Under the pieces are notes generated by a model. It was not told the origin of the DNA, did no database searches, and was given only the letters and a program-made list of their open reading frames with translations. DNA of 64,000 bases from an uncultured delta proteobacterium (GTDB lineage: Bacteria; Desulfobacterota; Binatia; UBA9968). Positions 1 through 64,000 of the stretch are shown here, piece after piece. Numbering within the stretch: position 1 is the first letter of the stretch; each line of letters starts with the position of its first letter. The stretch is taken from assembly GCA_963727625.1 (NCBI GenBank), contig CAVSHR010000005.1, forward strand, positions 896,001 to 960,000, in the 5' to 3' direction. The translations under genes and the position numbers were made by a program.

Positions 1-352
1 GACCAAATACTGGCCGGCGCGGCGTTCGGTCATCACCGCTTGTCCATTTTCACTCCCGCGACGATTGGTGATCGATTTGACTTTGATCTCAGGGTAATTA
101 TTTTGAAACCGCTCAAAAACCTTTTCATATCCTTGGCTGCCATAGAAAGATAATTCACCTTCTTTCTTGGCCGCCGCCAGCGTCCGCTCCCATTCGGCTT
201 TCCACGCATCCGCCGCGGCCGCGAAGGCCACCTGCGAACTGCCAACTAAGAACACGACCACGAACCACAGAAACAGCCGATAATTTGTCCGCGCTTTTTT
301 ACTCATCACCCAATACTCCATTATTCCATCGATCCAACTTCCCCGTTCCCGA

Positions 353-1789
353 TCAGTCCAGTCTCAGAATGTCCTTCCATTTATCGTATATCGCGCCTCG
401 CGTCGCCTCGGAAAAGTAGCAGGTCTTGGCGTACTGCTCCTTCCAGTGAAAAGGCTGGCAGGCGTCGATGATCGCGACGGAGTTGGTGAAATTGCGCGCC
501 GCGCGCGCCGCCGGCGCGATGCGTGGGTCGAGCGGCGTGCTCCAGGCTTCCGTGATGACATTGATCGCCGTCGCCGGGTCGCAGCGCGTCGCCAGGGCCC
601 ACAACACGTCATCGATGTTCGACGGATCGACGTCGTCGTCGACGATGATCACGAAACGGCGATGATAACCATAAGTCGAACCGAGCATCGCCAGAGCGGC
701 GCGCTTCACATGCCCGCCGTATTTCTGCTTAAGTGAAATGACCGTGATATAGCGGGTCTGATATTCCCAAACCCCTTGCACGTCGGTTACACCCGCTTTT
801 TCCAGGGCGAGCCAAACGTTTGCAGCGCTCAGCGACACCGACTTGCCGGAGATTCCCGGCGGCATGCCGAGTATAATGGGGTCCTTGCGGTGCATCACCG
901 ACTTCACTTTCACAACCGGCTCATTGCGCGTCCCCGAGGCGTAGTAACCCGTCCATTCGCCGAATGGCCCTTCGGATCGGCTGTCTTCTTTCGGCGGCAC
1001 GATGTATCCTTCGACGGCGAGCTCGGAGGTAGCCGGAACCGGCAGACCGGTCTCGCCGCCACGGATGATTTTAACCGGCTCGCCGAACAACCACCCGGCA
1101 ATTTCCAATTCCGAGACACCCCAGGCCTCGTACCAGCTTGCGACTTTCGCGAGAACCGGGTCCTGGCCGAAACTGATCACGACCGGACAGGATTTTCCCT
1201 GTGCCCAATATTTTTCCCGAATGAGCCGGCCGTGCTTGCCGGGCGAAATCCAGATGCCGAGGGTTTCTTTATCATGAACACAAACGCGATAGGTGCCGAC
1301 GTTGGTCCACCGGCCATCCGGATCTTCCATGATCACCATGCAGCCGGTACCGATATAACGCCCGCCGTCCTCCTCGTGCCAGCGTGGCGTGGGAAATTTC
1401 AACAAATCGATCTGCGCACCACGGTCGACGTTCTCGAGCACCGGACCGTCCGAGACTTCAATCGGCTTGATTGGCTTCTGCCTGCCTAGTTTTTGCTTCC
1501 ATTCGCGAATCAGGTCGAGGCCGTTCAGTTTAGGGTTGAGACCGAATGCCAATGCGGTTGTCGCCGCGGAACAAACCGCGTTGGTGACAACGCGAAAGCC
1601 TTTCGGGTAACCTTTGATCTGATCGAACAAAACGACCTTCGGATTCGCCGCCCGCGCCGCAACTTCGGTGATCGCGCCAAGCTCGAGATCCCAGTCGGCG
1701 CCGGCGACGCGTCTCAGCTCACCGAGCGTGTCGACCGCTTCGAGATAGCCGCGCAAGTCTTTGTAGCCTAGCGATGAAGTTGTTGCCAT
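353..1789 (-). CDS. UbiD-family (prFMN-dependent) decarboxylase
   Basis: 478 aa; DLRGYL N-terminus, DGGRYIGTG, NVGTYR, EGPFGEWTGYY motif, VDDDVDP..DVLWALATRCDP. Confidence 0.93.
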   Translation of the reverse strand: MATTSSLGYKDLRGYLEAVDTLGELRRVAGADWDLELGAITEVAARAANPKVVLFDQIKGYPKGFRVVTNAVCSAATTALAFGLNPKLNGLDLIREWKQKLGRQKPIKPIEVSDGPVLENVDRGAQIDLLKFPTPRWHEEDGGRYIGTGCMVIMEDPDGRWTNVGTYRVCVHDKETLGIWISPGKHGRLIREKYWAQGKSCPVVISFGQDPVLAKVASWYEAWGVSELEIAGWLFGEPVKIIRGGETGLPVPATSELAVEGYIVPPKEDSRSEGPFGEWTGYYASGTRNEPVVKVKSVMHRKDPIILGMPPGISGKSVSLSAANVWLALEKAGVTDVQGVWEYQTRYITVISLKQKYGGHVKRAALAMLGSTYGYHRRFVIIVDDDVDPSNIDDVLWALATRCDPATAINVITEAWSTPLDPRIAPAARAARNFTNSVAIIDACQPFHWKEQYAKTCYFSEATRGAIYDKWKDILRLD

Positions 1790-1882
1790 ATTTCTCTATC
1801 GATTCTGGGCAGTGACGACGTTTTTATGTGACCTTCGTCATCGTGTTTGTCCGCTCCGGAGCACCGCAGACGAGGTCGCTTT

Positions 1883-3016
1883 TTATTTCTTCGCCGCTGA
1901 CTTCAAGGCACTATTGACCACTTTGATGATCGGCTTCATGTCAATCCACTCGGGCCGGCCGGTGTCGAGGTATTTTACCCCCTCCAAGCGCCGCGATTCG
2001 TAGGGGACGCCGTCTTTCGGGATATCGATGCGCAGCGAATCCGCGGGAGATTCGGCCTGCGCCAATCGTTTCTGCAACGAGATCTGTCCCCGACTCGATA
2101 GCAGCCAATTGATAAACACCTTGGCCGCATTCGGGTGGGGCGCGTGACTCAACAATGCCAAGGTGCCGAACTGCTGCACCAAGCCGCCGCCCTCTTTGAA
2201 AACTTTCGGTCCGAAAGTGTCGACCGGCAGGCCCTGGCGTTTCAAGACATCGACGTCGCAGAAAAAACAGATGGCGTACTTTCCCGTCGCCAGCCAATCC
2301 GGTCCCTGCCGGTAATCGCGAAACAGCGTGATTTCCATCTCGCTAAACAAGCGCTTAATGAATGACGGTCCGATATTGGGATGGTGGTAAAAGAAGCGCA
2401 TATTCCCGCTGCCCGGTCCCGGCCGCCGCACGTCGCGCGCCTCGATTTTGCCCTTCCATTTCGGGTCGAGAAAATCCCAGTAGGATTTGAACTCTTTCCC
2501 ATCGACGAGCTTGGTGTTGTAGTTGATGGCGCCGTAAGTCGCCGAGCCGACGTAGACAAAAACATACTGCCCTTCTGGATCGGCGTAGGTGTGTTTGCCT
2601 TCGTACCACTTCGTTTGATCCAAAACTTCCGGTAAAATCAGCGCCGGTTTAATCGGATCGAGCATCTTGCCGCGATAGAATTGTTGATAGTTGGGATTGG
2701 CGCCGGCGCTGACCACATCGGCGATATATTTTTCGCCTCGTCTCTCGGCGGCGATCCGCTGTCCAATCTCATTGCCCCGCCCCGTAACCGCGACGACCTT
2801 GATCTCCGGAAATTCTTTTTGAAAATCCGGCAAGATCGAATCATAGCCGCTGATGTAAACGGTTACTTGGCCCTCCTTCTTGGCGGCCTCCACGGTTTTT
2901 TCCCATTCACCTTGCCAAGCGAGTTTCGCCGGCGCGGCACAAACCGCACTCGCGCAACTTAAAAGAACCAACCACGCGGTGATAGCGCGCGATACAGATA
3001 TTGGAAACATGCTCAT
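1883..3016 (-). CDS. ABC transporter extracellular solute-binding protein (Fe3+/thiamine-like family)
   Basis: Signal peptide, AAKKEGQVTVY, YNTKLV, DPKWKGKI, APHPNAAKVFINWLLS. Confidence 0.9.
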   Translation of the reverse strand: MSMFPISVSRAITAWLVLLSCASAVCAAPAKLAWQGEWEKTVEAAKKEGQVTVYISGYDSILPDFQKEFPEIKVVAVTGRGNEIGQRIAAERRGEKYIADVVSAGANPNYQQFYRGKMLDPIKPALILPEVLDQTKWYEGKHTYADPEGQYVFVYVGSATYGAINYNTKLVDGKEFKSYWDFLDPKWKGKIEARDVRRPGPGSGNMRFFYHHPNIGPSFIKRLFSEMEITLFRDYRQGPDWLATGKYAICFFCDVDVLKRQGLPVDTFGPKVFKEGGGLVQQFGTLALLSHAPHPNAAKVFINWLLSSRGQISLQKRLAQAESPADSLRIDIPKDGVPYESRRLEGVKYLDTGRPEWIDMKPIIKVVNSALKSAAKK

Positions 3017-3090
3017 CAAACGATCCCTCTCGATAAAGAGGCCGGCGGCGCGAAATGCGCCAAACTCGGTCCTGTTTCTTTCTTCCCGAT

Positions 3091-4209
3091 TCAGCTCTTC
3101 CCTGCGCTCTTGAGCGCTTCCTTGACGACATCAAGGATCGGCTTCATGCTTTGCCACTCCGGCTTGCTCGTGTCGATATAGTTGACGCCGTCCAACCGCC
3201 GGCTTATCAACGGCACGTCGTCTTTGGGAATGTCGATGCGCAGCGAATCCGGCGGGCTCTCGGAATTGGCCAGGGTCTTTTGCAAGGCGATCTGGCCTTT
3301 GCGCGACAGCAACCAGTTGATGAACGCCCGCGCGGCGTTCGGATGGGGAGCTTTATTGATCAAGGTCAACGTGCCGAATTGCTGCACCAGGCCGCCGCCC
3401 TCCTTGAAGACCTTCGGTCCGAAAGTGTCGACCGGCAGGCCTTGCTGCTTCAAAACATCGACGTCGCAGAAAAAGCAAATCGAGTATTTGCCGACGGCCA
3501 GCCAATCAGGACCCTGGCGATAATCGCGGAACAACGTGATGTCCATCTCGCCGAACAACTTGCGCAGGAATGACGCGCCGAGCTCCGGATGATAGTAGAA
3601 AAACCTGGCGTTACCGGACCCCGGCCCGGGCGTGCGAATATCGCGCGCAATGATTTTGCCCTTCCATTTCGGGTCGAGCAGATCCCAGTAGGATTTGAAC
3701 GCTTTGCCATCGACGAGCTTGGTGTTGTAATTGATTGAACCGTAAGTCGCCGAACCGACGTAATTAAAAATATATCGCCCTTCGGGATCGGCGTAGTGGT
3801 GTTTTTTCTGATACCACTTTGACGAGTCGGTGACCTCGGGAAGCAGCAAAACGGGCTTGATCGGATCGAGCACCTTGGCCTTGTGCAACCGCCCGTAGGT
3901 CGTTACCCCGCCGGAGCTAAAAACATCGGCCAAATATTTATCGCCGCGCCGTTCCGTCAGTAATCGTTGCGCCATCTGCGAGCCGCGGCCGGTGACCGCC
4001 GTAACTTTGATCTCGGGAAATTCCTTCTGAAACTCCGGCAGCACCGCCTCATAGCCGCTGATATAAACCGTCACCTGTCCTTCTTTTTTCGCCGCTTCGA
4101 TGGTCTTTTCCCATTCGGTCTGCCATGCAGGCTTCGCGTCAGCAGCATAGGCCGCGCCGCCGAACAAAATACAAAACAACCCCACAACTAAATATTTTCC
4201 TTTGGACAT
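3091..4209 (-). CDS. ABC transporter extracellular solute-binding protein, tandem paralogue of 1883-3016
   Basis: Same motifs; long identical blocks with neighbour (e.g. GLPVDTFGPKVFKEGGGLVQQFGTL). Confidence 0.9.
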   Translation of the reverse strand: MSKGKYLVVGLFCILFGGAAYAADAKPAWQTEWEKTIEAAKKEGQVTVYISGYEAVLPEFQKEFPEIKVTAVTGRGSQMAQRLLTERRGDKYLADVFSSGGVTTYGRLHKAKVLDPIKPVLLLPEVTDSSKWYQKKHHYADPEGRYIFNYVGSATYGSINYNTKLVDGKAFKSYWDLLDPKWKGKIIARDIRTPGPGSGNARFFYYHPELGASFLRKLFGEMDITLFRDYRQGPDWLAVGKYSICFFCDVDVLKQQGLPVDTFGPKVFKEGGGLVQQFGTLTLINKAPHPNAARAFINWLLSRKGQIALQKTLANSESPPDSLRIDIPKDDVPLISRRLDGVNYIDTSKPEWQSMKPILDVVKEALKSAGKS

Positions 4210-4315
4210 TTCTCCGCGCCTCCGGATAGGGACTCTATATAGAAATCTGGGCTTAACTCAAGTCGCTAGACCCGAAACTCGCAACCTTTGCGTTCTTTGC
4301 GGCGGGTGCTTGTTT

Positions 4316-5485
4316 TCACTGCTTCGGCGGCACATGATAGGTCACCGAGCCGGCCTTGCCGACGCGCAAGGATTCATCCAACTTGGTGTCAATGATCGGA
4401 TGATCGGGATCGCGAAAGACATTCATCGGCTCCAAGCCCTGCTCCACTTTATTGATTTCCCGTTTGAGCATGGCGCGGTAAATGACGACGCCGTGATCCG
4501 ACACCGCTAGCCGCTCGCGGCTTCGGTCGAGGATCGGCCCTTGAGTTTCCCACGCCATGAAATCCTGCGCATCGACATCGTCGAGACGAAATTTGGCGAA
4601 CGGATGGCGCACACCGAGCGGATTTTTGAAAGGCCTTCGATAATTCACCGGCACTTCATCCTTATCCAGCCGCGGCTCGACGGCATCGGGCACGAAGTGG
4701 ACGTAAACGATCCAAGTATGGGTGTCGTCGATCGGCACGCGGATCTGCGTGCGGTTGGCCTGACGCAGGACGGTCGGAAACAGGAGCGGATGTTCCTCTA
4801 TTTTACCGTCCCTGAACACGCGCTGTTTGATTAGCCCATGCTCGAACTCCTTGACTTCGTAATGCACGAGATTGTCGATGGTGCCCCGGGTCGTGCTCTC
4901 GACTTTGAAGCCGTCAGTGACAAGCTCTTGGTGGAGAATATGCAGATGAGCCGTGTCCACCGAGTTCTCCATCGCCTGCAGCCAGTTGCAGTCGAGCTGC
5001 GGCAGTGCGCGCAGCCAATGCCAACCATCCGTGCGCGCCCAAACATCATATTTTGGAATTTCCGGCGCAGGCTGCGGGCCGAGATACGCCCAATACAGAC
5101 CGGCAAGTTTCTTCACCGGATAGGCTTTTTGCTTGACGGTGAGACAAAACTTGCTGTCCGCCGGCTCCGCCGGAGTTGCCAGACAATTACCTTGGATGTC
5201 GTAGAGCCAGCCATGATAGGCACAGGCAATGCCCCGTTCTTCGACGCGGCCATAAGACAGGGAAACCCCGCGGTGAGCGCAGCGGTCGTGCAGCAACCCG
5301 GCTTCGCCTTTCGGGGTCACGAACAGCACCAAGTCCTCGCCCAGTATACGGACAAACTTCGTCGGATTATCAGGCGTCAAATCCGCCGCGATGGCGACCG
5401 GATGCCAATAGCGGCGCAGCAGCTCGCCTGCCGGTGTTCCCGGACCGACCCGCGTCAGCATTTCATTTTCTTCAGCGGTCAGCAT
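4316..5485 (-). CDS. Rieske non-heme iron oxygenase alpha subunit (phthalate 4,5-dioxygenase/LigX-like)
   Basis: CAHRG...CAYHGW Rieske motif; ENSVDTAHLHILH mononuclear Fe motif; N-terminal LTRVGPGTPAGELLRRYW. Confidence 0.92.
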   Translation of the reverse strand: MLTAEENEMLTRVGPGTPAGELLRRYWHPVAIAADLTPDNPTKFVRILGEDLVLFVTPKGEAGLLHDRCAHRGVSLSYGRVEERGIACAYHGWLYDIQGNCLATPAEPADSKFCLTVKQKAYPVKKLAGLYWAYLGPQPAPEIPKYDVWARTDGWHWLRALPQLDCNWLQAMENSVDTAHLHILHQELVTDGFKVESTTRGTIDNLVHYEVKEFEHGLIKQRVFRDGKIEEHPLLFPTVLRQANRTQIRVPIDDTHTWIVYVHFVPDAVEPRLDKDEVPVNYRRPFKNPLGVRHPFAKFRLDDVDAQDFMAWETQGPILDRSRERLAVSDHGVVIYRAMLKREINKVEQGLEPMNVFRDPDHPIIDTKLDESLRVGKAGSVTYHVPPKQ

Positions 5486-5538
5486 GATTGAACCCCTCTT
5501 CCATCCGACGTTGAACCCTTGAACCTTGAACGCTCTTT

Positions 5539-6726
5539 TTACCCCGGGCTCGGCACTTGGTGCGAAAGGAAAACCTCTTTGCGCTGGTCGGCCGATTCGA
5601 GCATCGCCAGACAGACTTCCAGCGTCGCCGCGCCCCAGCGGCCGCCGTGAAACACGGGGCGATGGTGCACCACGGCGTTGTACAGCTCTTCGACTTCGGC
5701 TTCGCGGCCGCGGCTTCCCGCCGGCAAATCGACCTCGCGCTGTTCGGTTTCGCCGTAGATCTTGAGGCCGTCCGGCGTCTGGCGAATGTCCCCCTTCTCG
5801 CAGCTGACCATGGTCAAGCCGAAGAACGGCTGCTTGCGCGCGCCGGTCCAGACATGGCTGTACTCCCCCTCGCGCCGGCCGCCGAAGCGCATACCTTCTT
5901 TTAACTGTTCTTCCTCCTCGGCGCTTTTCACTTCACGCAGCTTTTTTCTCACGTTTAAATTGGTCTCGGGTGCGCGATGTTGCCCGCCTTCGCCGACCCA
6001 GTCGAATAATTCCGCCGTATCGAAAAAGCCGTAACCGCTGTAGACCAGCGTCGCCGGCGTGCCGTCCTCGAATTCGAGATAGCAGGTGTAGCTGCCTTCC
6101 CACTGCCGCGCCGGGTCCCAAACGCCGGTCATGGCGCGCACACTGCGCACCATACCGCCGCCGATCAGACGCACGATATCGACGTGGTGCGGCCCCTGAT
6201 TGAGCACGACACCGCGGCTCATGGCCAGCTCATGCTTCATGCGCGGCCGGTACATGAACTCGTTGAAGTTCCAGGTGTTGATCATGCACAGTTTGCCCAA
6301 TTCGCCGCTCTTGACGATCTCGCGGATCTTGCGGATCGGCGGATCGAAGCTGTGGGTGTGGCCGCATAGTAATTTGACCCCGTATTTATCCGCCGCTTCA
6401 TTCATCGCGTCGCACTCGGCCAAGGTCATTGCCATCGGCTTTTCGACGACGACGTGTTTTCCCTGCTTGGCCGCCATGATTGCGTGCTCGGCGTGAAGCG
6501 AATTCGGTGTAGCGATGTAAACCGCGTCGAGGTTGGGGCTGGCGCAGAGCTCTTCGATGCTGGTGTAACCTTCGGCCTGATACTGCTCGCGAAACTTCGC
6601 CACCGCATCCGCGCGCATGTCCGCCGCGGCGGTGATCTTGATGAACGGCAAGTTGGCGATCGGCGGCAGGATCTGCGTACTGGCCACGCCCAAGCCAGCC
6701 ATGCCTAGTCTGAGAATTTCACTCAC
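5539..6726 (-). CDS. Gfo/Idh/MocA oxidoreductase (phthalate cis-4,5-dihydrodiol dehydrogenase-like)
   Basis: Rossmann GMAGLG, ATPNSLH, VEKPMA, GHTHSFD; located between two Rieske genes. Confidence 0.88.
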   Translation of the reverse strand: MSEILRLGMAGLGVASTQILPPIANLPFIKITAAADMRADAVAKFREQYQAEGYTSIEELCASPNLDAVYIATPNSLHAEHAIMAAKQGKHVVVEKPMAMTLAECDAMNEAADKYGVKLLCGHTHSFDPPIRKIREIVKSGELGKLCMINTWNFNEFMYRPRMKHELAMSRGVVLNQGPHHVDIVRLIGGGMVRSVRAMTGVWDPARQWEGSYTCYLEFEDGTPATLVYSGYGFFDTAELFDWVGEGGQHRAPETNLNVRKKLREVKSAEEEEQLKEGMRFGGRREGEYSHVWTGARKQPFFGLTMVSCEKGDIRQTPDGLKIYGETEQREVDLPAGSRGREAEVEELYNAVVHHRPVFHGGRWGAATLEVCLAMLESADQRKEVFLSHQVPSPG

Positions 6727-6756
6727 GGTTTGCTCCTGAGAAAGTCGAAATCTTTT

Positions 6757-6790
6757 TCCTCACCCTTCCCTCTCCCGGAGGGAGCGGGGT
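6757..6790. repeat. Intergenic palindromic repeat, CCCTCTCCC..GGGAG family
   Basis: cctcacccttccctctcccggagggagcgggg; related copy at 8111-8148. Confidence 0.5.
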
Positions 6791-6798
6791 CAGACAAA

Positions 6799-8079
6799 TC
6801 AACTCGACGAACTCTGCGCGGCGATTTTTTGTTGCACGATGGCTCGAATATCCGCCGATTTCGGCGCCACCTCGGAAATCACCGCGAGGTGCGAAAAACT
6901 GTTCGCCTTTGGATCGCGCACCACATGCAGCGGATCGCGTCCCTCTTTCACATCCTGAATCCCCTTGAGCAAGAGTTTGCGCGCCGCAACGATGGCTTTA
7001 TCCGAGGTCACCAGATGTTCTTTGGTGCGATTTTGAATCGCCCCGGCGCCTTCAATCACGCAGGCATCCTGCGCCTGGAAATTGTAGCCGATGCCGCTGA
7101 ACGATTTGTTCGTCATTGACTCGCGGTCTTGCAGATAGCGATTCGCCCTGTGGCGCACCATATGGTAGTCGGCCGTCAATTCGTCGCGTCCGCGCAACAT
7201 CATCTCGCGGGACAGGGGCCGCTTGCGGCTAAATACGATGACGAATTTCCAGTGATTGTAGTCGTCGATGGGCACATGCCAGTTGACCGAATACCCCTCA
7301 GCCGCCGTCTGCCCGGGAAACGTGCTGAAGTTGGGCATGATGAAGTTGGAGGTGCGGAAATAAATTCTTTCGTCTTCGATATTGCGTACCGTAAAGATCC
7401 GCACACCGAAATCGGTGAGCTCCAACTCGATCTTTGGCGCCAAGTCCGCGCCAAACAGCGAATTGGGCGGACTCTCGCTGCCGGTGACGCGCCGTTTTTT
7501 GTCGATCTCGGTAAGTTCCAGATTGCGATGCAAGAACGACAGATGCACTGGATCGATGTTGCCCTCGTTGGACTGTAGGTAATTGCAGGAGTGATGAATC
7601 TTGGAAACGAAGCGCTGATCTTCCGGCACCTGGAGAAATTCGTAATTGGGTAGCAGCGGCGGCTTGCCGGGTCCGATATAGGCGAAGATCACGCCGCCGG
7701 CCTCCCGACAAGGAAACGCCGGTTGGCAAAACGCATCGCGGTGCTCGCCGCCATTGGGCTCGCCGGGCTGATTGAGAATCTTGCCGTTCACATCGAATAG
7801 CCAGCCATGATAAATGCACCGCAGCCCGCCATCTTCCAACCGGCCGTAGCTTAAGTCCGCGCCACGATGGCAGCAATGCGCATCCAGGACACCGATGCGC
7901 CCGTTGTCGTCGCGAAAAATCGCCAGCTCCTCGCCCATCAACGTTACCGCCAACGGTGCGCCGTCCGGTTTCAACTCCTCCGACAACGCCACCGGCTGCC
8001 AATAGCGCCGCAACAGCTCGCCGCACGGCGCGCCGGGCCCCGTTTGAGTCAGGAGTTCGTTTTCCTCTCGGCTGATCAT
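6799..8079 (-). CDS. Rieske non-heme iron oxygenase alpha subunit (phthalate 4,5-dioxygenase-like)
   Basis: CCHRG...CIYHGW; EGNIDPVHLSFLH; QAQD. Confidence 0.92.
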   Translation of the reverse strand: MISREENELLTQTGPGAPCGELLRRYWQPVALSEELKPDGAPLAVTLMGEELAIFRDDNGRIGVLDAHCCHRGADLSYGRLEDGGLRCIYHGWLFDVNGKILNQPGEPNGGEHRDAFCQPAFPCREAGGVIFAYIGPGKPPLLPNYEFLQVPEDQRFVSKIHHSCNYLQSNEGNIDPVHLSFLHRNLELTEIDKKRRVTGSESPPNSLFGADLAPKIELELTDFGVRIFTVRNIEDERIYFRTSNFIMPNFSTFPGQTAAEGYSVNWHVPIDDYNHWKFVIVFSRKRPLSREMMLRGRDELTADYHMVRHRANRYLQDRESMTNKSFSGIGYNFQAQDACVIEGAGAIQNRTKEHLVTSDKAIVAARKLLLKGIQDVKEGRDPLHVVRDPKANSFSHLAVISEVAPKSADIRAIVQQKIAAQSSSS

Positions 8080-8110
8080 CTCTGCAATTCCCTCGCTTTA
8101 TAATCTTAGT

Positions 8111-8148
8111 CCCCTCTCCCGCTTGCGGGAAAGGGCCAGGGTGAGGGC
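8111..8148. repeat. Intergenic palindromic repeat, CCCTCTCCC..GGGA.AGGG..AGGGTGAGGG family
   Basis: cccctctcccgcttgcgggaaagggccagggtgaggg. Confidence 0.55.
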
Positions 8149-8215
8149 TGACGAAAATTACAGGTTCCATCCTCACCTTCCCAAAATCGTGGAAAGCCGT
8201 TTCTTCCCGCTGAAA

Positions 8216-9673
8216 TCACGCCCCGGGAAACGGAATGACGCTCTTGAACTTCGCGATGGTCTTCTCGCGCAGCTCGCGGCTCGAGCGGCTGACCTTAGGA
8301 AATTTGTCTTTCCAGGCGAAGGGCCGCACGGCGTAAAAAATCGCCCGGCCGTTGGTATGGTCTTTATTGTCTCGCTTGTCCGGCGGCATGCGCGGATCGA
8401 GCGGCGTCGACCAGCAGCCGTCGATGATGTCGATGTTGGTCGGCGGATCGACCCGCGTCATCATCGCCCACAAAACTTCTTTGACGTTGGTCGGGTCGAT
8501 GTCTTCATCGACCACGACGACATAGCGGCCGTTGCGATTGGCCGCCGCGCAGCTGAGCGCCGCAGTCCCGGCCTGCTTGGCATGGCCGGCGTATTTCTGC
8601 TTGATCGAAACAACCGTGAGATAAGACGTGTGATTGTAGACACCGACGATGTCCTGGATGCCCGCGCTTTCCAGTTGATCCCAAAGCACCCCGGCGGAAA
8701 TATGCAGGTCCATTTTCACCGCGCCGGGCCAGAGCGGCGCTTCGTCTTCGAGGATCGGATCATCGCGATGATAAACCGCCTTGACGCGCACTATCGGCTG
8801 ATTTTCTCCTGTGCCGGTGGTGCCGCCGGAGTAGTAACCCGGCCACTCGCCGAAGGGCCCTTCGGGCCGGGCCTCTTCCGAAGGCGGCGGGATTTCGCCC
8901 TCGATGGCGATTTCTGACGACGCGGGAATCGGCAATCCGGTGATCGGCCCGCGCAGAACTTCCAACGGCCGGCCGATCAGCCCGCCGGAGATTTCCATCT
9001 CCGAACGGCCGAAAGGAAATTTCGTATACGACGGCATGAACACCAGCGGATGCTGGCCATAGGTCGCCACCACCGGGCAGCTTTTACCCTGCTCCCAATA
9101 TTTCATGCAAATCTGCCGGCCGTTCTGTCCCGGGCTCATCCATATGCCCAAAGTATTTTTATCGTGCAGCTGCATGCGATAGGTGCCGGTGTTGACGTAG
9201 CCCGAATCCGGGTCGCGGTTGATCAAACCGCCACCCGGACCGAAATAGCGCCCGCCGTCGTTCTCGTGAAAACGAAGCGCGGGGAATTTAAGCAAGTTGA
9301 CGTCGTTGCCGGTGAGCTTGTTTTCAAACAGCGGCGATCTGCTGACTTCCTTCGGCGCGATCGGCTCGGTGCTTCTCACCTTGCGCGCCGCCAGACGCAG
9401 AATTTCCAATTTGGTTTTATCCGTCGGCAAACCCAAGGCAAGCGCCACGCGCCGGTAAGCGGCATAGGGCAAACTACAAACTCGATAGCCCGCCGGATAG
9501 CCTTTGACCTTGTCGAAAATCAGCATGGGCGGCTGCGGCACCAGCTCCGCCGTCGACTCCACCAGCGCGCCAATTTCGGCGTCCCAATCGGCGCCCTCGA
9601 TAATGCGATAGTCGCTGATCTTCTTCGCTTCCTCGATGAAGCTGCGAAAATCATGGTAGGCCAGTTCAGACAT
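8216..9673 (-). CDS. UbiD-family decarboxylase
   Basis: 485 aa; DGGRYFG, NTGTYR, EGPFGEWPGYY, VDEDIDP..EVLWAMMTRVDP. Confidence 0.93.
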   Translation of the reverse strand: MSELAYHDFRSFIEEAKKISDYRIIEGADWDAEIGALVESTAELVPQPPMLIFDKVKGYPAGYRVCSLPYAAYRRVALALGLPTDKTKLEILRLAARKVRSTEPIAPKEVSRSPLFENKLTGNDVNLLKFPALRFHENDGGRYFGPGGGLINRDPDSGYVNTGTYRMQLHDKNTLGIWMSPGQNGRQICMKYWEQGKSCPVVATYGQHPLVFMPSYTKFPFGRSEMEISGGLIGRPLEVLRGPITGLPIPASSEIAIEGEIPPPSEEARPEGPFGEWPGYYSGGTTGTGENQPIVRVKAVYHRDDPILEDEAPLWPGAVKMDLHISAGVLWDQLESAGIQDIVGVYNHTSYLTVVSIKQKYAGHAKQAGTAALSCAAANRNGRYVVVVDEDIDPTNVKEVLWAMMTRVDPPTNIDIIDGCWSTPLDPRMPPDKRDNKDHTNGRAIFYAVRPFAWKDKFPKVSRSSRELREKTIAKFKSVIPFPGA

Positions 9674-9724
9674 GTTTCTTCTCCCAACTTTAAACTTTGA
9701 ACCTTTGAACCTTGAGAATAGCCC

Positions 9725-10783
9725 CTATTCTTCCACCACCGATATATCCGACTTCACGCCCTTGCGCTTCAACTCTTCCAAAAACATCCGATGAATCTCC
9801 GGCGGTTCCTCCTCGAAGGGGATCATCTCGTGCAGCTTGGTGCGAAAACGGTCCTGGCTGAATTTCGGACTGCGCCCGCGCATGGCGAAGTGGCGCAAAA
9901 CGCCGTGGCCGGTGTTGAAGTGCCCGTGGTACATCAAATCGCCCGGCGAATAGATCGAACCCGATTTGATCTCGAAGCGCGTGCGCTCTTCGCCCTCGCG
10001 CCAGACCATGGCAAAGCCTTCGCCTTTGGTGACGCACACGATGGCGCCCGGGCCGTGACGGTGAAAAGTGCTGCGGCTCCCCGCGGGGAACTCCTGGACG
10101 TGGCAGCCGTAGGTCGTTCCGGCGATGCCGAAGCGCATGATCTTCACGCCCTTGCCTTTCATCGGATAATCGTCGAGTGGAAATTCGTTGACGTCGGGAA
10201 CGAGATTGGACTCCCACGAGCGTGTCGTGAGTTTTTTGTTCTCGTTAAAAAACTCCCGGTCGGGACGGAAGCGGTCGCGAAACTGAAACGGATTGCGGAA
10301 AATAAAGTCTTCGTTATGAAATAAATTGATCACGTGCGGCGCGTTGGTGCCGGCGAGAAAGCGCACCGGCTCATTGGACGCGTTGAAGTGCTGGTACGAA
10401 ACATTGAGCGGAATCGCGAAAAGCGCCCCCGCGCTCCATTCGAAGGTCTGCTTGGCATCCCCTTCGAACCACACCGTGGTCGCACCGCGCCCTTTGTGAA
10501 TGTAAATGAGCGTTTCGAACATGTGGTGCTGCGGCTCGGTCTGCTTACCGGCGGGAATCTCACAAATATAAGCGTCGTGCTCCTGCTGCTCGCCCATGTT
10601 GAGATAAGACCCGAGCGCGCCCATGCGCGCCCAGGGCCTCACTTCGACGTCCATCAGATCTTCGATGAAGAAGCCCGTAACGGAAGGAATGCCTTCTTTC
10701 GCTTGAAACGCTTCGTACGGTGTCGGACCCAACTGAATCGGATCCCGATGCGGCAATCTCACGGCTTTAACTCTCCTCGTCAC
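9725..10783 (-). CDS. Bicupin protein (gentisate 1,2-dioxygenase-like)
   Basis: Two cupin modules: QHHMFE...YQHFN and FHRHGPG...YHGHFN. Confidence 0.8.
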   Translation of the reverse strand: MTRRVKAVRLPHRDPIQLGPTPYEAFQAKEGIPSVTGFFIEDLMDVEVRPWARMGALGSYLNMGEQQEHDAYICEIPAGKQTEPQHHMFETLIYIHKGRGATTVWFEGDAKQTFEWSAGALFAIPLNVSYQHFNASNEPVRFLAGTNAPHVINLFHNEDFIFRNPFQFRDRFRPDREFFNENKKLTTRSWESNLVPDVNEFPLDDYPMKGKGVKIMRFGIAGTTYGCHVQEFPAGSRSTFHRHGPGAIVCVTKGEGFAMVWREGEERTRFEIKSGSIYSPGDLMYHGHFNTGHGVLRHFAMRGRSPKFSQDRFRTKLHEMIPFEEEPPEIHRMFLEELKRKGVKSDISVVEE

Positions 10784-10997
10784 GTCAAATGATCTGCTTT
10801 AAGCTGGGCAACAGCGAATCTATTCTTGAGAGAATAAAACTGCAAGACGAGTTTAGTTAAGGCATCAACGAATATTCAGCGCTTCTAACGATGGTTCCAG
10901 GCTTCCTACCGCGCCATTTTTTCTCTATCAGAGGATGGGTTCGCCACTGAAGCTATCGAGTAAGATTTCAATGTCCCCGGGCGGGGAAAATCGCGAT

Positions 10998-11396
10998 TCA
11001 ACTTGCCGGAAAGTAATCAACCATGATCTGCGGCACTTTCCGATAATGCTCGTCCGTGGACACGACGCGCAAGCCGTATTCCATTGCGCTCGCTGCGATC
11101 CAAATATCGTTGGTCGGTATCGGCGTGCCCGCGTGCCAAAGGGAATTTAGGATGACCCCATATCTTTCGGCAGTTTCCTCGGTAACTTCAAGGACCCCAA
11201 CGCGAGGCGAGGCTAGAAATCGGTGCAGCTCGTCTTCATTCTTACGCCTTCGATTTCCTCGAATAAAACCCGCGAAGAGTTCACCGATAACCACGGAATT
11301 TAAAAAAATTTCTTCATTCGCTCTGATGGCTGCGCAAATGTCGGCGTGCCTCCGCATGAATGCTGAATATGCTGAAGTATCTAACAAGACGCGCAC
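10998..11396 (-). CDS. vapC: Type II TA toxin, VapC/PIN-domain ribonuclease
   Basis: LLDTSAY, GEL, PTNDIWIAASA, STDEHY acidic PIN residues. Confidence 0.92.
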   Translation of the reverse strand: MRVLLDTSAYSAFMRRHADICAAIRANEEIFLNSVVIGELFAGFIRGNRRRKNEDELHRFLASPRVGVLEVTEETAERYGVILNSLWHAGTPIPTNDIWIAASAMEYGLRVVSTDEHYRKVPQIMVDYFPAS

Positions 11397-11399
11397 TAT

Positions 11400-11663
11400 C
11401 TATTTCCACAATTCGGGATCGATGGATCGTTGAGCGGTTAAAGCCTTATCGAACGCGGCAGCCTCTTTTTTCGTCCATGACCCAGCCAGAGCATCGAGAT
11501 CATCGTGCCCCTTTGTTCTAACCCGCTTCTTTTTGTGGCCCTCGGCCTTACGCTCCAACAAGCTGATCACCGCTTTGTTAATGCTCGTGCGTTGGCGGTC
11601 CGCTTCTTTGCGCACGACCTTTTCAATCTCCGGGGGCAAGTTTCTTAATGTGATCGCCTTCAT
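11400..11663 (-). CDS. Ribbon-helix-helix antitoxin (VapB/FitA-like)
   Basis: MKAITLRNLPPE...SINKAVISLL; HDDLDALAGSW; directly upstream of vapC. Confidence 0.85.
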   Translation of the reverse strand: MKAITLRNLPPEIEKVVRKEADRQRTSINKAVISLLERKAEGHKKKRVRTKGHDDLDALAGSWTKKEAAAFDKALTAQRSIDPELWK

Positions 11664-11862
11664 ATTCACCTCGCCATAGTGCATCACCGGTGCGCCATAA
11701 TGATGCATCCTAGCACGATGGATTGGCCGGAGCCAAATACGACAGCCCAGGAATTGAATTTTACAAACCGATTATGCCAGCGGCCCTTGCCATCGACACG
11801 CCACTTGGGCTAAGACAGAAACGAATTCCGACGCAAAAAAATTCAAGCAAGAGGCGGGAACC

Positions 11863-12732
11863 ATGGATTATTTCGAACCTAAAACGGTCAGCGAAGCGCT
11901 TTCCGTGCTCGCCAAGCACGGCGCAGCAGCCAAGGTCATCGCCGGCGGCACCGACGTGATGGTCGATGTCAAATTCAAGGAAGAGCCGGGCGGCCTGGTG
12001 AACATCAAAAAAATCCCCGGCCTGAGCGGCATCAAAGAAAACGGCAACGGCCTGCGCATCGGCGCCCTCACAACGATCCGTGATGTTGAAAGCAACGCTC
12101 TGGTACGCGACAAACTGCCGGTGCTCTGGGAAGCGGCCCATCAATTCGCCTCGCTGCAAGTGCGCAACACCGCAACCATCGGCGGCAACATCTGCCGGGC
12201 CTCGCCCTCGGGCGAAACTCTGGCGCCGCTGCTGGTGCTCGATGCCAAAGCGGTCCTCGCCTTCGCCGACGGCGAAAAAACCGTCCCGTTCACGTCGTTC
12301 TTTCAGGGGCCTGGCAAGAGTAGCGCGGGCGCCAATGGCTTGCTGACCGAAATCGACATCCCCTATCCCGCGGCCGGCAGCAAGGGCGTGTATCTGAAAC
12401 ACGCCGTGCGCGGCGCCATGGACATCGCCATGGTCGGCGTCGCCGTCTTGCTGACGCCGGATGCAGGAAAAAATAACATCCAAGAGGCGCGCATCGGCCT
12501 GGGCGCGGTAGCGCCGACGCCGATTCGGGCGCCGAAAACCGAAGCGTTATTGCGCGGCAAGCCACTGACGGCGGCGCTCTTGAAAGAAGCGGCATCATTG
12601 GCCGCGACCGAAGCCGCACCCATCAGCGATCAGCGCAGCAGCGCCGAGAATCGCCGCTGGATTGTCGAAGCGTTGACCCGCCGCGGATTGCAACAAACCT
12701 GGAAAGCCGCCACCGGCAAGGAGGTAGCGTAA
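11863..12732 (+). CDS. Xanthine dehydrogenase/CoxM-family FAD-binding subunit
   Basis: AGGTD, QVRNTATIGGN, GAVAPTPIR; stop overlaps the next start. Confidence 0.93.
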   Translation: MDYFEPKTVSEALSVLAKHGAAAKVIAGGTDVMVDVKFKEEPGGLVNIKKIPGLSGIKENGNGLRIGALTTIRDVESNALVRDKLPVLWEAAHQFASLQVRNTATIGGNICRASPSGETLAPLLVLDAKAVLAFADGEKTVPFTSFFQGPGKSSAGANGLLTEIDIPYPAAGSKGVYLKHAVRGAMDIAMVGVAVLLTPDAGKNNIQEARIGLGAVAPTPIRAPKTEALLRGKPLTAALLKEAASLAATEAAPISDQRSSAENRRWIVEALTRRGLQQTWKAATGKEVA

Positions 12733-13208
12733 TGAGCATTACGATCAATACGAAAATCAATGGCCAGTCGGTCAGCGCCAGCGCGGAACCGTCGACCTCG
12801 CTGTTGGAATTTCTCCGCGACACCTTGGAAATGAAAGGCAGCAAACTTTGCTGCAACACCGGCGAGTGCGGCGCCTGCACGGTGATTTACAACGGCAAAC
12901 CGATCAACTCTTGCGTCACCATGGCCGCTGACGCCAACGGTGCCGAGATCACGACCATCGAAGGTCTTGCCGACGGCGATAAATTGCATCCCGTGCAGCA
13001 GGCGTTCATCGACACCGGCGCGGTGCAGTGCGGTTACTGCACGCCGGGCTACATCATGTCGGTCAAAGCGCTGCTCGACCGCACCACCAAACCGACGGCC
13101 GAAGACATCGAGGAAGCGGTCTCCGGTAATATCTGCCGCTGCACCGGGTACAATAAGATCGTCGACGCGATCCATCTCGCCGCCGACCGCATCGCAGGGA
13201 GGGCTTAA
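12732..13208 (+). CDS. CoxS-family 2x[2Fe-2S] subunit
   Basis: CxxGECGAC, QCGYCTPG, NICRCTGY. Confidence 0.95.
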   Translation: MSITINTKINGQSVSASAEPSTSLLEFLRDTLEMKGSKLCCNTGECGACTVIYNGKPINSCVTMAADANGAEITTIEGLADGDKLHPVQQAFIDTGAVQCGYCTPGYIMSVKALLDRTTKPTAEDIEEAVSGNICRCTGYNKIVDAIHLAADRIAGRA

Positions 13209-13211
13209 GTC

Positions 13212-15521
13212 ATGGCCAAAGCTGAATTTAAAGTCGTCGGCACCAGCCCGAATCGAATGGGCGGCGTCGATCGCGTTGTCGGCAAAGGCGTTTATGGCAT
13301 CGATCTGATGCTCAAAGACCAACTGCACGGCGCCATTCTGCGCAGCCAATACGCCCACGCCAAGATCGTCAGCATCGACACCGGCGCAGCCAAAGCAATG
13401 CCGGGCGTGCACGCCGTCGTAACCGCCGCGGATGCGCCGAACGTGCGTTACGGCCGTAGTTATATCGACCGTTACATTCTGGCGCGTGACAAAGTGCGTT
13501 TCATGGGCGACCCGGTCGCCGCCGTCGCCGCCGATACTCCGGCGATCGCCAAGCAAGCGCTGAAGAAAATCAAAGTCGTCTACGAGCCGCTGCCGGTGGT
13601 CATCGACCCGGAAGAAGCGATGAAGCCGGAGGCGCCGACGCTGCACGAAGACATGCCGCTGCCGAAAAACTTGCCCGAAGGCGTCAAAGTCAAAAACGTC
13701 TGCGGCTTCGCCGCGGTTCGTGTCGGCGATGCCGAGAAAGCGATGGCCGAAGCCGATGTTGTGGTCGAAGAAGTTTATGAAACCAAGATGATCCATCCGC
13801 AGTATCTCGAGCCGCGCATGGCCGCTGCCCAGGTGGAACCGAACGGCCGGCTCACCGTCTGGGCCAACGCCCAAGCACCCTTTCCGGTGCGTCAAGAGGT
13901 CGCCAAAATGCTCGGCCTGCACCTCAATAACGTGCGGGTGATTGCCGCCGAGTTGGGCGGCGGCTTTGGCGGCAAGGGCAGCGGCATCACCTCGGGCGCG
14001 GCCGTCGAGCCGATCTGCGGGCTGTTGGCGATGAAGGCCAAGCGGCCGGTGATGATCGTTCTCGACAAGGCCGAAGAAACCATCTCGACGACGATTCGCG
14101 CCGGCGCCAAGATGTACATCAAGACCGGCGTGAAAAAAGACGGCACCATCGTCGCTCGCACCGGCAAGGTGATTTACGACGCTGGCGGTTATTCCGGCTT
14201 CGGCGTCCAGGCCGGCGGGCGTTGCACCAACATGCTCGGCGGCTGGTACTTGATGCCCAATTGCCATATCGACGGCTATACCGTTTACACCAACAAGCAG
14301 GTCTGCGGCCCGGTGCGCGGCCCCGGCGGCCCGCAGGCGGCGTTCGCCGTCGAGTCGCACATGGACTCCATCGCGGCCAAGCTCGGCATGGACCCCGTCG
14401 AGTTTCGTTTGAAGAATACGCCCAAAGCCGGCGACAGAATCGTCGGCGTGCCCAAGCTGCGCGATGTGTCGCTCGGCGAGGCGATCAAAACCGCCGCGGA
14501 GAAAATCGGATTCAAACAGGTAGGGGCGCAATTTATTGCGCCCACTCTCGGTAAGAACCAGGGCATCGGCCTCGCCACCGGCTCATGGATCGAAAGCGCC
14601 GGGCCCGGCGGCGGCGCCATCGTGAAAGTCAACGAGGACGGCTCGGTGACGGTGCACATCGGCAAGATCGACATGGGCACTATCCCCGGGTTCGGTATTC
14701 CAATGATTGTCGCCGAAGAGCTCGGCATTCCAGTGAGCGATGTCACCGTGGTCAATGTCGACACCGACGCCAGCCCGTGGGACGCAGGCACGGTCGGCAG
14801 CCGGGGCATCCTGGTTTCCGGCACCGCATCCCGGCTCGCAGCCATCGACGCGCGCAACCAGTTGTTTAAAATGGCCGCCAGCCGGCTCGAAGCGAGCCCG
14901 GAGGATTTGGAGATCGTCGACAGACAGATCCAGGTGAAAGGCACGCCGGCAAAGTCGGTGCCGCTGGCGACTATCGCGACGGCTGCGCATAACATCATCG
15001 GCGAAGTGATCGGCCGCGGCTACTGCGACAACCTGGAACTGATGGCCCAAGAAAAAGCCCACGGCAGCTCGCAGCCGTTTACCGCGCACGCCTGCATCGT
15101 CGAAGTGAGCCCTGACACCGGCAACGTGAAGATTCTGAAATACGTCGCCGTGCACGACATCGGCCAGCCGATCCACAGAGCCGCCGTCGAAGGCCAGATC
15201 GAAGGCGCCACCGCGATGAGCATCGGCCAGGCGCTCTGCGAACAAGTCGTCTTCGACAAGGACGGCCGAACCATGAACCCAAGCTTTGTCGATTATTTGA
15301 TGCCGACTATCAACATGATGCCGCGCATCGAGACGACGCTCGTCTCCGGCTACCCCGGCGCCGGCCCCTACGGCGCCAAAGGCGCCGGCGAAATCGCCTG
15401 CGTCCCGCCCATGGCCTGCATCGCCAACGCGATCTTCAACGCCACCGGCGTGCGCATCAACAAACTGCCATTGAGCCCGGAGAACGTGCTGCGAGGATTG
15501 AAGGAGGCGGGGAAGGCGTAA
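13212..15521 (+). CDS. Xanthine dehydrogenase-family molybdopterin-binding subunit (not a CO dehydrogenase)
   Basis: GGGFGGK, RGPGG, GQIEG, GAKGAGE; lacks the AYxCSFR/AYRGAGR CODH loops. Confidence 0.92.
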   Translation: MAKAEFKVVGTSPNRMGGVDRVVGKGVYGIDLMLKDQLHGAILRSQYAHAKIVSIDTGAAKAMPGVHAVVTAADAPNVRYGRSYIDRYILARDKVRFMGDPVAAVAADTPAIAKQALKKIKVVYEPLPVVIDPEEAMKPEAPTLHEDMPLPKNLPEGVKVKNVCGFAAVRVGDAEKAMAEADVVVEEVYETKMIHPQYLEPRMAAAQVEPNGRLTVWANAQAPFPVRQEVAKMLGLHLNNVRVIAAELGGGFGGKGSGITSGAAVEPICGLLAMKAKRPVMIVLDKAEETISTTIRAGAKMYIKTGVKKDGTIVARTGKVIYDAGGYSGFGVQAGGRCTNMLGGWYLMPNCHIDGYTVYTNKQVCGPVRGPGGPQAAFAVESHMDSIAAKLGMDPVEFRLKNTPKAGDRIVGVPKLRDVSLGEAIKTAAEKIGFKQVGAQFIAPTLGKNQGIGLATGSWIESAGPGGGAIVKVNEDGSVTVHIGKIDMGTIPGFGIPMIVAEELGIPVSDVTVVNVDTDASPWDAGTVGSRGILVSGTASRLAAIDARNQLFKMAASRLEASPEDLEIVDRQIQVKGTPAKSVPLATIATAAHNIIGEVIGRGYCDNLELMAQEKAHGSSQPFTAHACIVEVSPDTGNVKILKYVAVHDIGQPIHRAAVEGQIEGATAMSIGQALCEQVVFDKDGRTMNPSFVDYLMPTINMMPRIETTLVSGYPGAGPYGAKGAGEIACVPPMACIANAIFNATGVRINKLPLSPENVLRGLKEAGKA
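14520..14543 (+). repeat. GTAG-type REP palindrome inside the coding sequence
   Basis: GTAG GGGCGCAAT TT ATTGCGCCC hairpin. Confidence 0.7.
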
Positions 15522-15549
15522 CAACAGTTTAAAAAAGATGTTCGTAAGT

Positions 15550-15576
15550 TAGGGGCGGGTTTCAAACCTGCCCCTA
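15550..15576. repeat. GTAG-type REP palindrome, possibly also a terminator
   Basis: TAGGGGCGGGTTTCAAACCTGCCCCTA just downstream of the Mo subunit. Confidence 0.7.
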
Positions 15577-15620
15577 TTTATTTTCGAATCTCGTCGCGAC
15601 AGTGCCGGAGCCATCGCATC

Positions 15621-15881
15621 ATGCCTACAATTAGCGTATTCTTCGGTATAATCATTCGCATGTTTTACCGCGATCATAATCCACCTCATTTTCATGCAGA
15701 GTATCAGGGACAAAATGCTACGTTTGATTTCGATGGCAAGCTCCTCGAAGGTGAAATTGATTCCCGAACCGCCAAATCACTTATCAGAAAATGGGCAAGG
15801 CTACACAAATCTGAGCTCAACGAAAATTGGCAGAAAATGCGTCAGAGGAAAGAATTCACGAGAATTGAACCTTTGAAATAG
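15621..15881 (+). CDS. DUF4160 family protein
   Basis: MPTISVFFGIIIRMFYRDHNPPHFHAEY signature. Confidence 0.9.
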   Translation: MPTISVFFGIIIRMFYRDHNPPHFHAEYQGQNATFDFDGKLLEGEIDSRTAKSLIRKWARLHKSELNENWQKMRQRKEFTRIEPLK

Positions 15882-15889
15882 GAGTTGCA

Positions 15890-16159
15890 ATGCTGCCTTC
15901 AGTTACAAGGGCTAAGTACGTTAGAGACTTTCTGATCGAGGTTAAGTTTAACGACGGCACGAAAAAAGTGATTGATTTTGCACCCTGGCTCACGGGTCCA
16001 ATTTTCAGACCTTTAAAGAGTAAAGACTATTTCAAGAAATTCTTCGTTGACGGCCCTACCATCGCCTGGCCGAACGGGGCCGACATCGCGCCGGAAACTC
16101 TTTATGAAGCGGAGGCCGTAAAAAGAGCCAGTGAATCAAAACTCCGACATGCGGGTTAG
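15890..16159 (+). CDS. DUF2442 family protein
   Basis: FNDG...GPIFRPL...F...TIAWPNGADIAPETLY; usual partner of DUF4160. Confidence 0.9.
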   Translation: MLPSVTRAKYVRDFLIEVKFNDGTKKVIDFAPWLTGPIFRPLKSKDYFKKFFVDGPTIAWPNGADIAPETLYEAEAVKRASESKLRHAG

Positions 16160-16326
16160 GCGAAAACACGCATCTATTCAGTAATCCGGACCCTGGGAGA
16201 GTTCCCCCAAAACGGTCCCCATTCCGTTACCGGAACTCGGAATTGATCAACCTGATCAGCTACATCCCCGCGGCTCCTTATAACGGTACTTCAAGCGGGG
16301 GCGCTGTGGTTGGGAATAGCGCGGAC

Positions 16327-17418
16327 TCACACGCTGAACTGTGCGATCAGTTCGTCTTCCGGGTCCGCGCCGAGACCCGGGCCTTGCGGAACTTCGACGC
16401 CGCCGTTGACGATAGGCACAGTCCTCGCGAACGGAGTCGCGCCGAACTCGGCGAACATCCGCTCGAGCGGACAATCTTTCTCCTTCGCCGCCATGCAGTG
16501 CAACACCGCGAGAAAGGCCGGTCCGATATAAAAGGCGTTGGGCACGCAGACGGCGCCTGCTTCCTCGACCTCGGCGGCCACTTTTGCCATGGCGGTGATG
16601 CCGAGTTTCACCATGGCGGGCTGAATAAAATCTGCCTTGCCGAGGGTGACCATCCTGCGAAAATCGCGCAGGCTGGTGGCATTCTCGCCGATCCCCACGG
16701 GTACGCCGGTCATCGCGCGCAGCTTGGCGAGCGCCTCGAAGTCCTCGGGAGGATAGATCGGCTCCTCGACCCAATATGGCTTGTACGGCGCCATCGCCGC
16801 CACCGCCGCCTCGGCTTCGGCCGGTGTCCAAGCGCAGTTTGTATCCACCATCAAAGGAATGTCCGGGCCCAAAACATCGCGCGCTGCGCCGACCGCCGCG
16901 GGCGTGCGCTCATGCAGCTTAACGTAACGATAGCCGCGTTCGAGAGCGCGGGCGGTGTTGCGCTTGATGTATTCAGGGTTGCCGGAATATTGCAGCAACG
17001 AAGCATAGCATTCGACGCGAGTTCGCCTGGCGCCGCCCAAAAGCTTCGATACCGGAACACCGGCAAGCTTCCCGCGAATGTCCCAGAGCGCGATGTCGAG
17101 TCCCGCGAGCGCGTGGGCCAGCGGACCCGAGCGACTCAATGAGAGCAGCATGCGTTCGATGCGCGGGATAAGTGCCTCGTCCGAGACGCTTTGTCCAACG
17201 GCGAGTCGCCTGACCCAGTTCTCGAACGCGGCGACGACCATGGGACGGGCCGTGCCGAACGACTCACCCCAGCCGACCACCCCGCTGCTGGTCGTCACGC
17301 GCACATAAAGGCTTTCCACATGCGTGCGCGGCGCTCCTTGAGACATCGGCGGCGGTGCCCAGATGTCCAACGGAATGCGCAGGGTGATCGTGTCGATCGC
17401 TGAGATGGTTTGGTCCAT
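16327..17418 (-). CDS. Mandelate racemase/muconate lactonizing enzyme family protein
   Basis: GWGE, DIALWDIRGK, LMVDTN, WVEEP, GEN. Confidence 0.9.
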   Translation of the reverse strand: MDQTISAIDTITLRIPLDIWAPPPMSQGAPRTHVESLYVRVTTSSGVVGWGESFGTARPMVVAAFENWVRRLAVGQSVSDEALIPRIERMLLSLSRSGPLAHALAGLDIALWDIRGKLAGVPVSKLLGGARRTRVECYASLLQYSGNPEYIKRNTARALERGYRYVKLHERTPAAVGAARDVLGPDIPLMVDTNCAWTPAEAEAAVAAMAPYKPYWVEEPIYPPEDFEALAKLRAMTGVPVGIGENATSLRDFRRMVTLGKADFIQPAMVKLGITAMAKVAAEVEEAGAVCVPNAFYIGPAFLAVLHCMAAKEKDCPLERMFAEFGATPFARTVPIVNGGVEVPQGPGLGADPEDELIAQFSV

Positions 17419-17534
17419 GTTCCTGTCATTCAGAGCAGGAATTCCTGAAAATGTCGAGCCGCATCACACCCCGGCAGCGCGGAATTGACACCCTGGAGAC
17501 CGGCGTAATATACCCGGCTAAGGAGGTAACGCCC

Positions 17535-19012
17535 ATGTCAGCAAACGGTTCCAAGTCGGCAAAAGTCCGCGCCCAAGCTGAATCACCCGATCATCGACAC
17601 CGACGGCCACACCGTCGAATTCATGCCGGTGTTTTTCGACTACATCAAGGAAGTCGGCGGCGCGGGCATGATCGAGCGCTACAAGAAAGCCGTCGCCAGC
17701 CGCTCTAACAACCGCTGGATGGAGCTATCCGAGGAAGAGCGGCACTACACGCGCGCGACCTGCCCGCCCTGGTGGGCGCGGCCGGCGAAAAATACGCTGG
17801 ATCGAGCGACCGCATCGCTGCCGCACCTGCTGTACCAGCGCATGGACGAGCTTGGGCCTGGATTTCGCGGTGCTCTACCCCACCTTCGGCTTGACCGAAC
17901 CGCCGCGCATCGACGAGGAAGAAGTGCGCCGCGCCGCCTGCCGCGCGCTCAACACCTTTCATATGGATATTTACGGTCCCTATGCCGACCGCATGACGCC
18001 CGTCGCCGTCATCCCCGTCCACACGCCGCAGGAAGCCATAGATGAATTGGAGTACGCGGTCAAAAGCCAGGGCTTCAAAGCAGCGGTGATTTCCCACGTG
18101 CAGCGGCCCGTGCCGAAAATATTGAAGGAACATCCCGAGGCGGCCGGTCAAACGACTTTCATCGATCTGCTGGCGTTGGACAGCGAATACGACTACGACC
18201 CGTTCTGGGCCAAGTGCGTCGAGCTGAAAGTCGCCGTGACATCCCACGCCACCGGACAAGGCTGGGGCAGCCGCCGTTCGGTCTCCAACTACATGTTCAA
18301 TCACATCGGCCACTTCGGCGCCGCGGGCGAGGCTTTCTGTAAAGCGTTATTCTTCGGCGGCGTCACGCGCCGCTTCCCCGATTTGCATTTCGCTTTCCTC
18401 GAGGGCGGCGTGCATTGGGCCTGCGGGGTTTTCTCCGACATCGTCGGCCATTGGAAGAAGCGCAACGCCAAAGCGATCCACAATCTCGACCCGCAGAGTC
18501 TGGACGGCGCACTCATGCGCAAACTCATCGACGAGCACGGCACTGGCAGAATGAAGGGCAAAGCCGATGAAATCGTCAAGTGGGTCACCCAGCCGCAGCG
18601 CCGTCCGAAAAATCTCGATGACTGGGCCGCCTGCCGCGCCGAGAAGCTGGAAGATTTGCGCGATCTCTTCATTCCGAATTTCTATTACGGCTGCGAGGCC
18701 GACGATCCCATGGTCGCGTGGGCGTTTAATTCAAAAGTGAATCCCATGGGCGTGAAGTTCAAAGCGATGATGAGCTCGGATATCGGACACTGGGACGTGA
18801 CCGACATGAACGAGGTGGTCGAGGAGGCTCACGAATTGGTCGACGACGGTTTGATCACCGAAGAAGATTTTCACGACTATACTTTTGCCAATGCGGCTAC
18901 GCTCTACGCCGGCATGAATCCCGATTTTTTCAAAGGCACGGTCTGCGAGGCCGCCGTGGCGAAATTGCTACAGAGCGCCTCGCTGGATGCAAAGGAGGCG
19001 GTTTTGGTATGA
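17535..19012 (+). pseudogene. Amidohydrolase_2 family protein split by two +1 frameshifts (pseudogene or sequencing error)
   Basis: RBS AAGGAGG before ATG 17535; removing one base near 17572 and one near 17855 gives MSANGSKSAKVRAKLNHPIIDTDGH...MDELGLDFAVLYPT...FLEGG...SSDIGHWD. Confidence 0.85.
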
Positions 19013-19110
19013 CAGCGAAACGATTCACCGCCATCCTGCTTTTCCTCTTCGGCGTCATGGCTCCATTCGCCCATACGCAAAAACCCCGGAAGACTTGCTC
19101 GAAGAGACCG

Positions 19111-19132
19111 GAAAAGGGGACACGAGCCTTTT
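19111..19132 (+). repeat. RAYT-associated REP-like motif GAAAAGGGGACnCGAnCCTTTT
   Basis: Copies at 19111-19132, 19664-19685, 20059-20080 (reverse) and 26915-26936. Confidence 0.75.
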
Positions 19133-19244
19133 TATGTTTTCGAATCATGGTGATTCATTTCAAAACACAGTCAGCGGGATCTAAACATAAAATATTCCAT
19201 TTAACGACCTTCGATAAGGCAGCATGAACATAAAAGGGCAAACC

Positions 19245-19637
19245 ATGAAGCTTAAACATATATTATTGTCGTTCTTATTGACTGGATGCGCGGTGGGCGC
19301 AATAGACAGGATTCAGAGAGCTTCACAGATTCCTCCTCGTCAATTGACTGTTAATGAGCAACAGATTATTGAAGAGGCTGTTAGTAGATCTCTGATCGAT
19401 CCGTACTCTGCTGCATTCGGACATATGCCACTCCGATCAAAGGAAGGGTATTGTGGAGTCGTCAATGCCAAGAATCGCATGGGAGGGTACGCAGGAAAGG
19501 CATTCTTTCTAGTTAAACCAGTCTGGAATGAAGACGTAATGCGTGGTGCTGTTCTGATAGGTATTGATCGAGGTGGCGACGCTGGTGCCATTGGAATTAT
19601 GTGCGTCAAGATGGGATTACTTCCAGAGGGTAAATGA
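19245..19637 (+). CDS. Hypothetical lipoprotein
   Basis: MKLKHILLSFLLTG-C lipobox; L.DP.SA.F and YCGVVNAKNRMGGYAG motif; lower GC than flanks. Confidence 0.75.
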   Translation: MKLKHILLSFLLTGCAVGAIDRIQRASQIPPRQLTVNEQQIIEEAVSRSLIDPYSAAFGHMPLRSKEGYCGVVNAKNRMGGYAGKAFFLVKPVWNEDVMRGAVLIGIDRGGDAGAIGIMCVKMGLLPEGK

Positions 19638-19663
19638 TTTCGGCGGCTCGTTCGGGGGAAAAG

Positions 19664-20080
19664 GAAAAGGGGACTCGAACCTTTTCACATTTGCCTATCT
19701 GTTAATCTCGCGACCTTTCTAGGACGACCGCGAGGCTGAAGTGTGTATCTCAGTCCGAGCGCAACCGCGATCCGAGTCGTCCAATTTTCCGAACCAAAGG
19801 GCGTACCGCGGTTTACGCATCTCCGCAGCGCTTCGGCCTCGGCATCAGTTTGAACTTCGTTCACCCAACCGACCCAAACTTCCGGCCTGTCGCCGCGACC
19901 AGGGTCCGTTTCAAACGCAACATAGTCTTCCCGTTTGGAAAACAGTTCGTTTCGGCCATTCGCCCGATTCAGCGGGTGATAAACCACGCCACCCAGAGCC
20001 ATACGCGCTCGCCGAGGCATGCGCCACGCTCTAATCAAAGGCATCAATTTCGTCAAGGAAAGGTTCGCGTCCCCTTTTTC
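19664..20080 (-). mobile_element. Internally deleted RAYT (REP-associated Y1 transposase) element bounded by inverted REP-like motifs
   Basis: ORF 20020-19685 joins the RAYT N-terminus (MPRRAR..GVVYHPLNRANGR..LF..EDY) directly to the C-terminus (RGTPFGS..W...RGRPRK) with no HUH core; inverted motifs at both ends. Confidence 0.8.
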
Positions 20081-20963
20081 TTCCCCTTTCCGGATGGATC
20101 GTCAAGCCGTATTTGGCCAGTCGCTGCGGCAAGACCGCCAACACCCGCCGTGCGTCTTGTTCATGAGTGAATCCCATGACAAAGTCGTCCGCGTAGCGAA
20201 TGAGAAAGGCCTTACCACGTAAACGCGGCTTAACCACCTGCTCTATCCACTGGTCCAGCACATAGTGCAGGAAGATGTTTGACAGCACAGGTGAAATCAC
20301 TCCGCCTTGGGGAGAACCCGCTTGCGGGTACGTCACTGCGCCGTGTTCGAGAACTCCCGCTCTAAGCCACTTGCCGATCAAACGCCTCAGCACACCATCA
20401 CGCATCCTATGGCCGATCAATCTTCGCAGGTGCGCATGATCCAGAGTGTCGAAAAACTTCCGGATGTCCACTTCCAATATCCAGCCCCCGTGGCTATCCA
20501 TCACTTGTTTCCATAACGACTCAAGCGCCTGGTGCGCCGAACGCCCGGGCCGAAAGCCGAACGAACAGTCATAAAAATCCTGCTCGTAGATCGGCGCCAG
20601 CACCATGGCGACGGCCCGCTGCAGAACCTTGTCCTCCAGCGTCGGTATCCCGATGGGACGCGTATCGGTAGCCGAATTCCCTTTCGGAATGTGTACCCGT
20701 CGCACGGGCGGTGCTCGGTACGTACCGGCTTTGACCCAGCCTAATAGCTCCTCAAGATTACTTTTCAGGTTCGCTTCGTAGTGCTCGGCAGTGATGCCGT
20801 CCACCCCGGCAGCCGCATCCTTGCGCGTGCGCCGGTAGGCCTCCTCTAGCCAGTCGATGTCCATTAGGTGCGCCAGGGAAGTGAATCCCATCTGCGGTGA
20901 CTGCTTGGCCAGCTTTGCTACCCGTTGCTGTTTCGTTGACACGGTACTCGAATTTCTATGCAT
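20031..20963 (-). pseudogene. ltrA: Group II intron reverse transcriptase/maturase, C-terminally truncated
   Basis: [59 protein letters not shown]; breaks after GLTIHPE into the REP-like motif. Confidence 0.9.
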
Positions 20964-21571
20964 TCGCCGTCTTTCCCAACAACGGTTCCACAATCCGACG
21001 CCTCGCTTCCCTCCACGCGGTCCGGGAGGTCCCGTTCCCGCCTTTCTCAGGTACTATCAAGGCGCTACGACTTGCTGCCGTCCTTTCACGCCGCGCTTGG
21101 TTTCCTTCGCTTGGCGCTGCCACTCGGCGCGCCTTGGGCTTCGCTCCCGCCGTGTCAAAGCGCAACCACGGCGGGCCGGGAGTACTTTATTTTCGGCCAC
21201 TCCTGAGACCGGCTGGATCCGGTGGAGACAACAGCATCTCCCAAGTTCCTGGGAAACCTCCATTGTGCCTATGCCCGGTTCTGCGACTCCGGTGTGACGG
21301 CTCACTCCTCACCCTAACGGTGCGCGCCGCATCGCCCCCGTGAGGGGAACGACGAAGGCTCACAGTTGAAAACTTTCGAAGCTCAATAGCCGGGCCTTGG
21401 CACTCGCTGTCTACGCTTCGCCGCGTGGGTTGCCCCAGCGCAGCGCAAGACTCGCTTCCGGGAGCGGGTTAGGCCTTCCCGGACAGGCTTGTTTACCTGC
21501 AAGGTTTCGCTGAAAGGTTTCAGAGCTGCTTTCTACATCTCTTCCTCCTTTCCCAAGTTTTCTTGGCGCGA
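20081..21571 (-). mobile_element. 3'-truncated group II intron (5' ribozyme domains plus RT ORF; no domain X, DV or DVI)
   Basis: 5' end (T)CGCGCCAAG near 21571; DI-like elements (GAAGCGTAGACAG, GAGCTTCGAAAG); EBS1 TCCCCT is complementary to the flanking AGGGGA; RT ORF downstream. Confidence 0.85.
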
Positions 21572-21844
21572 TCCCCTTTTCTCACTCCCCCTTTTCTCAC
21601 CCCCCGCAGTGATCGCAAAGCGACCTTGGCAAGTTCACCGGCTGTGGTGTAGTGTGGAGAGACAATTGAGAGACTGTCCAATGAAAGTTAAAATGCCATA
21701 ACGAAGACGCGTAAAGGCGTCGAGAGCGTCGGCTATTCGCATCTCGATTACCTCTCCACATGAGAAAAGGGATTGCTGGTTTGGGCTGTACAGGAGGCGG
21801 CGGAGATATAAATCTCGCACCAATACTCCATCGGCTAGGAGACC

Positions 21845-24568
21845 ATGAAGAAGACAAGTAAAAGCTTGGGGCGCACCGGCGAAATAAGTAGTTCAGCTGC
21901 AACTCTATCAGACCGTTTGACCGCTGCCCTAGATCTGCCTAATGGAGCGCGGTTTTACCGCTGTGCATTGCAGATCAACCCGTTTGCGTATTTACATCGG
22001 CATAATAAGAAAACATCCTTCCTCAAAGAAGCCGAATATAATGCGGCTATCATCGCCGCCTGCCAAGAAATTGGAATCGAAGTCATAGGCGTTACGGATC
22101 ATTATCGGGTTGAAGAATCAAAGAGCCTTGTGCAAGCGGCACGAGCCGCCGGCCTGTTCGCCTTCAGCGGCTTTGAGTCTGTAACCAAGGACGGTGTACA
22201 TTTTCTTTGTTTGTTCGATCCTGAGAAGGACAATGCGCTCGAACGTTTTATTGGTGAGTGCGGCGTTCACGACATGGCAGCTGCATCACCAACGGGAGCT
22301 CTCGATTCCATTGAACTCCTTAACCAAGCGAAAGACTGGGGTGCTATTTGCGTGGCCGCACATGTAGCGGGCGAGGGAGGTCTTTTGAACAGGCTCAAGG
22401 GGCAGCCTCGCATCAACGCTTGGAAGTCGCCGGAACTTCTTGCTTGTGCTCTTGCGGGTCCAGTTTCCGATGCCCCTGAGAACATTCGTCCGATCCTTGA
22501 AAACCGAGACTCGCAACACAAGCGTAGTCGACCTGTGGCTGTACTGAACACTTCAGACGTGAACAGCCCCGAGGATCTAAAAAAGAACGGTGCGTCCTGT
22601 TTTCTTAAGATGTCGAATATTTCTGTTGAGGCTCTACGACAAGCCTTTCTTGATCCCGAATCGCGCATTCGCCTACATAGCGATTCTCAAGCGGAGCCTC
22701 ACGCAGAATTTCTGGCTCTGACATGGGAGGGCGGATTCCTCGGGGGCACATCCGTTCATTTCAACGCCAACTTGAACGTCTTGGTTGGCGGTAGAGGAAC
22801 CGGAAAGTCGACCATGGTCGAGAGCATACGCTACGCGCTTGGCCTCGAACCGCTCGGAGAAGACGCGCGTAAGGCCCACGAAGGAGTGATCCGGTACGTA
22901 CTTCGCTCCGGGACGAAAATATCTTTGCTAGTGCAATCGCATAAGCCTTCCGCGCGTTGCTATACCATTGAGCGGTCAATCCCTAATCCACCGATCGTAA
23001 AGGACGAAGCCGGGGAAGTCCTGACGCTCTCGCCGAAAGACGTAATGCCGGGAGTCGAGGTCTTTGGACAACACGAAATATCCGAACTCACCAAAAGCAG
23101 AGAGAAGCTGACGATGCTTCTGGAACGGTTCGTCGACCGCGATCCAACGTTGTTGGGACGAAAATCGAAACTCAAACTGGACCTTCAACGCTCCCGAGGC
23201 CGTATCGTGGATGTTCACCGCGAGATGAAAGCTCTCGACGAACGGCTTGCCGCGCTTCCGGGCTTGGAGGAGACACAGAAACGTTTCCAAGAAGCCGGGC
23301 TTGAAGAACGCCTAAAGGAGAAAAGCCTGCTTATTCGGGAAGAGCGAGTTTTTACGAATGTTACGGAGCGACTTGAACCTGTCCGAGCGCTCCACCGTGA
23401 ATTGGTCGAGTCGTTGCCGCTTGATACTGCCTTCGTTTCTAAAAAAGCTTTGGAGGGACTCCCGAATGCAGCGATTCTAACCGAAATCGGAACGATCTTG
23501 GGCTCCTTGAGTACAAAACTCAAGGCAATTGCCGATCAGCTCGCAAAGGCACTGACAGAAGCGGACAGCTCTGTTGGGGGAACCAAATCCCGGTGGGACA
23601 AGAAACGCAAGGTTATAGAAGAAGTATATGAAAAGCTTCTACGGGAGCTTCAGAAATCGAAGATCGACGGGGCTGAGTTCATCCGGCTACGCAAACAGAT
23701 TGAAGATCTACGTCCTTTGAGAGAAAAAATAGACGCGCTGAAACGTGACCTGGCCAGTCACGAGGCAAACCGCCGCAAGCTGCTCGCGGAATGGGAGGAC
23801 GTCAAGGCGAGTGAGTATCGCGAGTTTGAAAGTGCAGCGAAAAAGGTTTCTCGTCAGCTCCAGGAGCGGGTGCGGGTAGAAGTCGCCATGGCAGGAAATC
23901 GTGAGCCGTTGGAGCAGCTCTTACGTGAGTTGGGTGGAAACTTGAGCGCTGCCTTGGAGCGTCTACGGTCGCTGGGAGAACTTTCGCTGCCGGATTTGGC
24001 GCAGCGCTGCCGGGAGGGCAAGGAGGCTCTGATCAAACAGTATGGACTGCCAGCAGGTTCGGCCGAGAGAATTGCCCAAGCGGACCTAGACTTCTTAATG
24101 AAGATTGAGGAGCTGGACCTTCCGGCGACGACGAAGATTGAATTGAACACTGCGCCGGATGGTGAACCTGCCACGTGGCAGACGTTGGAAGCGCTATCGA
24201 CTGGGCAGAAGGCAACAGCTGTCCTATTACTTCTCTTACTGGAATCGGAAGCTCCTCTTGTGGTCGATCAGCCGGAGGACGACCTCGATAACCGCTTCAT
24301 TACGGAAGGTGTGGTACCAATCATGCGACTGGAAAAGCGGCGGCGTCAGTTTGTGTTTTCAACCCACAATGCGAACATTCCTGTGCTCGGCGATGCCGAG
24401 CTGATTCTGGGCCTGGCCGCATCGGGCGAAGGAAGGGAGGGCCACGCCAAAATCGCTCCCGAACATATGGGATCAATCGACTCCAAACCTGTGCGCGAAC
24501 TGGTAGAAGAAATTCTCGAAGGAGGCAAAGATGCCTTCGAGATGCGCCGTTCCAAATACGGGTTCTGA
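21845..24568 (+). CDS. PHP-like domain fused to an SMC/ABC-type ATPase with coiled coil (Ppl-like architecture; candidate defence protein)
   Basis: N-terminal GVTDH, FE, VHFLC, AAH, SD; Walker A GGRGTGKS; long coiled coil; LSTGQK signature; VVDQPEDDLDN Walker B/D-loop; STHN. Confidence 0.85.
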   Translation: MKKTSKSLGRTGEISSSAATLSDRLTAALDLPNGARFYRCALQINPFAYLHRHNKKTSFLKEAEYNAAIIAACQEIGIEVIGVTDHYRVEESKSLVQAARAAGLFAFSGFESVTKDGVHFLCLFDPEKDNALERFIGECGVHDMAAASPTGALDSIELLNQAKDWGAICVAAHVAGEGGLLNRLKGQPRINAWKSPELLACALAGPVSDAPENIRPILENRDSQHKRSRPVAVLNTSDVNSPEDLKKNGASCFLKMSNISVEALRQAFLDPESRIRLHSDSQAEPHAEFLALTWEGGFLGGTSVHFNANLNVLVGGRGTGKSTMVESIRYALGLEPLGEDARKAHEGVIRYVLRSGTKISLLVQSHKPSARCYTIERSIPNPPIVKDEAGEVLTLSPKDVMPGVEVFGQHEISELTKSREKLTMLLERFVDRDPTLLGRKSKLKLDLQRSRGRIVDVHREMKALDERLAALPGLEETQKRFQEAGLEERLKEKSLLIREERVFTNVTERLEPVRALHRELVESLPLDTAFVSKKALEGLPNAAILTEIGTILGSLSTKLKAIADQLAKALTEADSSVGGTKSRWDKKRKVIEEVYEKLLRELQKSKIDGAEFIRLRKQIEDLRPLREKIDALKRDLASHEANRRKLLAEWEDVKASEYREFESAAKKVSRQLQERVRVEVAMAGNREPLEQLLRELGGNLSAALERLRSLGELSLPDLAQRCREGKEALIKQYGLPAGSAERIAQADLDFLMKIEELDLPATTKIELNTAPDGEPATWQTLEALSTGQKATAVLLLLLLESEAPLVVDQPEDDLDNRFITEGVVPIMRLEKRRRQFVFSTHNANIPVLGDAELILGLAASGEGREGHAKIAPEHMGSIDSKPVRELVEEILEGGKDAFEMRRSKYGF

Positions 24569-24571
24569 AAC

Positions 24572-25774
24572 ATGACGACGCATACGGAATTGATGGACAT
24601 CATTGCAAACGGGGAAAGCTCCGGAGTCGAGTTCAAACGAGACGTTCTGCAAAATCATGACCTAGCTAAGGAGCTGGTGGCGTTCTCGAACCTGAGCGGC
24701 GGAGTGGTACTCCTAGGCGTGGATGATGACCGAACCATATCAGGGATCACACGACCCGATCTGGAAGAATGGGTGCTGACCACATGCCGCGACAAGATCA
24801 GACCTAGCATTATTCCTTTTTTTGAGGTTGTTCGAAACATCGAACCAGGAAAAAGTGTCGCCATTGTACGTGTGACGCGCGGCTTCGATGTTCACAGTTT
24901 GTGGCACAACAATCGTAATACCTATTACATACGCGTCGGAACGCAGAGCAGGGAACCGAGCCCGGAGGAGCTCGGCCGACTCTTTCAGCAGCGCGGCTCT
25001 TTCCGCGCGGAACTGCGGCCTGTCTCTGGTGCGACCCTTGCCGATTTGGATCGCCGCCGGCTTCGCGATTATTTCGATCGGATCCGTCAACAGGCAATGC
25101 CTTCTGACGAGGATGAGACGGGTTGGCAAATCCTGTTGGCCAATACAGAGATCATGACTGACGAAGGCGTAACGGTAGGCGGGATGCTCCTGTTTGGTCA
25201 GAGACCTAACCATTTTCTTCCACAGGCCGGCATCGACGCCGCCTCGTTTCCAGGAACTGAAAAGGACTATGCTGCTCGAGAACGGCTCGCTCTCCGTGGT
25301 CCCATGACACCGCTATTTAGCGCTGCAGCGGAACTCGTGGAAAATGGCCTGGTCGAGCAGGCGTTAGACTTTGTACGGCGCAATACACCCGTTACTGCGG
25401 TGCTTGAAAACGGTAGGAGAATCGACAAGCCGACCTATCCGCCTGAAGCACTTCGTGAAGGGGTCGTGAACGCTCTGATTCACCGCGACTACCTTCTTTC
25501 GAGTACGGACATCGAACTGGTTGTATACAGCAATCGGCTAGAGATTATCTCACCAGGCAGGCTACCGAATGGCATTACCCCAGACCGAATGCGCGCGGGA
25601 ACACGCGCAGCCCGAAATCAGCTCTTGAAAGAGGTTATGCGCGACTATCACTATCTAGAACATATGGGAATGGGCGTCCCTCGTAAGATTATTCAGGGGA
25701 TGAAAGCCCATAACAATACCGAACCGGAACTCATTGAAGACCAGGAACGCTTCATTCTTCGCCTGTTCGCTTAA
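24572..25774 (+). CDS. AlbA_2 (Schlafen-like) domain + HATPase_c_4 (RecG C-terminal-like) protein
   Basis: GESSGVEFK, ELVAFSNLSGGVVLLGVDD, YYIRVG; REGVVNALIHRDY, SPGRL, RNQLL, EHMGMG; starts 3 bp after the ATPase stop. Confidence 0.88.
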   Translation: MTTHTELMDIIANGESSGVEFKRDVLQNHDLAKELVAFSNLSGGVVLLGVDDDRTISGITRPDLEEWVLTTCRDKIRPSIIPFFEVVRNIEPGKSVAIVRVTRGFDVHSLWHNNRNTYYIRVGTQSREPSPEELGRLFQQRGSFRAELRPVSGATLADLDRRRLRDYFDRIRQQAMPSDEDETGWQILLANTEIMTDEGVTVGGMLLFGQRPNHFLPQAGIDAASFPGTEKDYAARERLALRGPMTPLFSAAAELVENGLVEQALDFVRRNTPVTAVLENGRRIDKPTYPPEALREGVVNALIHRDYLLSSTDIELVVYSNRLEIISPGRLPNGITPDRMRAGTRAARNQLLKEVMRDYHYLEHMGMGVPRKIIQGMKAHNNTEPELIEDQERFILRLFA

Positions 25775-25939
25775 GATCGTATGATGTGATCGACGATCGC
25801 TTTGCGGCTTGCAACGGGGACCGCGCATGGAAGACTCATGGGCGATTACCGTGTCGAATAGAAACGCACTCTTGTCCAGGGCGACGAAGCAAGGAGAGAC
25901 CTGGAAGTCAGACCCAGCCGGTTTCCAAGCCCTCTCACT

Positions 25940-26578
25940 TTAAGGTACCTGAGGTGCCACAGGCGTTGGCGTCGTAGGTCCCTTAGGCGTTGGAAACTCA
26001 GGAAGCTTTCTACGAGGGTGATTTAGAACTGTATCAATTATTGTATCGATATTTGATAGGCTCACGAGCAGTTGTGGCCATGCCGCATAGATCGAGTAGA
26101 TATGAAAATTCTTTTCGTCAGCAGCTAAATTCAACCACTCACGGGCTTTGTCAGGGTCAGAATGAAAGACAACGCCATTGAAGAAGAGATTTATAGCGTC
26201 CGCAACAAGCAGTGGCTTGTTGCCCACAAAATAGTGTGATGGACAACTCTTAAGAGTGTTCGTCCAGTTTTGCCTTGCAGCCCTTATCCACGGCAGCAGC
26301 TTTTTATCGATACCTGCCCTTTCAAGTATATTGCACACCCGGTACAGATTGATTTTTTCACGTGGTGCATAGAACTGTCGCAGACTGACTAACGCGGAAC
26401 GAAACTCATCCATCTTAAAATTTTTTATTTTTGATGTGAGCCCGCGGCCAGGTAGTATCTTGATGGAAATTGAAATCGCGTTTTGACGCCTTTTAAATAG
26501 TCGAACCTTGCGAATTATATCCATCTGATTGAGAAATAGTTTCAATGTTTCTTTTTCGCCGGGTGATAACATGATCAA
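25940..26578 (-). CDS. Hypothetical protein (possibly HEPN-like, unverified)
   Basis: 212-aa low-GC ORF with RBS GAGG; helical character; LRQF..E.I and NGVVFHSD motifs; lies downstream of the tRNA-like RNA. Confidence 0.7.
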   Translation of the reverse strand: MIMLSPGEKETLKLFLNQMDIIRKVRLFKRRQNAISISIKILPGRGLTSKIKNFKMDEFRSALVSLRQFYAPREKINLYRVCNILERAGIDKKLLPWIRAARQNWTNTLKSCPSHYFVGNKPLLVADAINLFFNGVVFHSDPDKAREWLNLAADEKNFHIYSIYAAWPQLLVSLSNIDTIIDTVLNHPRRKLPEFPTPKGPTTPTPVAPQVP

Positions 26579-26756
26579 AACCTCATAGGAGACTGTGAGA
26601 AAAGGAATTGAACAAACTCACATAAAAAGAAACCCGGGCTCTTTTATCGGTGCTTCTGCAATCGCTTCGATATGCTTTTGCCCGCACCTTGAAATTCGAA
26701 GTGAAGTTTATTGGCAAAACTTAGCCAGAGACAACCGAAATTCCCGATGGTTTTTA

Positions 26757-26874
26757 TGGTGCACGGGACGAGATTCGAACTCGCACGTCCTTTCGGACAC
26801 GTATTTGCAACAAGTTCCGACTGCGATCAGAACCTCTTACAAATACGCGCGTCTGCCGGTTCCGCCACCCGTGC
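26757..26874 (-). ncRNA. tRNA-Leu-like RNA (118 nt) with the anticodon arm extended into a ~21-bp hairpin
   Basis: GCACGGG/CCCGTGC acceptor + A73 + CCA; D arm GCG-GAACCGGCAGA-CGC; variable arm GTCC-GAAA-GGAC; T arm GCGAG-TTCGAAT-CTCGT; 38 nt in place of the 7-nt anticodon loop. Confidence 0.9.
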
Positions 26875-26914
26875 ACAATGGAAAAATGATTTTGCCATAT
26901 TTTGCGTGGGCAAG

Positions 26915-27021
26915 GAAAAGGGGACGCAAACCTTTTAGCTCTGCGTATCTGTTAATCCCACAACCTTTTTAGGACGACCGCGGGGTTGCAGTCTATATTT
27001 CACTCCGAGCGCATCCACGAT
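26915..27021. repeat. Diverged direct repeat of 19664-19771 (REP-like motif + RAYT 3' end remnant)
   Basis: gaaaaggggac..cctttt..tatctgttaat..aggacgaccgcg..tccgagcgca..cgat is shared by both copies. Confidence 0.85.
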
Positions 27022-27107
27022 TATCAACAGATTTTTTTGTTTGAACTCGACGTTCAACTCCTTCGCCAAGACAGTTGCTTGACCGAGACCAAAAAGCCGA
27101 AATCGGA

Positions 27108-28514
27108 CTAAGGCAAGTCCGCGCCTTTCGGCTGATTTTTGAAATTCTCTGGGTTCAAGTTTTGCGTCAGGCGGAAAACGCCTTCCACGACGTGGCGGCG
27201 TAGTTCGACTTCGATCATCAACGTTTGGTTTGGCTCAAAGTATCGCTTGAGCGCGGCGAAAGTGCCTTTGTGTTCGGCCACGGTGTAGTAGGCGAAACCC
27301 TCGGCCGGTCGTGCCGTGATCCGTACGCCAAATTTTCCTGCCAGCTCGGGCTTGCTGAACCAGTCGTTCATCACATCGTAGTCGATATAATAGGTCAGCT
27401 TTCCTGGGCTACGCTGATTGCGCTGGCGATCCACGAAGAAACCGGGAGGCAAATGGTTTGGGTCATAATCCGGTCCCGCAGTGAAGAGCACGTCGTAATC
27501 GGAAAGATTGTTGCCACGGTCATCGATGATCCTAATGACGAGCATGCAGTACCGGTTAGTCACGAAGGTCCGCCTAAAGACGAACAACTGTTTCACCGCT
27601 TGCTTGCGCTCATCTGTTTGAGTCTTTGTCGTGAGATCCTCTAGGTCCTTGACCAGCCGATTGTAAGCCGCAGCACTGCCCACTTCCAGGCAACGCAAAA
27701 CCCACTGCACCGTGGGGTGCGTGCCGTCATCGTCTGCTGTCACGCTGGCGAGGATGCCGATGGTCGTGCCAGAATGAGATCGCCCCGGCAAAACGCCGAG
27801 TGCGGTTTTTGCGCTGCGATCATCCTTTTTCAGCGCGAGGGCGCCATCGGTCTGCACCAGCCGAATCAGGCCGTAGTTCAAGTTTGCCGCAGCGACCCGC
27901 ACGACTCCATCCGACCCCGCCTCATCGGTGTAGGCATTAAGGTTGTCGTAGAAGGCGCGGTCAATCCTCTGCCCTGTGAGAACGAAGGGATACAACCTTG
28001 CAGCCACGCAGTCGTAAGCGAGCCAGTCACGATTGAGTTCCCAGCTTTGGTCGCTGCCCAGCTCCAGCCAGTCGAGAACGCCTGTGCCAGGTTCGACACC
28101 GTCCGCAGAAAACTTCATCCGCGCAATGCGGCCTTTGCCAAGTTGCGCGAGCGCCGAGCCATGATTCGCCGGCGCGAGCATGACCAAGTGTCCGAGTGGA
28201 CACTTGCTGAGTTTGCCACGATAAAACAGGTCTATCCATTTTCGCACCACCGGCCCACCCGTGGAATGCGTCACGCAAGCGAATTTTTCATCCTTGGTGA
28301 GCTTCGGCAGCACCTCCGCGGCGATGGCTCGCTGCATTCCACGCGCGATATCATCGACTTTCACCTCGTCAGCGAAACTCACATATTTGGCGAGGTAGAG
28401 ATGCGTGATCTGAAGATCGAGTTTCGGAGACGCGTTTTTGACAAGTGCGGCAGGCAGACCACCGTAGGTATTCGTGTTGGTAACACTCCAGCCATGAACG
28501 AAGACAATAAGCAT
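27108..28514 (-). CDS. Alpha/beta-hydrolase (lipase/phospholipase-like)
   Basis: VFVHGWS, THSTGG nucleophile elbow, LAPANHGS, SDGVV, SHSG. Confidence 0.85.
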   Translation of the reverse strand: MLIVFVHGWSVTNTNTYGGLPAALVKNASPKLDLQITHLYLAKYVSFADEVKVDDIARGMQRAIAAEVLPKLTKDEKFACVTHSTGGPVVRKWIDLFYRGKLSKCPLGHLVMLAPANHGSALAQLGKGRIARMKFSADGVEPGTGVLDWLELGSDQSWELNRDWLAYDCVAARLYPFVLTGQRIDRAFYDNLNAYTDEAGSDGVVRVAAANLNYGLIRLVQTDGALALKKDDRSAKTALGVLPGRSHSGTTIGILASVTADDDGTHPTVQWVLRCLEVGSAAAYNRLVKDLEDLTTKTQTDERKQAVKQLFVFRRTFVTNRYCMLVIRIIDDRGNNLSDYDVLFTAGPDYDPNHLPPGFFVDRQRNQRSPGKLTYYIDYDVMNDWFSKPELAGKFGVRITARPAEGFAYYTVAEHKGTFAALKRYFEPNQTLMIEVELRRHVVEGVFRLTQNLNPENFKNQPKGADLP

Positions 28515-28772
28515 TGTGAATTGCGCCTCCCAGTTTGACAGTTCACGAGGCTTGTAGAGGGCACCTATCCCGTAATGGTTTTTGGAGTCCCGATTTCAAT
28601 AGGCAGTAGGCTATCGCTGAGCCCGCGAGTCGTCAATCAAAATCGAGCGCAAGTGCCACGCCTTGTAGCGAGGGATCAAGACGGAACGAGGCCATTGCTA
28701 CGTTAACGATCTCCTAAGCAACATATGTGTATAAAGCATGTCAAAAGCCAAATTTCCAAAACTGACTCCAAA

Positions 28773-29073
28773 GCGACGGCAGTCGGCGGCGAACTCATCG
28801 AGCGTGTAAGCCACGCGATTTCTCCTGACGTAATTGGAAATTCAATCAACTTGCGGCCCAACTATTCTGCAGACAACTCCGGAACGTGCTCGTCTTCATA
28901 CTTTTCGATAAGTACGCCGACAATTTCCATAAGCGAAGCGAGAGGGTGCGATTCGTCTTCGCCCACTTCATCGACCAGTCGATCGAGCAAGGAAACCAAT
29001 CTGTCGTATTCAGCTGCGGTGTGGGGGACGAATACCGTGTCGGCCAGCGAAGACCACGCGTTTACGGTTTTGC
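28773..29073. repeat. ~300-bp direct repeat, copy 1 (copy 2 at 30746-31045)
   Basis: Near-identical stretch covering the antitoxin fragment and the first codons of the cupin gene. Confidence 0.9.
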
Positions 29074-29092
29074 TATCGTCAAATCCTCGCAT
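28862..29092 (-). pseudogene. Duplicated HigA-like antitoxin fragment (no HTH)
   Basis: EYDRLVSLLDRLVDEVGEDESHPLASLMEIVGVLIEKYEDEH, identical to 30834-31064. Confidence 0.7.
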
Positions 29093-29118
29093 GGGATGTG
29101 CCGGTGGTGTCGACGAGC

Positions 29119-30081
29119 CTAACCGCGCCAGTCATAGTACAAACCGGCGTAATCTGTCTTGTAACTACCGCCTTGCTTGATGCCGCGCGGAAAAGTCGAC
29201 GCTGCCGGAAAATCGCCGCTACAATAAATCTCGAGCAGGTTTCCCGAGGGATCTCGGAAGTACATCAAAGCTTTCTTGCCGTCACGCGTCCACGGACCCG
29301 GCGTGACCACCCCGCGGGATTTGAGCCACTCGATCATCGGCAGGAAATTCTCCGCGTCGGCGTGAAACGCGTAATGCGGATATTCGACATCGCGCCCGGT
29401 GGGCTCGCCCCCGCGCGTCGACAAGCCGACGACCGCGCCGGCGACCCGAACCTCGGTGAATGTCTCCGGATCGCTCGTTGACATCGGTTCTCCGCCCAAC
29501 ACATCGATGAAGAAGCGCTTGGACTGTTCGATGTCGCACACCGGCATGCTGAGGTGACCGAAGGAATGGATGCGCGGGCGCTCGGCGGCATTTCCCACGG
29601 AGCCGTTCCATTGATACTGGAGCGCTTCCAACGGCAGCGGTGTCCCGCCCTGGCGGGGCCCGAGTGCCAGCTCGCGAATCTCTTCGTAGCCGCTGTCGCA
29701 GTAAATCTCGAGTAGATTGCCCGAAGGATCGCGAAAATAGAGGAGCGCAGTTTTGTAGTTTCGCGTCCAGCCGTGCCGAGGCACCGCGCATGCTTCGAGC
29801 CAGCGGCGGGCCAGCGCGAAGTTTCTTCCGTCGACATTGAGCCCGTAATGCGGGTACTCCACCGTCGGCCCCGTCCAACCGCCGGATTGCCGAGACATGC
29901 CGAAGATTATGTCGGCGATGCGTACCTCAGCGAATCCCCGAATGTCATGGATGAGTTCCCCACCCAAGACCTGGGTATAAAATCGCTTTGACTCTTCCAC
30001 GTCGCAGCAGGGCAGACTGACATGGTGCAAGGAAGAAAAGCGAGGTCGTTGATGTTGCGCGATTCGGGCGCTGCTCTCCAT
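29119..30081 (-). CDS. Two-domain VOC/glyoxalase family protein
   Basis: Repeated HxS.P..D.E.SKRF, YPHY, YFRDPSGNLLEI. Confidence 0.88.
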   Translation of the reverse strand: MESSARIAQHQRPRFSSLHHVSLPCCDVEESKRFYTQVLGGELIHDIRGFAEVRIADIIFGMSRQSGGWTGPTVEYPHYGLNVDGRNFALARRWLEACAVPRHGWTRNYKTALLYFRDPSGNLLEIYCDSGYEEIRELALGPRQGGTPLPLEALQYQWNGSVGNAAERPRIHSFGHLSMPVCDIEQSKRFFIDVLGGEPMSTSDPETFTEVRVAGAVVGLSTRGGEPTGRDVEYPHYAFHADAENFLPMIEWLKSRGVVTPGPWTRDGKKALMYFRDPSGNLLEIYCSGDFPAASTFPRGIKQGGSYKTDYAGLYYDWRG

Positions 30082-30183
30082 GGCTCGGCTCCTCCGGAGT
30101 GTGATGGTCCGACTATTACACGGACCGTGCTGCGTGAACAAGGTGCGACGCAGCGGGGGTCTTTTCAACCCGGTTGAGACCGC

Positions 30184-30210
30184 AAAACGCCGGGGATTTG
30201 CCCCGGCGTT
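30184..30210 (-). terminator. Intrinsic terminator
   Basis: AACGCCGGGG-CAAAT-CCCCGGCG-TTTT on the minus strand, just downstream of 30236-30787. Confidence 0.75.
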
Positions 30211-30235
30211 CTAGATTGCGCGTAAGATTTGAAGC

Positions 30236-30787
30236 TCAGGCGGCGCCGCGAAAGTTGGGGCGTTTCTCCACCACCATGGTACCCGCCTCGCTGTTGTAGC
30301 GGCCGCGCGCGATGTTTTCTAGATTTGTACCCGTGACGCGGATGAAACGCCCGCCGGCGGGGTAGGCGATGGAGTGGATGGCGCGGTTCTGGAAGATACC
30401 GGCCTGGCCGCGCTCCATGCGGTAGCTCTTCGCCTTTTCTATGGTCGCTTTGCCGGGAACCGAGCCGTCATCCGTACGCTTCCACTCGCTCATTTCAGTA
30501 TGTTTGACCGCCTGGCCGTAAATTGCCCAGGAGTCGCCATGATCGTGCGGTCCGCCGGCATAGTCCCGGTCCATGATATGCGCCAGGACCTGGAAGCCTA
30601 GCTCCGGGTCCTCATAGAGTAAATTTGTGCCAACGCTCGCGTTCGGCCCGCAATGGGCGACGACGAAATCCTCGTTCATCAGCAAGTCCTGCAATCTTTT
30701 CCGCACCGTTTCGCGCCCCCCCGGACCTGGGTCGGCCTTGAGGATGCGACGGCAGTCGGCGGCGAACTCATCGAACGTGTAAGCCAT
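30236..30787 (-). CDS. Cysteine dioxygenase-like cupin protein
   Basis: LYEDPELGF, PHDHGDSWAIYG, AIHSI. Confidence 0.8.
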   Translation of the reverse strand: MAYTFDEFAADCRRILKADPGPGGRETVRKRLQDLLMNEDFVVAHCGPNASVGTNLLYEDPELGFQVLAHIMDRDYAGGPHDHGDSWAIYGQAVKHTEMSEWKRTDDGSVPGKATIEKAKSYRMERGQAGIFQNRAIHSIAYPAGGRFIRVTGTNLENIARGRYNSEAGTMVVEKRPNFRGAA

Positions 30788-30833
30788 GCTATTTCTCCTG
30801 ACGCATCGGAAATTAAATCAACTTGCGGCCCAG

Positions 30834-31064
30834 CTATTCTGCAGACAACTCCGGAACGTGCTCGTCTTCATACTTTTCGATAAGTACGCCGACAATTTCC
30901 ATAAGCGAAGCGAGAGGGTGCGATTCGTCTTCGCCGACTTCATCGACCAGTCGATCGAGCAAGGAAACCAATCTGTCGTATTCAGCTTCGGTGTGGGAAA
31001 CGAAAAGGGTGTCGGCCAGTGAAGACCACGCGTTTACGGTTTTGCCAACATCGAGATTCTGCAT
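30834..31064 (-). CDS. HigA-like antitoxin, N-terminal part only
   Basis: E.EYDRLV.LLD.L.DEVGEDE.HPLA.L....LIE.YE; downstream of higB; C-terminal HTH absent. Confidence 0.7.
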   Translation of the reverse strand: MQNLDVGKTVNAWSSLADTLFVSHTEAEYDRLVSLLDRLVDEVGEDESHPLASLMEIVGVLIEKYEDEHVPELSAE

Positions 31065-31067
31065 GGA

Positions 31068-31355
31068 TCACTCCTTCCAACGGCCCTCGTCGTATTCGGC
31101 ATGGGTCAGCACGGCCCGGACATATATCTTTCGTCGATTGTAGTGGATCGCGGCGATCAATCGAACTTTGTTTCCTCCGGTATTGAACACCGTGAGTTTA
31201 CCAACTTGGTCCGCGGTTGGGAAGACGGCGTGAAGCTCGGCGAAATTTGAGAAGGTGCCGTTTTTCATATTTGCGTACCAACGGGCCAGGGCCGACTTAG
31301 TATCCGAAAATTTCTCGGCAAATTCATTGAGGCGTTTTCAAGTGATGACATGCAT
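31068..31355 (-). pseudogene. higB: HigB-family toxin with an in-frame TGA at codon 6
   Basis: MHVIT*KRLNEF...LARWY...FPTADQVGKLTVFN.GGNKVRLIAAIHY..KIYVRAVLTHAEYD; TGA at 31340-31338. Confidence 0.85.
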
Positions 31356-31409
31356 AAAGGTCATCCTGAAATAATAAATTTTCAGACGAACGCGACCCTC
31401 GATGAATAT

Positions 31410-31622
31410 CTAACGCACTTTCTCCAACTCGGCTAAACGACTCTTTGCCTGATTCGCGTAAGGCGAGTCGGGATATTCTTCGACGATCTGTCGATACAGT
31501 TTCGTAGCGTGCGGCCTGTTGTTCTGCTTCTCTTCCAACTGCGCCGTATCGTATAAGTCTTTCGCTTTGTCGCCGCAGCCCACGAGCAGCAGGAGCAGGC
31601 AGGCGGTAAGAAATCATCGCAT
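31410..31622 (-). pseudogene. Small TPR-like lipoprotein with an in-frame TGA at codon 3
   Basis: MR*FLTACLLLLLVG-CGDKAKDLYDTAQLEEKQNN..HA.KLY.QIVEEYPDSPYA..A..RL. Confidence 0.7.
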
Positions 31623-31723
31623 GCGGCTGAATTTCATCCTCACGCGTTAACTCAAACTGCGCCCTGCAGGTCGTCAATCCCTGCCTTGATTCTTTTTTGC
31701 GGGGACAACTTTAGCTTGCCGGC

Positions 31724-32476
31724 TCAGTCCCGGTAGGAGACGTCCTCGCGGTCGAGCATGCGCAGCAGGCTGGGCCAGGCGCGGTCGTCGCCGGCGGGGC
31801 GGCCGCCGGATGCGGCGATGATGTCGGCGGCGGGCATGGCCAAGGGCACACCTGCCGACTGCGCCAGGATCTGAAACTGACACGCCTTCTCGAGATAAAA
31901 GGAGGCGATGAACGCCTCGCACACGGTCTTGCCCGTTGTGATCCCGCCGTGATTGCGCAGGAGCATGACCGGCTTGTCGCCCAGGTCTTTGACGAGGCGC
32001 GCGCCTTCGGCCGGATCGGCGGCCGCGCGGCCGTAGTCGTGGTAGGCGGTCTGCCCCTGGAAGCGGAGCGCGGGCTGCGACATCGGCAGAAGCCCGCACT
32101 GAAGCGACGAGACCGCGGTCGTGTACGGCATGTGGGTGTGAAACACGCAGTTGACGTCCGGCCGCGCCGCCAGGATCGACCCATGGATCGCGACGCCGGC
32201 CCGATTCACCGGCGCCTCGCTCGGCCCTACGGCCTTGCCTGCGAAGTCCATCCTCACCAGGCTGGACGCGGTGATCTGGTTGAAGAGAATGCCGTGGGGA
32301 TTGAGCAGATACGACGGCGTCGGCCCCGGCACACGCAGAGAGATGTGGGTGTTGATCAGCTCGGACATGCCGTACTTGTCGGCCAGGCGGTACGCGGCGG
32401 CCAGGTTGACGCGCAGCTCGCGCTCCTCCTCGGATATCTGACCCGTGAGTCTCTGGTCGGTTGCTGTCACTGCCAT
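31724..32476 (-). CDS. Class II aldolase/adducin family protein
   Basis: LAAAYRL, NTHISLR, IHGSI, VFHTH, LRNHG. Confidence 0.92.
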   Translation of the reverse strand: MAVTATDQRLTGQISEEERELRVNLAAAYRLADKYGMSELINTHISLRVPGPTPSYLLNPHGILFNQITASSLVRMDFAGKAVGPSEAPVNRAGVAIHGSILAARPDVNCVFHTHMPYTTAVSSLQCGLLPMSQPALRFQGQTAYHDYGRAAADPAEGARLVKDLGDKPVMLLRNHGGITTGKTVCEAFIASFYLEKACQFQILAQSAGVPLAMPAADIIAASGGRPAGDDRAWPSLLRMLDREDVSYRD

Positions 32477-32837
32477 AACATACTCCTTTTCGCTCAACAG
32501 TCTGCTTGCTGATCGGCGCAGACTTTCATGGTATGCAGCACGCATCAGTGCGGGAAATTTGAACGATCTCTTTCGCTGACGCGAGCTATAGCGCCGCGCC
32601 GAAAAAGTGTCAACGGCACAACGCTTGAATCATGGCGTACCGTTACGGAATCGCCAGCCATAGTTTCTGCGCCCCCACCACTTCTGGCTGACGCTTGCCG
32701 GGCATTGCGCAATCTTGATATCCAGGGCCTCGTTGATTAGCGAAATATGATCAATGTGCAAGCCCGGCGTCTGACTGTAAAGGAAGATTTAAAATTCACG
32801 TACGATTTGTTTGTCGGGAACTTTTAAGGAGGCGGTC

Positions 32838-33803
32838 ATGACATTCAGGGGCATACATTTGTTCGCTGCCTTTCTGGGATCGATCACGTTCTTTGCTGCG
32901 TGCGACGAGAGAGCAACCAGCTCATCCGAATCAAAGGCTGTCTCCGAACCAAACAAGTCCGCAGCATCCGACCTCTGGCGCGTCTACGATCAATCCCTCA
33001 AAGGCGCCAAGTACGTTGACCTGACGCACACGCTCACGCCGTCGATCCCAGTGTGGAAAGGATTCGCTCAGGCGAAGTTCATGCCCACGGTCAATCCGCA
33101 GACCAAGCAGTCTTACACCTACAAAAAGGACGGCTTCGAGGCAACGCACTACGACTTGCCCACCGATCAGTACGGCACCCAGCTCGATCCGCCGGCGCAT
33201 TGGGCGCCGGAGTATCCGGCCATCGACGAGCTGCCCGCGACCTATGCGGTGCGTCCGCTGGTGGTGATTTCCATCGTCGATCAAGTGGCGAAAGATCCCG
33301 GCTATCATTTGCAGAAGTCCGATATCGACAGTTGGGAAAAGCGCAACGGCACTATTCCGCCCGGCTCGGTGGTGATGGTCCGTTCGGATTGGTCGAAGAA
33401 GTGGCCCGATCCGGCGCTGGCGAGCGAAAAAGTTTTCCCGGGCGTGTCGTTGGAAGCGCTTAAATTTCTCCACCAGGAACGCCACATTCTTTTTCACGGC
33501 CACGAGCCGCTCGACACCGACACCACGCCGACGCTCGAAGGCGAAGATTGGCTGATGCACCACGGCTACTCCCAGGCCGAAGGTGTGGCGAACCTGGACA
33601 AGGTGCCCGAGAAGGGCTGCCTGGTCACCATCGGCTATCCGAAATTCGCCGGCGGCCTGGGCGGCTACGCTCGTTACATTGCGATCTGTCCGGCGGATTG
33701 GAAATACGGCGTGTCTGTGGGCGAAGTTCCGGAGGCTCCCCTCCCCAAGAGCGACAAGATTCTTCAGTGGGACGCCAAGCTCGGCATGCGCGTGCGCAAA
33801 TAG
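32838..33803 (+). CDS. Cyclase family protein (kynurenine formamidase-like), probably exported
   Basis: VDLTH, QYGTQLDPPAH, HEPLDTD, EGVANL; lipobox-like FAAC; RBS AAGGAGG. Confidence 0.85.
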   Translation: MTFRGIHLFAAFLGSITFFAACDERATSSSESKAVSEPNKSAASDLWRVYDQSLKGAKYVDLTHTLTPSIPVWKGFAQAKFMPTVNPQTKQSYTYKKDGFEATHYDLPTDQYGTQLDPPAHWAPEYPAIDELPATYAVRPLVVISIVDQVAKDPGYHLQKSDIDSWEKRNGTIPPGSVVMVRSDWSKKWPDPALASEKVFPGVSLEALKFLHQERHILFHGHEPLDTDTTPTLEGEDWLMHHGYSQAEGVANLDKVPEKGCLVTIGYPKFAGGLGGYARYIAICPADWKYGVSVGEVPEAPLPKSDKILQWDAKLGMRVRK

Positions 33804-33888
33804 ATTTTTAGCGTGCGGCAAAATTTCGCAGGTCGCTGGCTGGAATTTCGTCGGACGCGAGTCAAATTCATCACGGTGCGAAACTCGT

Positions 33889-35196
33889 CTACGCGACCGC
33901 CTCTTGGAACGTCAGTTGAATCTCCTCCGAACTCTGATCGTCCAGCTTTACTTTCTTGCCATCCTTGATGACCACCGCGAGATTGGCGGAGTCTTGCAAG
34001 ACTCGAATATCTGCGGCCGGATTTTTCTTTAGAATGATCACGTCGGCGAGCTTGCCCGCTTCCAGCACGCCGACCTGGTTTTCCAGTCCGACGGCGTAGG
34101 CGTTTTCTTTCGTGCAGGCGCTGATCGCTTCGAGCGGCGTGTAGCCGCCGCAGCGAACCAAAATCTCGGGCTCTTTGGCGTGCATCTTGCCATAGGGCAT
34201 CCAGGCATAATTGCCGCAATCCGTGCCGCACATGACTTTGATCCCCATGGACCGTGCTCGTTGCAGGACGTGCACCAGCCCGTCCATGTTCTTTTTCATT
34301 CGTTCGAGGCTGATCTGAATTTGCTCCTGCCCCACTTCACGGCCGATTTCCAAGACTCTTTCGACGAACGTCGCGGTCGGCACGATGCGCGCGCCCGCTT
34401 TTGCGACGGCTTCGAGGTCCGCTTCCGTGGCCATGTCGGTATGCATGATCCAGTCGACGCCGGCTTCCGCGGCCGCCCGCGTCGATGCTGAGCCTCGAGA
34501 GTGAATCGCAACTTTCACGTTGCGCCGGTGTGCTTCGCCGACCACCGCGGCGATTTCTTCTTTGGCTAGGGTCTGGATTTCGCCGGAGCGGCTATCCGCC
34601 ATTTTTATAAAATCAACGCCGTGCTTGCACTGGCGCCGCGCTTCGCCAACCATCTCCGCTGCACTGTTGCAAAGCACGCCGATGGAGTGATCCGGAGTTC
34701 CCACCCAGGAAGGCTCTTCGTCCTCGATCGAGCCATAGGTCACGATCATGCGGCTGGCACAGTATACACGCGGACCTTCGATCAAGCCGAGTTTTATCGC
34801 GTCGCGCACAGCCACGTCGGTGAACCAGGTTCCGCCCGGCACGGAGATGCTGGTCACGCCGGAGCGCAGCACCTGCTGCGCGTTTCTCGCGGCGCGCAGG
34901 GTGTTGAATTCGGGCCGGGTCGTGCCTCTGCCTCTGGCTTCGCCCGGCACTTTAGGGTTGCCATATGAAAGATGAGTGTGAGCATCGATCAGTCCCGGCA
35001 TAATCCATTGGCCGGCGGCGTCGATCACTTCCACGTTGTCTCGGTCTTCCAATTTTAAATCGCCCGGCAGGCGTCCCACGCTCTTGATGCGATTGCCTTG
35101 AATCACAATCGCCTCGTTTCGGAGCGGAGGATTGCCGTTGCCGTCGATGAGAATCCCGTCAGAGACGACAATCGTCTTATTGCCGTTGGCGCTCAT
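33889..35196 (-). CDS. Metal-dependent amidohydrolase (prolidase/imidazolonepropionase-like)
   Basis: MPGLIDAHTH, DFIKM, AIHSR, IMH, GTD, GKLADV. Confidence 0.9.
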   Translation of the reverse strand: MSANGNKTIVVSDGILIDGNGNPPLRNEAIVIQGNRIKSVGRLPGDLKLEDRDNVEVIDAAGQWIMPGLIDAHTHLSYGNPKVPGEARGRGTTRPEFNTLRAARNAQQVLRSGVTSISVPGGTWFTDVAVRDAIKLGLIEGPRVYCASRMIVTYGSIEDEEPSWVGTPDHSIGVLCNSAAEMVGEARRQCKHGVDFIKMADSRSGEIQTLAKEEIAAVVGEAHRRNVKVAIHSRGSASTRAAAEAGVDWIMHTDMATEADLEAVAKAGARIVPTATFVERVLEIGREVGQEQIQISLERMKKNMDGLVHVLQRARSMGIKVMCGTDCGNYAWMPYGKMHAKEPEILVRCGGYTPLEAISACTKENAYAVGLENQVGVLEAGKLADVIILKKNPAADIRVLQDSANLAVVIKDGKKVKLDDQSSEEIQLTFQEAVA

Positions 35197-35370
35197 AGCC
35201 ACCTCCATCGTAGGTCAATAATCGCTACCTAAGCCGCGTCCCGATGTGGATGAGCCAATCCGCGGTCGCTCTTAGTCGCGATCTATCAGGCTCGATATGC
35301 AAGCGCAACCAATAATTTGTCAGCGCATTCCGAGAGAAGAACAAGCCCAGGAAACGGAAAACAGGAAAAC

Positions 35371-35397
35371 AGGGTCAGGTCTTTTCTTTTGACATTT
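35371..35397 (+). repeat. RAYT-associated upstream motif GGGTCAGGTCTT
   Basis: agggtcaggtcttttcttttgaca about 50 bp before the RAYT start; equivalent motif reconstructed upstream of RAYT 59327-60148. Confidence 0.65.
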
Positions 35398-35423
35398 CCG
35401 AAAACGTAGATTAGATTCGCCCC

Positions 35424-36275
35424 ATGGCCCGGCCCTTACGGATCGAATTCGACGGCGCGCTTTATCACGTCACCTCGCGGGGAAATAACCGCAAAGCAAT
35501 CTACAAGGATGACGCTGACCGAGAGCTGTTTCTCAAAATTCTCGCTCGGGTCGCGGAGCGCTTTAACTGGATTTGTCACGCCTATTGTTTGATGAACAAT
35601 CATTACCACCTGGTCATCGAAACTCCGGACGGTAATTTATCTAAGGGGATGAGACAGCTCAATGGAGTTTATACTCAGTCATTCAACAAGCAGCACCGCC
35701 GTGTTGGCCATGTCTTTCAGGGACGATTTAAAAGCATCCTGGTCCAGAAAGACAGCCACTTTCTGGAAGTCTGCCGCTACGTCGTGCTTAACCCGGTGCG
35801 AGCGAAGATGGTCCGCCACCCGCGGCAATGGAAATGGAGCAGCTACCGCGCAACGGCAGGCAACACTCGCCCTCACGGTTGTCTCACCGTTGATGAAGTC
35901 CTTAGTCATTTTGGGCAAAGAAAATCCGCCGCGCGACGGAACTATGCCGAGTTCGTTCAAGCGGGGATTGGCAGTGCTTCGATATGGGATGGTCTCGAAG
36001 CACAGAGCCTTCTGGGTGTTGAAGGCTTCGCCGAGGGCCTACGCCAGCACGTGACGGGGAAGCGAAAGATCCGAGAGATTCCAAAAGGTCAAAGATACGC
36101 CGGACGACCCACCTTAGAGAAGATCTTCTCATCAAGAATTCGCCAAAAACAAATGAGAGACCAACGGATCGCAAAGGCTGTCACCGAATACGGCTACAGC
36201 CAAATGGAGTTGGCGAGCCACTTGGACCTACACTACTCGACAATCTGCCGGATAGTGGCAACATCCGGTGAGTAG
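35424..36275 (+). CDS. REP-associated tyrosine transposase (RAYT, Y1/HUH) with C-terminal HTH
   Basis: MARPLR, YHVTSRGN, AYCLMNNHYHL (HUH), GHVFQGRFK, YVVLNP, WSSY. Confidence 0.92.
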   Translation: MARPLRIEFDGALYHVTSRGNNRKAIYKDDADRELFLKILARVAERFNWICHAYCLMNNHYHLVIETPDGNLSKGMRQLNGVYTQSFNKQHRRVGHVFQGRFKSILVQKDSHFLEVCRYVVLNPVRAKMVRHPRQWKWSSYRATAGNTRPHGCLTVDEVLSHFGQRKSAARRNYAEFVQAGIGSASIWDGLEAQSLLGVEGFAEGLRQHVTGKRKIREIPKGQRYAGRPTLEKIFSSRIRQKQMRDQRIAKAVTEYGYSQMELASHLDLHYSTICRIVATSGE

Positions 36276-36509
36276 CAAAGATGCTGGGCTAATCCTTAAC
36301 TTCGGAGGCGCGGAGCTCGCGGAGCAAACCGCTTGGATTTGAAATTATTCGCTCCTAATATTTTTTCGCTTCAGCCAGCCTCCATGACGAATTGACCCAA
36401 GGGGGTTGATTTAGAATTGACCGAACCTAGACTTAAAACCTCGGGTAGGCGAAGAACCCGACACCGGCCCGAGTTGTAAAATCCGAGATAGAGCCAGATA
36501 GAGGAGGAC

Positions 36510-37664
36510 GTGATCATGTTGAGATTAAACCTGAAAAATATGCTGGTTTTACTGGCGGCGTCAGCGCTGGTATTTGCCGCCACCGGCAACGGCATGACGG
36601 CCCAATCATCATCCGTCCAGCTGCCCACCGGCTGGAAAACCCCCAGCGAGCTTTACGCCAAGCTGGCTAAATTGCCGCCGAACCAGCTTGACCAGGTGCT
36701 TTACGAAGGGGCGAAGAAGGAAGGCGCGGTCACCTATGCCGCGCCGTTCGAGGAGAGCCAGATGGCGAAGTTCATGGAGGGCTTCATGCAGAAGTACCCG
36801 GGAATCGACGCCAAAGGCCTGGGCGGCCAGCAAGAGGACGTCAGCAACCGGGTTCTCGCCGAAGCGCGCGCCGGCCGCAGTAGTTTCGACCTCATCAGCA
36901 TCGGCACGTTTCTGGGGCAATACCGGGAAGCAAAAGCCCTCGCCCAGATTCATGATCTGGTCGGCGATGCGCACTATCCAGCCAAATTCCGCGGCAAAGA
37001 CTTCTATTCCTGGAACCTGTTAAGCATGATCATCGCTTACAACACCAACTTGGTAAAACCGTCGGACGCGCCAAAAGGTTATACGGACATGCTCGATCCT
37101 AAGTGGAAGGGAAAATTTTCCGTCGACAACTCACCCGACACCTGGATCTTTGGCATGCTCAACAAATGGGGTGCCGAGAAATCCTATAACTATCAAAAGC
37201 AGCTGATCCAGGATCAGAAAGCGCTGATTCGCAAGGGTCACACCAACCAGACCAACCTCCTCATCGCCGGGGCGTTTCCGGTGTCGATTGAGCTCTATTC
37301 TTACAAAATAGCGTCCATGAAGCACAAAGGCGCTCCTGTTGAAATGGTCTTCCCAAAGGAGTTCGTGTCGGCCGAGGCCAGCGGTGTCGGCATCAGCAGC
37401 CGGGCGCCTCATCCCTATGCGGCGCTGCTTCTCGCTCGCTTTCACGTCGACCCCAATGGCGGGCAGAAAATTCTCGCCCAGTTCGGGCGCGTTATGGCGC
37501 ACCCGGACACTAAACTTAAGTATAAGGACCTCCAGCAGGTAACCGCTCAGGACACGTTGGATCGCATGTCGCTGCTTACTGCCGAGGAGTTGGTGAAGTA
37601 CAGTAAACCGTACACAAAGATCATCAAGGAAATTTACAACCCGGCATTCCGGGGAAAAAAGTGA
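36510..37664 (+). CDS. ABC transporter solute-binding protein
   Basis: Signal peptide; GAKKEGAV, YNTNLV, DPKWKGK, APHPYAA; RBS GAGGAGG. Confidence 0.88.
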   Translation: MIMLRLNLKNMLVLLAASALVFAATGNGMTAQSSSVQLPTGWKTPSELYAKLAKLPPNQLDQVLYEGAKKEGAVTYAAPFEESQMAKFMEGFMQKYPGIDAKGLGGQQEDVSNRVLAEARAGRSSFDLISIGTFLGQYREAKALAQIHDLVGDAHYPAKFRGKDFYSWNLLSMIIAYNTNLVKPSDAPKGYTDMLDPKWKGKFSVDNSPDTWIFGMLNKWGAEKSYNYQKQLIQDQKALIRKGHTNQTNLLIAGAFPVSIELYSYKIASMKHKGAPVEMVFPKEFVSAEASGVGISSRAPHPYAALLLARFHVDPNGGQKILAQFGRVMAHPDTKLKYKDLQQVTAQDTLDRMSLLTAEELVKYSKPYTKIIKEIYNPAFRGKK

Positions 37665-37792
37665 GCTAAAACTCTAAACGCGCTCGGCCCGTTGTCACGC
37701 TGCATTGAACTGCTTCCGGGCCGGGGCGCTTTTCCCCATTTCATGGTAGGTGTTGGGGGCGCGATCGTCGCACTACCAAGAAGTTTTTCATC

Positions 37793-39541
37793 ATGAGCAC
37801 CCAAGCCGTTTCGGTGTCAGCGAGACGTTCATTGCGTTTGCCGCTCGACTGGTCGCGCCGGCTCAACGGTCAAACCATCGCCGTCGGTTTGCTTACCCTG
37901 CTGCTGACTTGGCTGATCATGGTCCCGCTGGCGGTGGTGATTTGGGGCGCCTTTCGCGATGGCCAACCTGGCCAGACCGGTCACTACACCCTGACGAAAT
38001 TCGTCGCAGCCTACCAGGACACGCTGCTCCAAACGGTCGGCAACACGATGGTCTTTGCACTAGGCGCGGCTTTCTTGTGTCTGGTGATCGGCACTTTTCT
38101 CGCCTGGATCACCGAGCGCACCGACGCGCCGCTGCGGCCGCTGATTTATGCTGTATCGTTGTTTCCGCTGATCGCTCCGGGTGTCTTGATGGCCAGTGCC
38201 TGGGTCCTGGTGCTCCACCCGAAGATCGGTATCATCAACGTCGCAGCCCAGACTTTGTTCGGCATAGAAGGGCCGGTGTTCAACGGCTATAGCATGGCCG
38301 GTATGATCTGGGCCCAAGCGATCGACCAGATTTCTCTGCCGTTCTTGCTCATGGCCGCGGCATTTCGTTCAATGGACCCGTCGCTGGAGGAGGCCTCCGC
38401 TGTCGCCGGCGCGCGCTTGGGCACCACCATGCGCACGGTAACGCTGCCGCTGCTGCTACCTGCGGTGCTGGCGGTTTTTCTGCTGGTCTTTGTGCGCGCA
38501 ATTGAGAGCTTCGATGTGCCCGCGGTGCTCGGCGTTCCAGCCGGCGTTCCGGTGTTCGCCACCCAGGTGTTTCTCGCGGTCTGGGATGTACCGCAGGATT
38601 ACAACGTCGCTTCGGCTTTCGGCGTCGGGTACCTAGTCATCAGCTTGCTTCTACTCTATCTCTATCACCGCGCGACGCGCATGTCGGAGCGCTACGTGAC
38701 GGTTACCGGGAAAGCGTTTCGGCCCCGCCGTATGCAGCTTAGTCGCTGGCGCTGGCCGCTCAGCCTCTTTAGCCTGCTGCTCTTGGCCGTCGGCGTGGGC
38801 TTGCCGGTCTTCGTCTTCGTCTGGACTTCCTTCCTGCAGTTCTACCAGATTCCATCGCTCTCTCAGCTGCCGCACTTCAGCCTGGACAACTACCGGGCAA
38901 TCTTGGAATTGCCCAACACCGCGCGAAGCATTTACAACACCCTGCTGGTCGGCATCGTGTCGTCGCTGATCATTGTCCTGCTGGCCGCGACCATCTCGTG
39001 GATTGTCATCCGCAGCCGGGTTCAAGGAAGAAAATTTTTGGACTTTCTTTCGTTCTCACCCATCGCGATACCCGGGACGGTCATGGGTCTGGCCCTTTTA
39101 TGGCTCTACTTGGTGGTACCGATTCCGATCTACGCAACCATGTGGATTCTCATCGTCGCCTTCGTCGGCAAGTATATCACCGTGGCCGTGCGCTCGACCC
39201 ACGCCTCATTGCAACAAATAAGCGTCGAGCTCGAAGAAGTGTCGACGGTGAGCGGCGCTTCCTGGGGTCGCACGTTCCGTTCCGTGGTGCTGCCGCTGAT
39301 GGCGCCGGGCCTGGTGGTGGCTTTCATCTACAGCCTGTCATTGACTTTTAAAGTTCTTTCCATGCCGATCCTGCTCGGCAGCGTCGATACCAAGCTGATG
39401 TCGGTAACGATTTACAATCTCTATGAGGACGGCCAGTATCCCATGCTCTCCGCGATGGGCGTCATTCTGTTGCTGCTCGTTCTCACCCTGTCATTCATCG
39501 GTACCTACGTCGGCAAGCGCTTCGGGGTGAAGCAGGACTGA
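37793..39541 (+). CDS. ABC transporter permease (FbpB/ThiP-type, two BPD_transp modules)
   Basis: Multiple TM segments; MDPSLEEAS..GA and ELEEVS..GA EAA loops. Confidence 0.92.
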   Translation: MSTQAVSVSARRSLRLPLDWSRRLNGQTIAVGLLTLLLTWLIMVPLAVVIWGAFRDGQPGQTGHYTLTKFVAAYQDTLLQTVGNTMVFALGAAFLCLVIGTFLAWITERTDAPLRPLIYAVSLFPLIAPGVLMASAWVLVLHPKIGIINVAAQTLFGIEGPVFNGYSMAGMIWAQAIDQISLPFLLMAAAFRSMDPSLEEASAVAGARLGTTMRTVTLPLLLPAVLAVFLLVFVRAIESFDVPAVLGVPAGVPVFATQVFLAVWDVPQDYNVASAFGVGYLVISLLLLYLYHRATRMSERYVTVTGKAFRPRRMQLSRWRWPLSLFSLLLLAVGVGLPVFVFVWTSFLQFYQIPSLSQLPHFSLDNYRAILELPNTARSIYNTLLVGIVSSLIIVLLAATISWIVIRSRVQGRKFLDFLSFSPIAIPGTVMGLALLWLYLVVPIPIYATMWILIVAFVGKYITVAVRSTHASLQQISVELEEVSTVSGASWGRTFRSVVLPLMAPGLVVAFIYSLSLTFKVLSMPILLGSVDTKLMSVTIYNLYEDGQYPMLSAMGVILLLLVLTLSFIGTYVGKRFGVKQD

Positions 39542-39645
39542 AGATATTTATCGCCGACACGGAAAAAAACTACACAAGTTTGAATCCCGGTTCACCACAG
39601 CGTAAAGAGTGCGCAGAGCAAACAAAAGGCTCCGAACTTTTGCCT

Positions 39646-40803
39646 TTAATCTTTACTTTTGACTTGCAACTTCTCTACCGCCCCCTGCACCAGTTCGGCC
39701 TGCCAGCGTAGCAGGCCGCCGCTTTTCATGATCTCATCGACGCTCCTTGCCCGGCTGCGGGTGACGGCCTCGAGCGCGGCGCGCGGCGCCAGAGTCGAAG
39801 CGGCGAGCCCCAACTCCGTGGCGCTGCGCACGCATTCGATGCGCAGCGCGTCGAATTGCGCCCGACAGTCGGCCGGAAGAACCGCGCCATGGTCCGGTAT
39901 CCTTCGTTCCGGCCATTGCGCCGGCGCCATCTGGGCGGCCCGGGCGATCGCCTCTTCGAGGGTTTGCAGCCGTGCGCCGCGAATGTTGCGCGGCAACTTC
40001 GGTCCTTGACGCAGTGGAACGGTCGAGTGAGACTCGGCCCATTGGAGCAGCTCGAACATCTGCTCATCGCCGAAGACTTTGAAGGGCGGTACGTCTGCGG
40101 TACGTGCGTGCTCGTCGCGCCAGCCCCAGAGCTCGCGTAGATAGGCGAGTTGGCGGGGGGTCAACCGGCCAGCCCCCTTGATGCGCCAGGCGTTTTTCGG
40201 GTCGCGCACGCGATCCCGGCCGGACGCCCCGACCATCCCCCGGCAGCTTTCCCTATGCCATTCGATCCGTCCACACCCGCTCAACTCGCCGGCCAGCCGT
40301 TCGGCGAGCGGCTCGAGGAAACGCGTATCATTCACCGCGTAGCTCAGTTGCGCTTCGCTCAGCGGGCGGCGCGACCAGTCGGACTTCTGCCCTGCCTTGC
40401 CGATCGTGATCGCGAAGCAGCGCTCGATGAGCGCCGCCAGGCCGATCTGTTCGATGCCGAGCAATTGCGCCGCAATCATGGTGTCGAAAACTTCACGGCG
40501 CGGCCGAAAGTCCATCGACGTGCGCATCATGCGCAGGTCGTAATCGCCACCGTGGAGAATCAGCGGCTTTTCGGCCAGCGCTTCCAAGAATCCACCCAGG
40601 TCCAACGCGGCAAGCGGGTCGACGAGGTAGTGCTCGCCGCCGAGCGAGAGCTGGATCAAACAGACCTTCTCAAAATAGTTGTGCAGACTGTCGGCCTCGG
40701 TATCCAGCGCGACGATTTCCGCTGCGCCGATGTGATGGATCAGCCGCTCCAGCGCCACGGGTTCCCGAACATAAAAGTATTCAACGGGCTCCGGTGTGTT
40801 CAA
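39646..40803 (-). CDS. rnd: Ribonuclease D (3'-5' exonuclease + HRDC)
   Basis: ALDTEADS, CLIQL, HGGDYD, FDT, SDWSRRPL, YAVND; WRD..AR..DVPP. Confidence 0.9.
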   Translation of the reverse strand: MNTPEPVEYFYVREPVALERLIHHIGAAEIVALDTEADSLHNYFEKVCLIQLSLGGEHYLVDPLAALDLGGFLEALAEKPLILHGGDYDLRMMRTSMDFRPRREVFDTMIAAQLLGIEQIGLAALIERCFAITIGKAGQKSDWSRRPLSEAQLSYAVNDTRFLEPLAERLAGELSGCGRIEWHRESCRGMVGASGRDRVRDPKNAWRIKGAGRLTPRQLAYLRELWGWRDEHARTADVPPFKVFGDEQMFELLQWAESHSTVPLRQGPKLPRNIRGARLQTLEEAIARAAQMAPAQWPERRIPDHGAVLPADCRAQFDALRIECVRSATELGLAASTLAPRAALEAVTRSRARSVDEIMKSGGLLRWQAELVQGAVEKLQVKSKD

Positions 40804-40994
40804 GGATTACTCCTCATACCTGCCTTGTTAGTTTGAACCCGCGATTGCCAAGTTCCAAGAGCTGACGAGGAAACAAAGGAACTCCGGAGGGTTATATCGA
40901 CCGGCCCGGCGACAATGCTCGCTATCGACGCAAACTCGCTTCAGCGCTACTTTGAACCATTGAAGCGGGGTGCTAGCCGCGGCGTGGTGGCAAG

Positions 40995-41036
40995 TTGGAC
41001 GATTTGAACGAAGCGAAGCGATGGAACGATCGGAAC
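40995..41036. repeat. Degenerate TTGAAC/GGAAC-based intergenic repeat
   Basis: ttggacgatttgaacgaagcgaagcgatggaacgatcggaac; related copies at 43399-43440 and 43481-43530. Confidence 0.6.
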
Positions 41037-41484
41037 TGCTGGACCTTCGGAACGGGCTTCGTTCTATCCGAGCAGAGCCATTGACAATCTGAAACCCTCG
41101 ATAGAGACAGTCTTCCGGCGAGATGACTGCCGTGTGGCACAAAGTCTCTCCCGTCTGTCACAGTCTTTAGAAAGGTGGCAAGAGCACGGCGAGCGCGCAG
41201 CTGGAACTTTTGAAACTCGCTTCGGAATGGAAAACCACGCCCGTGTAGCTTCTGGCTCTAGGACGGTCCCGATTCTGCTCGTCGTACCGCACCTTCGTAT
41301 CTATCCCGCGTAGGTAAAAATAACCGGCAACAGGGAGTTTCTACTTTTCCGGGGGAGCGTCTGTTTATGCAAACTTCACCACGAAATATCTCAGGATGGT
41401 TCCTTCTGGAAAGAAAGTGCCAAAAGTACGGCTTTTGGCGAACTGGCATCCTTTGTGCTCTCACTACCCTATATGAGGAACACC

Positions 41485-41862
41485 GTGAAGAAAATATTGA
41501 TCGTCGACAGCAACGACAGCTTCCGAGAATCGCTCCGTAATTTTATCCAAAGTTTAGGCCACGAAGTCTTCGAAGCGATCACCGGTCCACTCGCCATCGA
41601 CATGGCTTCCAGCGTCCATCCTGATCTCATCATGATGGACGTGCGCTTGCCTGGCATGAATGGAGATGAGGTGACGGCACGATTAAAGAGAAATACCTCC
41701 ACCCGAAACATACCCGTGGTCATCAATACCGGATGGACCACCGCCTGCAACGTGGAAGAGCGCATCAGCCGCGCGCTCAATGCAGGGGCCGCCGAGGTTT
41801 TGTATAAGCCCTTTCAATTCCCGATGCTGCGCGATGTCCTGCGTAACTATTTGTTGGCCTAG
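41485..41862 (+). CDS. Single-domain response regulator (CheY-like)
   Basis: KILIVD, PDLIMMDVRLPGMNG, TG, YKPF. Confidence 0.9.
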   Translation: MKKILIVDSNDSFRESLRNFIQSLGHEVFEAITGPLAIDMASSVHPDLIMMDVRLPGMNGDEVTARLKRNTSTRNIPVVINTGWTTACNVEERISRALNAGAAEVLYKPFQFPMLRDVLRNYLLA

Positions 41863-42032
41863 AGCGACACAGCAATCGATCAGCCAACGTTAAGCATCGG
41901 GGGCCCAAGGGTTCTTTCTTCGACGGGGGTTCCGCTTGCTCCGCGCCATGGCAAACCCGGGCCGCTGACAAATCGGCGGCGTAACGCGCTCGGTTATTTC
42001 CGCCAGCGCGCTGGTTCAGACCAATTTGGAAA

Positions 42033-42057
42033 TAGGGGCAACCCGACCTGTTGCCCT
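42033..42057. repeat. REP-like palindrome, possibly a terminator
   Basis: TAGGGGCAAC-CCGACCT-GTTGCCCT between convergent genes. Confidence 0.5.
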
Positions 42058-42086
42058 TTCTTCCGCTTACTTAGCTGACAAGAAAC

Positions 42087-42398
42087 CTACCAGCGATTGC
42101 GCCCGCCGCTACGGTTACCGCGTCCGCCGCCGGCGTCGTTATCGCGCCGCGCCATCGGCTTGGCCTCGTTAACTGTCAGAGTGCGGCCATCGAGTTCCGT
42201 GCCGTTGAGCCCCGAGATAGCGGCTTGGGCCTCGCTGCCAGAGCTCATCTCGACAAAGCCGAAGCCGCGAGATTGACCCGTGAACTTGTCGGCGATGACG
42301 TTGGCTGATTCGACCGTACCATGCGCCGAAAAAATTTCTTTTAAACGCCCTTCCGTTACGGAATAGGGCAAACCACCGACATACAATTTAGTACCCAT
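42087..42398 (-). CDS. RRM-domain RNA-binding protein
   Basis: KLYVGGL (RNP2), SRGFGFVEM (RNP1), LTVNEAKP, Gly-rich tail. Confidence 0.95.
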   Translation of the reverse strand: MGTKLYVGGLPYSVTEGRLKEIFSAHGTVESANVIADKFTGQSRGFGFVEMSSGSEAQAAISGLNGTELDGRTLTVNEAKPMARRDNDAGGGRGNRSGGRNRW

Positions 42399-42882
42399 GT
42401 TCTCCTCCTATGAGAGACTGTTATAGTCTTTGACCCTGAGAATCTGCCTGCAAATGGGCTAGAACATGGGCTAAATACAAAAACCACGCTCTGGTCGGCT
42501 TGTCATTTAGAGATCGCTTCGCAAGGAGAGAGACTGACAAGAGGCCTTCGAATTACTTATTTTCCTCAGAAGGCCGGAGACTGAAGAAGATGAAGCACCC
42601 TACGTGTTATCCAGGGCGCTGTCAACCTCGATCCGATGGGTATCGCGGGGTGTACGAATCATTTCGCCCACCGTTAAACGGGAGCTCGAATATGAGGCCG
42701 ATTGCGAGCCGGGCGGAGGCCTTCCGATCGTATCGAAGCCACCAAGCCGCCGCGCAAAGACGCCGCAAGTTGCGGGGGTCCAACGGCGACAACGCACCTC
42801 CCGTATAACGATCAGGCCGCTACCCCGCTGGTCGAAGTTTTTCCAGAACTGTCTTTGACAAACGAGTCTGCGCTTTGGCGGG

Positions 42883-43077
42883 TTAGGGTTTAGGAACAGC
42901 CCACCGGACTTTATTTTCCGCGATTTCCCGAAGCGCGACGACAATATCCCGGTTATCGGATTCAACGCATGGCTTGGCTCCTTTTAGAAGCTGGCGCGCG
43001 CGAATAGATGCGAGCATGACGAGCTCAAACCGACTCGAAACTTTATCTAAACAATCTTCAACGGTTATTCTTGCCAT
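42883..43077 (-). CDS. rpoZ: RNA polymerase omega subunit, paralogue 1
   Basis: [26 protein letters not shown]...VVALREIA. Confidence 0.9.
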
Positions 43078-43398
43078 ATTCGAACACTCTAGGCTTCGGG
43101 ATCGTTGAACACAAGAAGAATTACTGCTGTTTTACAGTTTGCCCTATCGCGCCCGCCGCGACTCTACATTATCCTCAGCGATACTAAGGAGTTAGTCTAA
43201 ACTATCCGTCGGACAGGCGATTTATTTATTTCGCACCCGCGCCAACCGCGCGGGAAATTTTCAAACGAGCTGAGATATTTACCGCTCCGCGTCCAGAGCC
43301 TCCGCGGTGAATTCGCCGATGATTTATCGGACGTTTCGATGTTCCGATAATTCCCGAAACTCCGAACTCGGCTCAGAGTTGTAGTTGTCTTTAACCTC

Positions 43399-43530
43399 TT
43401 GAATGGAGCAAAGCGGTTGACCGACGGGAACGATTTGAACAAGCTCAAGTCTTATCTCGAACTCTTGAACGAACTCCGGCTTTGAAGCACTTGAACGGAG
43501 CGAAACGATGGAACTTTTGGAACGACTGGG
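43399..43530. repeat. Degenerate TTGAACGGAGCGAAxCGxTGGAAC repeats between the rpoZ copies
   Basis: Two units resembling 40995-41036. Confidence 0.6.
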
Positions 43531-43677
43531 ATGAGCCGCGGTGTTATGGGCGCGCAGCGCTGACCTATCAGGCGAGGACGATCCGGGCATGAAGGGCGGA
43601 CTCCGGACCTTTTCCGTACTTGCTCCATAAAGGCTTTTGAAAACTATGGAGAAAAGCGAGCCTGTCGCTTCGACGCG

Positions 43678-43872
43678 TCAGGTTTGAGGAATTGCCCAGC
43701 GCACTTTCCCCGCAGCGATCTCGCGAAGAGCAATAACGATATCTCGGTTTTCCGATACGATAAGCGGCTTGGCACCTTTTAAGAGCTGCTTAGCTCGTAT
43801 CGACGCGAGCAATACGAGATCAAAACGACTGGGAATTTTCTCCAAACAATCTTCAACCGTTACTCTTGCCAT
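43678..43872 (-). CDS. rpoZ: RNA polymerase omega subunit, paralogue 2
   Basis: [30 protein letters not shown]...VIALREIA. Confidence 0.9.
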
Positions 43873-44122
43873 ACTTATCAGTGTAGGCCTCGTGATCATG
43901 GAACACAAGGATCATTTATGCGGTATTGCAGTTTGCCCCGCCTCGCCCGCCGCCAGTCTCCCTAATCGTCAGCGATGCCATGGAGTTAGTTAAAACAGCG
44001 TGCCGCCCGGGAGATGGAACAGCGTCTCAAGCCGCTGCGCTGACATGCCGCGGCCGGCCCAGCGCAATCCATAGGCGAGTCATCTAGAAATCTTTTGCGC
44101 GGGGAATCATCCTCACTATCGC

Positions 44123-44803
44123 TCAAACCTTGCTGATTGGCCGGGACAGATTGTAATCGAGTAATTCTCCGATTCTGTGAATGGTTAAGTCTGCGGCTGG
44201 ATGGGCCGCTTGCAGCGCCGGATCTTTCGCGTAATGCCCTTGCAGCGGTTGCACCGTGGTGACCCGATCACCCCAGATCTTCTTCACCGCGGCCAGAATC
44301 CGCAGCTTGTCGTCGATCAACATATAATGGTCGGCCGGATAGCGCTGTTCGATATCCTCAAGCTCCTGCTCTTTGTGAACGTAAATAAGCACGTTGCCGT
44401 CAACCGCATCGAATAAACCGGAACGCTCGACCTTGCGCGGCTGAAAGACCACGTCGCCGTCGGTCAAGATGGCGGTCGATCCCCATTGCTTCGCATGCTC
44501 GACGACGTCGAGGGAATTGGGAAATAGCCGGTTGGCAAAAGGGTAGTTCACCAGGAACGACGATACGACTAAAAGACGCAGATCACGCGGATATTTCATC
44601 CGATAGCGCTGCAATGCGCCCAAGTAGTCGGCGTAGCCAAGCTCGCCTCGCAATTGCTCGAAGATTGTCCAGTAACCGCTCGCGCGCTCCTGCCCGACGG
44701 CGCGCTCAAGATGGCGCATCAGATCGGCAATCACGCGGTCGTTGTCGAGCAGCGTGTTGTCCACGTCAAAAAGAAACACGGTCGGCGTTGCAGTCATGGA
44801 CAC
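44123..44803 (-). CDS. HAD-superfamily hydrolase
   Basis: FDVDNTL, LTDGD..FQP.K, IDDK. Confidence 0.88.
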   Translation of the reverse strand: MSMTATPTVFLFDVDNTLLDNDRVIADLMRHLERAVGQERASGYWTIFEQLRGELGYADYLGALQRYRMKYPRDLRLLVVSSFLVNYPFANRLFPNSLDVVEHAKQWGSTAILTDGDVVFQPRKVERSGLFDAVDGNVLIYVHKEQELEDIEQRYPADHYMLIDDKLRILAAVKKIWGDRVTTVQPLQGHYAKDPALQAAHPAADLTIHRIGELLDYNLSRPISKV

Positions 44804-46183
44804 GGCTCCACCTCTATGTCATTGAACCAACCGCCGATATCGGCAGCGATGGCGTCAGCTTCTTTTGGCCCCCAGCTGCCGTACTCGTACTCATGTACCG
44901 GAACAATGTCGTCGAGTACCGGCTCAATGACGCGCCAAGCCGCATCGACGGCATCTTCACGGTTAAATAGCGCCGCATCGCCACGCAGGGCGTCGCCCAA
45001 CAACCGTTCGTAGGGCAAGATCGGGTCGCCGGGATGCTCGTGCGCAATGAGCTCGACCGGTTGTCCAGCGAATGCTTCGCCGCTCGCCTTGACGCGCGCC
45101 CCAAGCGCTATGAGAAAATCCGGCGTCAAGCGAAAGCTATAGTAGTTGTCCTGCGCCGCGACCACTTCGCCGAAGACCGAATGAGGCGGGGGCTTGAGCG
45201 TAACCAGAACCTCGGTGGCCGTCACCGGCATACCCTTGCCGGCGCGGATGCAGAATGGCACTCCCGCCCAGCGCCAGTTATCGATAAAGAATCGCAACGC
45301 GGCGAAAGTTTCCACCTGGGAGCGGGGCGATACGCCCGGCTCGTTTCGATAGCCCTTGAACTGCCCGCGCACGACCGCGTTGCGATCGAGCGGCCGGATC
45401 GCCCGCATGACGCGAATTTTCTCGTCGCGCACGCACACCGTATCGCTTGCCGCCGGCGGGTCCATGGCGAGCAGCACCATCACTTGCAAGAGGTGGTTTT
45501 GCACGACGTCGCGAATCGCCCCCACCTCGTCATAGAACTTTCCCCGCCCTTGCACGCCAAAACTCTCGGCCATGGTAATCTGCACGCTTTGAATATGCTC
45601 GTGATTCCAAATCGGTTCCAGAAAAGAGTTGGCGAAACGAAAGTAAAGCAAATTCTGCACGGTTTCTTTGCCGAGGTAGTGATCGATACGGAAGATCGCC
45701 GCTTCAGGAAAATACTCGTGCAGGGTGGCGTCGAGCGCCCGGGCCGACGCCAGGTCCCGGCCGAATGGCTTTTCGACAACCACGCGCGCACCATCGTTGC
45801 CACTGACCTTCGCCAAGTTGGCCGCGACGATACCGAACATGCTGGGCGGAATGGCGAGATAATGCAGCGGCCGCTGGGCGTTGCCCAGCGCCTGGCGCAA
45901 CGCCTGGTAAGTCGAGCTCTCGCGGTAGTCGCCGTCGACGTATTTAAGCTGCCTCGAGAGCTTTTCCCAGGCGGCTTCATCGATGCCGCCGTGGTGGCGC
46001 AGACTATCGCGGGCACGCTCGCGCAGTTGTTCGAGGTTCCATCCGGACTTCGCAACGCCAATAATCGGCAAATCGAGCTGGCTCGCCTTTTACCAAAGCT
46101 TGTAGCGCCGGGAAGATCTGCTTGTAAGCGAGATCGCCCGTGGCGCCGAAAAAAACCAACGCGTCTGAATGGGTTTCGTTCAT
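44794..46183 (-). pseudogene. zwf: Glucose-6-phosphate 1-dehydrogenase with one +1 frameshift near the 5' end (possible sequencing error)
   Basis: MNETHSDALVFFGATGDLA in one frame; VEKPFG, RIDHYLGKE, RDVVQNH in another; the extra base lies in the T run 46088-46091. Confidence 0.9.
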
Positions 46184-46276
46184 ACCGTCATCTCAAATTC
46201 GCCTTCGCCTGAAATGCAGGTGAACGTCAAGCCGTATCTTGTAATTCGATTCATGACGTTTCGTGGCAAGTCTCTC

Positions 46277-47989
46277 CTAGCGCTGCCCCAAGATCACCAT
46301 GCTATGGGCCGCAAGCGGGATTCTGACGGTACTGCGGCCAGCGCGCGCTTCGACGTTCAGTTGCACCTTCGGGTCGAGTAAATTTGTCAGCGTGACCCCG
46401 GCCGGACTGAGACTCGCGTCGACCGTCACGTAATCGCGGCGCGGCGCGGCGTCGAGATTGAGCGCGATCAGAACTTCGCTGTCGTCGAGAATGCGCGAAT
46501 ACGCCAGCGTGCATTTGCCGTCGATCGGATAACCGAAGTCCAGCCCGTTGCCGGAAATCTCCCGAAAATATTGTCGGCCGTAGCGCAGCGCGGGTTCGTT
46601 TCGGCGAATCGCCGCAGTCCGCGCGACGCTTTTATAAATCGGATTTGACGGCCTGAAGAAGTGTCGTCCGGTGCTGTCAAACGCGCCCCACCGGCCGCCG
46701 AACATGCACTCGCGCACGTAACTGTCGTCTTCACCGCCGCCATCGAAACCTTGCTCGGTGCCGTAATAAATACAGGGCACACCATGGCTGGTCAGCAGAT
46801 AACCCATCGCCAGCATCGCTTGCTCTGGAAACGGATTGCCGTGCATGAATCGGCGGTAAGGCCGTGACATCTGGTCATGGTTGTCGACAAAGGTTACGAA
46901 ATATTGGCCGGCCTCACCGTGGTCGGCGTACCGAGTTTTAAATCTTTCGTAGCGTTCGCGCAGCTCGGCCGGATTTAAAAAACCCTTGATGGTTTCCTCG
47001 AGGAGAAAATAGAGCGGAAAATCCAGCGCCGCGTCGAGCGAAGGGAAGCGCTCGTTGGTGCCTTCGATGCGGCTGTTGCGACCAAGATAGCGCTGCAGGG
47101 TTTCGTCGTCGGCGACAATCTCGCCGAAAAGAAAAAAATTATGCTTGCCAATCCGCCGAGCATATTCGCGGATGGCATTGCAAAAAATCGCCGTCGCGCT
47201 GGACTCCATATGCTTCACCGTATCGAGGCGAAAGCCGTCGATGTCGGCGACCGCGATCCAATGTTTGTAGGCCTTGATCAGCGCATCCAAGACATCGGCG
47301 CGCCGGATATCGAGCTCTTTCAAGCTCAAGAAATCGCCGTCGATCGCCTCCTGGGGATCATTCCAGTTGCGAATCTGGCCGCGCCGCTTGTAGCACTCCG
47401 GACGCTGCAGCTCTTCAGGCCAGACCGCATCGTCGAGTTGCAAGCCCGGCGTCGGATCGTTCTCGCGCCAGAAGCCGAATTCAAAGGCGCCGGCTTGCTT
47501 TGAATAGTAGTACGGAAAATCGCCGGGATAGGCCCAGTTGTCGCCGGTATGATTTAATATGATATCGAGGATCACGTACATGCCGCGGGCGTGGGCGTCG
47601 CGCACGAGATTTTGCAGATCTTCGCGGCTGCCGAAGCGCGGGTCGACTTCAAGAAAATTCTGAATGCCATAGCCGTGGTAGCTGTCGGCTTTCTCGGCAC
47701 GGTTCTGCAACACCGGGCTGAGCCATAGGGCGCTGGCTCCCAGCCCTTTGATGTAATTCAAACGACGACGGATGCCCTTGAGGTTGCCACCTTGAAAAAT
47801 CTTTCCCTGGTCGGGGTCTCTGCCCTTCGGCGCCGCCGCCGTGTAGGGTCGCAACCTCTTCTGATTGTTATCGAAGCGGTCGACCAAAAGAAAGTAAATA
47901 AATTCGTCGCGCCAATCGGCAGGAGAGGGAAAGACTTCATGCTGCGGGGTAAAATCTAACTGGCGCGCGGATCGAAGAGTTTCGGCCAT
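46277..47989 (-). CDS. GH13 alpha-amylase family glycosidase
   Basis: IYFLLVDRF, GGNLKGI, YHGY, DIILNH, DGFRLDTVKH, FGE, FVDNHD, IYYGTEQG. Confidence 0.92.
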   Translation of the reverse strand: MAETLRSARQLDFTPQHEVFPSPADWRDEFIYFLLVDRFDNNQKRLRPYTAAAPKGRDPDQGKIFQGGNLKGIRRRLNYIKGLGASALWLSPVLQNRAEKADSYHGYGIQNFLEVDPRFGSREDLQNLVRDAHARGMYVILDIILNHTGDNWAYPGDFPYYYSKQAGAFEFGFWRENDPTPGLQLDDAVWPEELQRPECYKRRGQIRNWNDPQEAIDGDFLSLKELDIRRADVLDALIKAYKHWIAVADIDGFRLDTVKHMESSATAIFCNAIREYARRIGKHNFFLFGEIVADDETLQRYLGRNSRIEGTNERFPSLDAALDFPLYFLLEETIKGFLNPAELRERYERFKTRYADHGEAGQYFVTFVDNHDQMSRPYRRFMHGNPFPEQAMLAMGYLLTSHGVPCIYYGTEQGFDGGGEDDSYVRECMFGGRWGAFDSTGRHFFRPSNPIYKSVARTAAIRRNEPALRYGRQYFREISGNGLDFGYPIDGKCTLAYSRILDDSEVLIALNLDAAPRRDYVTVDASLSPAGVTLTNLLDPKVQLNVEARAGRSTVRIPLAAHSMVILGQR

Positions 47990-48675
47990 CGGCTTCTCCT
48001 GAGCATCCTTTTTTATCCTACAACGTTGCATTCGCGAAACAAGCGCGTCACCGAAGGTTAGCGAAGCCGATCAATCAAGGCGTGCTTAGTCCTGACCCAT
48101 GACCGGCAGGCCTCAACAACAAAGGAGGCATGCTATTGACCGAGATTGCTCCGGTAAAAATTTCTGAGAGGGGGCTTGACTAAAAATTTCTAAAGGCGGA
48201 TACGGAGCTTAGTCGAAGATTAGCGTCGGATTCTTCACGGTGACGACAACACTGACGACGACCCGGGGAATTATCGATGAGATCAAAGCAGTCCGCCCGC
48301 GCACTGTTGTTCTCTAACAAGGGAATCTCCTGCGCGCCGTTTCTCAACTCTTCACCGATTCCTGCCGCTCACGCGCAAAGCAAGTTCCATGGGCAGCGGT
48401 GCTGGGAGCAAACTCACAAAGCTGTCAAAAGAGACCGCCGCCTCGTCTGGCCCGATCCCCAAGCTGACTTGCCGATCACCTTTAAGGTTCTAAAAGAGCA
48501 GCCCCTCGCATCATCATTGAGCATTCCAACGTCCGCAGCGGCGAGGCAAATCCTGGAGCTCGCGAGGTGTTGAGCCAGAACAAGGAGTGTAGGGAAGAGC
48601 GATGATGAAGGAAAACTTTTTTTGAAGAAGCTTTTCGGCAGCTAAAGTGTAGCTTTTTGATTCGAGTAAAAGACC

Positions 48676-50406
48676 GTGGAACTCACCAGGCCGGCGATTT
48701 TAAGAACCGTACCGTTTCCAAGGATCTCTTGGAAATGGCTGCCGATGACGATGCTTGCCGGAGTGTTAATCGCTATCCTGGCCTATCCGTTGATGCTGCT
48801 CTTCATCAAAAGCTTTGCCGTGAGCCGCCCCGGGCAGCCGGTCATCTGGGGCTGGGACGGCTGGTTGGCGGCGTTCACCGACGTCAATCTTGCTGTTGCC
48901 ATTGGCAACACGTTTTACCTCGCCCTCGTCCGCGTCGCCATCAGCAGCGCCCTGGCGATTTTCTTCGCCTGGGTGGTGACCCGCACCGATACACCCTTCA
49001 AAGGATTCATCGAAGTCGCGCTCTGGCTCGGGTTCTTTCTGCCGCTGCTGCCCATGACCATGGGCTGGATTCTGCTCCTGGACCCCTACTATGGTTTGAT
49101 CAATAAATTTTTGATGTCCAGCTTCGCGATTTCGGCGCCGCTCTTCGACATCTACTCCTACTGGGGCATTATCTGGTGCCATCTCGCCTTCAGTACGTCG
49201 GTTCGATTTCTCTTGATGACGCCCGCGTTTACCGCCATGGACGCGGCGCTTGAAGATGCCGCGCGCACTTCGGGTAGCAGCAATTTGGGCGTTTTGATGC
49301 GCATCACCATTCCGATCCTGGCGCCGGCGATTCTCGCGTCGACAGCACTCGGCTTTATCCGCAGCCTGGAGTCGCTGGAGATCGAAATGGTAATAGGCAT
49401 CCCCGCCGGCATCTACGTCGTGCCGACCAAGATCTGGGATTACATCCATTGGGAACCGCCGCTCTACGACCGCGCCACCGCGCTCTGCAGCATCTTTTTA
49501 ATCTTCATCTTCTTTCTGATTTGGCTGCATCGAACTTACCTGCGCGGCCGGGAATTCACCACCGTGACCGGGCGCAGCTACATGGTTCGGACTTTTTCCC
49601 TCGGACGGTGGCGTTGGGCAACCTCGGCTTTCTGCCTGCTGTTTATCTTCGTCATGATCATTCTGCCGCTGGCGACTCTAATCATGGGCACGTTCATGGA
49701 ATTCTTCGGCAACTTCGACGTCGATCATACCTGGACATTGCGCCACTGGATCTCCGTTTTCACCGACCCGGTGTTCCTGCGCGCGCTGAAAAACACTCTG
49801 ATCCTTGGCCTCGGCGCGGCCGCCGTGGGCACACTGCTTTATGCCCTGACCAGTTATCTAATCGTGCGTACACGGCTTGCCGGTCGCACCGTCATAGACA
49901 TTCTCTCGTGGCTGCCCTGGGCGTTGCCAGGAGTGTTGATCAGCCTCGCTTTGTTATGGGCCGTGCTGGGCTCGGGCGATTATGTGAAATTAATTTATGG
50001 CACGGTGACGGTTTTGGTCCTGGCGATTATTATCAAGGAGATGCCGCTCGGCACGCAAATCATCAAGGCCGGCGTACTGCAGATCAGCAACGAGCTGGAG
50101 GAAGCCTCCAGCGCCTCCGGCGCCAATTGGTTGGCCGGTTTTCGCCGTATTCTGCTGCCCTTGCTGAAGCCGACCCTGATGGCCGTGGCGATCATCGTTT
50201 TTATCTCGGCGGCGCGCGATATCCCCACGGTCATATTTTTGTCGACGCACAACACCCGCACGCTGTCCCTGCTGATGCTCGATTACATCGCCGACGCCAA
50301 CAAGGAAAAGGCCGCCGTACTCGGCGTATTTCTCGTCCTGCTCATTTTCGTGTTGTTGGTGATCGGGAGGTTGTTGGGATTTCGCCGATCATCGGTGCAA
50401 TCATGA
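48676..50406 (+). CDS. ABC transporter permease (FbpB/ThiP-type)
   Basis: Multiple TM segments; MDAALEDAA..SG and ELEEAS..SGA. Confidence 0.92.
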   Translation: MELTRPAILRTVPFPRISWKWLPMTMLAGVLIAILAYPLMLLFIKSFAVSRPGQPVIWGWDGWLAAFTDVNLAVAIGNTFYLALVRVAISSALAIFFAWVVTRTDTPFKGFIEVALWLGFFLPLLPMTMGWILLLDPYYGLINKFLMSSFAISAPLFDIYSYWGIIWCHLAFSTSVRFLLMTPAFTAMDAALEDAARTSGSSNLGVLMRITIPILAPAILASTALGFIRSLESLEIEMVIGIPAGIYVVPTKIWDYIHWEPPLYDRATALCSIFLIFIFFLIWLHRTYLRGREFTTVTGRSYMVRTFSLGRWRWATSAFCLLFIFVMIILPLATLIMGTFMEFFGNFDVDHTWTLRHWISVFTDPVFLRALKNTLILGLGAAAVGTLLYALTSYLIVRTRLAGRTVIDILSWLPWALPGVLISLALLWAVLGSGDYVKLIYGTVTVLVLAIIIKEMPLGTQIIKAGVLQISNELEEASSASGANWLAGFRRILLPLLKPTLMAVAIIVFISAARDIPTVIFLSTHNTRTLSLLMLDYIADANKEKAAVLGVFLVLLIFVLLVIGRLLGFRRSSVQS

Positions 50407-50462
50407 ATCATCGCAAAGAATTAAGTTGATCGCAGCTATGCCCGCTGGGCAAGGAGGAAACC

Positions 50463-51593
50463 ATGAAAACAGTGTTCACCAGATTCAAGACGGCCGCCTC
50501 TCCGGCGGCGTTGCTGATCCTCGCTCTCATCTATGCGCCGGTCGCAGCGGCACAGAGCGACGCCGGATGGCAGAAGAAATGGGATGACACACGCGCTAAG
50601 GCGAAATCAGAAGGGAAAGTAGTTGTACTGGGCCCGCCGGGGGATCAGATTCGCGAGGCCATCACCAAGGGGTTCTCCAAAGCTTTTCCCGACATCACCA
50701 TCGAGTTTTCCGGAGCCCGCGGCGGCGAGTTGGCGACGCGCATCAAGGCCGAGCGCGACGCCAGCATTTATAGCGCCGACATCTTGATCAACGGCACTAG
50801 CACGGCCAACTCGTATTTCAAACCGATGAAGTCGCTCGATCCGATCGAGCCGGCGCTGATATTACCCGAGGTGATCGATCCGAAAAACTGGCGCGACAAT
50901 CGGCTTGAATTTTCCGATCGCTCGACCCATCTCGATTTGGTCTTCTCCACCCAAAATAACGTGCCGGTGATTTACAATCCCAAGCAGGTCAAAGCCGAGG
51001 AAGTCGACGAGCTGTATAAGCTGCTCGACCCAAAATGGAAGGGGAAGATCGCCGTCCAGGATCCGATTCCGTCGGGCACCGGTAACGGGGTTTTTCGCTG
51101 GTTGTGGCATGTCCTGGGACCGGAAAAGGCGAAAGATTACTATCGCAAGATGCGCGCGCAAGCGGCTGCCGTCGACCGCGACCAGCGCCGCCAGATCGAG
51201 TGGGTGGCTCAGGGTAAATTTCCGTTGAACTTTGGCCCCGGCACGGTCATGTATCAACTGCAAAAACGCGGGTTAAAATTTGGCGTGATTTCTTCCTTCA
51301 AGGATTACGGCGCTTATCTGACACCGGGGTTCGGCAGCTTAATGTTCTTGAACAAGTCTCCTCACCCCAATGCCGGAAAGGTTTTTATAAACTGGCTGCT
51401 CACCAAGGAGGGCCAGACGGTTTTCAGCAAGGGAATGGGTTACGTGAGCCGGCGCATCGACGTGTCGACGGATCATGTGCCGCCTTACTGGGTACCCAAG
51501 AAGGGCGTCAAGTACTGGCCCGGCTATTACGAGGAAGACGCCAAGATGTCTCCCGAGCAGGTGAAGTTCCTCAAGTCGATTTACGGCCGCTAA
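50463..51593 (+). CDS. ABC transporter solute-binding protein
   Basis: Signal peptide; AKSEGKVVV, DPKWKGKI, PHPNAGKVFINWLL; RBS AAGGAGG. Confidence 0.9.
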   Translation: MKTVFTRFKTAASPAALLILALIYAPVAAAQSDAGWQKKWDDTRAKAKSEGKVVVLGPPGDQIREAITKGFSKAFPDITIEFSGARGGELATRIKAERDASIYSADILINGTSTANSYFKPMKSLDPIEPALILPEVIDPKNWRDNRLEFSDRSTHLDLVFSTQNNVPVIYNPKQVKAEEVDELYKLLDPKWKGKIAVQDPIPSGTGNGVFRWLWHVLGPEKAKDYYRKMRAQAAAVDRDQRRQIEWVAQGKFPLNFGPGTVMYQLQKRGLKFGVISSFKDYGAYLTPGFGSLMFLNKSPHPNAGKVFINWLLTKEGQTVFSKGMGYVSRRIDVSTDHVPPYWVPKKGVKYWPGYYEEDAKMSPEQVKFLKSIYGR

Positions 51594-51765
51594 ACCATAG
51601 GAATCGGAGAGCGAGGCGAAAATCTTTTCAGCTTCGCTCTCCGATTTTCACACCCCTCACTCAACGATGCGCCGGGCTTCAACGGACGCACTGAAAGACG
51701 CCTGAATCGGATTTGACCGCGCCTGGCGTGAATCGACAAGCTATCAGAGTGTTGCGAAAAACTCT

Positions 51766-52554
51766 TTACCGGATTCGTTTGGCTGCCGCTCTGAGTTGAC
51801 GCAATATTTCTCGGCCGATGCGCTCGTCGTCGGTCAGCACCGGCGCTTTCCCCAAAGATTGGACGTAATAGGCCAGCAGCCAGATTTTCTCCTCGGGCAA
51901 GACTTGATGGAAGGACGGCATCGTCGTTCCATCGAGGCCGGTCAAAATAGTGCGGACGATATCTATTGCACTGGCGCCGCTCTTGAGCGGTCGGCGCGTG
52001 AGATCCGCCGGTTTGACGGATAACTTGGACGCCGATGGACCGTCGCCGCGAGCGCGTGCGCCGTGGCATTCGATGCAGCCGCTTTCTTGATAAATTTTAC
52101 GGCCCGCCGAGAGTGCACTTTTGTTGTTCGCGGGCGGTGACGGGATCGGCAAGGGCTTGGGACTCGATTTTTTTGCAAACTTGCTCGATAGCGTCTTGAT
52201 GAAGTCGACCAGCGAACGAATTTCCGATTCACCTAAATCCCTTTGGCCCACCATCGCGGTGCTCGGGATGCCGAATGAGATTGTCCGGATCAGGTCATCA
52301 TCGGTCGGCGGCTGGCTCGATTCGGTGGAGCGAAATTTATAGACGCCCAGGGTAAGATCGCGCGGCGCTGTTTTCAGCCGACTCGCGGCGGCGCCCTTGC
52401 CATCGCCGCGCTCGCCGTGACAAATTGCGCAATTAACGGCAAAAAGCCGGCGCCCCGCTTGAACCGAGTCAAGCGCAGACGCCGGATCCGAAATCGCAAG
52501 AACGAGAAATATAGCGATCGCGATCGCAGCGGCGAATCGGCAAGGCTCGATCAC
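51766..52554 (-). CDS. Diheme c-type cytochrome
   Basis: Signal peptide; CAICH and CIECH; PRDLT.G.YKFRST, GTTMP. Confidence 0.9.
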   Translation of the reverse strand: MIEPCRFAAAIAIAIFLVLAISDPASALDSVQAGRRLFAVNCAICHGERGDGKGAAASRLKTAPRDLTLGVYKFRSTESSQPPTDDDLIRTISFGIPSTAMVGQRDLGESEIRSLVDFIKTLSSKFAKKSSPKPLPIPSPPANNKSALSAGRKIYQESGCIECHGARARGDGPSASKLSVKPADLTRRPLKSGASAIDIVRTILTGLDGTTMPSFHQVLPEEKIWLLAYYVQSLGKAPVLTDDERIGREILRQLRAAAKRIR

Positions 52555-52560
52555 TAATAT

Positions 52561-52923
52561 TCAGGGCAAGACCACCAATTGACCGGCAACGTGGGGCGGA
52601 TGGAGCTGGCATTTGATCGGGAAAATTCCCGCCTTATTGGCTTTGAAAGTCACCGTCGCGGTTTTCTTCGGACCAACCACCTCTTTGACTTTCACGGCGT
52701 CGATCTCGTAACCATGCTCCGCGTCGAGTTTATTGACGAGGGTCAGCGTCACCGTGTCGCCCCGTTTGGCGGTTATCGACTCCGGCGTCCAAATTTTTAC
52801 ACCCTGCCCCGTTTCGACGTTGACGATGGTCATCTTGATTTCACCGGCCTGGGAGTCGGTCGAAGTTACCAAACTCATGCCGCCAAGCAAAATCGCCAAA
52901 ACAATAATCTTGATTAATTTCAT
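52561..52923 (-). CDS. Cupredoxin, nitrosocyanin-like
   Basis: Signal peptide; PESI..KRGD.V, HG(Y)EIDA, F.A.KAG.F.I.CQLHPPHVAG.L.V. Confidence 0.8.
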   Translation of the reverse strand: MKLIKIIVLAILLGGMSLVTSTDSQAGEIKMTIVNVETGQGVKIWTPESITAKRGDTVTLTLVNKLDAEHGYEIDAVKVKEVVGPKKTATVTFKANKAGIFPIKCQLHPPHVAGQLVVLP

Positions 52924-53154
52924 TCCTGCTATTCCTCCATGACTAAACGTAATCGATGTTTAACGGTTATTTCTCGAGGAGGCAAATGACCTCGAAGGGC
53001 GCCGGTTTAACTCACGGCGTCCTTCGCGCGACATTCGGCTCGAACCGGACAACCGGAGCCATCGTGCGCTAGGACTATACCCTGTGCCCGGTGTAGCGCG
53101 CTCTTAACGCGATCTCAGCTAAAGTGCCGCCCGAAGCGCGGAGGTTTATCGGAA

Positions 53155-54522
53155 TCATGCCGGGCGCCGCAACATACTGCCGATCGACGAGACGTCGTCA
53201 ACCTTTTCCAGATCATTCACCGTCTCGACCAAACGCTCCAGTTGCCGCTGGGATAGTATCCCGCGGGTGAGTTTGCGCGCCTTGTCCTCCACATCTAGCC
53301 GGCTCATCGGATTGCGCGGGGTGCCTTTGAAATGGATGACCAATTTGGCTAGCCGCCGCTTGCCGGCCAGCTCGACGGTCACGCGCGCGGCCCGGTCCCA
53401 ACCCTTTTCTTCAATCTCCTGATCTACTTTAAGCCGCACCTTACGCATCATCGTGAGAATTTTCTTGTCCCTGAGTCTCGCTTCACTGAACGACTCCGGA
53501 TCCGTCGGATCATGGTAGAGACTGAGCGCAATGCAAAACGGAATACTGTACTGCGCCATCATCAAATCCTTGGGTCGATAGATGGCGTGATGGGTCACCA
53601 GTTTTTCGATGCCGGCGACGACGACCTGACGAACTTCCACCGGCTCAAATCCAACTTCGGCGCGCAACTCTTGCAGAGCCTCGATCGGCGCGTGCGCGTT
53701 GATATGGCAGGCGCAGCGTTTGATGCCGATGTTCATGGTCTCGAACTCGCGGCCCAGACGGTGGGTGAGATAGGAAAGCTTGGGCGAATCGGAAAAGGTC
53801 CGGCAAAATCCGAATTTGCCTTCGAGGATGCTCTCCGGTCCCGCGAAGCCTCGGCTCGCGAGCAGCGCGGCGGTAACTCCGCCTTCGCCGGCCTTGCCGA
53901 GATGCAGCCGCTTGATCATCGCGCCCTCCTGGCAGCGGGAGAATTCGATAAGGCCGCCGGAGTAGGAACCGGCGATGCCGAGAGCGTTGACCATCTTGCG
54001 CTGATTCAAACCGAGCAGCCGGCCGGCGGCGATCGCCGCGCCGAAAGTACCGGTCAATCCCGGCGCGTGAAACCCCCTTCGCTCCAGTGAATTTCCGGCC
54101 GCGACGCCGATGCGCGACATGACTTCGCACGCGGCGACGAAGGCGGCCAGCAAGGCTTTGCCATCGGCATTCTTTTCTTCCGCCATGGCGAAGGCGGGAA
54201 GAAAGGCGGTGGCTCCGGGATGAACCCCCGCGCCGGGCTGGCGCACGTTGTCGAGCTCGAAAGCGTGGGCCATGACGCCGTTCGCCAGAGTTGCTTGGGC
54301 CGGCGCCGCCAAAAAGTTTTCACCCAAGACCGTGGCGCCGCCGCGCCCACCCGAGTCGCGAATGAAAGCGCTGACCGTGCGGCTCCACGGCTTGGTCGAG
54401 CCATAGAGCACGACTGCCAGGGTATCGAGAATGCAAGCCTTGGAGCGTGCGATGACCTCCTTGGGGATTTGTCTGTAACTCAAATCGACGGCGAAGCGAG
54501 CGAGGCGTTGCGTGGGGTTCAT
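53155..54522 (-). CDS. MmgE/PrpD family protein
   Basis: ILDTL, ANG..AHAFELD, HPG, RGFH, KRLHLG, GKFGF, KGTP.NPM. Confidence 0.92.
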   Translation of the reverse strand: MNPTQRLARFAVDLSYRQIPKEVIARSKACILDTLAVVLYGSTKPWSRTVSAFIRDSGGRGGATVLGENFLAAPAQATLANGVMAHAFELDNVRQPGAGVHPGATAFLPAFAMAEEKNADGKALLAAFVAACEVMSRIGVAAGNSLERRGFHAPGLTGTFGAAIAAGRLLGLNQRKMVNALGIAGSYSGGLIEFSRCQEGAMIKRLHLGKAGEGGVTAALLASRGFAGPESILEGKFGFCRTFSDSPKLSYLTHRLGREFETMNIGIKRCACHINAHAPIEALQELRAEVGFEPVEVRQVVVAGIEKLVTHHAIYRPKDLMMAQYSIPFCIALSLYHDPTDPESFSEARLRDKKILTMMRKVRLKVDQEIEEKGWDRAARVTVELAGKRRLAKLVIHFKGTPRNPMSRLDVEDKARKLTRGILSQRQLERLVETVNDLEKVDDVSSIGSMLRRPA

Positions 54523-54696
54523 AAGAAAACTATTGATGTTTGCAGATTATAGTGACTAGCTTTTGGCCGAATTCATAAGGGAAAAAGCATTGCGATCCGT
54601 CACAATATTTTACAAACCTCAATAGATCAGGATTTGCGTTGAAGCGCTTCCTTGGAATTAAAGTGCGGCGGCATGGTGAATCTCAGTTGTAACGAT

Positions 54697-54769
54697 TGGA
54701 GTGCGGGAGTGGTGGAGTATTGGAGTGATGCTCCGGAACCCAACACTCCAATAATCCAATACTCCATCA
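54697..54769. repeat. Inverted array of 8-mer GGAGTATT/AATACTCC-type repeats
   Basis: ttggagtgcgggagtggtggagtattggagtgatg...aacactccaataatccaatactccatca; related units at 310-330 and 21821-21830. Confidence 0.65.
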
Positions 54770-55159
54770 CAGCAATTCATTCGGTTTCTTGTACCGCGCC
54801 TTGGGGACGATCTCGGCCACCGTTCCGCCAGGCGCGCGAAACTTGATGGGAATCACACCGGGGTCGCTGATGATCTCGCAGCCGAAGCGTTGCAGTTCGG
54901 CTGCCGACTTCGTCATGTCGTCGACCTCGATGGCAAAGTGATGGATGCACGGCCCCATACCCGAGGCACGCGATTCGGCCGATTCCTCGCTGTTGTATTT
55001 GATCAAAGCCAGGTCGATGGCGCCGTCAGTCAGGTGGCGCGAGGTATGGTCCCGCACCTGGCCGGTCTCGACCTCGACGAATCCGAAACCTTTATGGTAA
55101 AACTCCGTCGCCTTTTCCAGATCGTCGACCTTGAGCGCGATATGAACGATACGCGACAT
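54767..55159 (-). CDS. VOC/glyoxalase family protein
   Basis: HIALKVDDLEKA..FY, LTDG.IDLAL, IHHFAIEVDD. Confidence 0.88.
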   Translation of the reverse strand: MSRIVHIALKVDDLEKATEFYHKGFGFVEVETGQVRDHTSRHLTDGAIDLALIKYNSEESAESRASGMGPCIHHFAIEVDDMTKSAAELQRFGCEIISDPGVIPIKFRAPGGTVAEIVPKARYKKPNELL

Positions 55160-55238
55160 AATCCCTCCCCATCGGCAGCTTAGCTCTAACATAGTCGCGA
55201 GAAATGATTCAACTCGGCCGCGCTGGAGCTATCCGCCG

Positions 55239-56159
55239 CTAATCCAACTTGGCCAATCTATCGGCCGCGGCCGCAAGCGTCTCGTCCTTCTTGCAGACCG
55301 CGAAGCGCGCGAAATGCTTGCCGAGCTGTTTGTCCGATTCCTGATAGAATGGGCTGGCGGGAATACAGGCGACGCCGACTTGGCTGATCAGCCATCGGGC
55401 GAATCGAAAATCGTCTTGAACATGCGCCGGCGCGGCACCGCGCAAGTCGATCATAATGAAATAACTGCCGCTCGGTTTGAAAACCTTGAAACCGGCGTTT
55501 CGTAAAATATTCACCATGCGGTCGCGTCTAGCTTGGTAATCGCTCTGCAATTGCTCAAAAAATGAAAATGGCAGCTTCAGCGCCGTAGCGGCGGCGGCCT
55601 GCAGCGGCGAAGCTACCGCATAGGTAATAAACTGATGCGCCTGATTGGCTGCGTTCACCAGCGCCGCGGGTCCGCCAGCCCAACCGATTTTCCAGCCGGT
55701 GACGCTGAAGGTCTTGCCCAGGGAACTGATCGTCAGCGTGCGATCCGCCATACCGGGCAGCGTAGCCAGGCGCGTGTGGCTCGCATCGTCGTATAGTATA
55801 TGTTCGTAGACCTCCTCGGTCACTGCGATGACATCGTGCTTCGCGCAAAGCTCGGCGATGATTGGTAGTTCCTCACGGGAAAAAACTTTGCCGGTGGGAT
55901 TGTGCGGCGTGTTGATGAGAATTACGCGGGTGCGACGATTGAAAGCGCGCGCCAGCTCGTCGGGGTCGAACGTCCACTGATCGCCGCGCAACGGCACATA
56001 GCGCGGGACAACGCCGGCCATGAGCAAATTCGGCACGTAGGTGTCGTAGACCGGCTCGAAGACGATCGCTTCATCGCCCGGACCGGCGAGCCCAAGAACC
56101 GCCGCGAAAACCGCTTCGGTCGCGCCGGCGGTCACCAGCACCTCGGCCGGCAGAGCCAT
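55239..56159 (-). pseudogene. Class I/II PLP aminotransferase (YbdL-like), lacking the usual N-terminal region
   Basis: Starts abruptly at EVLVTAGATEA; NTPHNPTG, EEVYEH, SLGKTFSVTGWKIG present; no upstream INLGQG-type segment in the 65-bp gap. Confidence 0.75.
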
Positions 56160-56224
56160 GCCTAAATTCTAGGCTGGACATTTACACGCTCTTTCAATAT
56201 CAAAGGCTGGAGGGAGACAAAATC

Positions 56225-57721
56225 ATGGCTCAATCGACTGATTTCAACGTTGTCGAAGCGACCATCGACGACATCCACAGCGCTTACAAATCGGGCCGGC
56301 TCACTTGCCGGAAAGTAGTGCAAATGTATCTCGATCGCATCGAGGCCTTCGACAAAAAGGGGCCGGCGATCACTGCGATCATCACCGTCAACCCCGAGGC
56401 GCTCCAAGATGCCGATCGTCTCGATGCCGCAGACAAATCGTCCGGACCGGTCGGACCGCTGCACGGCATCCCGGTGATCGTCAAGGATCAGGCCGATGTC
56501 AAAGGCATGCCGACCACGCTGGGTTCGCTGCTGTTTAAAGATTATTTCCCCGACCGCGACTGCTTTGTGGCGGAAAAATTGCGCAAAGCCGGCGCGATCC
56601 TTTTGGGCAAGGCGACCCTCGGCGAGCTAGGCGGCGGCGACACCCATGGTTCGCTGTTCGGTTCGACGCGCAATCCCTACGACACTGCGCGCACGGTCGG
56701 CGGGTCGTCCGGCGGCTCCGCGGCGTCGGTATCGGCGAATTTCTCGACCGTTGCCGTCGGCCAGGAAGGTTTGGCGTCGATCCGCCGTCCATCGACGTGG
56801 AACTGCATCACCGGCATGCGTCCCTCCGCCGGTCTTGTCAGCCGCAGCGGCGTCTATGGCTGCTGGCCGGAAATTTTCGGCTCTTTGGGCCCGATGGCGC
56901 GCACCGTCAAAGATCTATCCACGTTGCTCGATGCCATGGTTGGCTACGACCCGGAAGACCCGATCACCGCGCGCGGCGTCGGCCAAGTTCCGGATAGTTT
57001 CACAAAATTCTTGGACAAAGACGGCCTCAAAGGCGCACGCATCGGGATCCTGCGCGAGGCCATCGGTCTTAATTCCGAACCCGATTCGGAAGACTTCAAA
57101 AAAATTACCGAAGTGTTTGGCCGAGCCGTCGAGGAGCTAAAAAGCGCCGGCGCCGAAATCGTCGATCCGATCGTGATTCCGAAGATCAAAGAGCTGCTCG
57201 CCAAGCGCTCAGGCGGGCCGGGGGATACCGGGCAGTCCTTCAAGAATTATTTCGGACGCAGCGCCAATCCGCCGTTCAAAACACCGCAGGAAGTCGTCGC
57301 CGCGCCCGACTTCGCCAAAGTGGTCAAACATTCCCAGGATCGCTTCAAGAGAAATCCCGATGCGGCAAAGCACTACGAGAGCCTGCGCGCGCAGGATGAG
57401 CTGATGACCAATTTCTTAAAGGTGATGGCCGATCACAGGCTCGACGCCATCGTGCACAAAGCCGTGGAGCACCAGCCGACGCTCATCAGAGACGGCATCG
57501 CTCCGCCCTTCGTCGATCAAAAGGGCGCACCGCACTTAAACACCTTTCTGGTCTACACGCCGACCATCGTCGTGCCGGCCGGTTTCACCCGCGACAATTT
57601 ACCGGCGGGAGTTTGCTTCATCGGCCGTCCCTATGACGACGGCCAATTGATCAAGTTTGCGTACGCCTACGAACAGGCCACGCATCATCGCCGGCCGCCT
57701 GCGAGCACGACGGCGCTGTAA
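56225..57721 (+). CDS. Amidase signature family protein
   Basis: GPLHGIPVIVKD, GGSSGGS, SIRRP, GPMARTV. Confidence 0.92.
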   Translation: MAQSTDFNVVEATIDDIHSAYKSGRLTCRKVVQMYLDRIEAFDKKGPAITAIITVNPEALQDADRLDAADKSSGPVGPLHGIPVIVKDQADVKGMPTTLGSLLFKDYFPDRDCFVAEKLRKAGAILLGKATLGELGGGDTHGSLFGSTRNPYDTARTVGGSSGGSAASVSANFSTVAVGQEGLASIRRPSTWNCITGMRPSAGLVSRSGVYGCWPEIFGSLGPMARTVKDLSTLLDAMVGYDPEDPITARGVGQVPDSFTKFLDKDGLKGARIGILREAIGLNSEPDSEDFKKITEVFGRAVEELKSAGAEIVDPIVIPKIKELLAKRSGGPGDTGQSFKNYFGRSANPPFKTPQEVVAAPDFAKVVKHSQDRFKRNPDAAKHYESLRAQDELMTNFLKVMADHRLDAIVHKAVEHQPTLIRDGIAPPFVDQKGAPHLNTFLVYTPTIVVPAGFTRDNLPAGVCFIGRPYDDGQLIKFAYAYEQATHHRRPPASTTAL

Positions 57722-57918
57722 ATTCAGCGACAAGCGGCAACATTAGTTGATCGACTTCGGCCTATCGAATCTCACGTGACAGTAACAAAACCGGGAACGT
57801 AGTTAGAACGGGCGTGAGCTAAGACTTACCCAACGAACGAGGGCCAAGCAGCTGGGAAGTGAACTGACGGCGCTCACAAGATCGGAAAGGAAAGTGAGAG
57901 GCCTAGAATTTTGCTAAA

Positions 57919-59319
57919 CTAGAGCGACCGCAGAAAGTTTAGCAAGTCCTGCTTGTCATTCTCGCCGAGCGCAGCGAAGTTGTCGATGACTGCGTTGGCT
58001 TCCGACCCGTTGCGCCCGTTGCCGCTGCGGTGCAGACGGATCGCTTCGAGCAAGTCGGTGGTTCGCCCATCGTGAAGAAAGAAAATGCGTTGGCCCAGGC
58101 CCCAGAGCGGCGCGGTGCGAAAATCTCTCGGTCCCGCCTGTCCTTGGCTAACACCGTCTTCCAGTCCAGGCCCCATATCGTGGAGCAAGAGGTCGGAATA
58201 GAGATCGACGGGCTTGTTCCGCAGCGCCGCCACCGTCGCGTTGCCGGTATAGAGCTTGGGCGTGTGGCAGGCCGCGCAGCCGATTTGACCGAACAGGACC
58301 CGCCCCCGGGCGATGGAGTCGCTTCCACCCGGCGCGCTCGCCGACGGTTTCGGCGGGGCCAGGAAGCGCATGAAGAAGGCGAACTTCTCGATGCCGCCCA
58401 TCATATCTTCGTGTGTCATAGCGTCGGTATTGGTGCTGTCGTTGGGGGTCGTCGCAAACTGGCAGTCCGGCGCCTCGTCCCGCTCGCTCGGAAACATCTC
58501 GTTGCTGATGCCCATCTCGACGTTGTAGGCTTCGGCGGCAAAGAGCATCAAGGATTTGTTCTGCGCCTTCCAACCGAAACGGGCGACGGTTCCGTCGTTT
58601 GTACTGGTGTTGGCGATGCCCGATACCGGCTTACCTTGGATTCCGCCGAAGCGAACGAAACCGGCCCGGCCGCGGATGCCTAGCACCGTCTTTTTTTCCT
58701 GATCGGCTGCCTTATTGGCGAGGATCGCGCTGTCGGGAATCTGCTCGATGAGCCCGGCACCGAATAGCGGGGTGGGAATCCGCAAGGCAATATTGTTCTT
58801 TGCCAGCTCCAAGTTGAAATCGGGCTGAGTCGACGCGCATCCCGGAGCGTCCGATCGACCGGCGATGGTGAACAGCGCCTGGACTCCACCGTCGGGGTTC
58901 CCATCCGGATATTTGATCAGTCGGGCTTCCCGCACCGGTCCGTTAAGTGTAATGAACGGAGGAATGGCATTGGCAGCGCCGTTCTTTTTGGCGAAGGCCA
59001 CCTGCGGATTGACAAACGGGCTCGCTCCCCCTGGGGCAGGGTAGGAGTGGCAGCCGGCGCAGCTATCGAGATTCATCCTCGGCCCGAGCCCGTCGGTAAC
59101 TCCTTCTTCGCTTTCGAACTCTTCCTTCCCCGCATTGAAAAAAGCGACCTGGGTTAAAGACAACCCATTGATCGGTTCCCCGGCGCTTGGCGCGCCTGAA
59201 CGAACCCCAGGATCTCTGGCTTTGATGGCGCTGGCGGCGGAAGAGTGAAGGGATGAGGAAAGCAGGTAAATGCAGAGAAAGACAACGATTGCGAGCGGGC
59301 CAAGCAAGCTTCGTTTCAT
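57919..59319 (-). CDS. Di-heme oxidoreductase/peroxidase-like (DHOR family) exported protein
   Basis: DGLGP..N..SCAGCH, RFGWKA, GCAACH, SDLLLHDMG, RTAPLWG, LHDGR. Confidence 0.88.
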   Translation of the reverse strand: MKRSLLGPLAIVVFLCIYLLSSSLHSSAASAIKARDPGVRSGAPSAGEPINGLSLTQVAFFNAGKEEFESEEGVTDGLGPRMNLDSCAGCHSYPAPGGASPFVNPQVAFAKKNGAANAIPPFITLNGPVREARLIKYPDGNPDGGVQALFTIAGRSDAPGCASTQPDFNLELAKNNIALRIPTPLFGAGLIEQIPDSAILANKAADQEKKTVLGIRGRAGFVRFGGIQGKPVSGIANTSTNDGTVARFGWKAQNKSLMLFAAEAYNVEMGISNEMFPSERDEAPDCQFATTPNDSTNTDAMTHEDMMGGIEKFAFFMRFLAPPKPSASAPGGSDSIARGRVLFGQIGCAACHTPKLYTGNATVAALRNKPVDLYSDLLLHDMGPGLEDGVSQGQAGPRDFRTAPLWGLGQRIFFLHDGRTTDLLEAIRLHRSGNGRNGSEANAVIDNFAALGENDKQDLLNFLRSL

Positions 59320-59326
59320 ATAATAC

Positions 59327-60148
59327 TCAGTGTTCTAATCGCTTGAGGCGCCGGCTCGCTGTCGCATAATGTATTCCCAGGTGAGACGCGATCTCATGGA
59401 GCCGATAGCCGTGCTCTTTATAGGCCTCGACGATGCCTTTATTGTTCTTTCGGTTCAGGACCTTCTCCAGCTTGGGCCGGGCCGCTCTCACTTGCGCGCG
59501 AGGAATTTCTTTGAGCTTTTGTGTCCTCGGCGAGTGTCTCTCGATGAACGCCTCGCTTCCGAGATAAATCTGCCCCTTTAGCTTGTCCCAAGGACGGTTC
59601 TCCGATCCTTCCCGTACGAATTCCCGATACCGTTTCTGGGCCACCCGCCGGTTCTTTCCAAACTGCCCAAGCGTCCAATCGGTAGTCAAAAAATCCAGCG
59701 CCGATGCTAAACCGGCGGTAGACCGGTAACTGCTCCATTTCCAACTGCCCATAGCCGCTTTGCCTTTGACTCTGATGGGGTTGAGCACGATGTAGCGGCA
59801 AAGCTCCAAGAGATAGGATTCCTTTTCCACTAGGATCACTTTAAAACGTCCTTGGAATAAATGGCCGACCCGCTTGTGCAAGCGATTGAACGACTGGGTG
59901 TAAACTCCGTTGAGCTGGCGCATCCCGAGACTTAAGTTTGCCTTGGGCGTTTCCACCAGGAGATGATAGTGATTCGCCATCAAACAGTAGGCGTGACAGA
60001 TCCAGCCGTAACGGGAAACAACTCCGGCCAAAGTATCCAAGAATAGCTCGCGGTCGGCATCCGTAAAAAAGATCTTTTGCCGGGCGTTGCCTCGGCCGGT
60101 CAGATGGTAAATCGCGCCGGGAAACTCCAGCCGAAGGGGACGGGCCAT
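59327..60148 (-). CDS. REP-associated tyrosine transposase (RAYT) with C-terminal HTH
   Basis: MARPLR, YHLTGRGN, AYCLMANHYHL, GHLFQGRFK, YIVLNP, WSSY; paralogue of 35424-36275. Confidence 0.92.
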   Translation of the reverse strand: MARPLRLEFPGAIYHLTGRGNARQKIFFTDADRELFLDTLAGVVSRYGWICHAYCLMANHYHLLVETPKANLSLGMRQLNGVYTQSFNRLHKRVGHLFQGRFKVILVEKESYLLELCRYIVLNPIRVKGKAAMGSWKWSSYRSTAGLASALDFLTTDWTLGQFGKNRRVAQKRYREFVREGSENRPWDKLKGQIYLGSEAFIERHSPRTQKLKEIPRAQVRAARPKLEKVLNRKNNKGIVEAYKEHGYRLHEIASHLGIHYATASRRLKRLEH

Positions 60149-60180
60149 GACCGACTTAAATCAAAGCTGCTGTCGTATTG

Positions 60181-60320
60181 CGATTCTGCTGAAAAAGTCC
60201 GATTCCAAAAATTAGAAAAAATATTTCGCTCACGGTTGCTCTATAACGCACGATCGGATCTTGGTTAATGATTTTCTTCATCCCGAATTTTCGTGAATGG
60301 GGGGTTTTTCAGCAGAATCG
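60181..60320. mobile_element. 140-bp MITE with 16-bp TIRs and a 5-bp target duplication
   Basis: CGATTCTGCTGAAAAA ... TTTTTCAGCAGAATCG flanked by TATTG at 60176-60180 and 60321-60325. Confidence 0.8.
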
Positions 60321-60367
60321 TATTGCAAGACCTGAACATCCCGCTGGAAATTTCAAGCAGGGTCCGA

Positions 60368-61681
60368 TTACGCGCTCTGTTGGTAAAATTTGTTATTTTT
60401 TCCTTTGACTGAAATTTTTGGCTTCCGTATTTGCGTTTTAATCAACGATCCCGGACTGACCTTGCTCTTGGTATTACCCTTTTCGGGGCGCATCTCATAC
60501 TCGCGCTCCTCGGTGAGCAGCTTGTAAATGATTCGACAGAGGTGGCGTCCCAGAGCTCGAATCGCCTGGTTGTGTTTTTTTCCCTCGCTTCGTTTCTTCT
60601 CGTAGTACCTCTGTGACTGTGGCACATACCTTCGATGACGATCGAGCGCTACCATCATCGCCGCTTTAGCTCGCGTGTTGACGTGCTTGGGTGGCCTGGA
60701 TCCTTGATACTTCCCCGAACTGTTGTCCAGAGTGGACATCCCTAGATACAGCGCCAAACTTCCTTCCTTTGAGAAGCGCTCGACGGTGCCGATCTCTCCG
60801 GCTAGCTCAGCAGTGCAGATCGTTCCGAATCCTGGAATGGACAATAAAATCTTAGCCATCTTGGAATCCTTGGCGACTTCTTTAATCTTAGCCCTCAACG
60901 CTTTGATCTTCTCGTCAAGTTCAAGACACCGTTGCGCGTCTTCCTGGATCATTTCGCTGACCCAATCAACCTCTTCGCTGAAATAGGCTCGCTTCTGCCA
61001 GTCCTCGGCGAGCCTCGCATACTTTCTACCCACAGCGGGGATCTTCAGTAAGGTCGACGGTCGCAGCCGAGCGAGTTGGGGAAGGGTTGGCGCACTGAGC
61101 AGAAAGTTCAAAAACCACTGGTTGCCGGCGTTCTTGGTGATTTCCAACAGTCCGGGGCAAACCGCTTGCAGATCGGTTTGCAGATTACTGATCACACGGA
61201 CCCGTTCGTCGACTAGCCTGCGTCGGCGCCGGGTGAGCCGCTTGAGAACCTCGTTTGCCTGGGGCGTTCCCTTGACTGCCTGCAACACTTCCTTGGCCAA
61301 CGGCAGATGATCGCTTAGCTGAAACAGCTCCAATCCCTTGCGCGCATCGATCCGATCGCTCTTGGCCGCTCCAGGAAAGATCTCCTTAAATCGCGCCAAC
61401 TTTAAATTGTTGATGTTATACAGCCGGTAGCCGCGCCGACGAACCATCGCATCCAACGGCCGGGCGCAACCATTGTACCCCTCCATCGCTACCGCGACTT
61501 CGCAGTCTCTGACCTTTTGATGTTTCTCTATGCGAGAAAAAAACTCCGCAAACCCTTCGGACCGGTGCGCTATCTCAAATTCTTCCAACACCTCCCCGCT
61601 CGGTAGCCCGATCGCCACGCTGTGGCACCGATACCCTACATCCACACTGACCCGAAGCTCTACTGATCTTTTGTCTGACAC
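60368..61681 (-). CDS. IS110-family DEDD recombinase/transposase
   Basis: VSVDVG, AMEG, KSDRIDA, SIPGFG, YLG...NSSG; RBS AAGGAGG before GTG. Confidence 0.93.
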   Translation of the reverse strand: MSDKRSVELRVSVDVGYRCHSVAIGLPSGEVLEEFEIAHRSEGFAEFFSRIEKHQKVRDCEVAVAMEGYNGCARPLDAMVRRRGYRLYNINNLKLARFKEIFPGAAKSDRIDARKGLELFQLSDHLPLAKEVLQAVKGTPQANEVLKRLTRRRRRLVDERVRVISNLQTDLQAVCPGLLEITKNAGNQWFLNFLLSAPTLPQLARLRPSTLLKIPAVGRKYARLAEDWQKRAYFSEEVDWVSEMIQEDAQRCLELDEKIKALRAKIKEVAKDSKMAKILLSIPGFGTICTAELAGEIGTVERFSKEGSLALYLGMSTLDNSSGKYQGSRPPKHVNTRAKAAMMVALDRHRRYVPQSQRYYEKKRSEGKKHNQAIRALGRHLCRIIYKLLTEEREYEMRPEKGNTKSKVSPGSLIKTQIRKPKISVKGKNNKFYQQSA

Positions 61682-61714
61682 GTAGCCCTCCTTCTGCAGA
61701 TCAAGATCGATTCA

Positions 61715-61880
61715 TCATCCTTCGGTCTCGTCTACTTACAGAGCCACGTATTCGGTGAGAATATGGCACCATCCCGGTCGACCCCTCAGATGATGCAGGT
61801 GACGAGGGCGGCATTTCAAGCCGTTGCGAACCTGAATGAACAGGCCACTGACCCCAAGAGCCACACCCTCGTCAAAATCT
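61715..61880 (-). ncRNA. Putative IS110 bridge RNA
   Basis: TGACGAGGG/CCCTCGTCA stem enclosing guides that match the target (TTGGGGTCAG; GGCTTGA); second loop matches the donor junction (CGGGATG; GTAGA). Confidence 0.7.
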
Positions 61881-62005
61881 CTTTACAGGATTCTTTTAAA
61901 TCCTGCTACCTGCTAAATTCCTATGGTAGACCCCAACATCTGACCCCAAATAACCAAAGCCTGACACCGGGTCCCCCATTGTTTGCGCAAAAACTCTGCG
62001 TCCTG

Positions 62006-62434
62006 CTACCTGCTTATTCCGATGGTAGACCCCTTAAATCTTGTTCGGTATGTCCATAAAAATTTTCCAGTGCCAGCAAATACGAGACCGATGCCGACGC
62101 AGGAAAAAAAGTAACCACTTAAAAGTCTACTAGCATAAAAGTCACTGAACCCCACCTTCAGTAAAATCGGGATACCCATAGATAACATGCAAACTGTCAA
62201 CAACGAGTAATAATCAATAAACCTGTCGATATACTTGGCTAAGAAATTCGACGGATTAGGATTCTTGTGGAGAAGGAAAATCCCCGTCAATACGCCTCCA
62301 ACAAAGCCAAAAGCAATGATGATGTACACCGTTAAATGCGGAAGTGAGTCAACGTCAAATGGGTTTCGTATAACATTAGAACCCACAGTCAGCCCTATAA
62401 TTAATCCCAATACAATTCCATTTACGTATTTCAT
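62006..62434 (-). CDS. Multi-TM membrane protein, candidate orphan immunity protein
   Basis: Low GC, about 4 hydrophobic segments, downstream of the RHS gene. Confidence 0.65.
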   Translation of the reverse strand: MKYVNGIVLGLIIGLTVGSNVIRNPFDVDSLPHLTVYIIIAFGFVGGVLTGIFLLHKNPNPSNFLAKYIDRFIDYYSLLTVCMLSMGIPILLKVGFSDFYASRLLSGYFFSCVGIGLVFAGTGKFLWTYRTRFKGSTIGISR

Positions 62435-62615
62435 TGTCCGCTTGAAAATTTACACCTGAAAGATGCCGTCAAAAACAACGCCTGTAGGTGTAAGAGTTTG
62501 AACGTCCGTTCTTTGTGTAATTTGGACTTTCGTTTCCAAGGGCTACTTCCCATTTGATAAATAATACGAAAAGTTGTGCGAGCAACTAACAGCTGTACCG
62601 CTTTCACAGGTCCAC

Positions 62616-62882
62616 CTAATGGGGAGCAATCCTTAGTGCTATTTCACGAAATACGAAAAAAGACAGTACCAGAACGCCTAAAGTTATCCACGAGACATTC
62701 CGCCAAAAGATTCCTCGTTCAGTCAGATACCTTCTCCCAAAATATTGAATCGCCAGTGGATTGCCGAAGATGGCGGCATCAAATAGTTTGACGCCGGGCT
62801 TTCGATTCATGAGCATGGCCACTTGTGCAACCACGAATAGTATAAAACCGCAAAATCCGAAGAGAGATAAAATCAATCCCAT
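62616..62882 (-). CDS. Small 2-TM membrane protein, candidate cognate RHS immunity protein
   Basis: Starts 16 bp after the RHS stop; low GC; hydrophobic. Confidence 0.65.
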   Translation of the reverse strand: MGLILSLFGFCGFILFVVAQVAMLMNRKPGVKLFDAAIFGNPLAIQYFGRRYLTERGIFWRNVSWITLGVLVLSFFVFREIALRIAPH

Positions 62883-62898
62883 AAGCAACCCCGATGTA

Positions 62899-64000
62899 TC
62901 AACAGCGACATTTTTCCTTGGGGGGTGGTGTGCAATTAACCGTACAATAAACTTCGGTATTGCTTTCAGTCCCCGAAGCACCAGGGGGAAATAAAGGCAG
63001 TCCAACGCCTAACGTAAAACCTTGTACCTTCCCCCCAACCGTAATTATAGTTAGGGAAGCACCCATCGATAAATTCCAATTCACACTCTTCCCGGCTAAA
63101 TCTCCCCATACGATTCCTCCAAAAACATCAATACCCACATTTAAGCCACCGACTTGCGTCTCGTTATCACAGCCGGGTGGAACCGGATGTCCCGCCCCGG
63201 ATTCAAAGTGACCGAACTCCCCGGTTGCAGGATCGACGTACCAACCCATGCTACGTTCGCCACCTCTATTGCCTACGACTCCACTATAACCGAAGCCAAA
63301 GGGTATTACCTTAAACAAACCCACAGGGTCAGTGTAAGTTAATGGATTATTGGTAACATAGGAATAAAAATTAACGTCTCCACCGTAATATGTCACCGGA
63401 TCTTCACTGATAAATCTCTGAAGTTCCGGGTGATAATACCTCGCCCGGTAGTAAAATAGTCCCGTCCCGTCGTTCTCTCTTCCGGTGTACTGGTACGAAC
63501 TGCTGTTAGAATTCCCTGTGAACGTCGCTTTCCCAAACGGCTCGTAGGTGTATTCGGTCTGCACGACACCCGAGTTATCTGTTACTGCGACAGGAGAGCC
63601 GAGAGCGTCGGTCAGAAAATTGCCCGTCACGCCCGCGACAACGTCCGTTCGGGTTAGAAACTCGTCGATGGCAAGGCCGGGCAAAATATTGGCGAGGATC
63701 GTCGCGCCGGACGTTTCCTGCACCAGATTCAGTCTGTCGTAAAGGAACTCTGTCAGATTCCCGTTGATCGTCTTGCTCTCCCTTTTCCCCAATCCATCGT
63801 AAACAAAACTCGCGCTCACTCCCGGCCCGCTGATGCCGATAAGCTGATTCCTCGCGTTCCACGTGTAGGTCGTCGTCCCGCCGGCGTCAGTGATCGTCTG
63901 AAGGTTACCGTTGTTGTCGTATGTGAGAGTCTTTTCGGCAAACGTCGTCTGATTATTGGCAGCGTTGTACGCGGTAGTGTTGACAGCCTGCGGTATTCCG
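62899..64000 (-). CDS. RHS repeat protein, C-terminal part (5' end beyond the window)
   Basis: YD repeats, YEPFG, YTGREND.TGL.YYRARYY.P...RF.SEDP, NPL...DPVGL cleavage motif, then a Gly-rich variable C-terminus; frame open to the window edge. Confidence 0.93.
   Translation of the reverse strand, partial: GIPQAVNTTAYNAANNQTTFAEKTLTYDNNGNLQTITDAGGTTTYTWNARNQLIGISGPGVSASFVYDGLGKRESKTINGNLTEFLYDRLNLVQETSGATILANILPGLAIDEFLTRTDVVAGVTGNFLTDALGSPVAVTDNSGVVQTEYTYEPFGKATFTGNSNSSSYQYTGRENDGTGLFYYRARYYHPELQRFISEDPVTYYGGDVNFYSYVTNNPLTYTDPVGLFKVIPFGFGYSGVVGNRGGERSMGWYVDPATGEFGHFESGAGHPVPPGCDNETQVGGLNVGIDVFGGIVWGDLAGKSVNWNLSMGASLTIITVGGKVQGFTLGVGLPLFPPGASGTESNTEVYCTVNCTPPPKEKCRC

Follow-up and report, generated by a model that had tools for sequence, protein, structure and literature searches.

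Phage tRNA look-alikes that do not decode, such as the T4 species 1 RNA, have been known for decades, and to our knowledge no function has been assigned to them. In type III toxin-antitoxin systems, i.e., ToxIN, CptIN and TenpIN, a small protein gene is directly preceded, in the same orientation, by the gene of a structured RNA. A bacterial Y RNA, YrlA (RF02553), mimics tRNA: as described by Chen et al. (2014; PMC4201824), it joins a tRNA core, made of T arm, D arm and acceptor-type stem, to a long helix where the anticodon arm would be. The allo-tRNAs are encoded by irregular tRNA genes of soil bacteria and, as reviewed (PMC7609411), combine 8/4 or 9/3 acceptor/T stems with a normal anticodon loop. 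Here, we analyzed a tRNA-like gene and the ORF downstream of it, both located in a stretch of 64,000 nucleotides that is referred to as the window (Table 1). As the initial annotation had reported, the two genes are co-oriented with 178 nt between the CCA and the ORF, the ORF is low in GC (43.5%, with 41.6% for the spacer and 56.2% for the window), and it converges on an ATPase/AlbA_2 gene pair. That annotation saw in this arrangement a possible module in which the RNA neutralises or guides the protein, alone or together with the convergent pair. The results below suggest that RNA and ORF are probably neighbors by accident, not a toxin-antidote pair; the reading we tentatively prefer is that a non-decoding tRNA-like RNA and a stand-alone protein of a helical family are separate cargo of a mobile or defence island, with no dedicated module between them.

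Table 1. Features of the island and its right flank, in window coordinates.
Feature	Coordinates	Strand	Evidence
Group II intron, left island edge	19661..21500	minus	RF02005 131.7 bits; D1-D4 at 21277-21492
TrlF-family AAA-like ATPase, 907 aa, PHP + SMC/ABC-type ATPase, Ppl-like	21845..24568	plus	NF045780, PADLOC
AlbA_2 (Schlafen-type) + HATPase_c_4 protein, 400 aa	24572..25774	plus	PF04326 E 1e-19, PF13749 E 4.2e-20
212-aa protein, uncharacterised ~200-aa family	25940..26578	minus	TTG start, family alignment, AlphaFold model
Spacer between RNA gene and ORF, 178 nt, AT-rich	26579..26756	minus	fold z = -0.23, no significant structure
tRNA-Leu(UAA)-type tRNA-like gene, 118 nt	26757..26874	minus	Rfam RF00005
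Elongated anticodon arm, 31 nt beyond normal length	26800..26847	minus	fold, strand-energy comparison
Orphan group II intron 3'-terminal fragment, ~110 nt	26912..27021	minus	82% identity to 19661-19771
DUF7379-like protein	27108..28514	minus	counterpart in relative G029, 85% nt identity

The tRNA-like gene was matched by RF00005 at 26760-26874 on the minus strand in an Rfam search (38.2 bits with a gathering score of 29, E 8.5e-6), with all 71 positions of the model covered and CCA encoded directly 3' of the match, at 26757-26759. The acceptor stem has 7 bp, the D arm is of type II, the variable arm is long and the T arm carries the loop UUCGAAU; the sequence also keeps U8, A14, G18G19 and A73, so that the acceptor, D and T arms of a cloverleaf and its conserved tertiary nucleotides are all present. 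A 5-bp anticodon stem with a 7-nt loop that presents an anticodon is absent: the anticodon loop holds 33 nt relative to 2 in the RF00005 model, and ARAGORN made no tRNA call for this gene. The elongated arm forms 21 pairs (17 Watson-Crick and 4 G-U) with one G-G mismatch and a CGCA tetraloop, and because this 21-bp helix stands in place of the anticodon loop, the RNA should be unable to read codons. The RNA as a whole folds with a minimum free energy of -61 kcal/mol (z = -5.37), and none of 200 shuffled sequences folded equally well. The 21-bp helix forms only on the sense strand, where the arm has an energy of -26.1 kcal/mol compared to -10.3 kcal/mol in antisense, and the four DNA-level mismatches that still pair in it are all G-U on the tRNA sense strand. 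tRNA-Leu(UAA) accounted for nine of the 14 best canonical matches to a covariance model of the RNA, and relative to the consensus of that tRNA, pair 3-70 carries a compensated change.

In E. coli, leucyl-tRNA synthetase depends on A73 and the tertiary core, and the anticodon is not read. The RNA described here may be derived from tRNA-Leu(UAA) and appears to retain what RNase P, a CCA end and leucyl-tRNA synthetase need; if expressed, it would be made as a stable RNA, possibly one that can be charged with leucine, and it would be of the same general kind as the phage tRNA-like stable RNAs, e.g., those of T4. Both T4 species 1 RNA (rnaC, 139 nt) and rnaD likewise derive from tRNA: an acceptor-type stem closes them, the T arm is canonical, and long hairpins occupy the place of the decoding parts. 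Both lie on mobile DNA (for rnaC, the fold is a computed one). Unlike rnaC, the RNA here keeps the D and variable arms of a Leu-type tRNA in full, along with CCA, and it lies alone on a chromosomal island, whereas rnaC is found in a phage tRNA cluster; model R1 gave only 12.4 bits for rnaC (E 0.059), and no homology is thus detectable. The tRNA core and the long helix set out above for YrlA are shared as well, whereas YrlA is permuted in topology, with its 5' and 3' ends on the long helix and the acceptor closed; the present RNA shows the reverse, an open acceptor ending in CCA and a closed long helix. Like the allo-tRNAs, this is a non-standard tRNA-like gene of the kind found in soil bacteria; unlike them, it has 7/5 stems and no anticodon loop.

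We further analyzed how far this RNA is distributed. The source genome gave 46 matches to RF00005, among which the tRNA-like gene is the only one that bears an insertion and has the lowest score; its elongated-arm sequence is unique there, and the helix does not recur as a repeat. Genes for all five Leu isoacceptors and for tRNA-Tyr are already present in the genome. BLAST found no counterpart in 60 relatives, and the covariance model found no such gene in 150 genomes of the phylum, where the best non-self match reached 75.5 bits compared to 146.9 bits for self and the lengths among the matches listed were 83-89 nt. An exact 21-nt piece of the helix had no match in viral contigs, and in phages and plasmids blastn matched the RNA only over 31-32 nt, at sites that in the five phage records coincide with annotated tRNA-Leu genes and in the plasmid have no annotated feature. 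With up to three mismatches allowed, the window holds no second copy of the tRNA 3' end such as integration would leave.

This uniqueness would also be expected if the tRNA-like gene were a decaying tRNA-Leu pseudogene on mobile DNA, functionless after a palindromic insertion, with the ORF as unrelated cargo. Indeed, the gene could be a dying one: the low score, the position amid intron debris, the failure to find a promoter and the lack of any need for it in a genome with a full Leu set all point in this direction. Against this stand the restriction of the pairing mismatches to G-U on the sense strand, with the strand difference in energy noted above, the integrity of every stem and universal tertiary position, including the compensated 3-70 pair, and the absence of repeats of the helix elsewhere in the genome, so that we consider decay somewhat unlikely. 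It is scarcely credible that the gene is instead an intron-containing tRNA gene from which 31 nt are spliced out. The sequences UUGUAAG after a 5-bp anticodon stem and GUUGCAA before its 3' strand, both with U33 and a purine at 37, would allow a cut at 37/38 that leaves a UUGUAAA loop with the anticodon GUA, yet there is no bulge-helix-bulge, a group I or group II intron would have to be far longer than this segment, and the helix is continuous but for the one G-G mismatch; moreover, GUA would make a Tyr tRNA of a Leu-type body in a genome that already has tRNA-Tyr(GUA).

The 212-aa ORF is a genuine gene; its product belongs to an uncharacterised family of ~200-aa proteins that comprises 445 cluster representatives. 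The likelier start is an ATG at 26572, preceded by GAGG 8 nt upstream and giving 210 aa, which is also the start of the database protein P0001. The gene occurs once in the genome, and the family is present in six of 401 genomes of the phylum. No named domain was found in the ORF with Pfam, NCBIfam, PADLOC or PHROGs, the last of which matched none of 129 family members, and a sequence profile search of the PDB gave nothing below E 0.19. By tblastn, the ORF had no match in plasmids and phages; in viral contigs, the A6 query gave one marginal match of 22 residues and the A1 query none. Across the 129 members, R67 and H139 are invariant (H139 in 129/129), and the invariant Arg precedes the invariant His by 72 residues. 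The motif NGVVFHSD, which the initial annotation had likened to a HEPN site of N-x4-H form, is present as residues 134-141: the family has N at position 134 in 97 members, Y in 30 and another residue (H, S) in two, never R, and D at position 141 in 112. Thus, the motif and its invariant His stand, while the canonical HEPN R-x4-6-H is absent in all 129 members, the site being N/Y-x4-H, and the sequence tests of a HEPN relationship were negative.

These tests gave concordant results. No family member matched HEPN_AbiU2 (PF18734) at E <= 0.01, a threshold at which six families were matched, and at E <= 5 PF18734 was not among the best 25 of 84 families; hhalign of the family against six AbiU2 proteins gave a probability of 0.3%, and the best hmmsearch score linking the family to HEPN was 2.4 bits. 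The AlphaFold model of the ORF (pLDDT 95.1, pTM 0.87) is a helical bundle with a beta-hairpin at residues 36-52. A fold comparison had been proposed as a check on the nuclease reading, and its outcome was divided: Foldseek against the PDB with both ORF models found nothing at E <= 0.001, and a wide fold search placed a HEPN toxin and HI0074 within its top five (8xdj_A with Z 7.4, rmsd 3.4 and 114 residues aligned; 1jog_A with Z 6.8) and also returned 6m6u_I with Z 5.4, all at Z-scores that designed and generic helical bundles equalled. In the ESM Atlas, 25 of the 30 nearest named clusters carry HEPN_AbiU2, the best of them with a score of 0.91 and 176 of 256 features shared and with HEPN_AbiU2 on 11% of its members; the link of PF18734 to the family arises solely from this language-model neighborhood. 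The family resembles the HEPN superfamily (HEPN_AbiU2 and HepT-type toxins) in its size of ~200 aa, its all-helical bundle, its invariant His and Arg and its defence-island contexts, and differs from it in lacking R-x4-6-H and any link by Pfam, hmmsearch or hhalign. A HEPN fold of the modeled protein is possible. In the reading preferred here, the protein stands alone and belongs to a helical family that has no name and keeps one Arg and one His invariant, and our best guess is that it might act as a HEPN-like, metal-independent RNase or as an RNA-binding effector in defence or RNA-damage contexts.

If RNA and protein formed a unit, homologues of the ORF might be expected beside similar RNAs. 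Homologue loci were gathered with the 24-sequence family subgroup A6, and the elongated tRNA-like gene was found in none of these 24 loci nor in the further locus L044 (25 sources). Among the homologues that have context, the closest (L021, 71% identity) shares the coding sequence only, corresponding to window positions 25992-26562, and its 7.7 kb contain no tRNA or YrlA. The immediate neighbors of the homologues vary and include a serine recombinase, an AAA_13 ATPase, TIR, SIR2, Mrr, a methylase, transposases and Ro60, with no partner gene common to the loci except between two from Solirubrobacterales. The check whether tRNA-like RNAs lie near homologues gave a positive outcome of another form in two loci from acidobacterial MAGs (L071 and L076), in which rsr (Ro60) flanks the family member on one side and a YrlA-like RNA on the other, next to an array of tRNA genes. 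Here, the family members, which share 27-30% identity with the ORF and score 190 and 184 bits with the family profile, are encoded 86-90 nt downstream of rsr, and in L071 the YrlA-like RNA begins 18 nt past the stop of the family gene (RF02553, 34.6 bits). The main YrlA, upstream of rsr, scores 64.6 bits in L071 and 53.5 bits in L076, and the arrays beside YrlA hold 11 and nine tRNA matches, respectively. Because they are from one lineage, with 75.6% nucleotide identity over the block, the two loci count as a single independent case. In the other 22 loci, L021 included, a tRNA mimic is absent; in two further homologue loci, a canonical tRNA-Ala lies 0.7-1.3 kb upstream of the family member. 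Searching 14 family-bearing genomes in full with RF02553 gave only 24-31 bits, with none within ~3.5 kb of the family gene by contig position, at a threshold that also gives matches in nine of 14 control genomes. RF02553 had no match at E <= 1 in 25000-28000 of the window, its best score in the source genome was 20.4 bits, inside a tRNA cluster, and no TROVE or vWA_Ro60 domain of a Ro60 gene was found in that genome. Based on the rsr/YrlA setting of the two acidobacterial loci, a functional tie of the ORF family to tRNA-shaped RNAs is conceivable. The initial annotation had named a fold that is not nuclease-like, together with homologues that never neighbor tRNA-like RNAs, as what would refute its reading; with a possible HEPN fold and this one lineage, the findings do not fully amount to that.

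The surroundings of the two genes are those of a strain-specific island of ~8 kb, about 19.1-27.1 kb of the window, which also carries a group II intron and the TrlF ATPase/AlbA_2 pair. Between 19107 and 27123, the genus relatives have no counterpart save intron fragments and the TrlF gene of G012. The ATPase scores 502.4 bits with NF045780 over model positions 1-944, relative to a cut-off of 350, and E 1.9e-37 with the PADLOC model Ppl; a literature search on TrlF found nothing relevant. The DUF7379-like gene is the first rightward gene with a counterpart in a relative and so marks the right edge, and a gap of 37 nt separates the orphan intron fragment from the tRNA-like gene downstream of it. 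Neither a promoter-like nor a terminator-like site was found in the spacer.

Could the RNA nevertheless belong to the ORF product, as an anticodon-less mimic that decoys, neutralises or directs a HEPN-like RNase whose targets are tRNA-shaped RNAs? The short co-oriented arrangement fits this, as it fits a type III system, with a structured RNA upstream of a co-oriented small gene in a defence-type island; the rsr/YrlA loci beside tRNA arrays and the HEPN leads from the fold search and the ESM Atlas are further points in its favor. Opposed to it are the single lineage in which that setting occurs, the 22 loci that have the family member and no tRNA mimic, among them the 71%-identical one, and the source genome without Ro60; in addition, the locus shows no repeats or processing-type architecture, and we found no sequence link of the ORF to any RNase family. 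We therefore regard such a module as unlikely, and in its type III form, the version initially put forward, it finds no support here: Tandem Repeats Finder (minimum score 30) returned no rows in 25700-27200 for the tandem repeats that are the hallmark of type III antitoxins, the ORF matches no ToxN, CptN, TenpN or AbiQ family, no terminator was found before the ORF, and the pairing of RNA and protein is not conserved.

A partnership of the RNA with the convergent TrlF/AlbA_2 pair was considered too, e.g., one in which it diverts a Schlafen-type nuclease as a decoy or serves that nuclease as a sensor. Mammalian Schlafens cleave type II tRNAs, e.g., tRNA-Leu(UAA), and a Schlafen-type AlbA_2 gene lies 1 kb from an RNA with a tRNA-Leu(UAA)-type body on a common island. 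This partnership is very improbable, given that the RNA is on the opposite strand with the ORF between it and the pair, and that G012 has the pair without a tRNA, the elongated tRNA-like gene or a family member in its 10.8-kb locus (L044), which speaks equally against an RNA-protein module tied to the pair. The broadest version, in which the 118-nt RNA is a working and probably leucine-chargeable mimic that acts as decoy, immunity factor or trigger together with the 212-aa or AlbA_2 nuclease in anti-phage defence, is improbable as well. If it were true, the ~200-aa family would represent a new class of proteins dealing with RNAs of tRNA shape, and the presence of a member between Ro60 and Y RNA, beside a tRNA array, in two acidobacterial genomes would be explained.

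With RNA and ORF as unrelated neighbors, the reading judged most likely, the finding is a modest curiosity. A chromosomal, non-decoding tRNA look-alike whose Leu-type body is intact, whose CCA is encoded and whose anticodon gives way to a clean 21-bp helix is still a simple test object for charging, for titration of tRNA-cutting nucleases and for supply to non-ribosomal amino-acid transfer. The 212-aa protein, for its part, stands for a sizeable family that has no name (445 cluster representatives), with a confident model and an invariant Arg/His, found in defence islands and in one lineage inside a Ro60/Y-RNA/RtcB RNA-repair locus, and the family is a candidate for a new RNA-acting effector.

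Several minor features of the island were also resolved. The ~110-nt direct repeats at 19661-19771 and 26912-27021 were considered as att sites and ruled out, as they belong to a group II intron 3' end with five copies in the genome. Likewise, the 320-aa reverse transcriptase is not that of a retron; it belongs to the group II intron, whose D1-D4 RNA lies upstream, and its ORF (20031-20993) scores 278.6 bits with TIGR04416, under the cut-off of 300. A 123-aa ORF at 19685-20056 overlaps this reverse-transcriptase ORF, which may reflect a frameshift. Three DNA sequencing runs contain small shares of the locus as short contigs, none of which spans both ORF and RNA; one of these contigs is 98% identical over 26029-26411 and divergent beyond.

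The tRNA-like gene and the low-GC ORF of the initial annotation were both confirmed in place, by an Rfam match and by ORF listing, the ORF having a GC content of 43.5% against 56.2% for the window. Both lie on the minus strand, and the gap between them, described as about 180 bp, is a spacer of 178 nt (41.6% GC) that is unstructured (fold z -0.23) and holds no tandem repeats; the ORF converges on the ATPase/AlbA_2 pair, as had been noted. The tRNA-like gene has a type-II tRNA body of leucine type: 71 of 71 positions of the Rfam tRNA model RF00005 are matched, with 33 nt in the anticodon loop vs 2 nt in the model. ARAGORN called no tRNA in the window, this gene included. A 136-nt stretch containing the gene folds at -61 kcal/mol (z = -5.37), more stably than all of 200 shuffles. 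When a covariance model (R1) built from this single sequence and its cloverleaf was run against other genomes, tRNA-Leu(UAA) accounted for nine of the 14 best canonical matches, and relative to these the acceptor pair 3-70 shows a compensated change. The anticodon arm comprises 21 pairs (17 Watson-Crick, 4 G-U), one G-G mismatch and a CGCA tetraloop, with a folding energy of -26.1 kcal/mol in the sense and -10.3 kcal/mol in the antisense orientation. The T arm also has a 16-nt reverse-complement match elsewhere in the window, where no tRNA was called.

Features of the window and parts of the tRNA-like gene
Feature	Position	Strand	Details
PIN toxin and FitA-like RHH antitoxin	10998-11708	-	ordinary small two-gene module
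16-nt T-arm-like word	15583-15598	+	TTCGAATCTCGTCGCG; after molybdopterin dehydrogenase gene
DUF4160/DUF2442 pair	15621-16159	+	ordinary small two-gene module
Group II intron	19661-21500	-	RF02005, 131.7 bits
TrlF ATPase gene	21845-24568	+	907 aa; NF045780, 502 bits
AlbA_2/HATPase_c_4 gene	24572-25774	+	after ATPase gene; ORF convergent on it
ORF	25940-26578	-	212 aa from TTG
tRNA-like gene	26757-26874	-	RF00005 match at 26760-26874, 38.2 bits, E 8.5e-6 (gathering score 29)
Acceptor stem			7 bp
D arm			GUGGCGGAACCGGCAGACGC; same in the genome's own tRNA-Leu genes
Variable arm			4 bp
T arm			loop UUCGAAU
3' end			A73 and encoded CCA (26757-26759)
Orphan intron 3' end			110 nt; 37 nt upstream of tRNA-like gene
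Repeats of ~300 nt	28773-29080, 30746-31052		identity 94-95%; one 76-aa ORF per repeat, unmatched in Pfam
IS200-type Y1 transposase	35424-36275	+	283 aa

The RNA is a true oddity, and none of the searches produced a relative of it. Its long-helix sequence has no second occurrence in the genome, where the gene is the lowest-scoring of 46 RF00005 matches and the sole one with an insertion; elsewhere the genome encodes the full set of five Leu isoacceptors as well as tRNA-Tyr(GUA). BLAST against 60 related genomes, including the unpublished genus relative G005, found no relative of the elongated gene, the D-arm region alone matching over 24-31 nt. Among the R1 matches listed from 150 phylum genomes there was likewise none, all being 83-89 nt long (136 lower-scoring matches fall outside the list), with 146.9 bits for the gene itself and 75.5 bits for the best other match. 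Neither phage and plasmid collections nor an exact-word scan of viral contigs yielded a relative. The closest known systems include phage-encoded stable RNAs of tRNA-like shape, themselves unexplained, among which T4 rnaC, folded for comparison, has no homology to R1, and the bacterial tRNA-mimic Y RNA YrlA (RF02553), which has the same parts in permuted order. Narrow keyword searches, which may have missed some, found no papers on such an RNA type or on the protein family of the ORF. Three long 'tRNAs' of 90-96 nt called by ARAGORN in the source genome (C4:1165010-1165102, C9:19714-19803 and C7:171496-171591) are unmatched by the Rfam tRNA model and appear spurious, and tRNA-Asn is absent from the ARAGORN list for this assembly.

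The ORF is a member of a genuine, unnamed protein family. Its likelier start is not the TTG but an ATG at 26572, which follows GAGG and is also where the database protein P0001 starts. A word-indexed search returned only six close relatives; a full HMM search with their alignment returned 445 cluster representatives (E <= 0.001), nearly all of them 180-215 aa long. R67 and H139 occur in all 129 members of an alignment (A3), D141 (87%), E74 (84%) and R102 (79%) are conserved, and position 134 is N in 75% and Y in a further 23%. Neither Pfam, NCBIfam, PADLOC and PHROGs nor a search of PDB sequences by profile gave the family a name. A 447-nt contig from the public sequencing run X1 is 98% identical to part of the ORF (26029-26411) and departs from the window at 26411, inside the coding sequence, so that in a close relative the 5' part of the gene or its surroundings differ.

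The suggestion that the ORF is HEPN-like was examined by structural comparison and by sequence. AlphaFold (A3 as input; pLDDT 95.1, pTM 0.87) predicted a helical bundle with one beta-hairpin. Foldseek gave no match with this model; an independent fold search ranked 8xdj_A, an AMPylated HEPN toxin, second (Z 7.4, rmsd 3.4, 114 residues) and HI0074 (1jog_A) fifth (Z 6.8), values that designed and generic bundles equal and that, for helical bundles, mean little below a Z of about 13. HEPN_AbiU2 is carried by 18 of the 30 ESM-Atlas clusters nearest to the ORF and by 25 of the 30 nearest named ones, the best such cluster scoring 0.91, with 176 of 256 features common to the ORF and HEPN_AbiU2 on 11% of its members. 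In the sequence tests, hhalign of A3 against six AbiU2 proteins from phylum genomes returned a probability of 0.3%, hmmsearch at most 2.4 bits, and PF18734 matched none of the 129 members at E <= 0.01 and was absent among the best 25 of 84 families at E <= 5. Because these tests failed and the canonical R-x4-6-H motif is missing from the family, the HEPN likeness is a lead rather than a finding.

We compared 24 homologue loci: a metagenome contig (L021) whose family member is 71% identical to the ORF, five loci from the phylum, where six of 401 genomes carry the family, and 18 from named MAGs, retrieved with a conserved subgroup alignment. L021 and the window have the coding sequence alone in common; L021 contains no tRNA or YrlA at E <= 1, and its family gene adjoins a large serine recombinase and a Toprim gene. 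No Rfam family reached its gathering score in the five phylum loci (51 kb). Across the 24 loci and L044, the 10.8-kb TrlF/AlbA_2 locus of the genus relative G012, R1 detected no elongated tRNA-like gene, its only four matches at E <= 1 in these 25 sources being ordinary tRNAs of about 75 nt. Gene neighbourhoods vary among the loci and are of the kind seen in mobile and defence DNA (among others AAA_13 ATPase with PD-(D/E)XK nuclease and SNF2 helicase, DDE transposases, kinase, TIR, SIR2, Mrr, DNA methylase, relaxase plus HerA/TrwB-like ATPase), and no partner gene is common to the loci except between two from Solirubrobacterales. tRNAs lie upstream of and co-oriented with the family gene in 4 of the 18 MAG loci; in L073 and L074 this is an ordinary tRNA-Ala at a distance of about 0.7-1.3 kb.

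Homologues are sometimes placed among tRNA mimics, at two of the 24 loci: L071 (a Pyrinomonadaceae MAG) and L076 (Acidobacteria bacterium 28-1), whose rsr-plus-family blocks are 75.6% identical and which are therefore counted as one lineage. L071:289-4685 and L076:474-7647 have in common the order tRNA array, YrlA, rsr, family gene, second YrlA-like RNA and RtcB. The arrays give 11 and 9 Rfam matches, respectively, and each holds a possible allo-tRNA of 92-93 nt whose anticodon is UAU. The YrlA matches (64.6 bits, E 5e-13 in L071; 53.5 bits, E 8e-10 in L076) fall just below the gathering score of 69; each forms its own closed hairpin of acceptor type, and they are not artefacts of adjacent tRNAs, a caveat raised in PMC4201824. 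The rsr product, Ro60, carries TROVE and vWA_Ro60 domains (521 and 528 aa), and the family gene follows 86-90 nt downstream on the same strand. The second, smaller YrlA-like RNA lies 18 nt past the stop codon in L071 (34.6 bits) and farther from the family gene in L076 (32 bits). RtcB is intein-containing and Pfam-confirmed in L076, and its presence in L071 is suggested by 82-91% nucleotide identity to that gene. Against the family profile, the two family proteins reach 190 bits (L071) and 184 bits (L076); their identity to the ORF is 27-30%, and the L076 protein, of 178 aa, is shortened at its C terminus. The source genome contains no Ro60, no YrlA and one RtcB, on another contig. YrlA was absent from seven further loci at E <= 0.01; in 14 whole genomes with the family, RF02553 reached only 24-31 bits, a threshold that also gives matches in 9 of 14 control genomes, and none of these possible matches lies within about 3.5 kb of the family gene.

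We tentatively favour, at a little under an even chance, the reading in which RNA and ORF are cargo items independent of each other. In it, the RNA would be a non-decoding derivative of tRNA-Leu(UAA), still able to be processed, and the ORF protein an effector that stands alone and is perhaps HEPN-like. Because the anticodon is ignored by LeuRS, the RNA may still be charged with leucine. The main rivals are that the tRNA-like gene is a dead pseudogene, which is rather unlikely, and that the RNA and the ORF protein form a true pair, which is improbable. No promoter or terminator was detected. All four non-Watson-Crick pairs that still pair in the long helix are G-U on the tRNA strand, as expected from selection on RNA and not on a DNA palindrome, an argument that is modest with four pairs only (about 1 in 16 by chance). 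The Ro60 lineage, where family members lie beside tRNA mimics, speaks for a link between the two. The TrlF/AlbA_2 pair occurs in G012 without a tRNA, R1 match or family member; together with the unpaired homologue loci and the lack of tandem repeats, this argues against both the type III toxin-antitoxin-like module that had been proposed and its extension to a four-part system with the convergent pair. The initial observation stands and its interpretation is partly supported; the RNA-protein link, unproven, is unlikely on present evidence.

Window 19107-27123 is without counterpart in the genus relatives (30 genomes, G005 included), save for pieces of intron and the G012 TrlF gene; at its right edge, the match to the DUF7379 gene of the relative G029 ends with the stop codon (27108-27124). 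This island contains the group II intron, TrlF ATPase, AlbA_2 protein, ORF, tRNA-like gene and orphan intron 3' end. The intron reverse transcriptase (320 aa) scores 278.6 bits to TIGR04416, under the cut-off of 300, and a second, 123-aa ORF overlapping it in another frame likely reflects a frameshift. The intron 3' end has five copies in the genome, and an ORF-less copy of the intron lies at C11:384118-385013. The TrlF-family PHP/SMC-like ATPase and AlbA_2 (Schlafen-type)/HATPase_c_4 genes form a two-gene cassette (21845-25774 (+)) that recurs in G012 and is a candidate defence pair, related through its ATPase to the single-gene Ppl system. Elsewhere in the window, the Y1 transposase has a weak C-terminal helix-turn-helix match (HTH_23, below the Pfam cut-off), and the ~300-nt repeats flank a glyoxalase-type gene and a 183-aa gene, with copies in many genus relatives.
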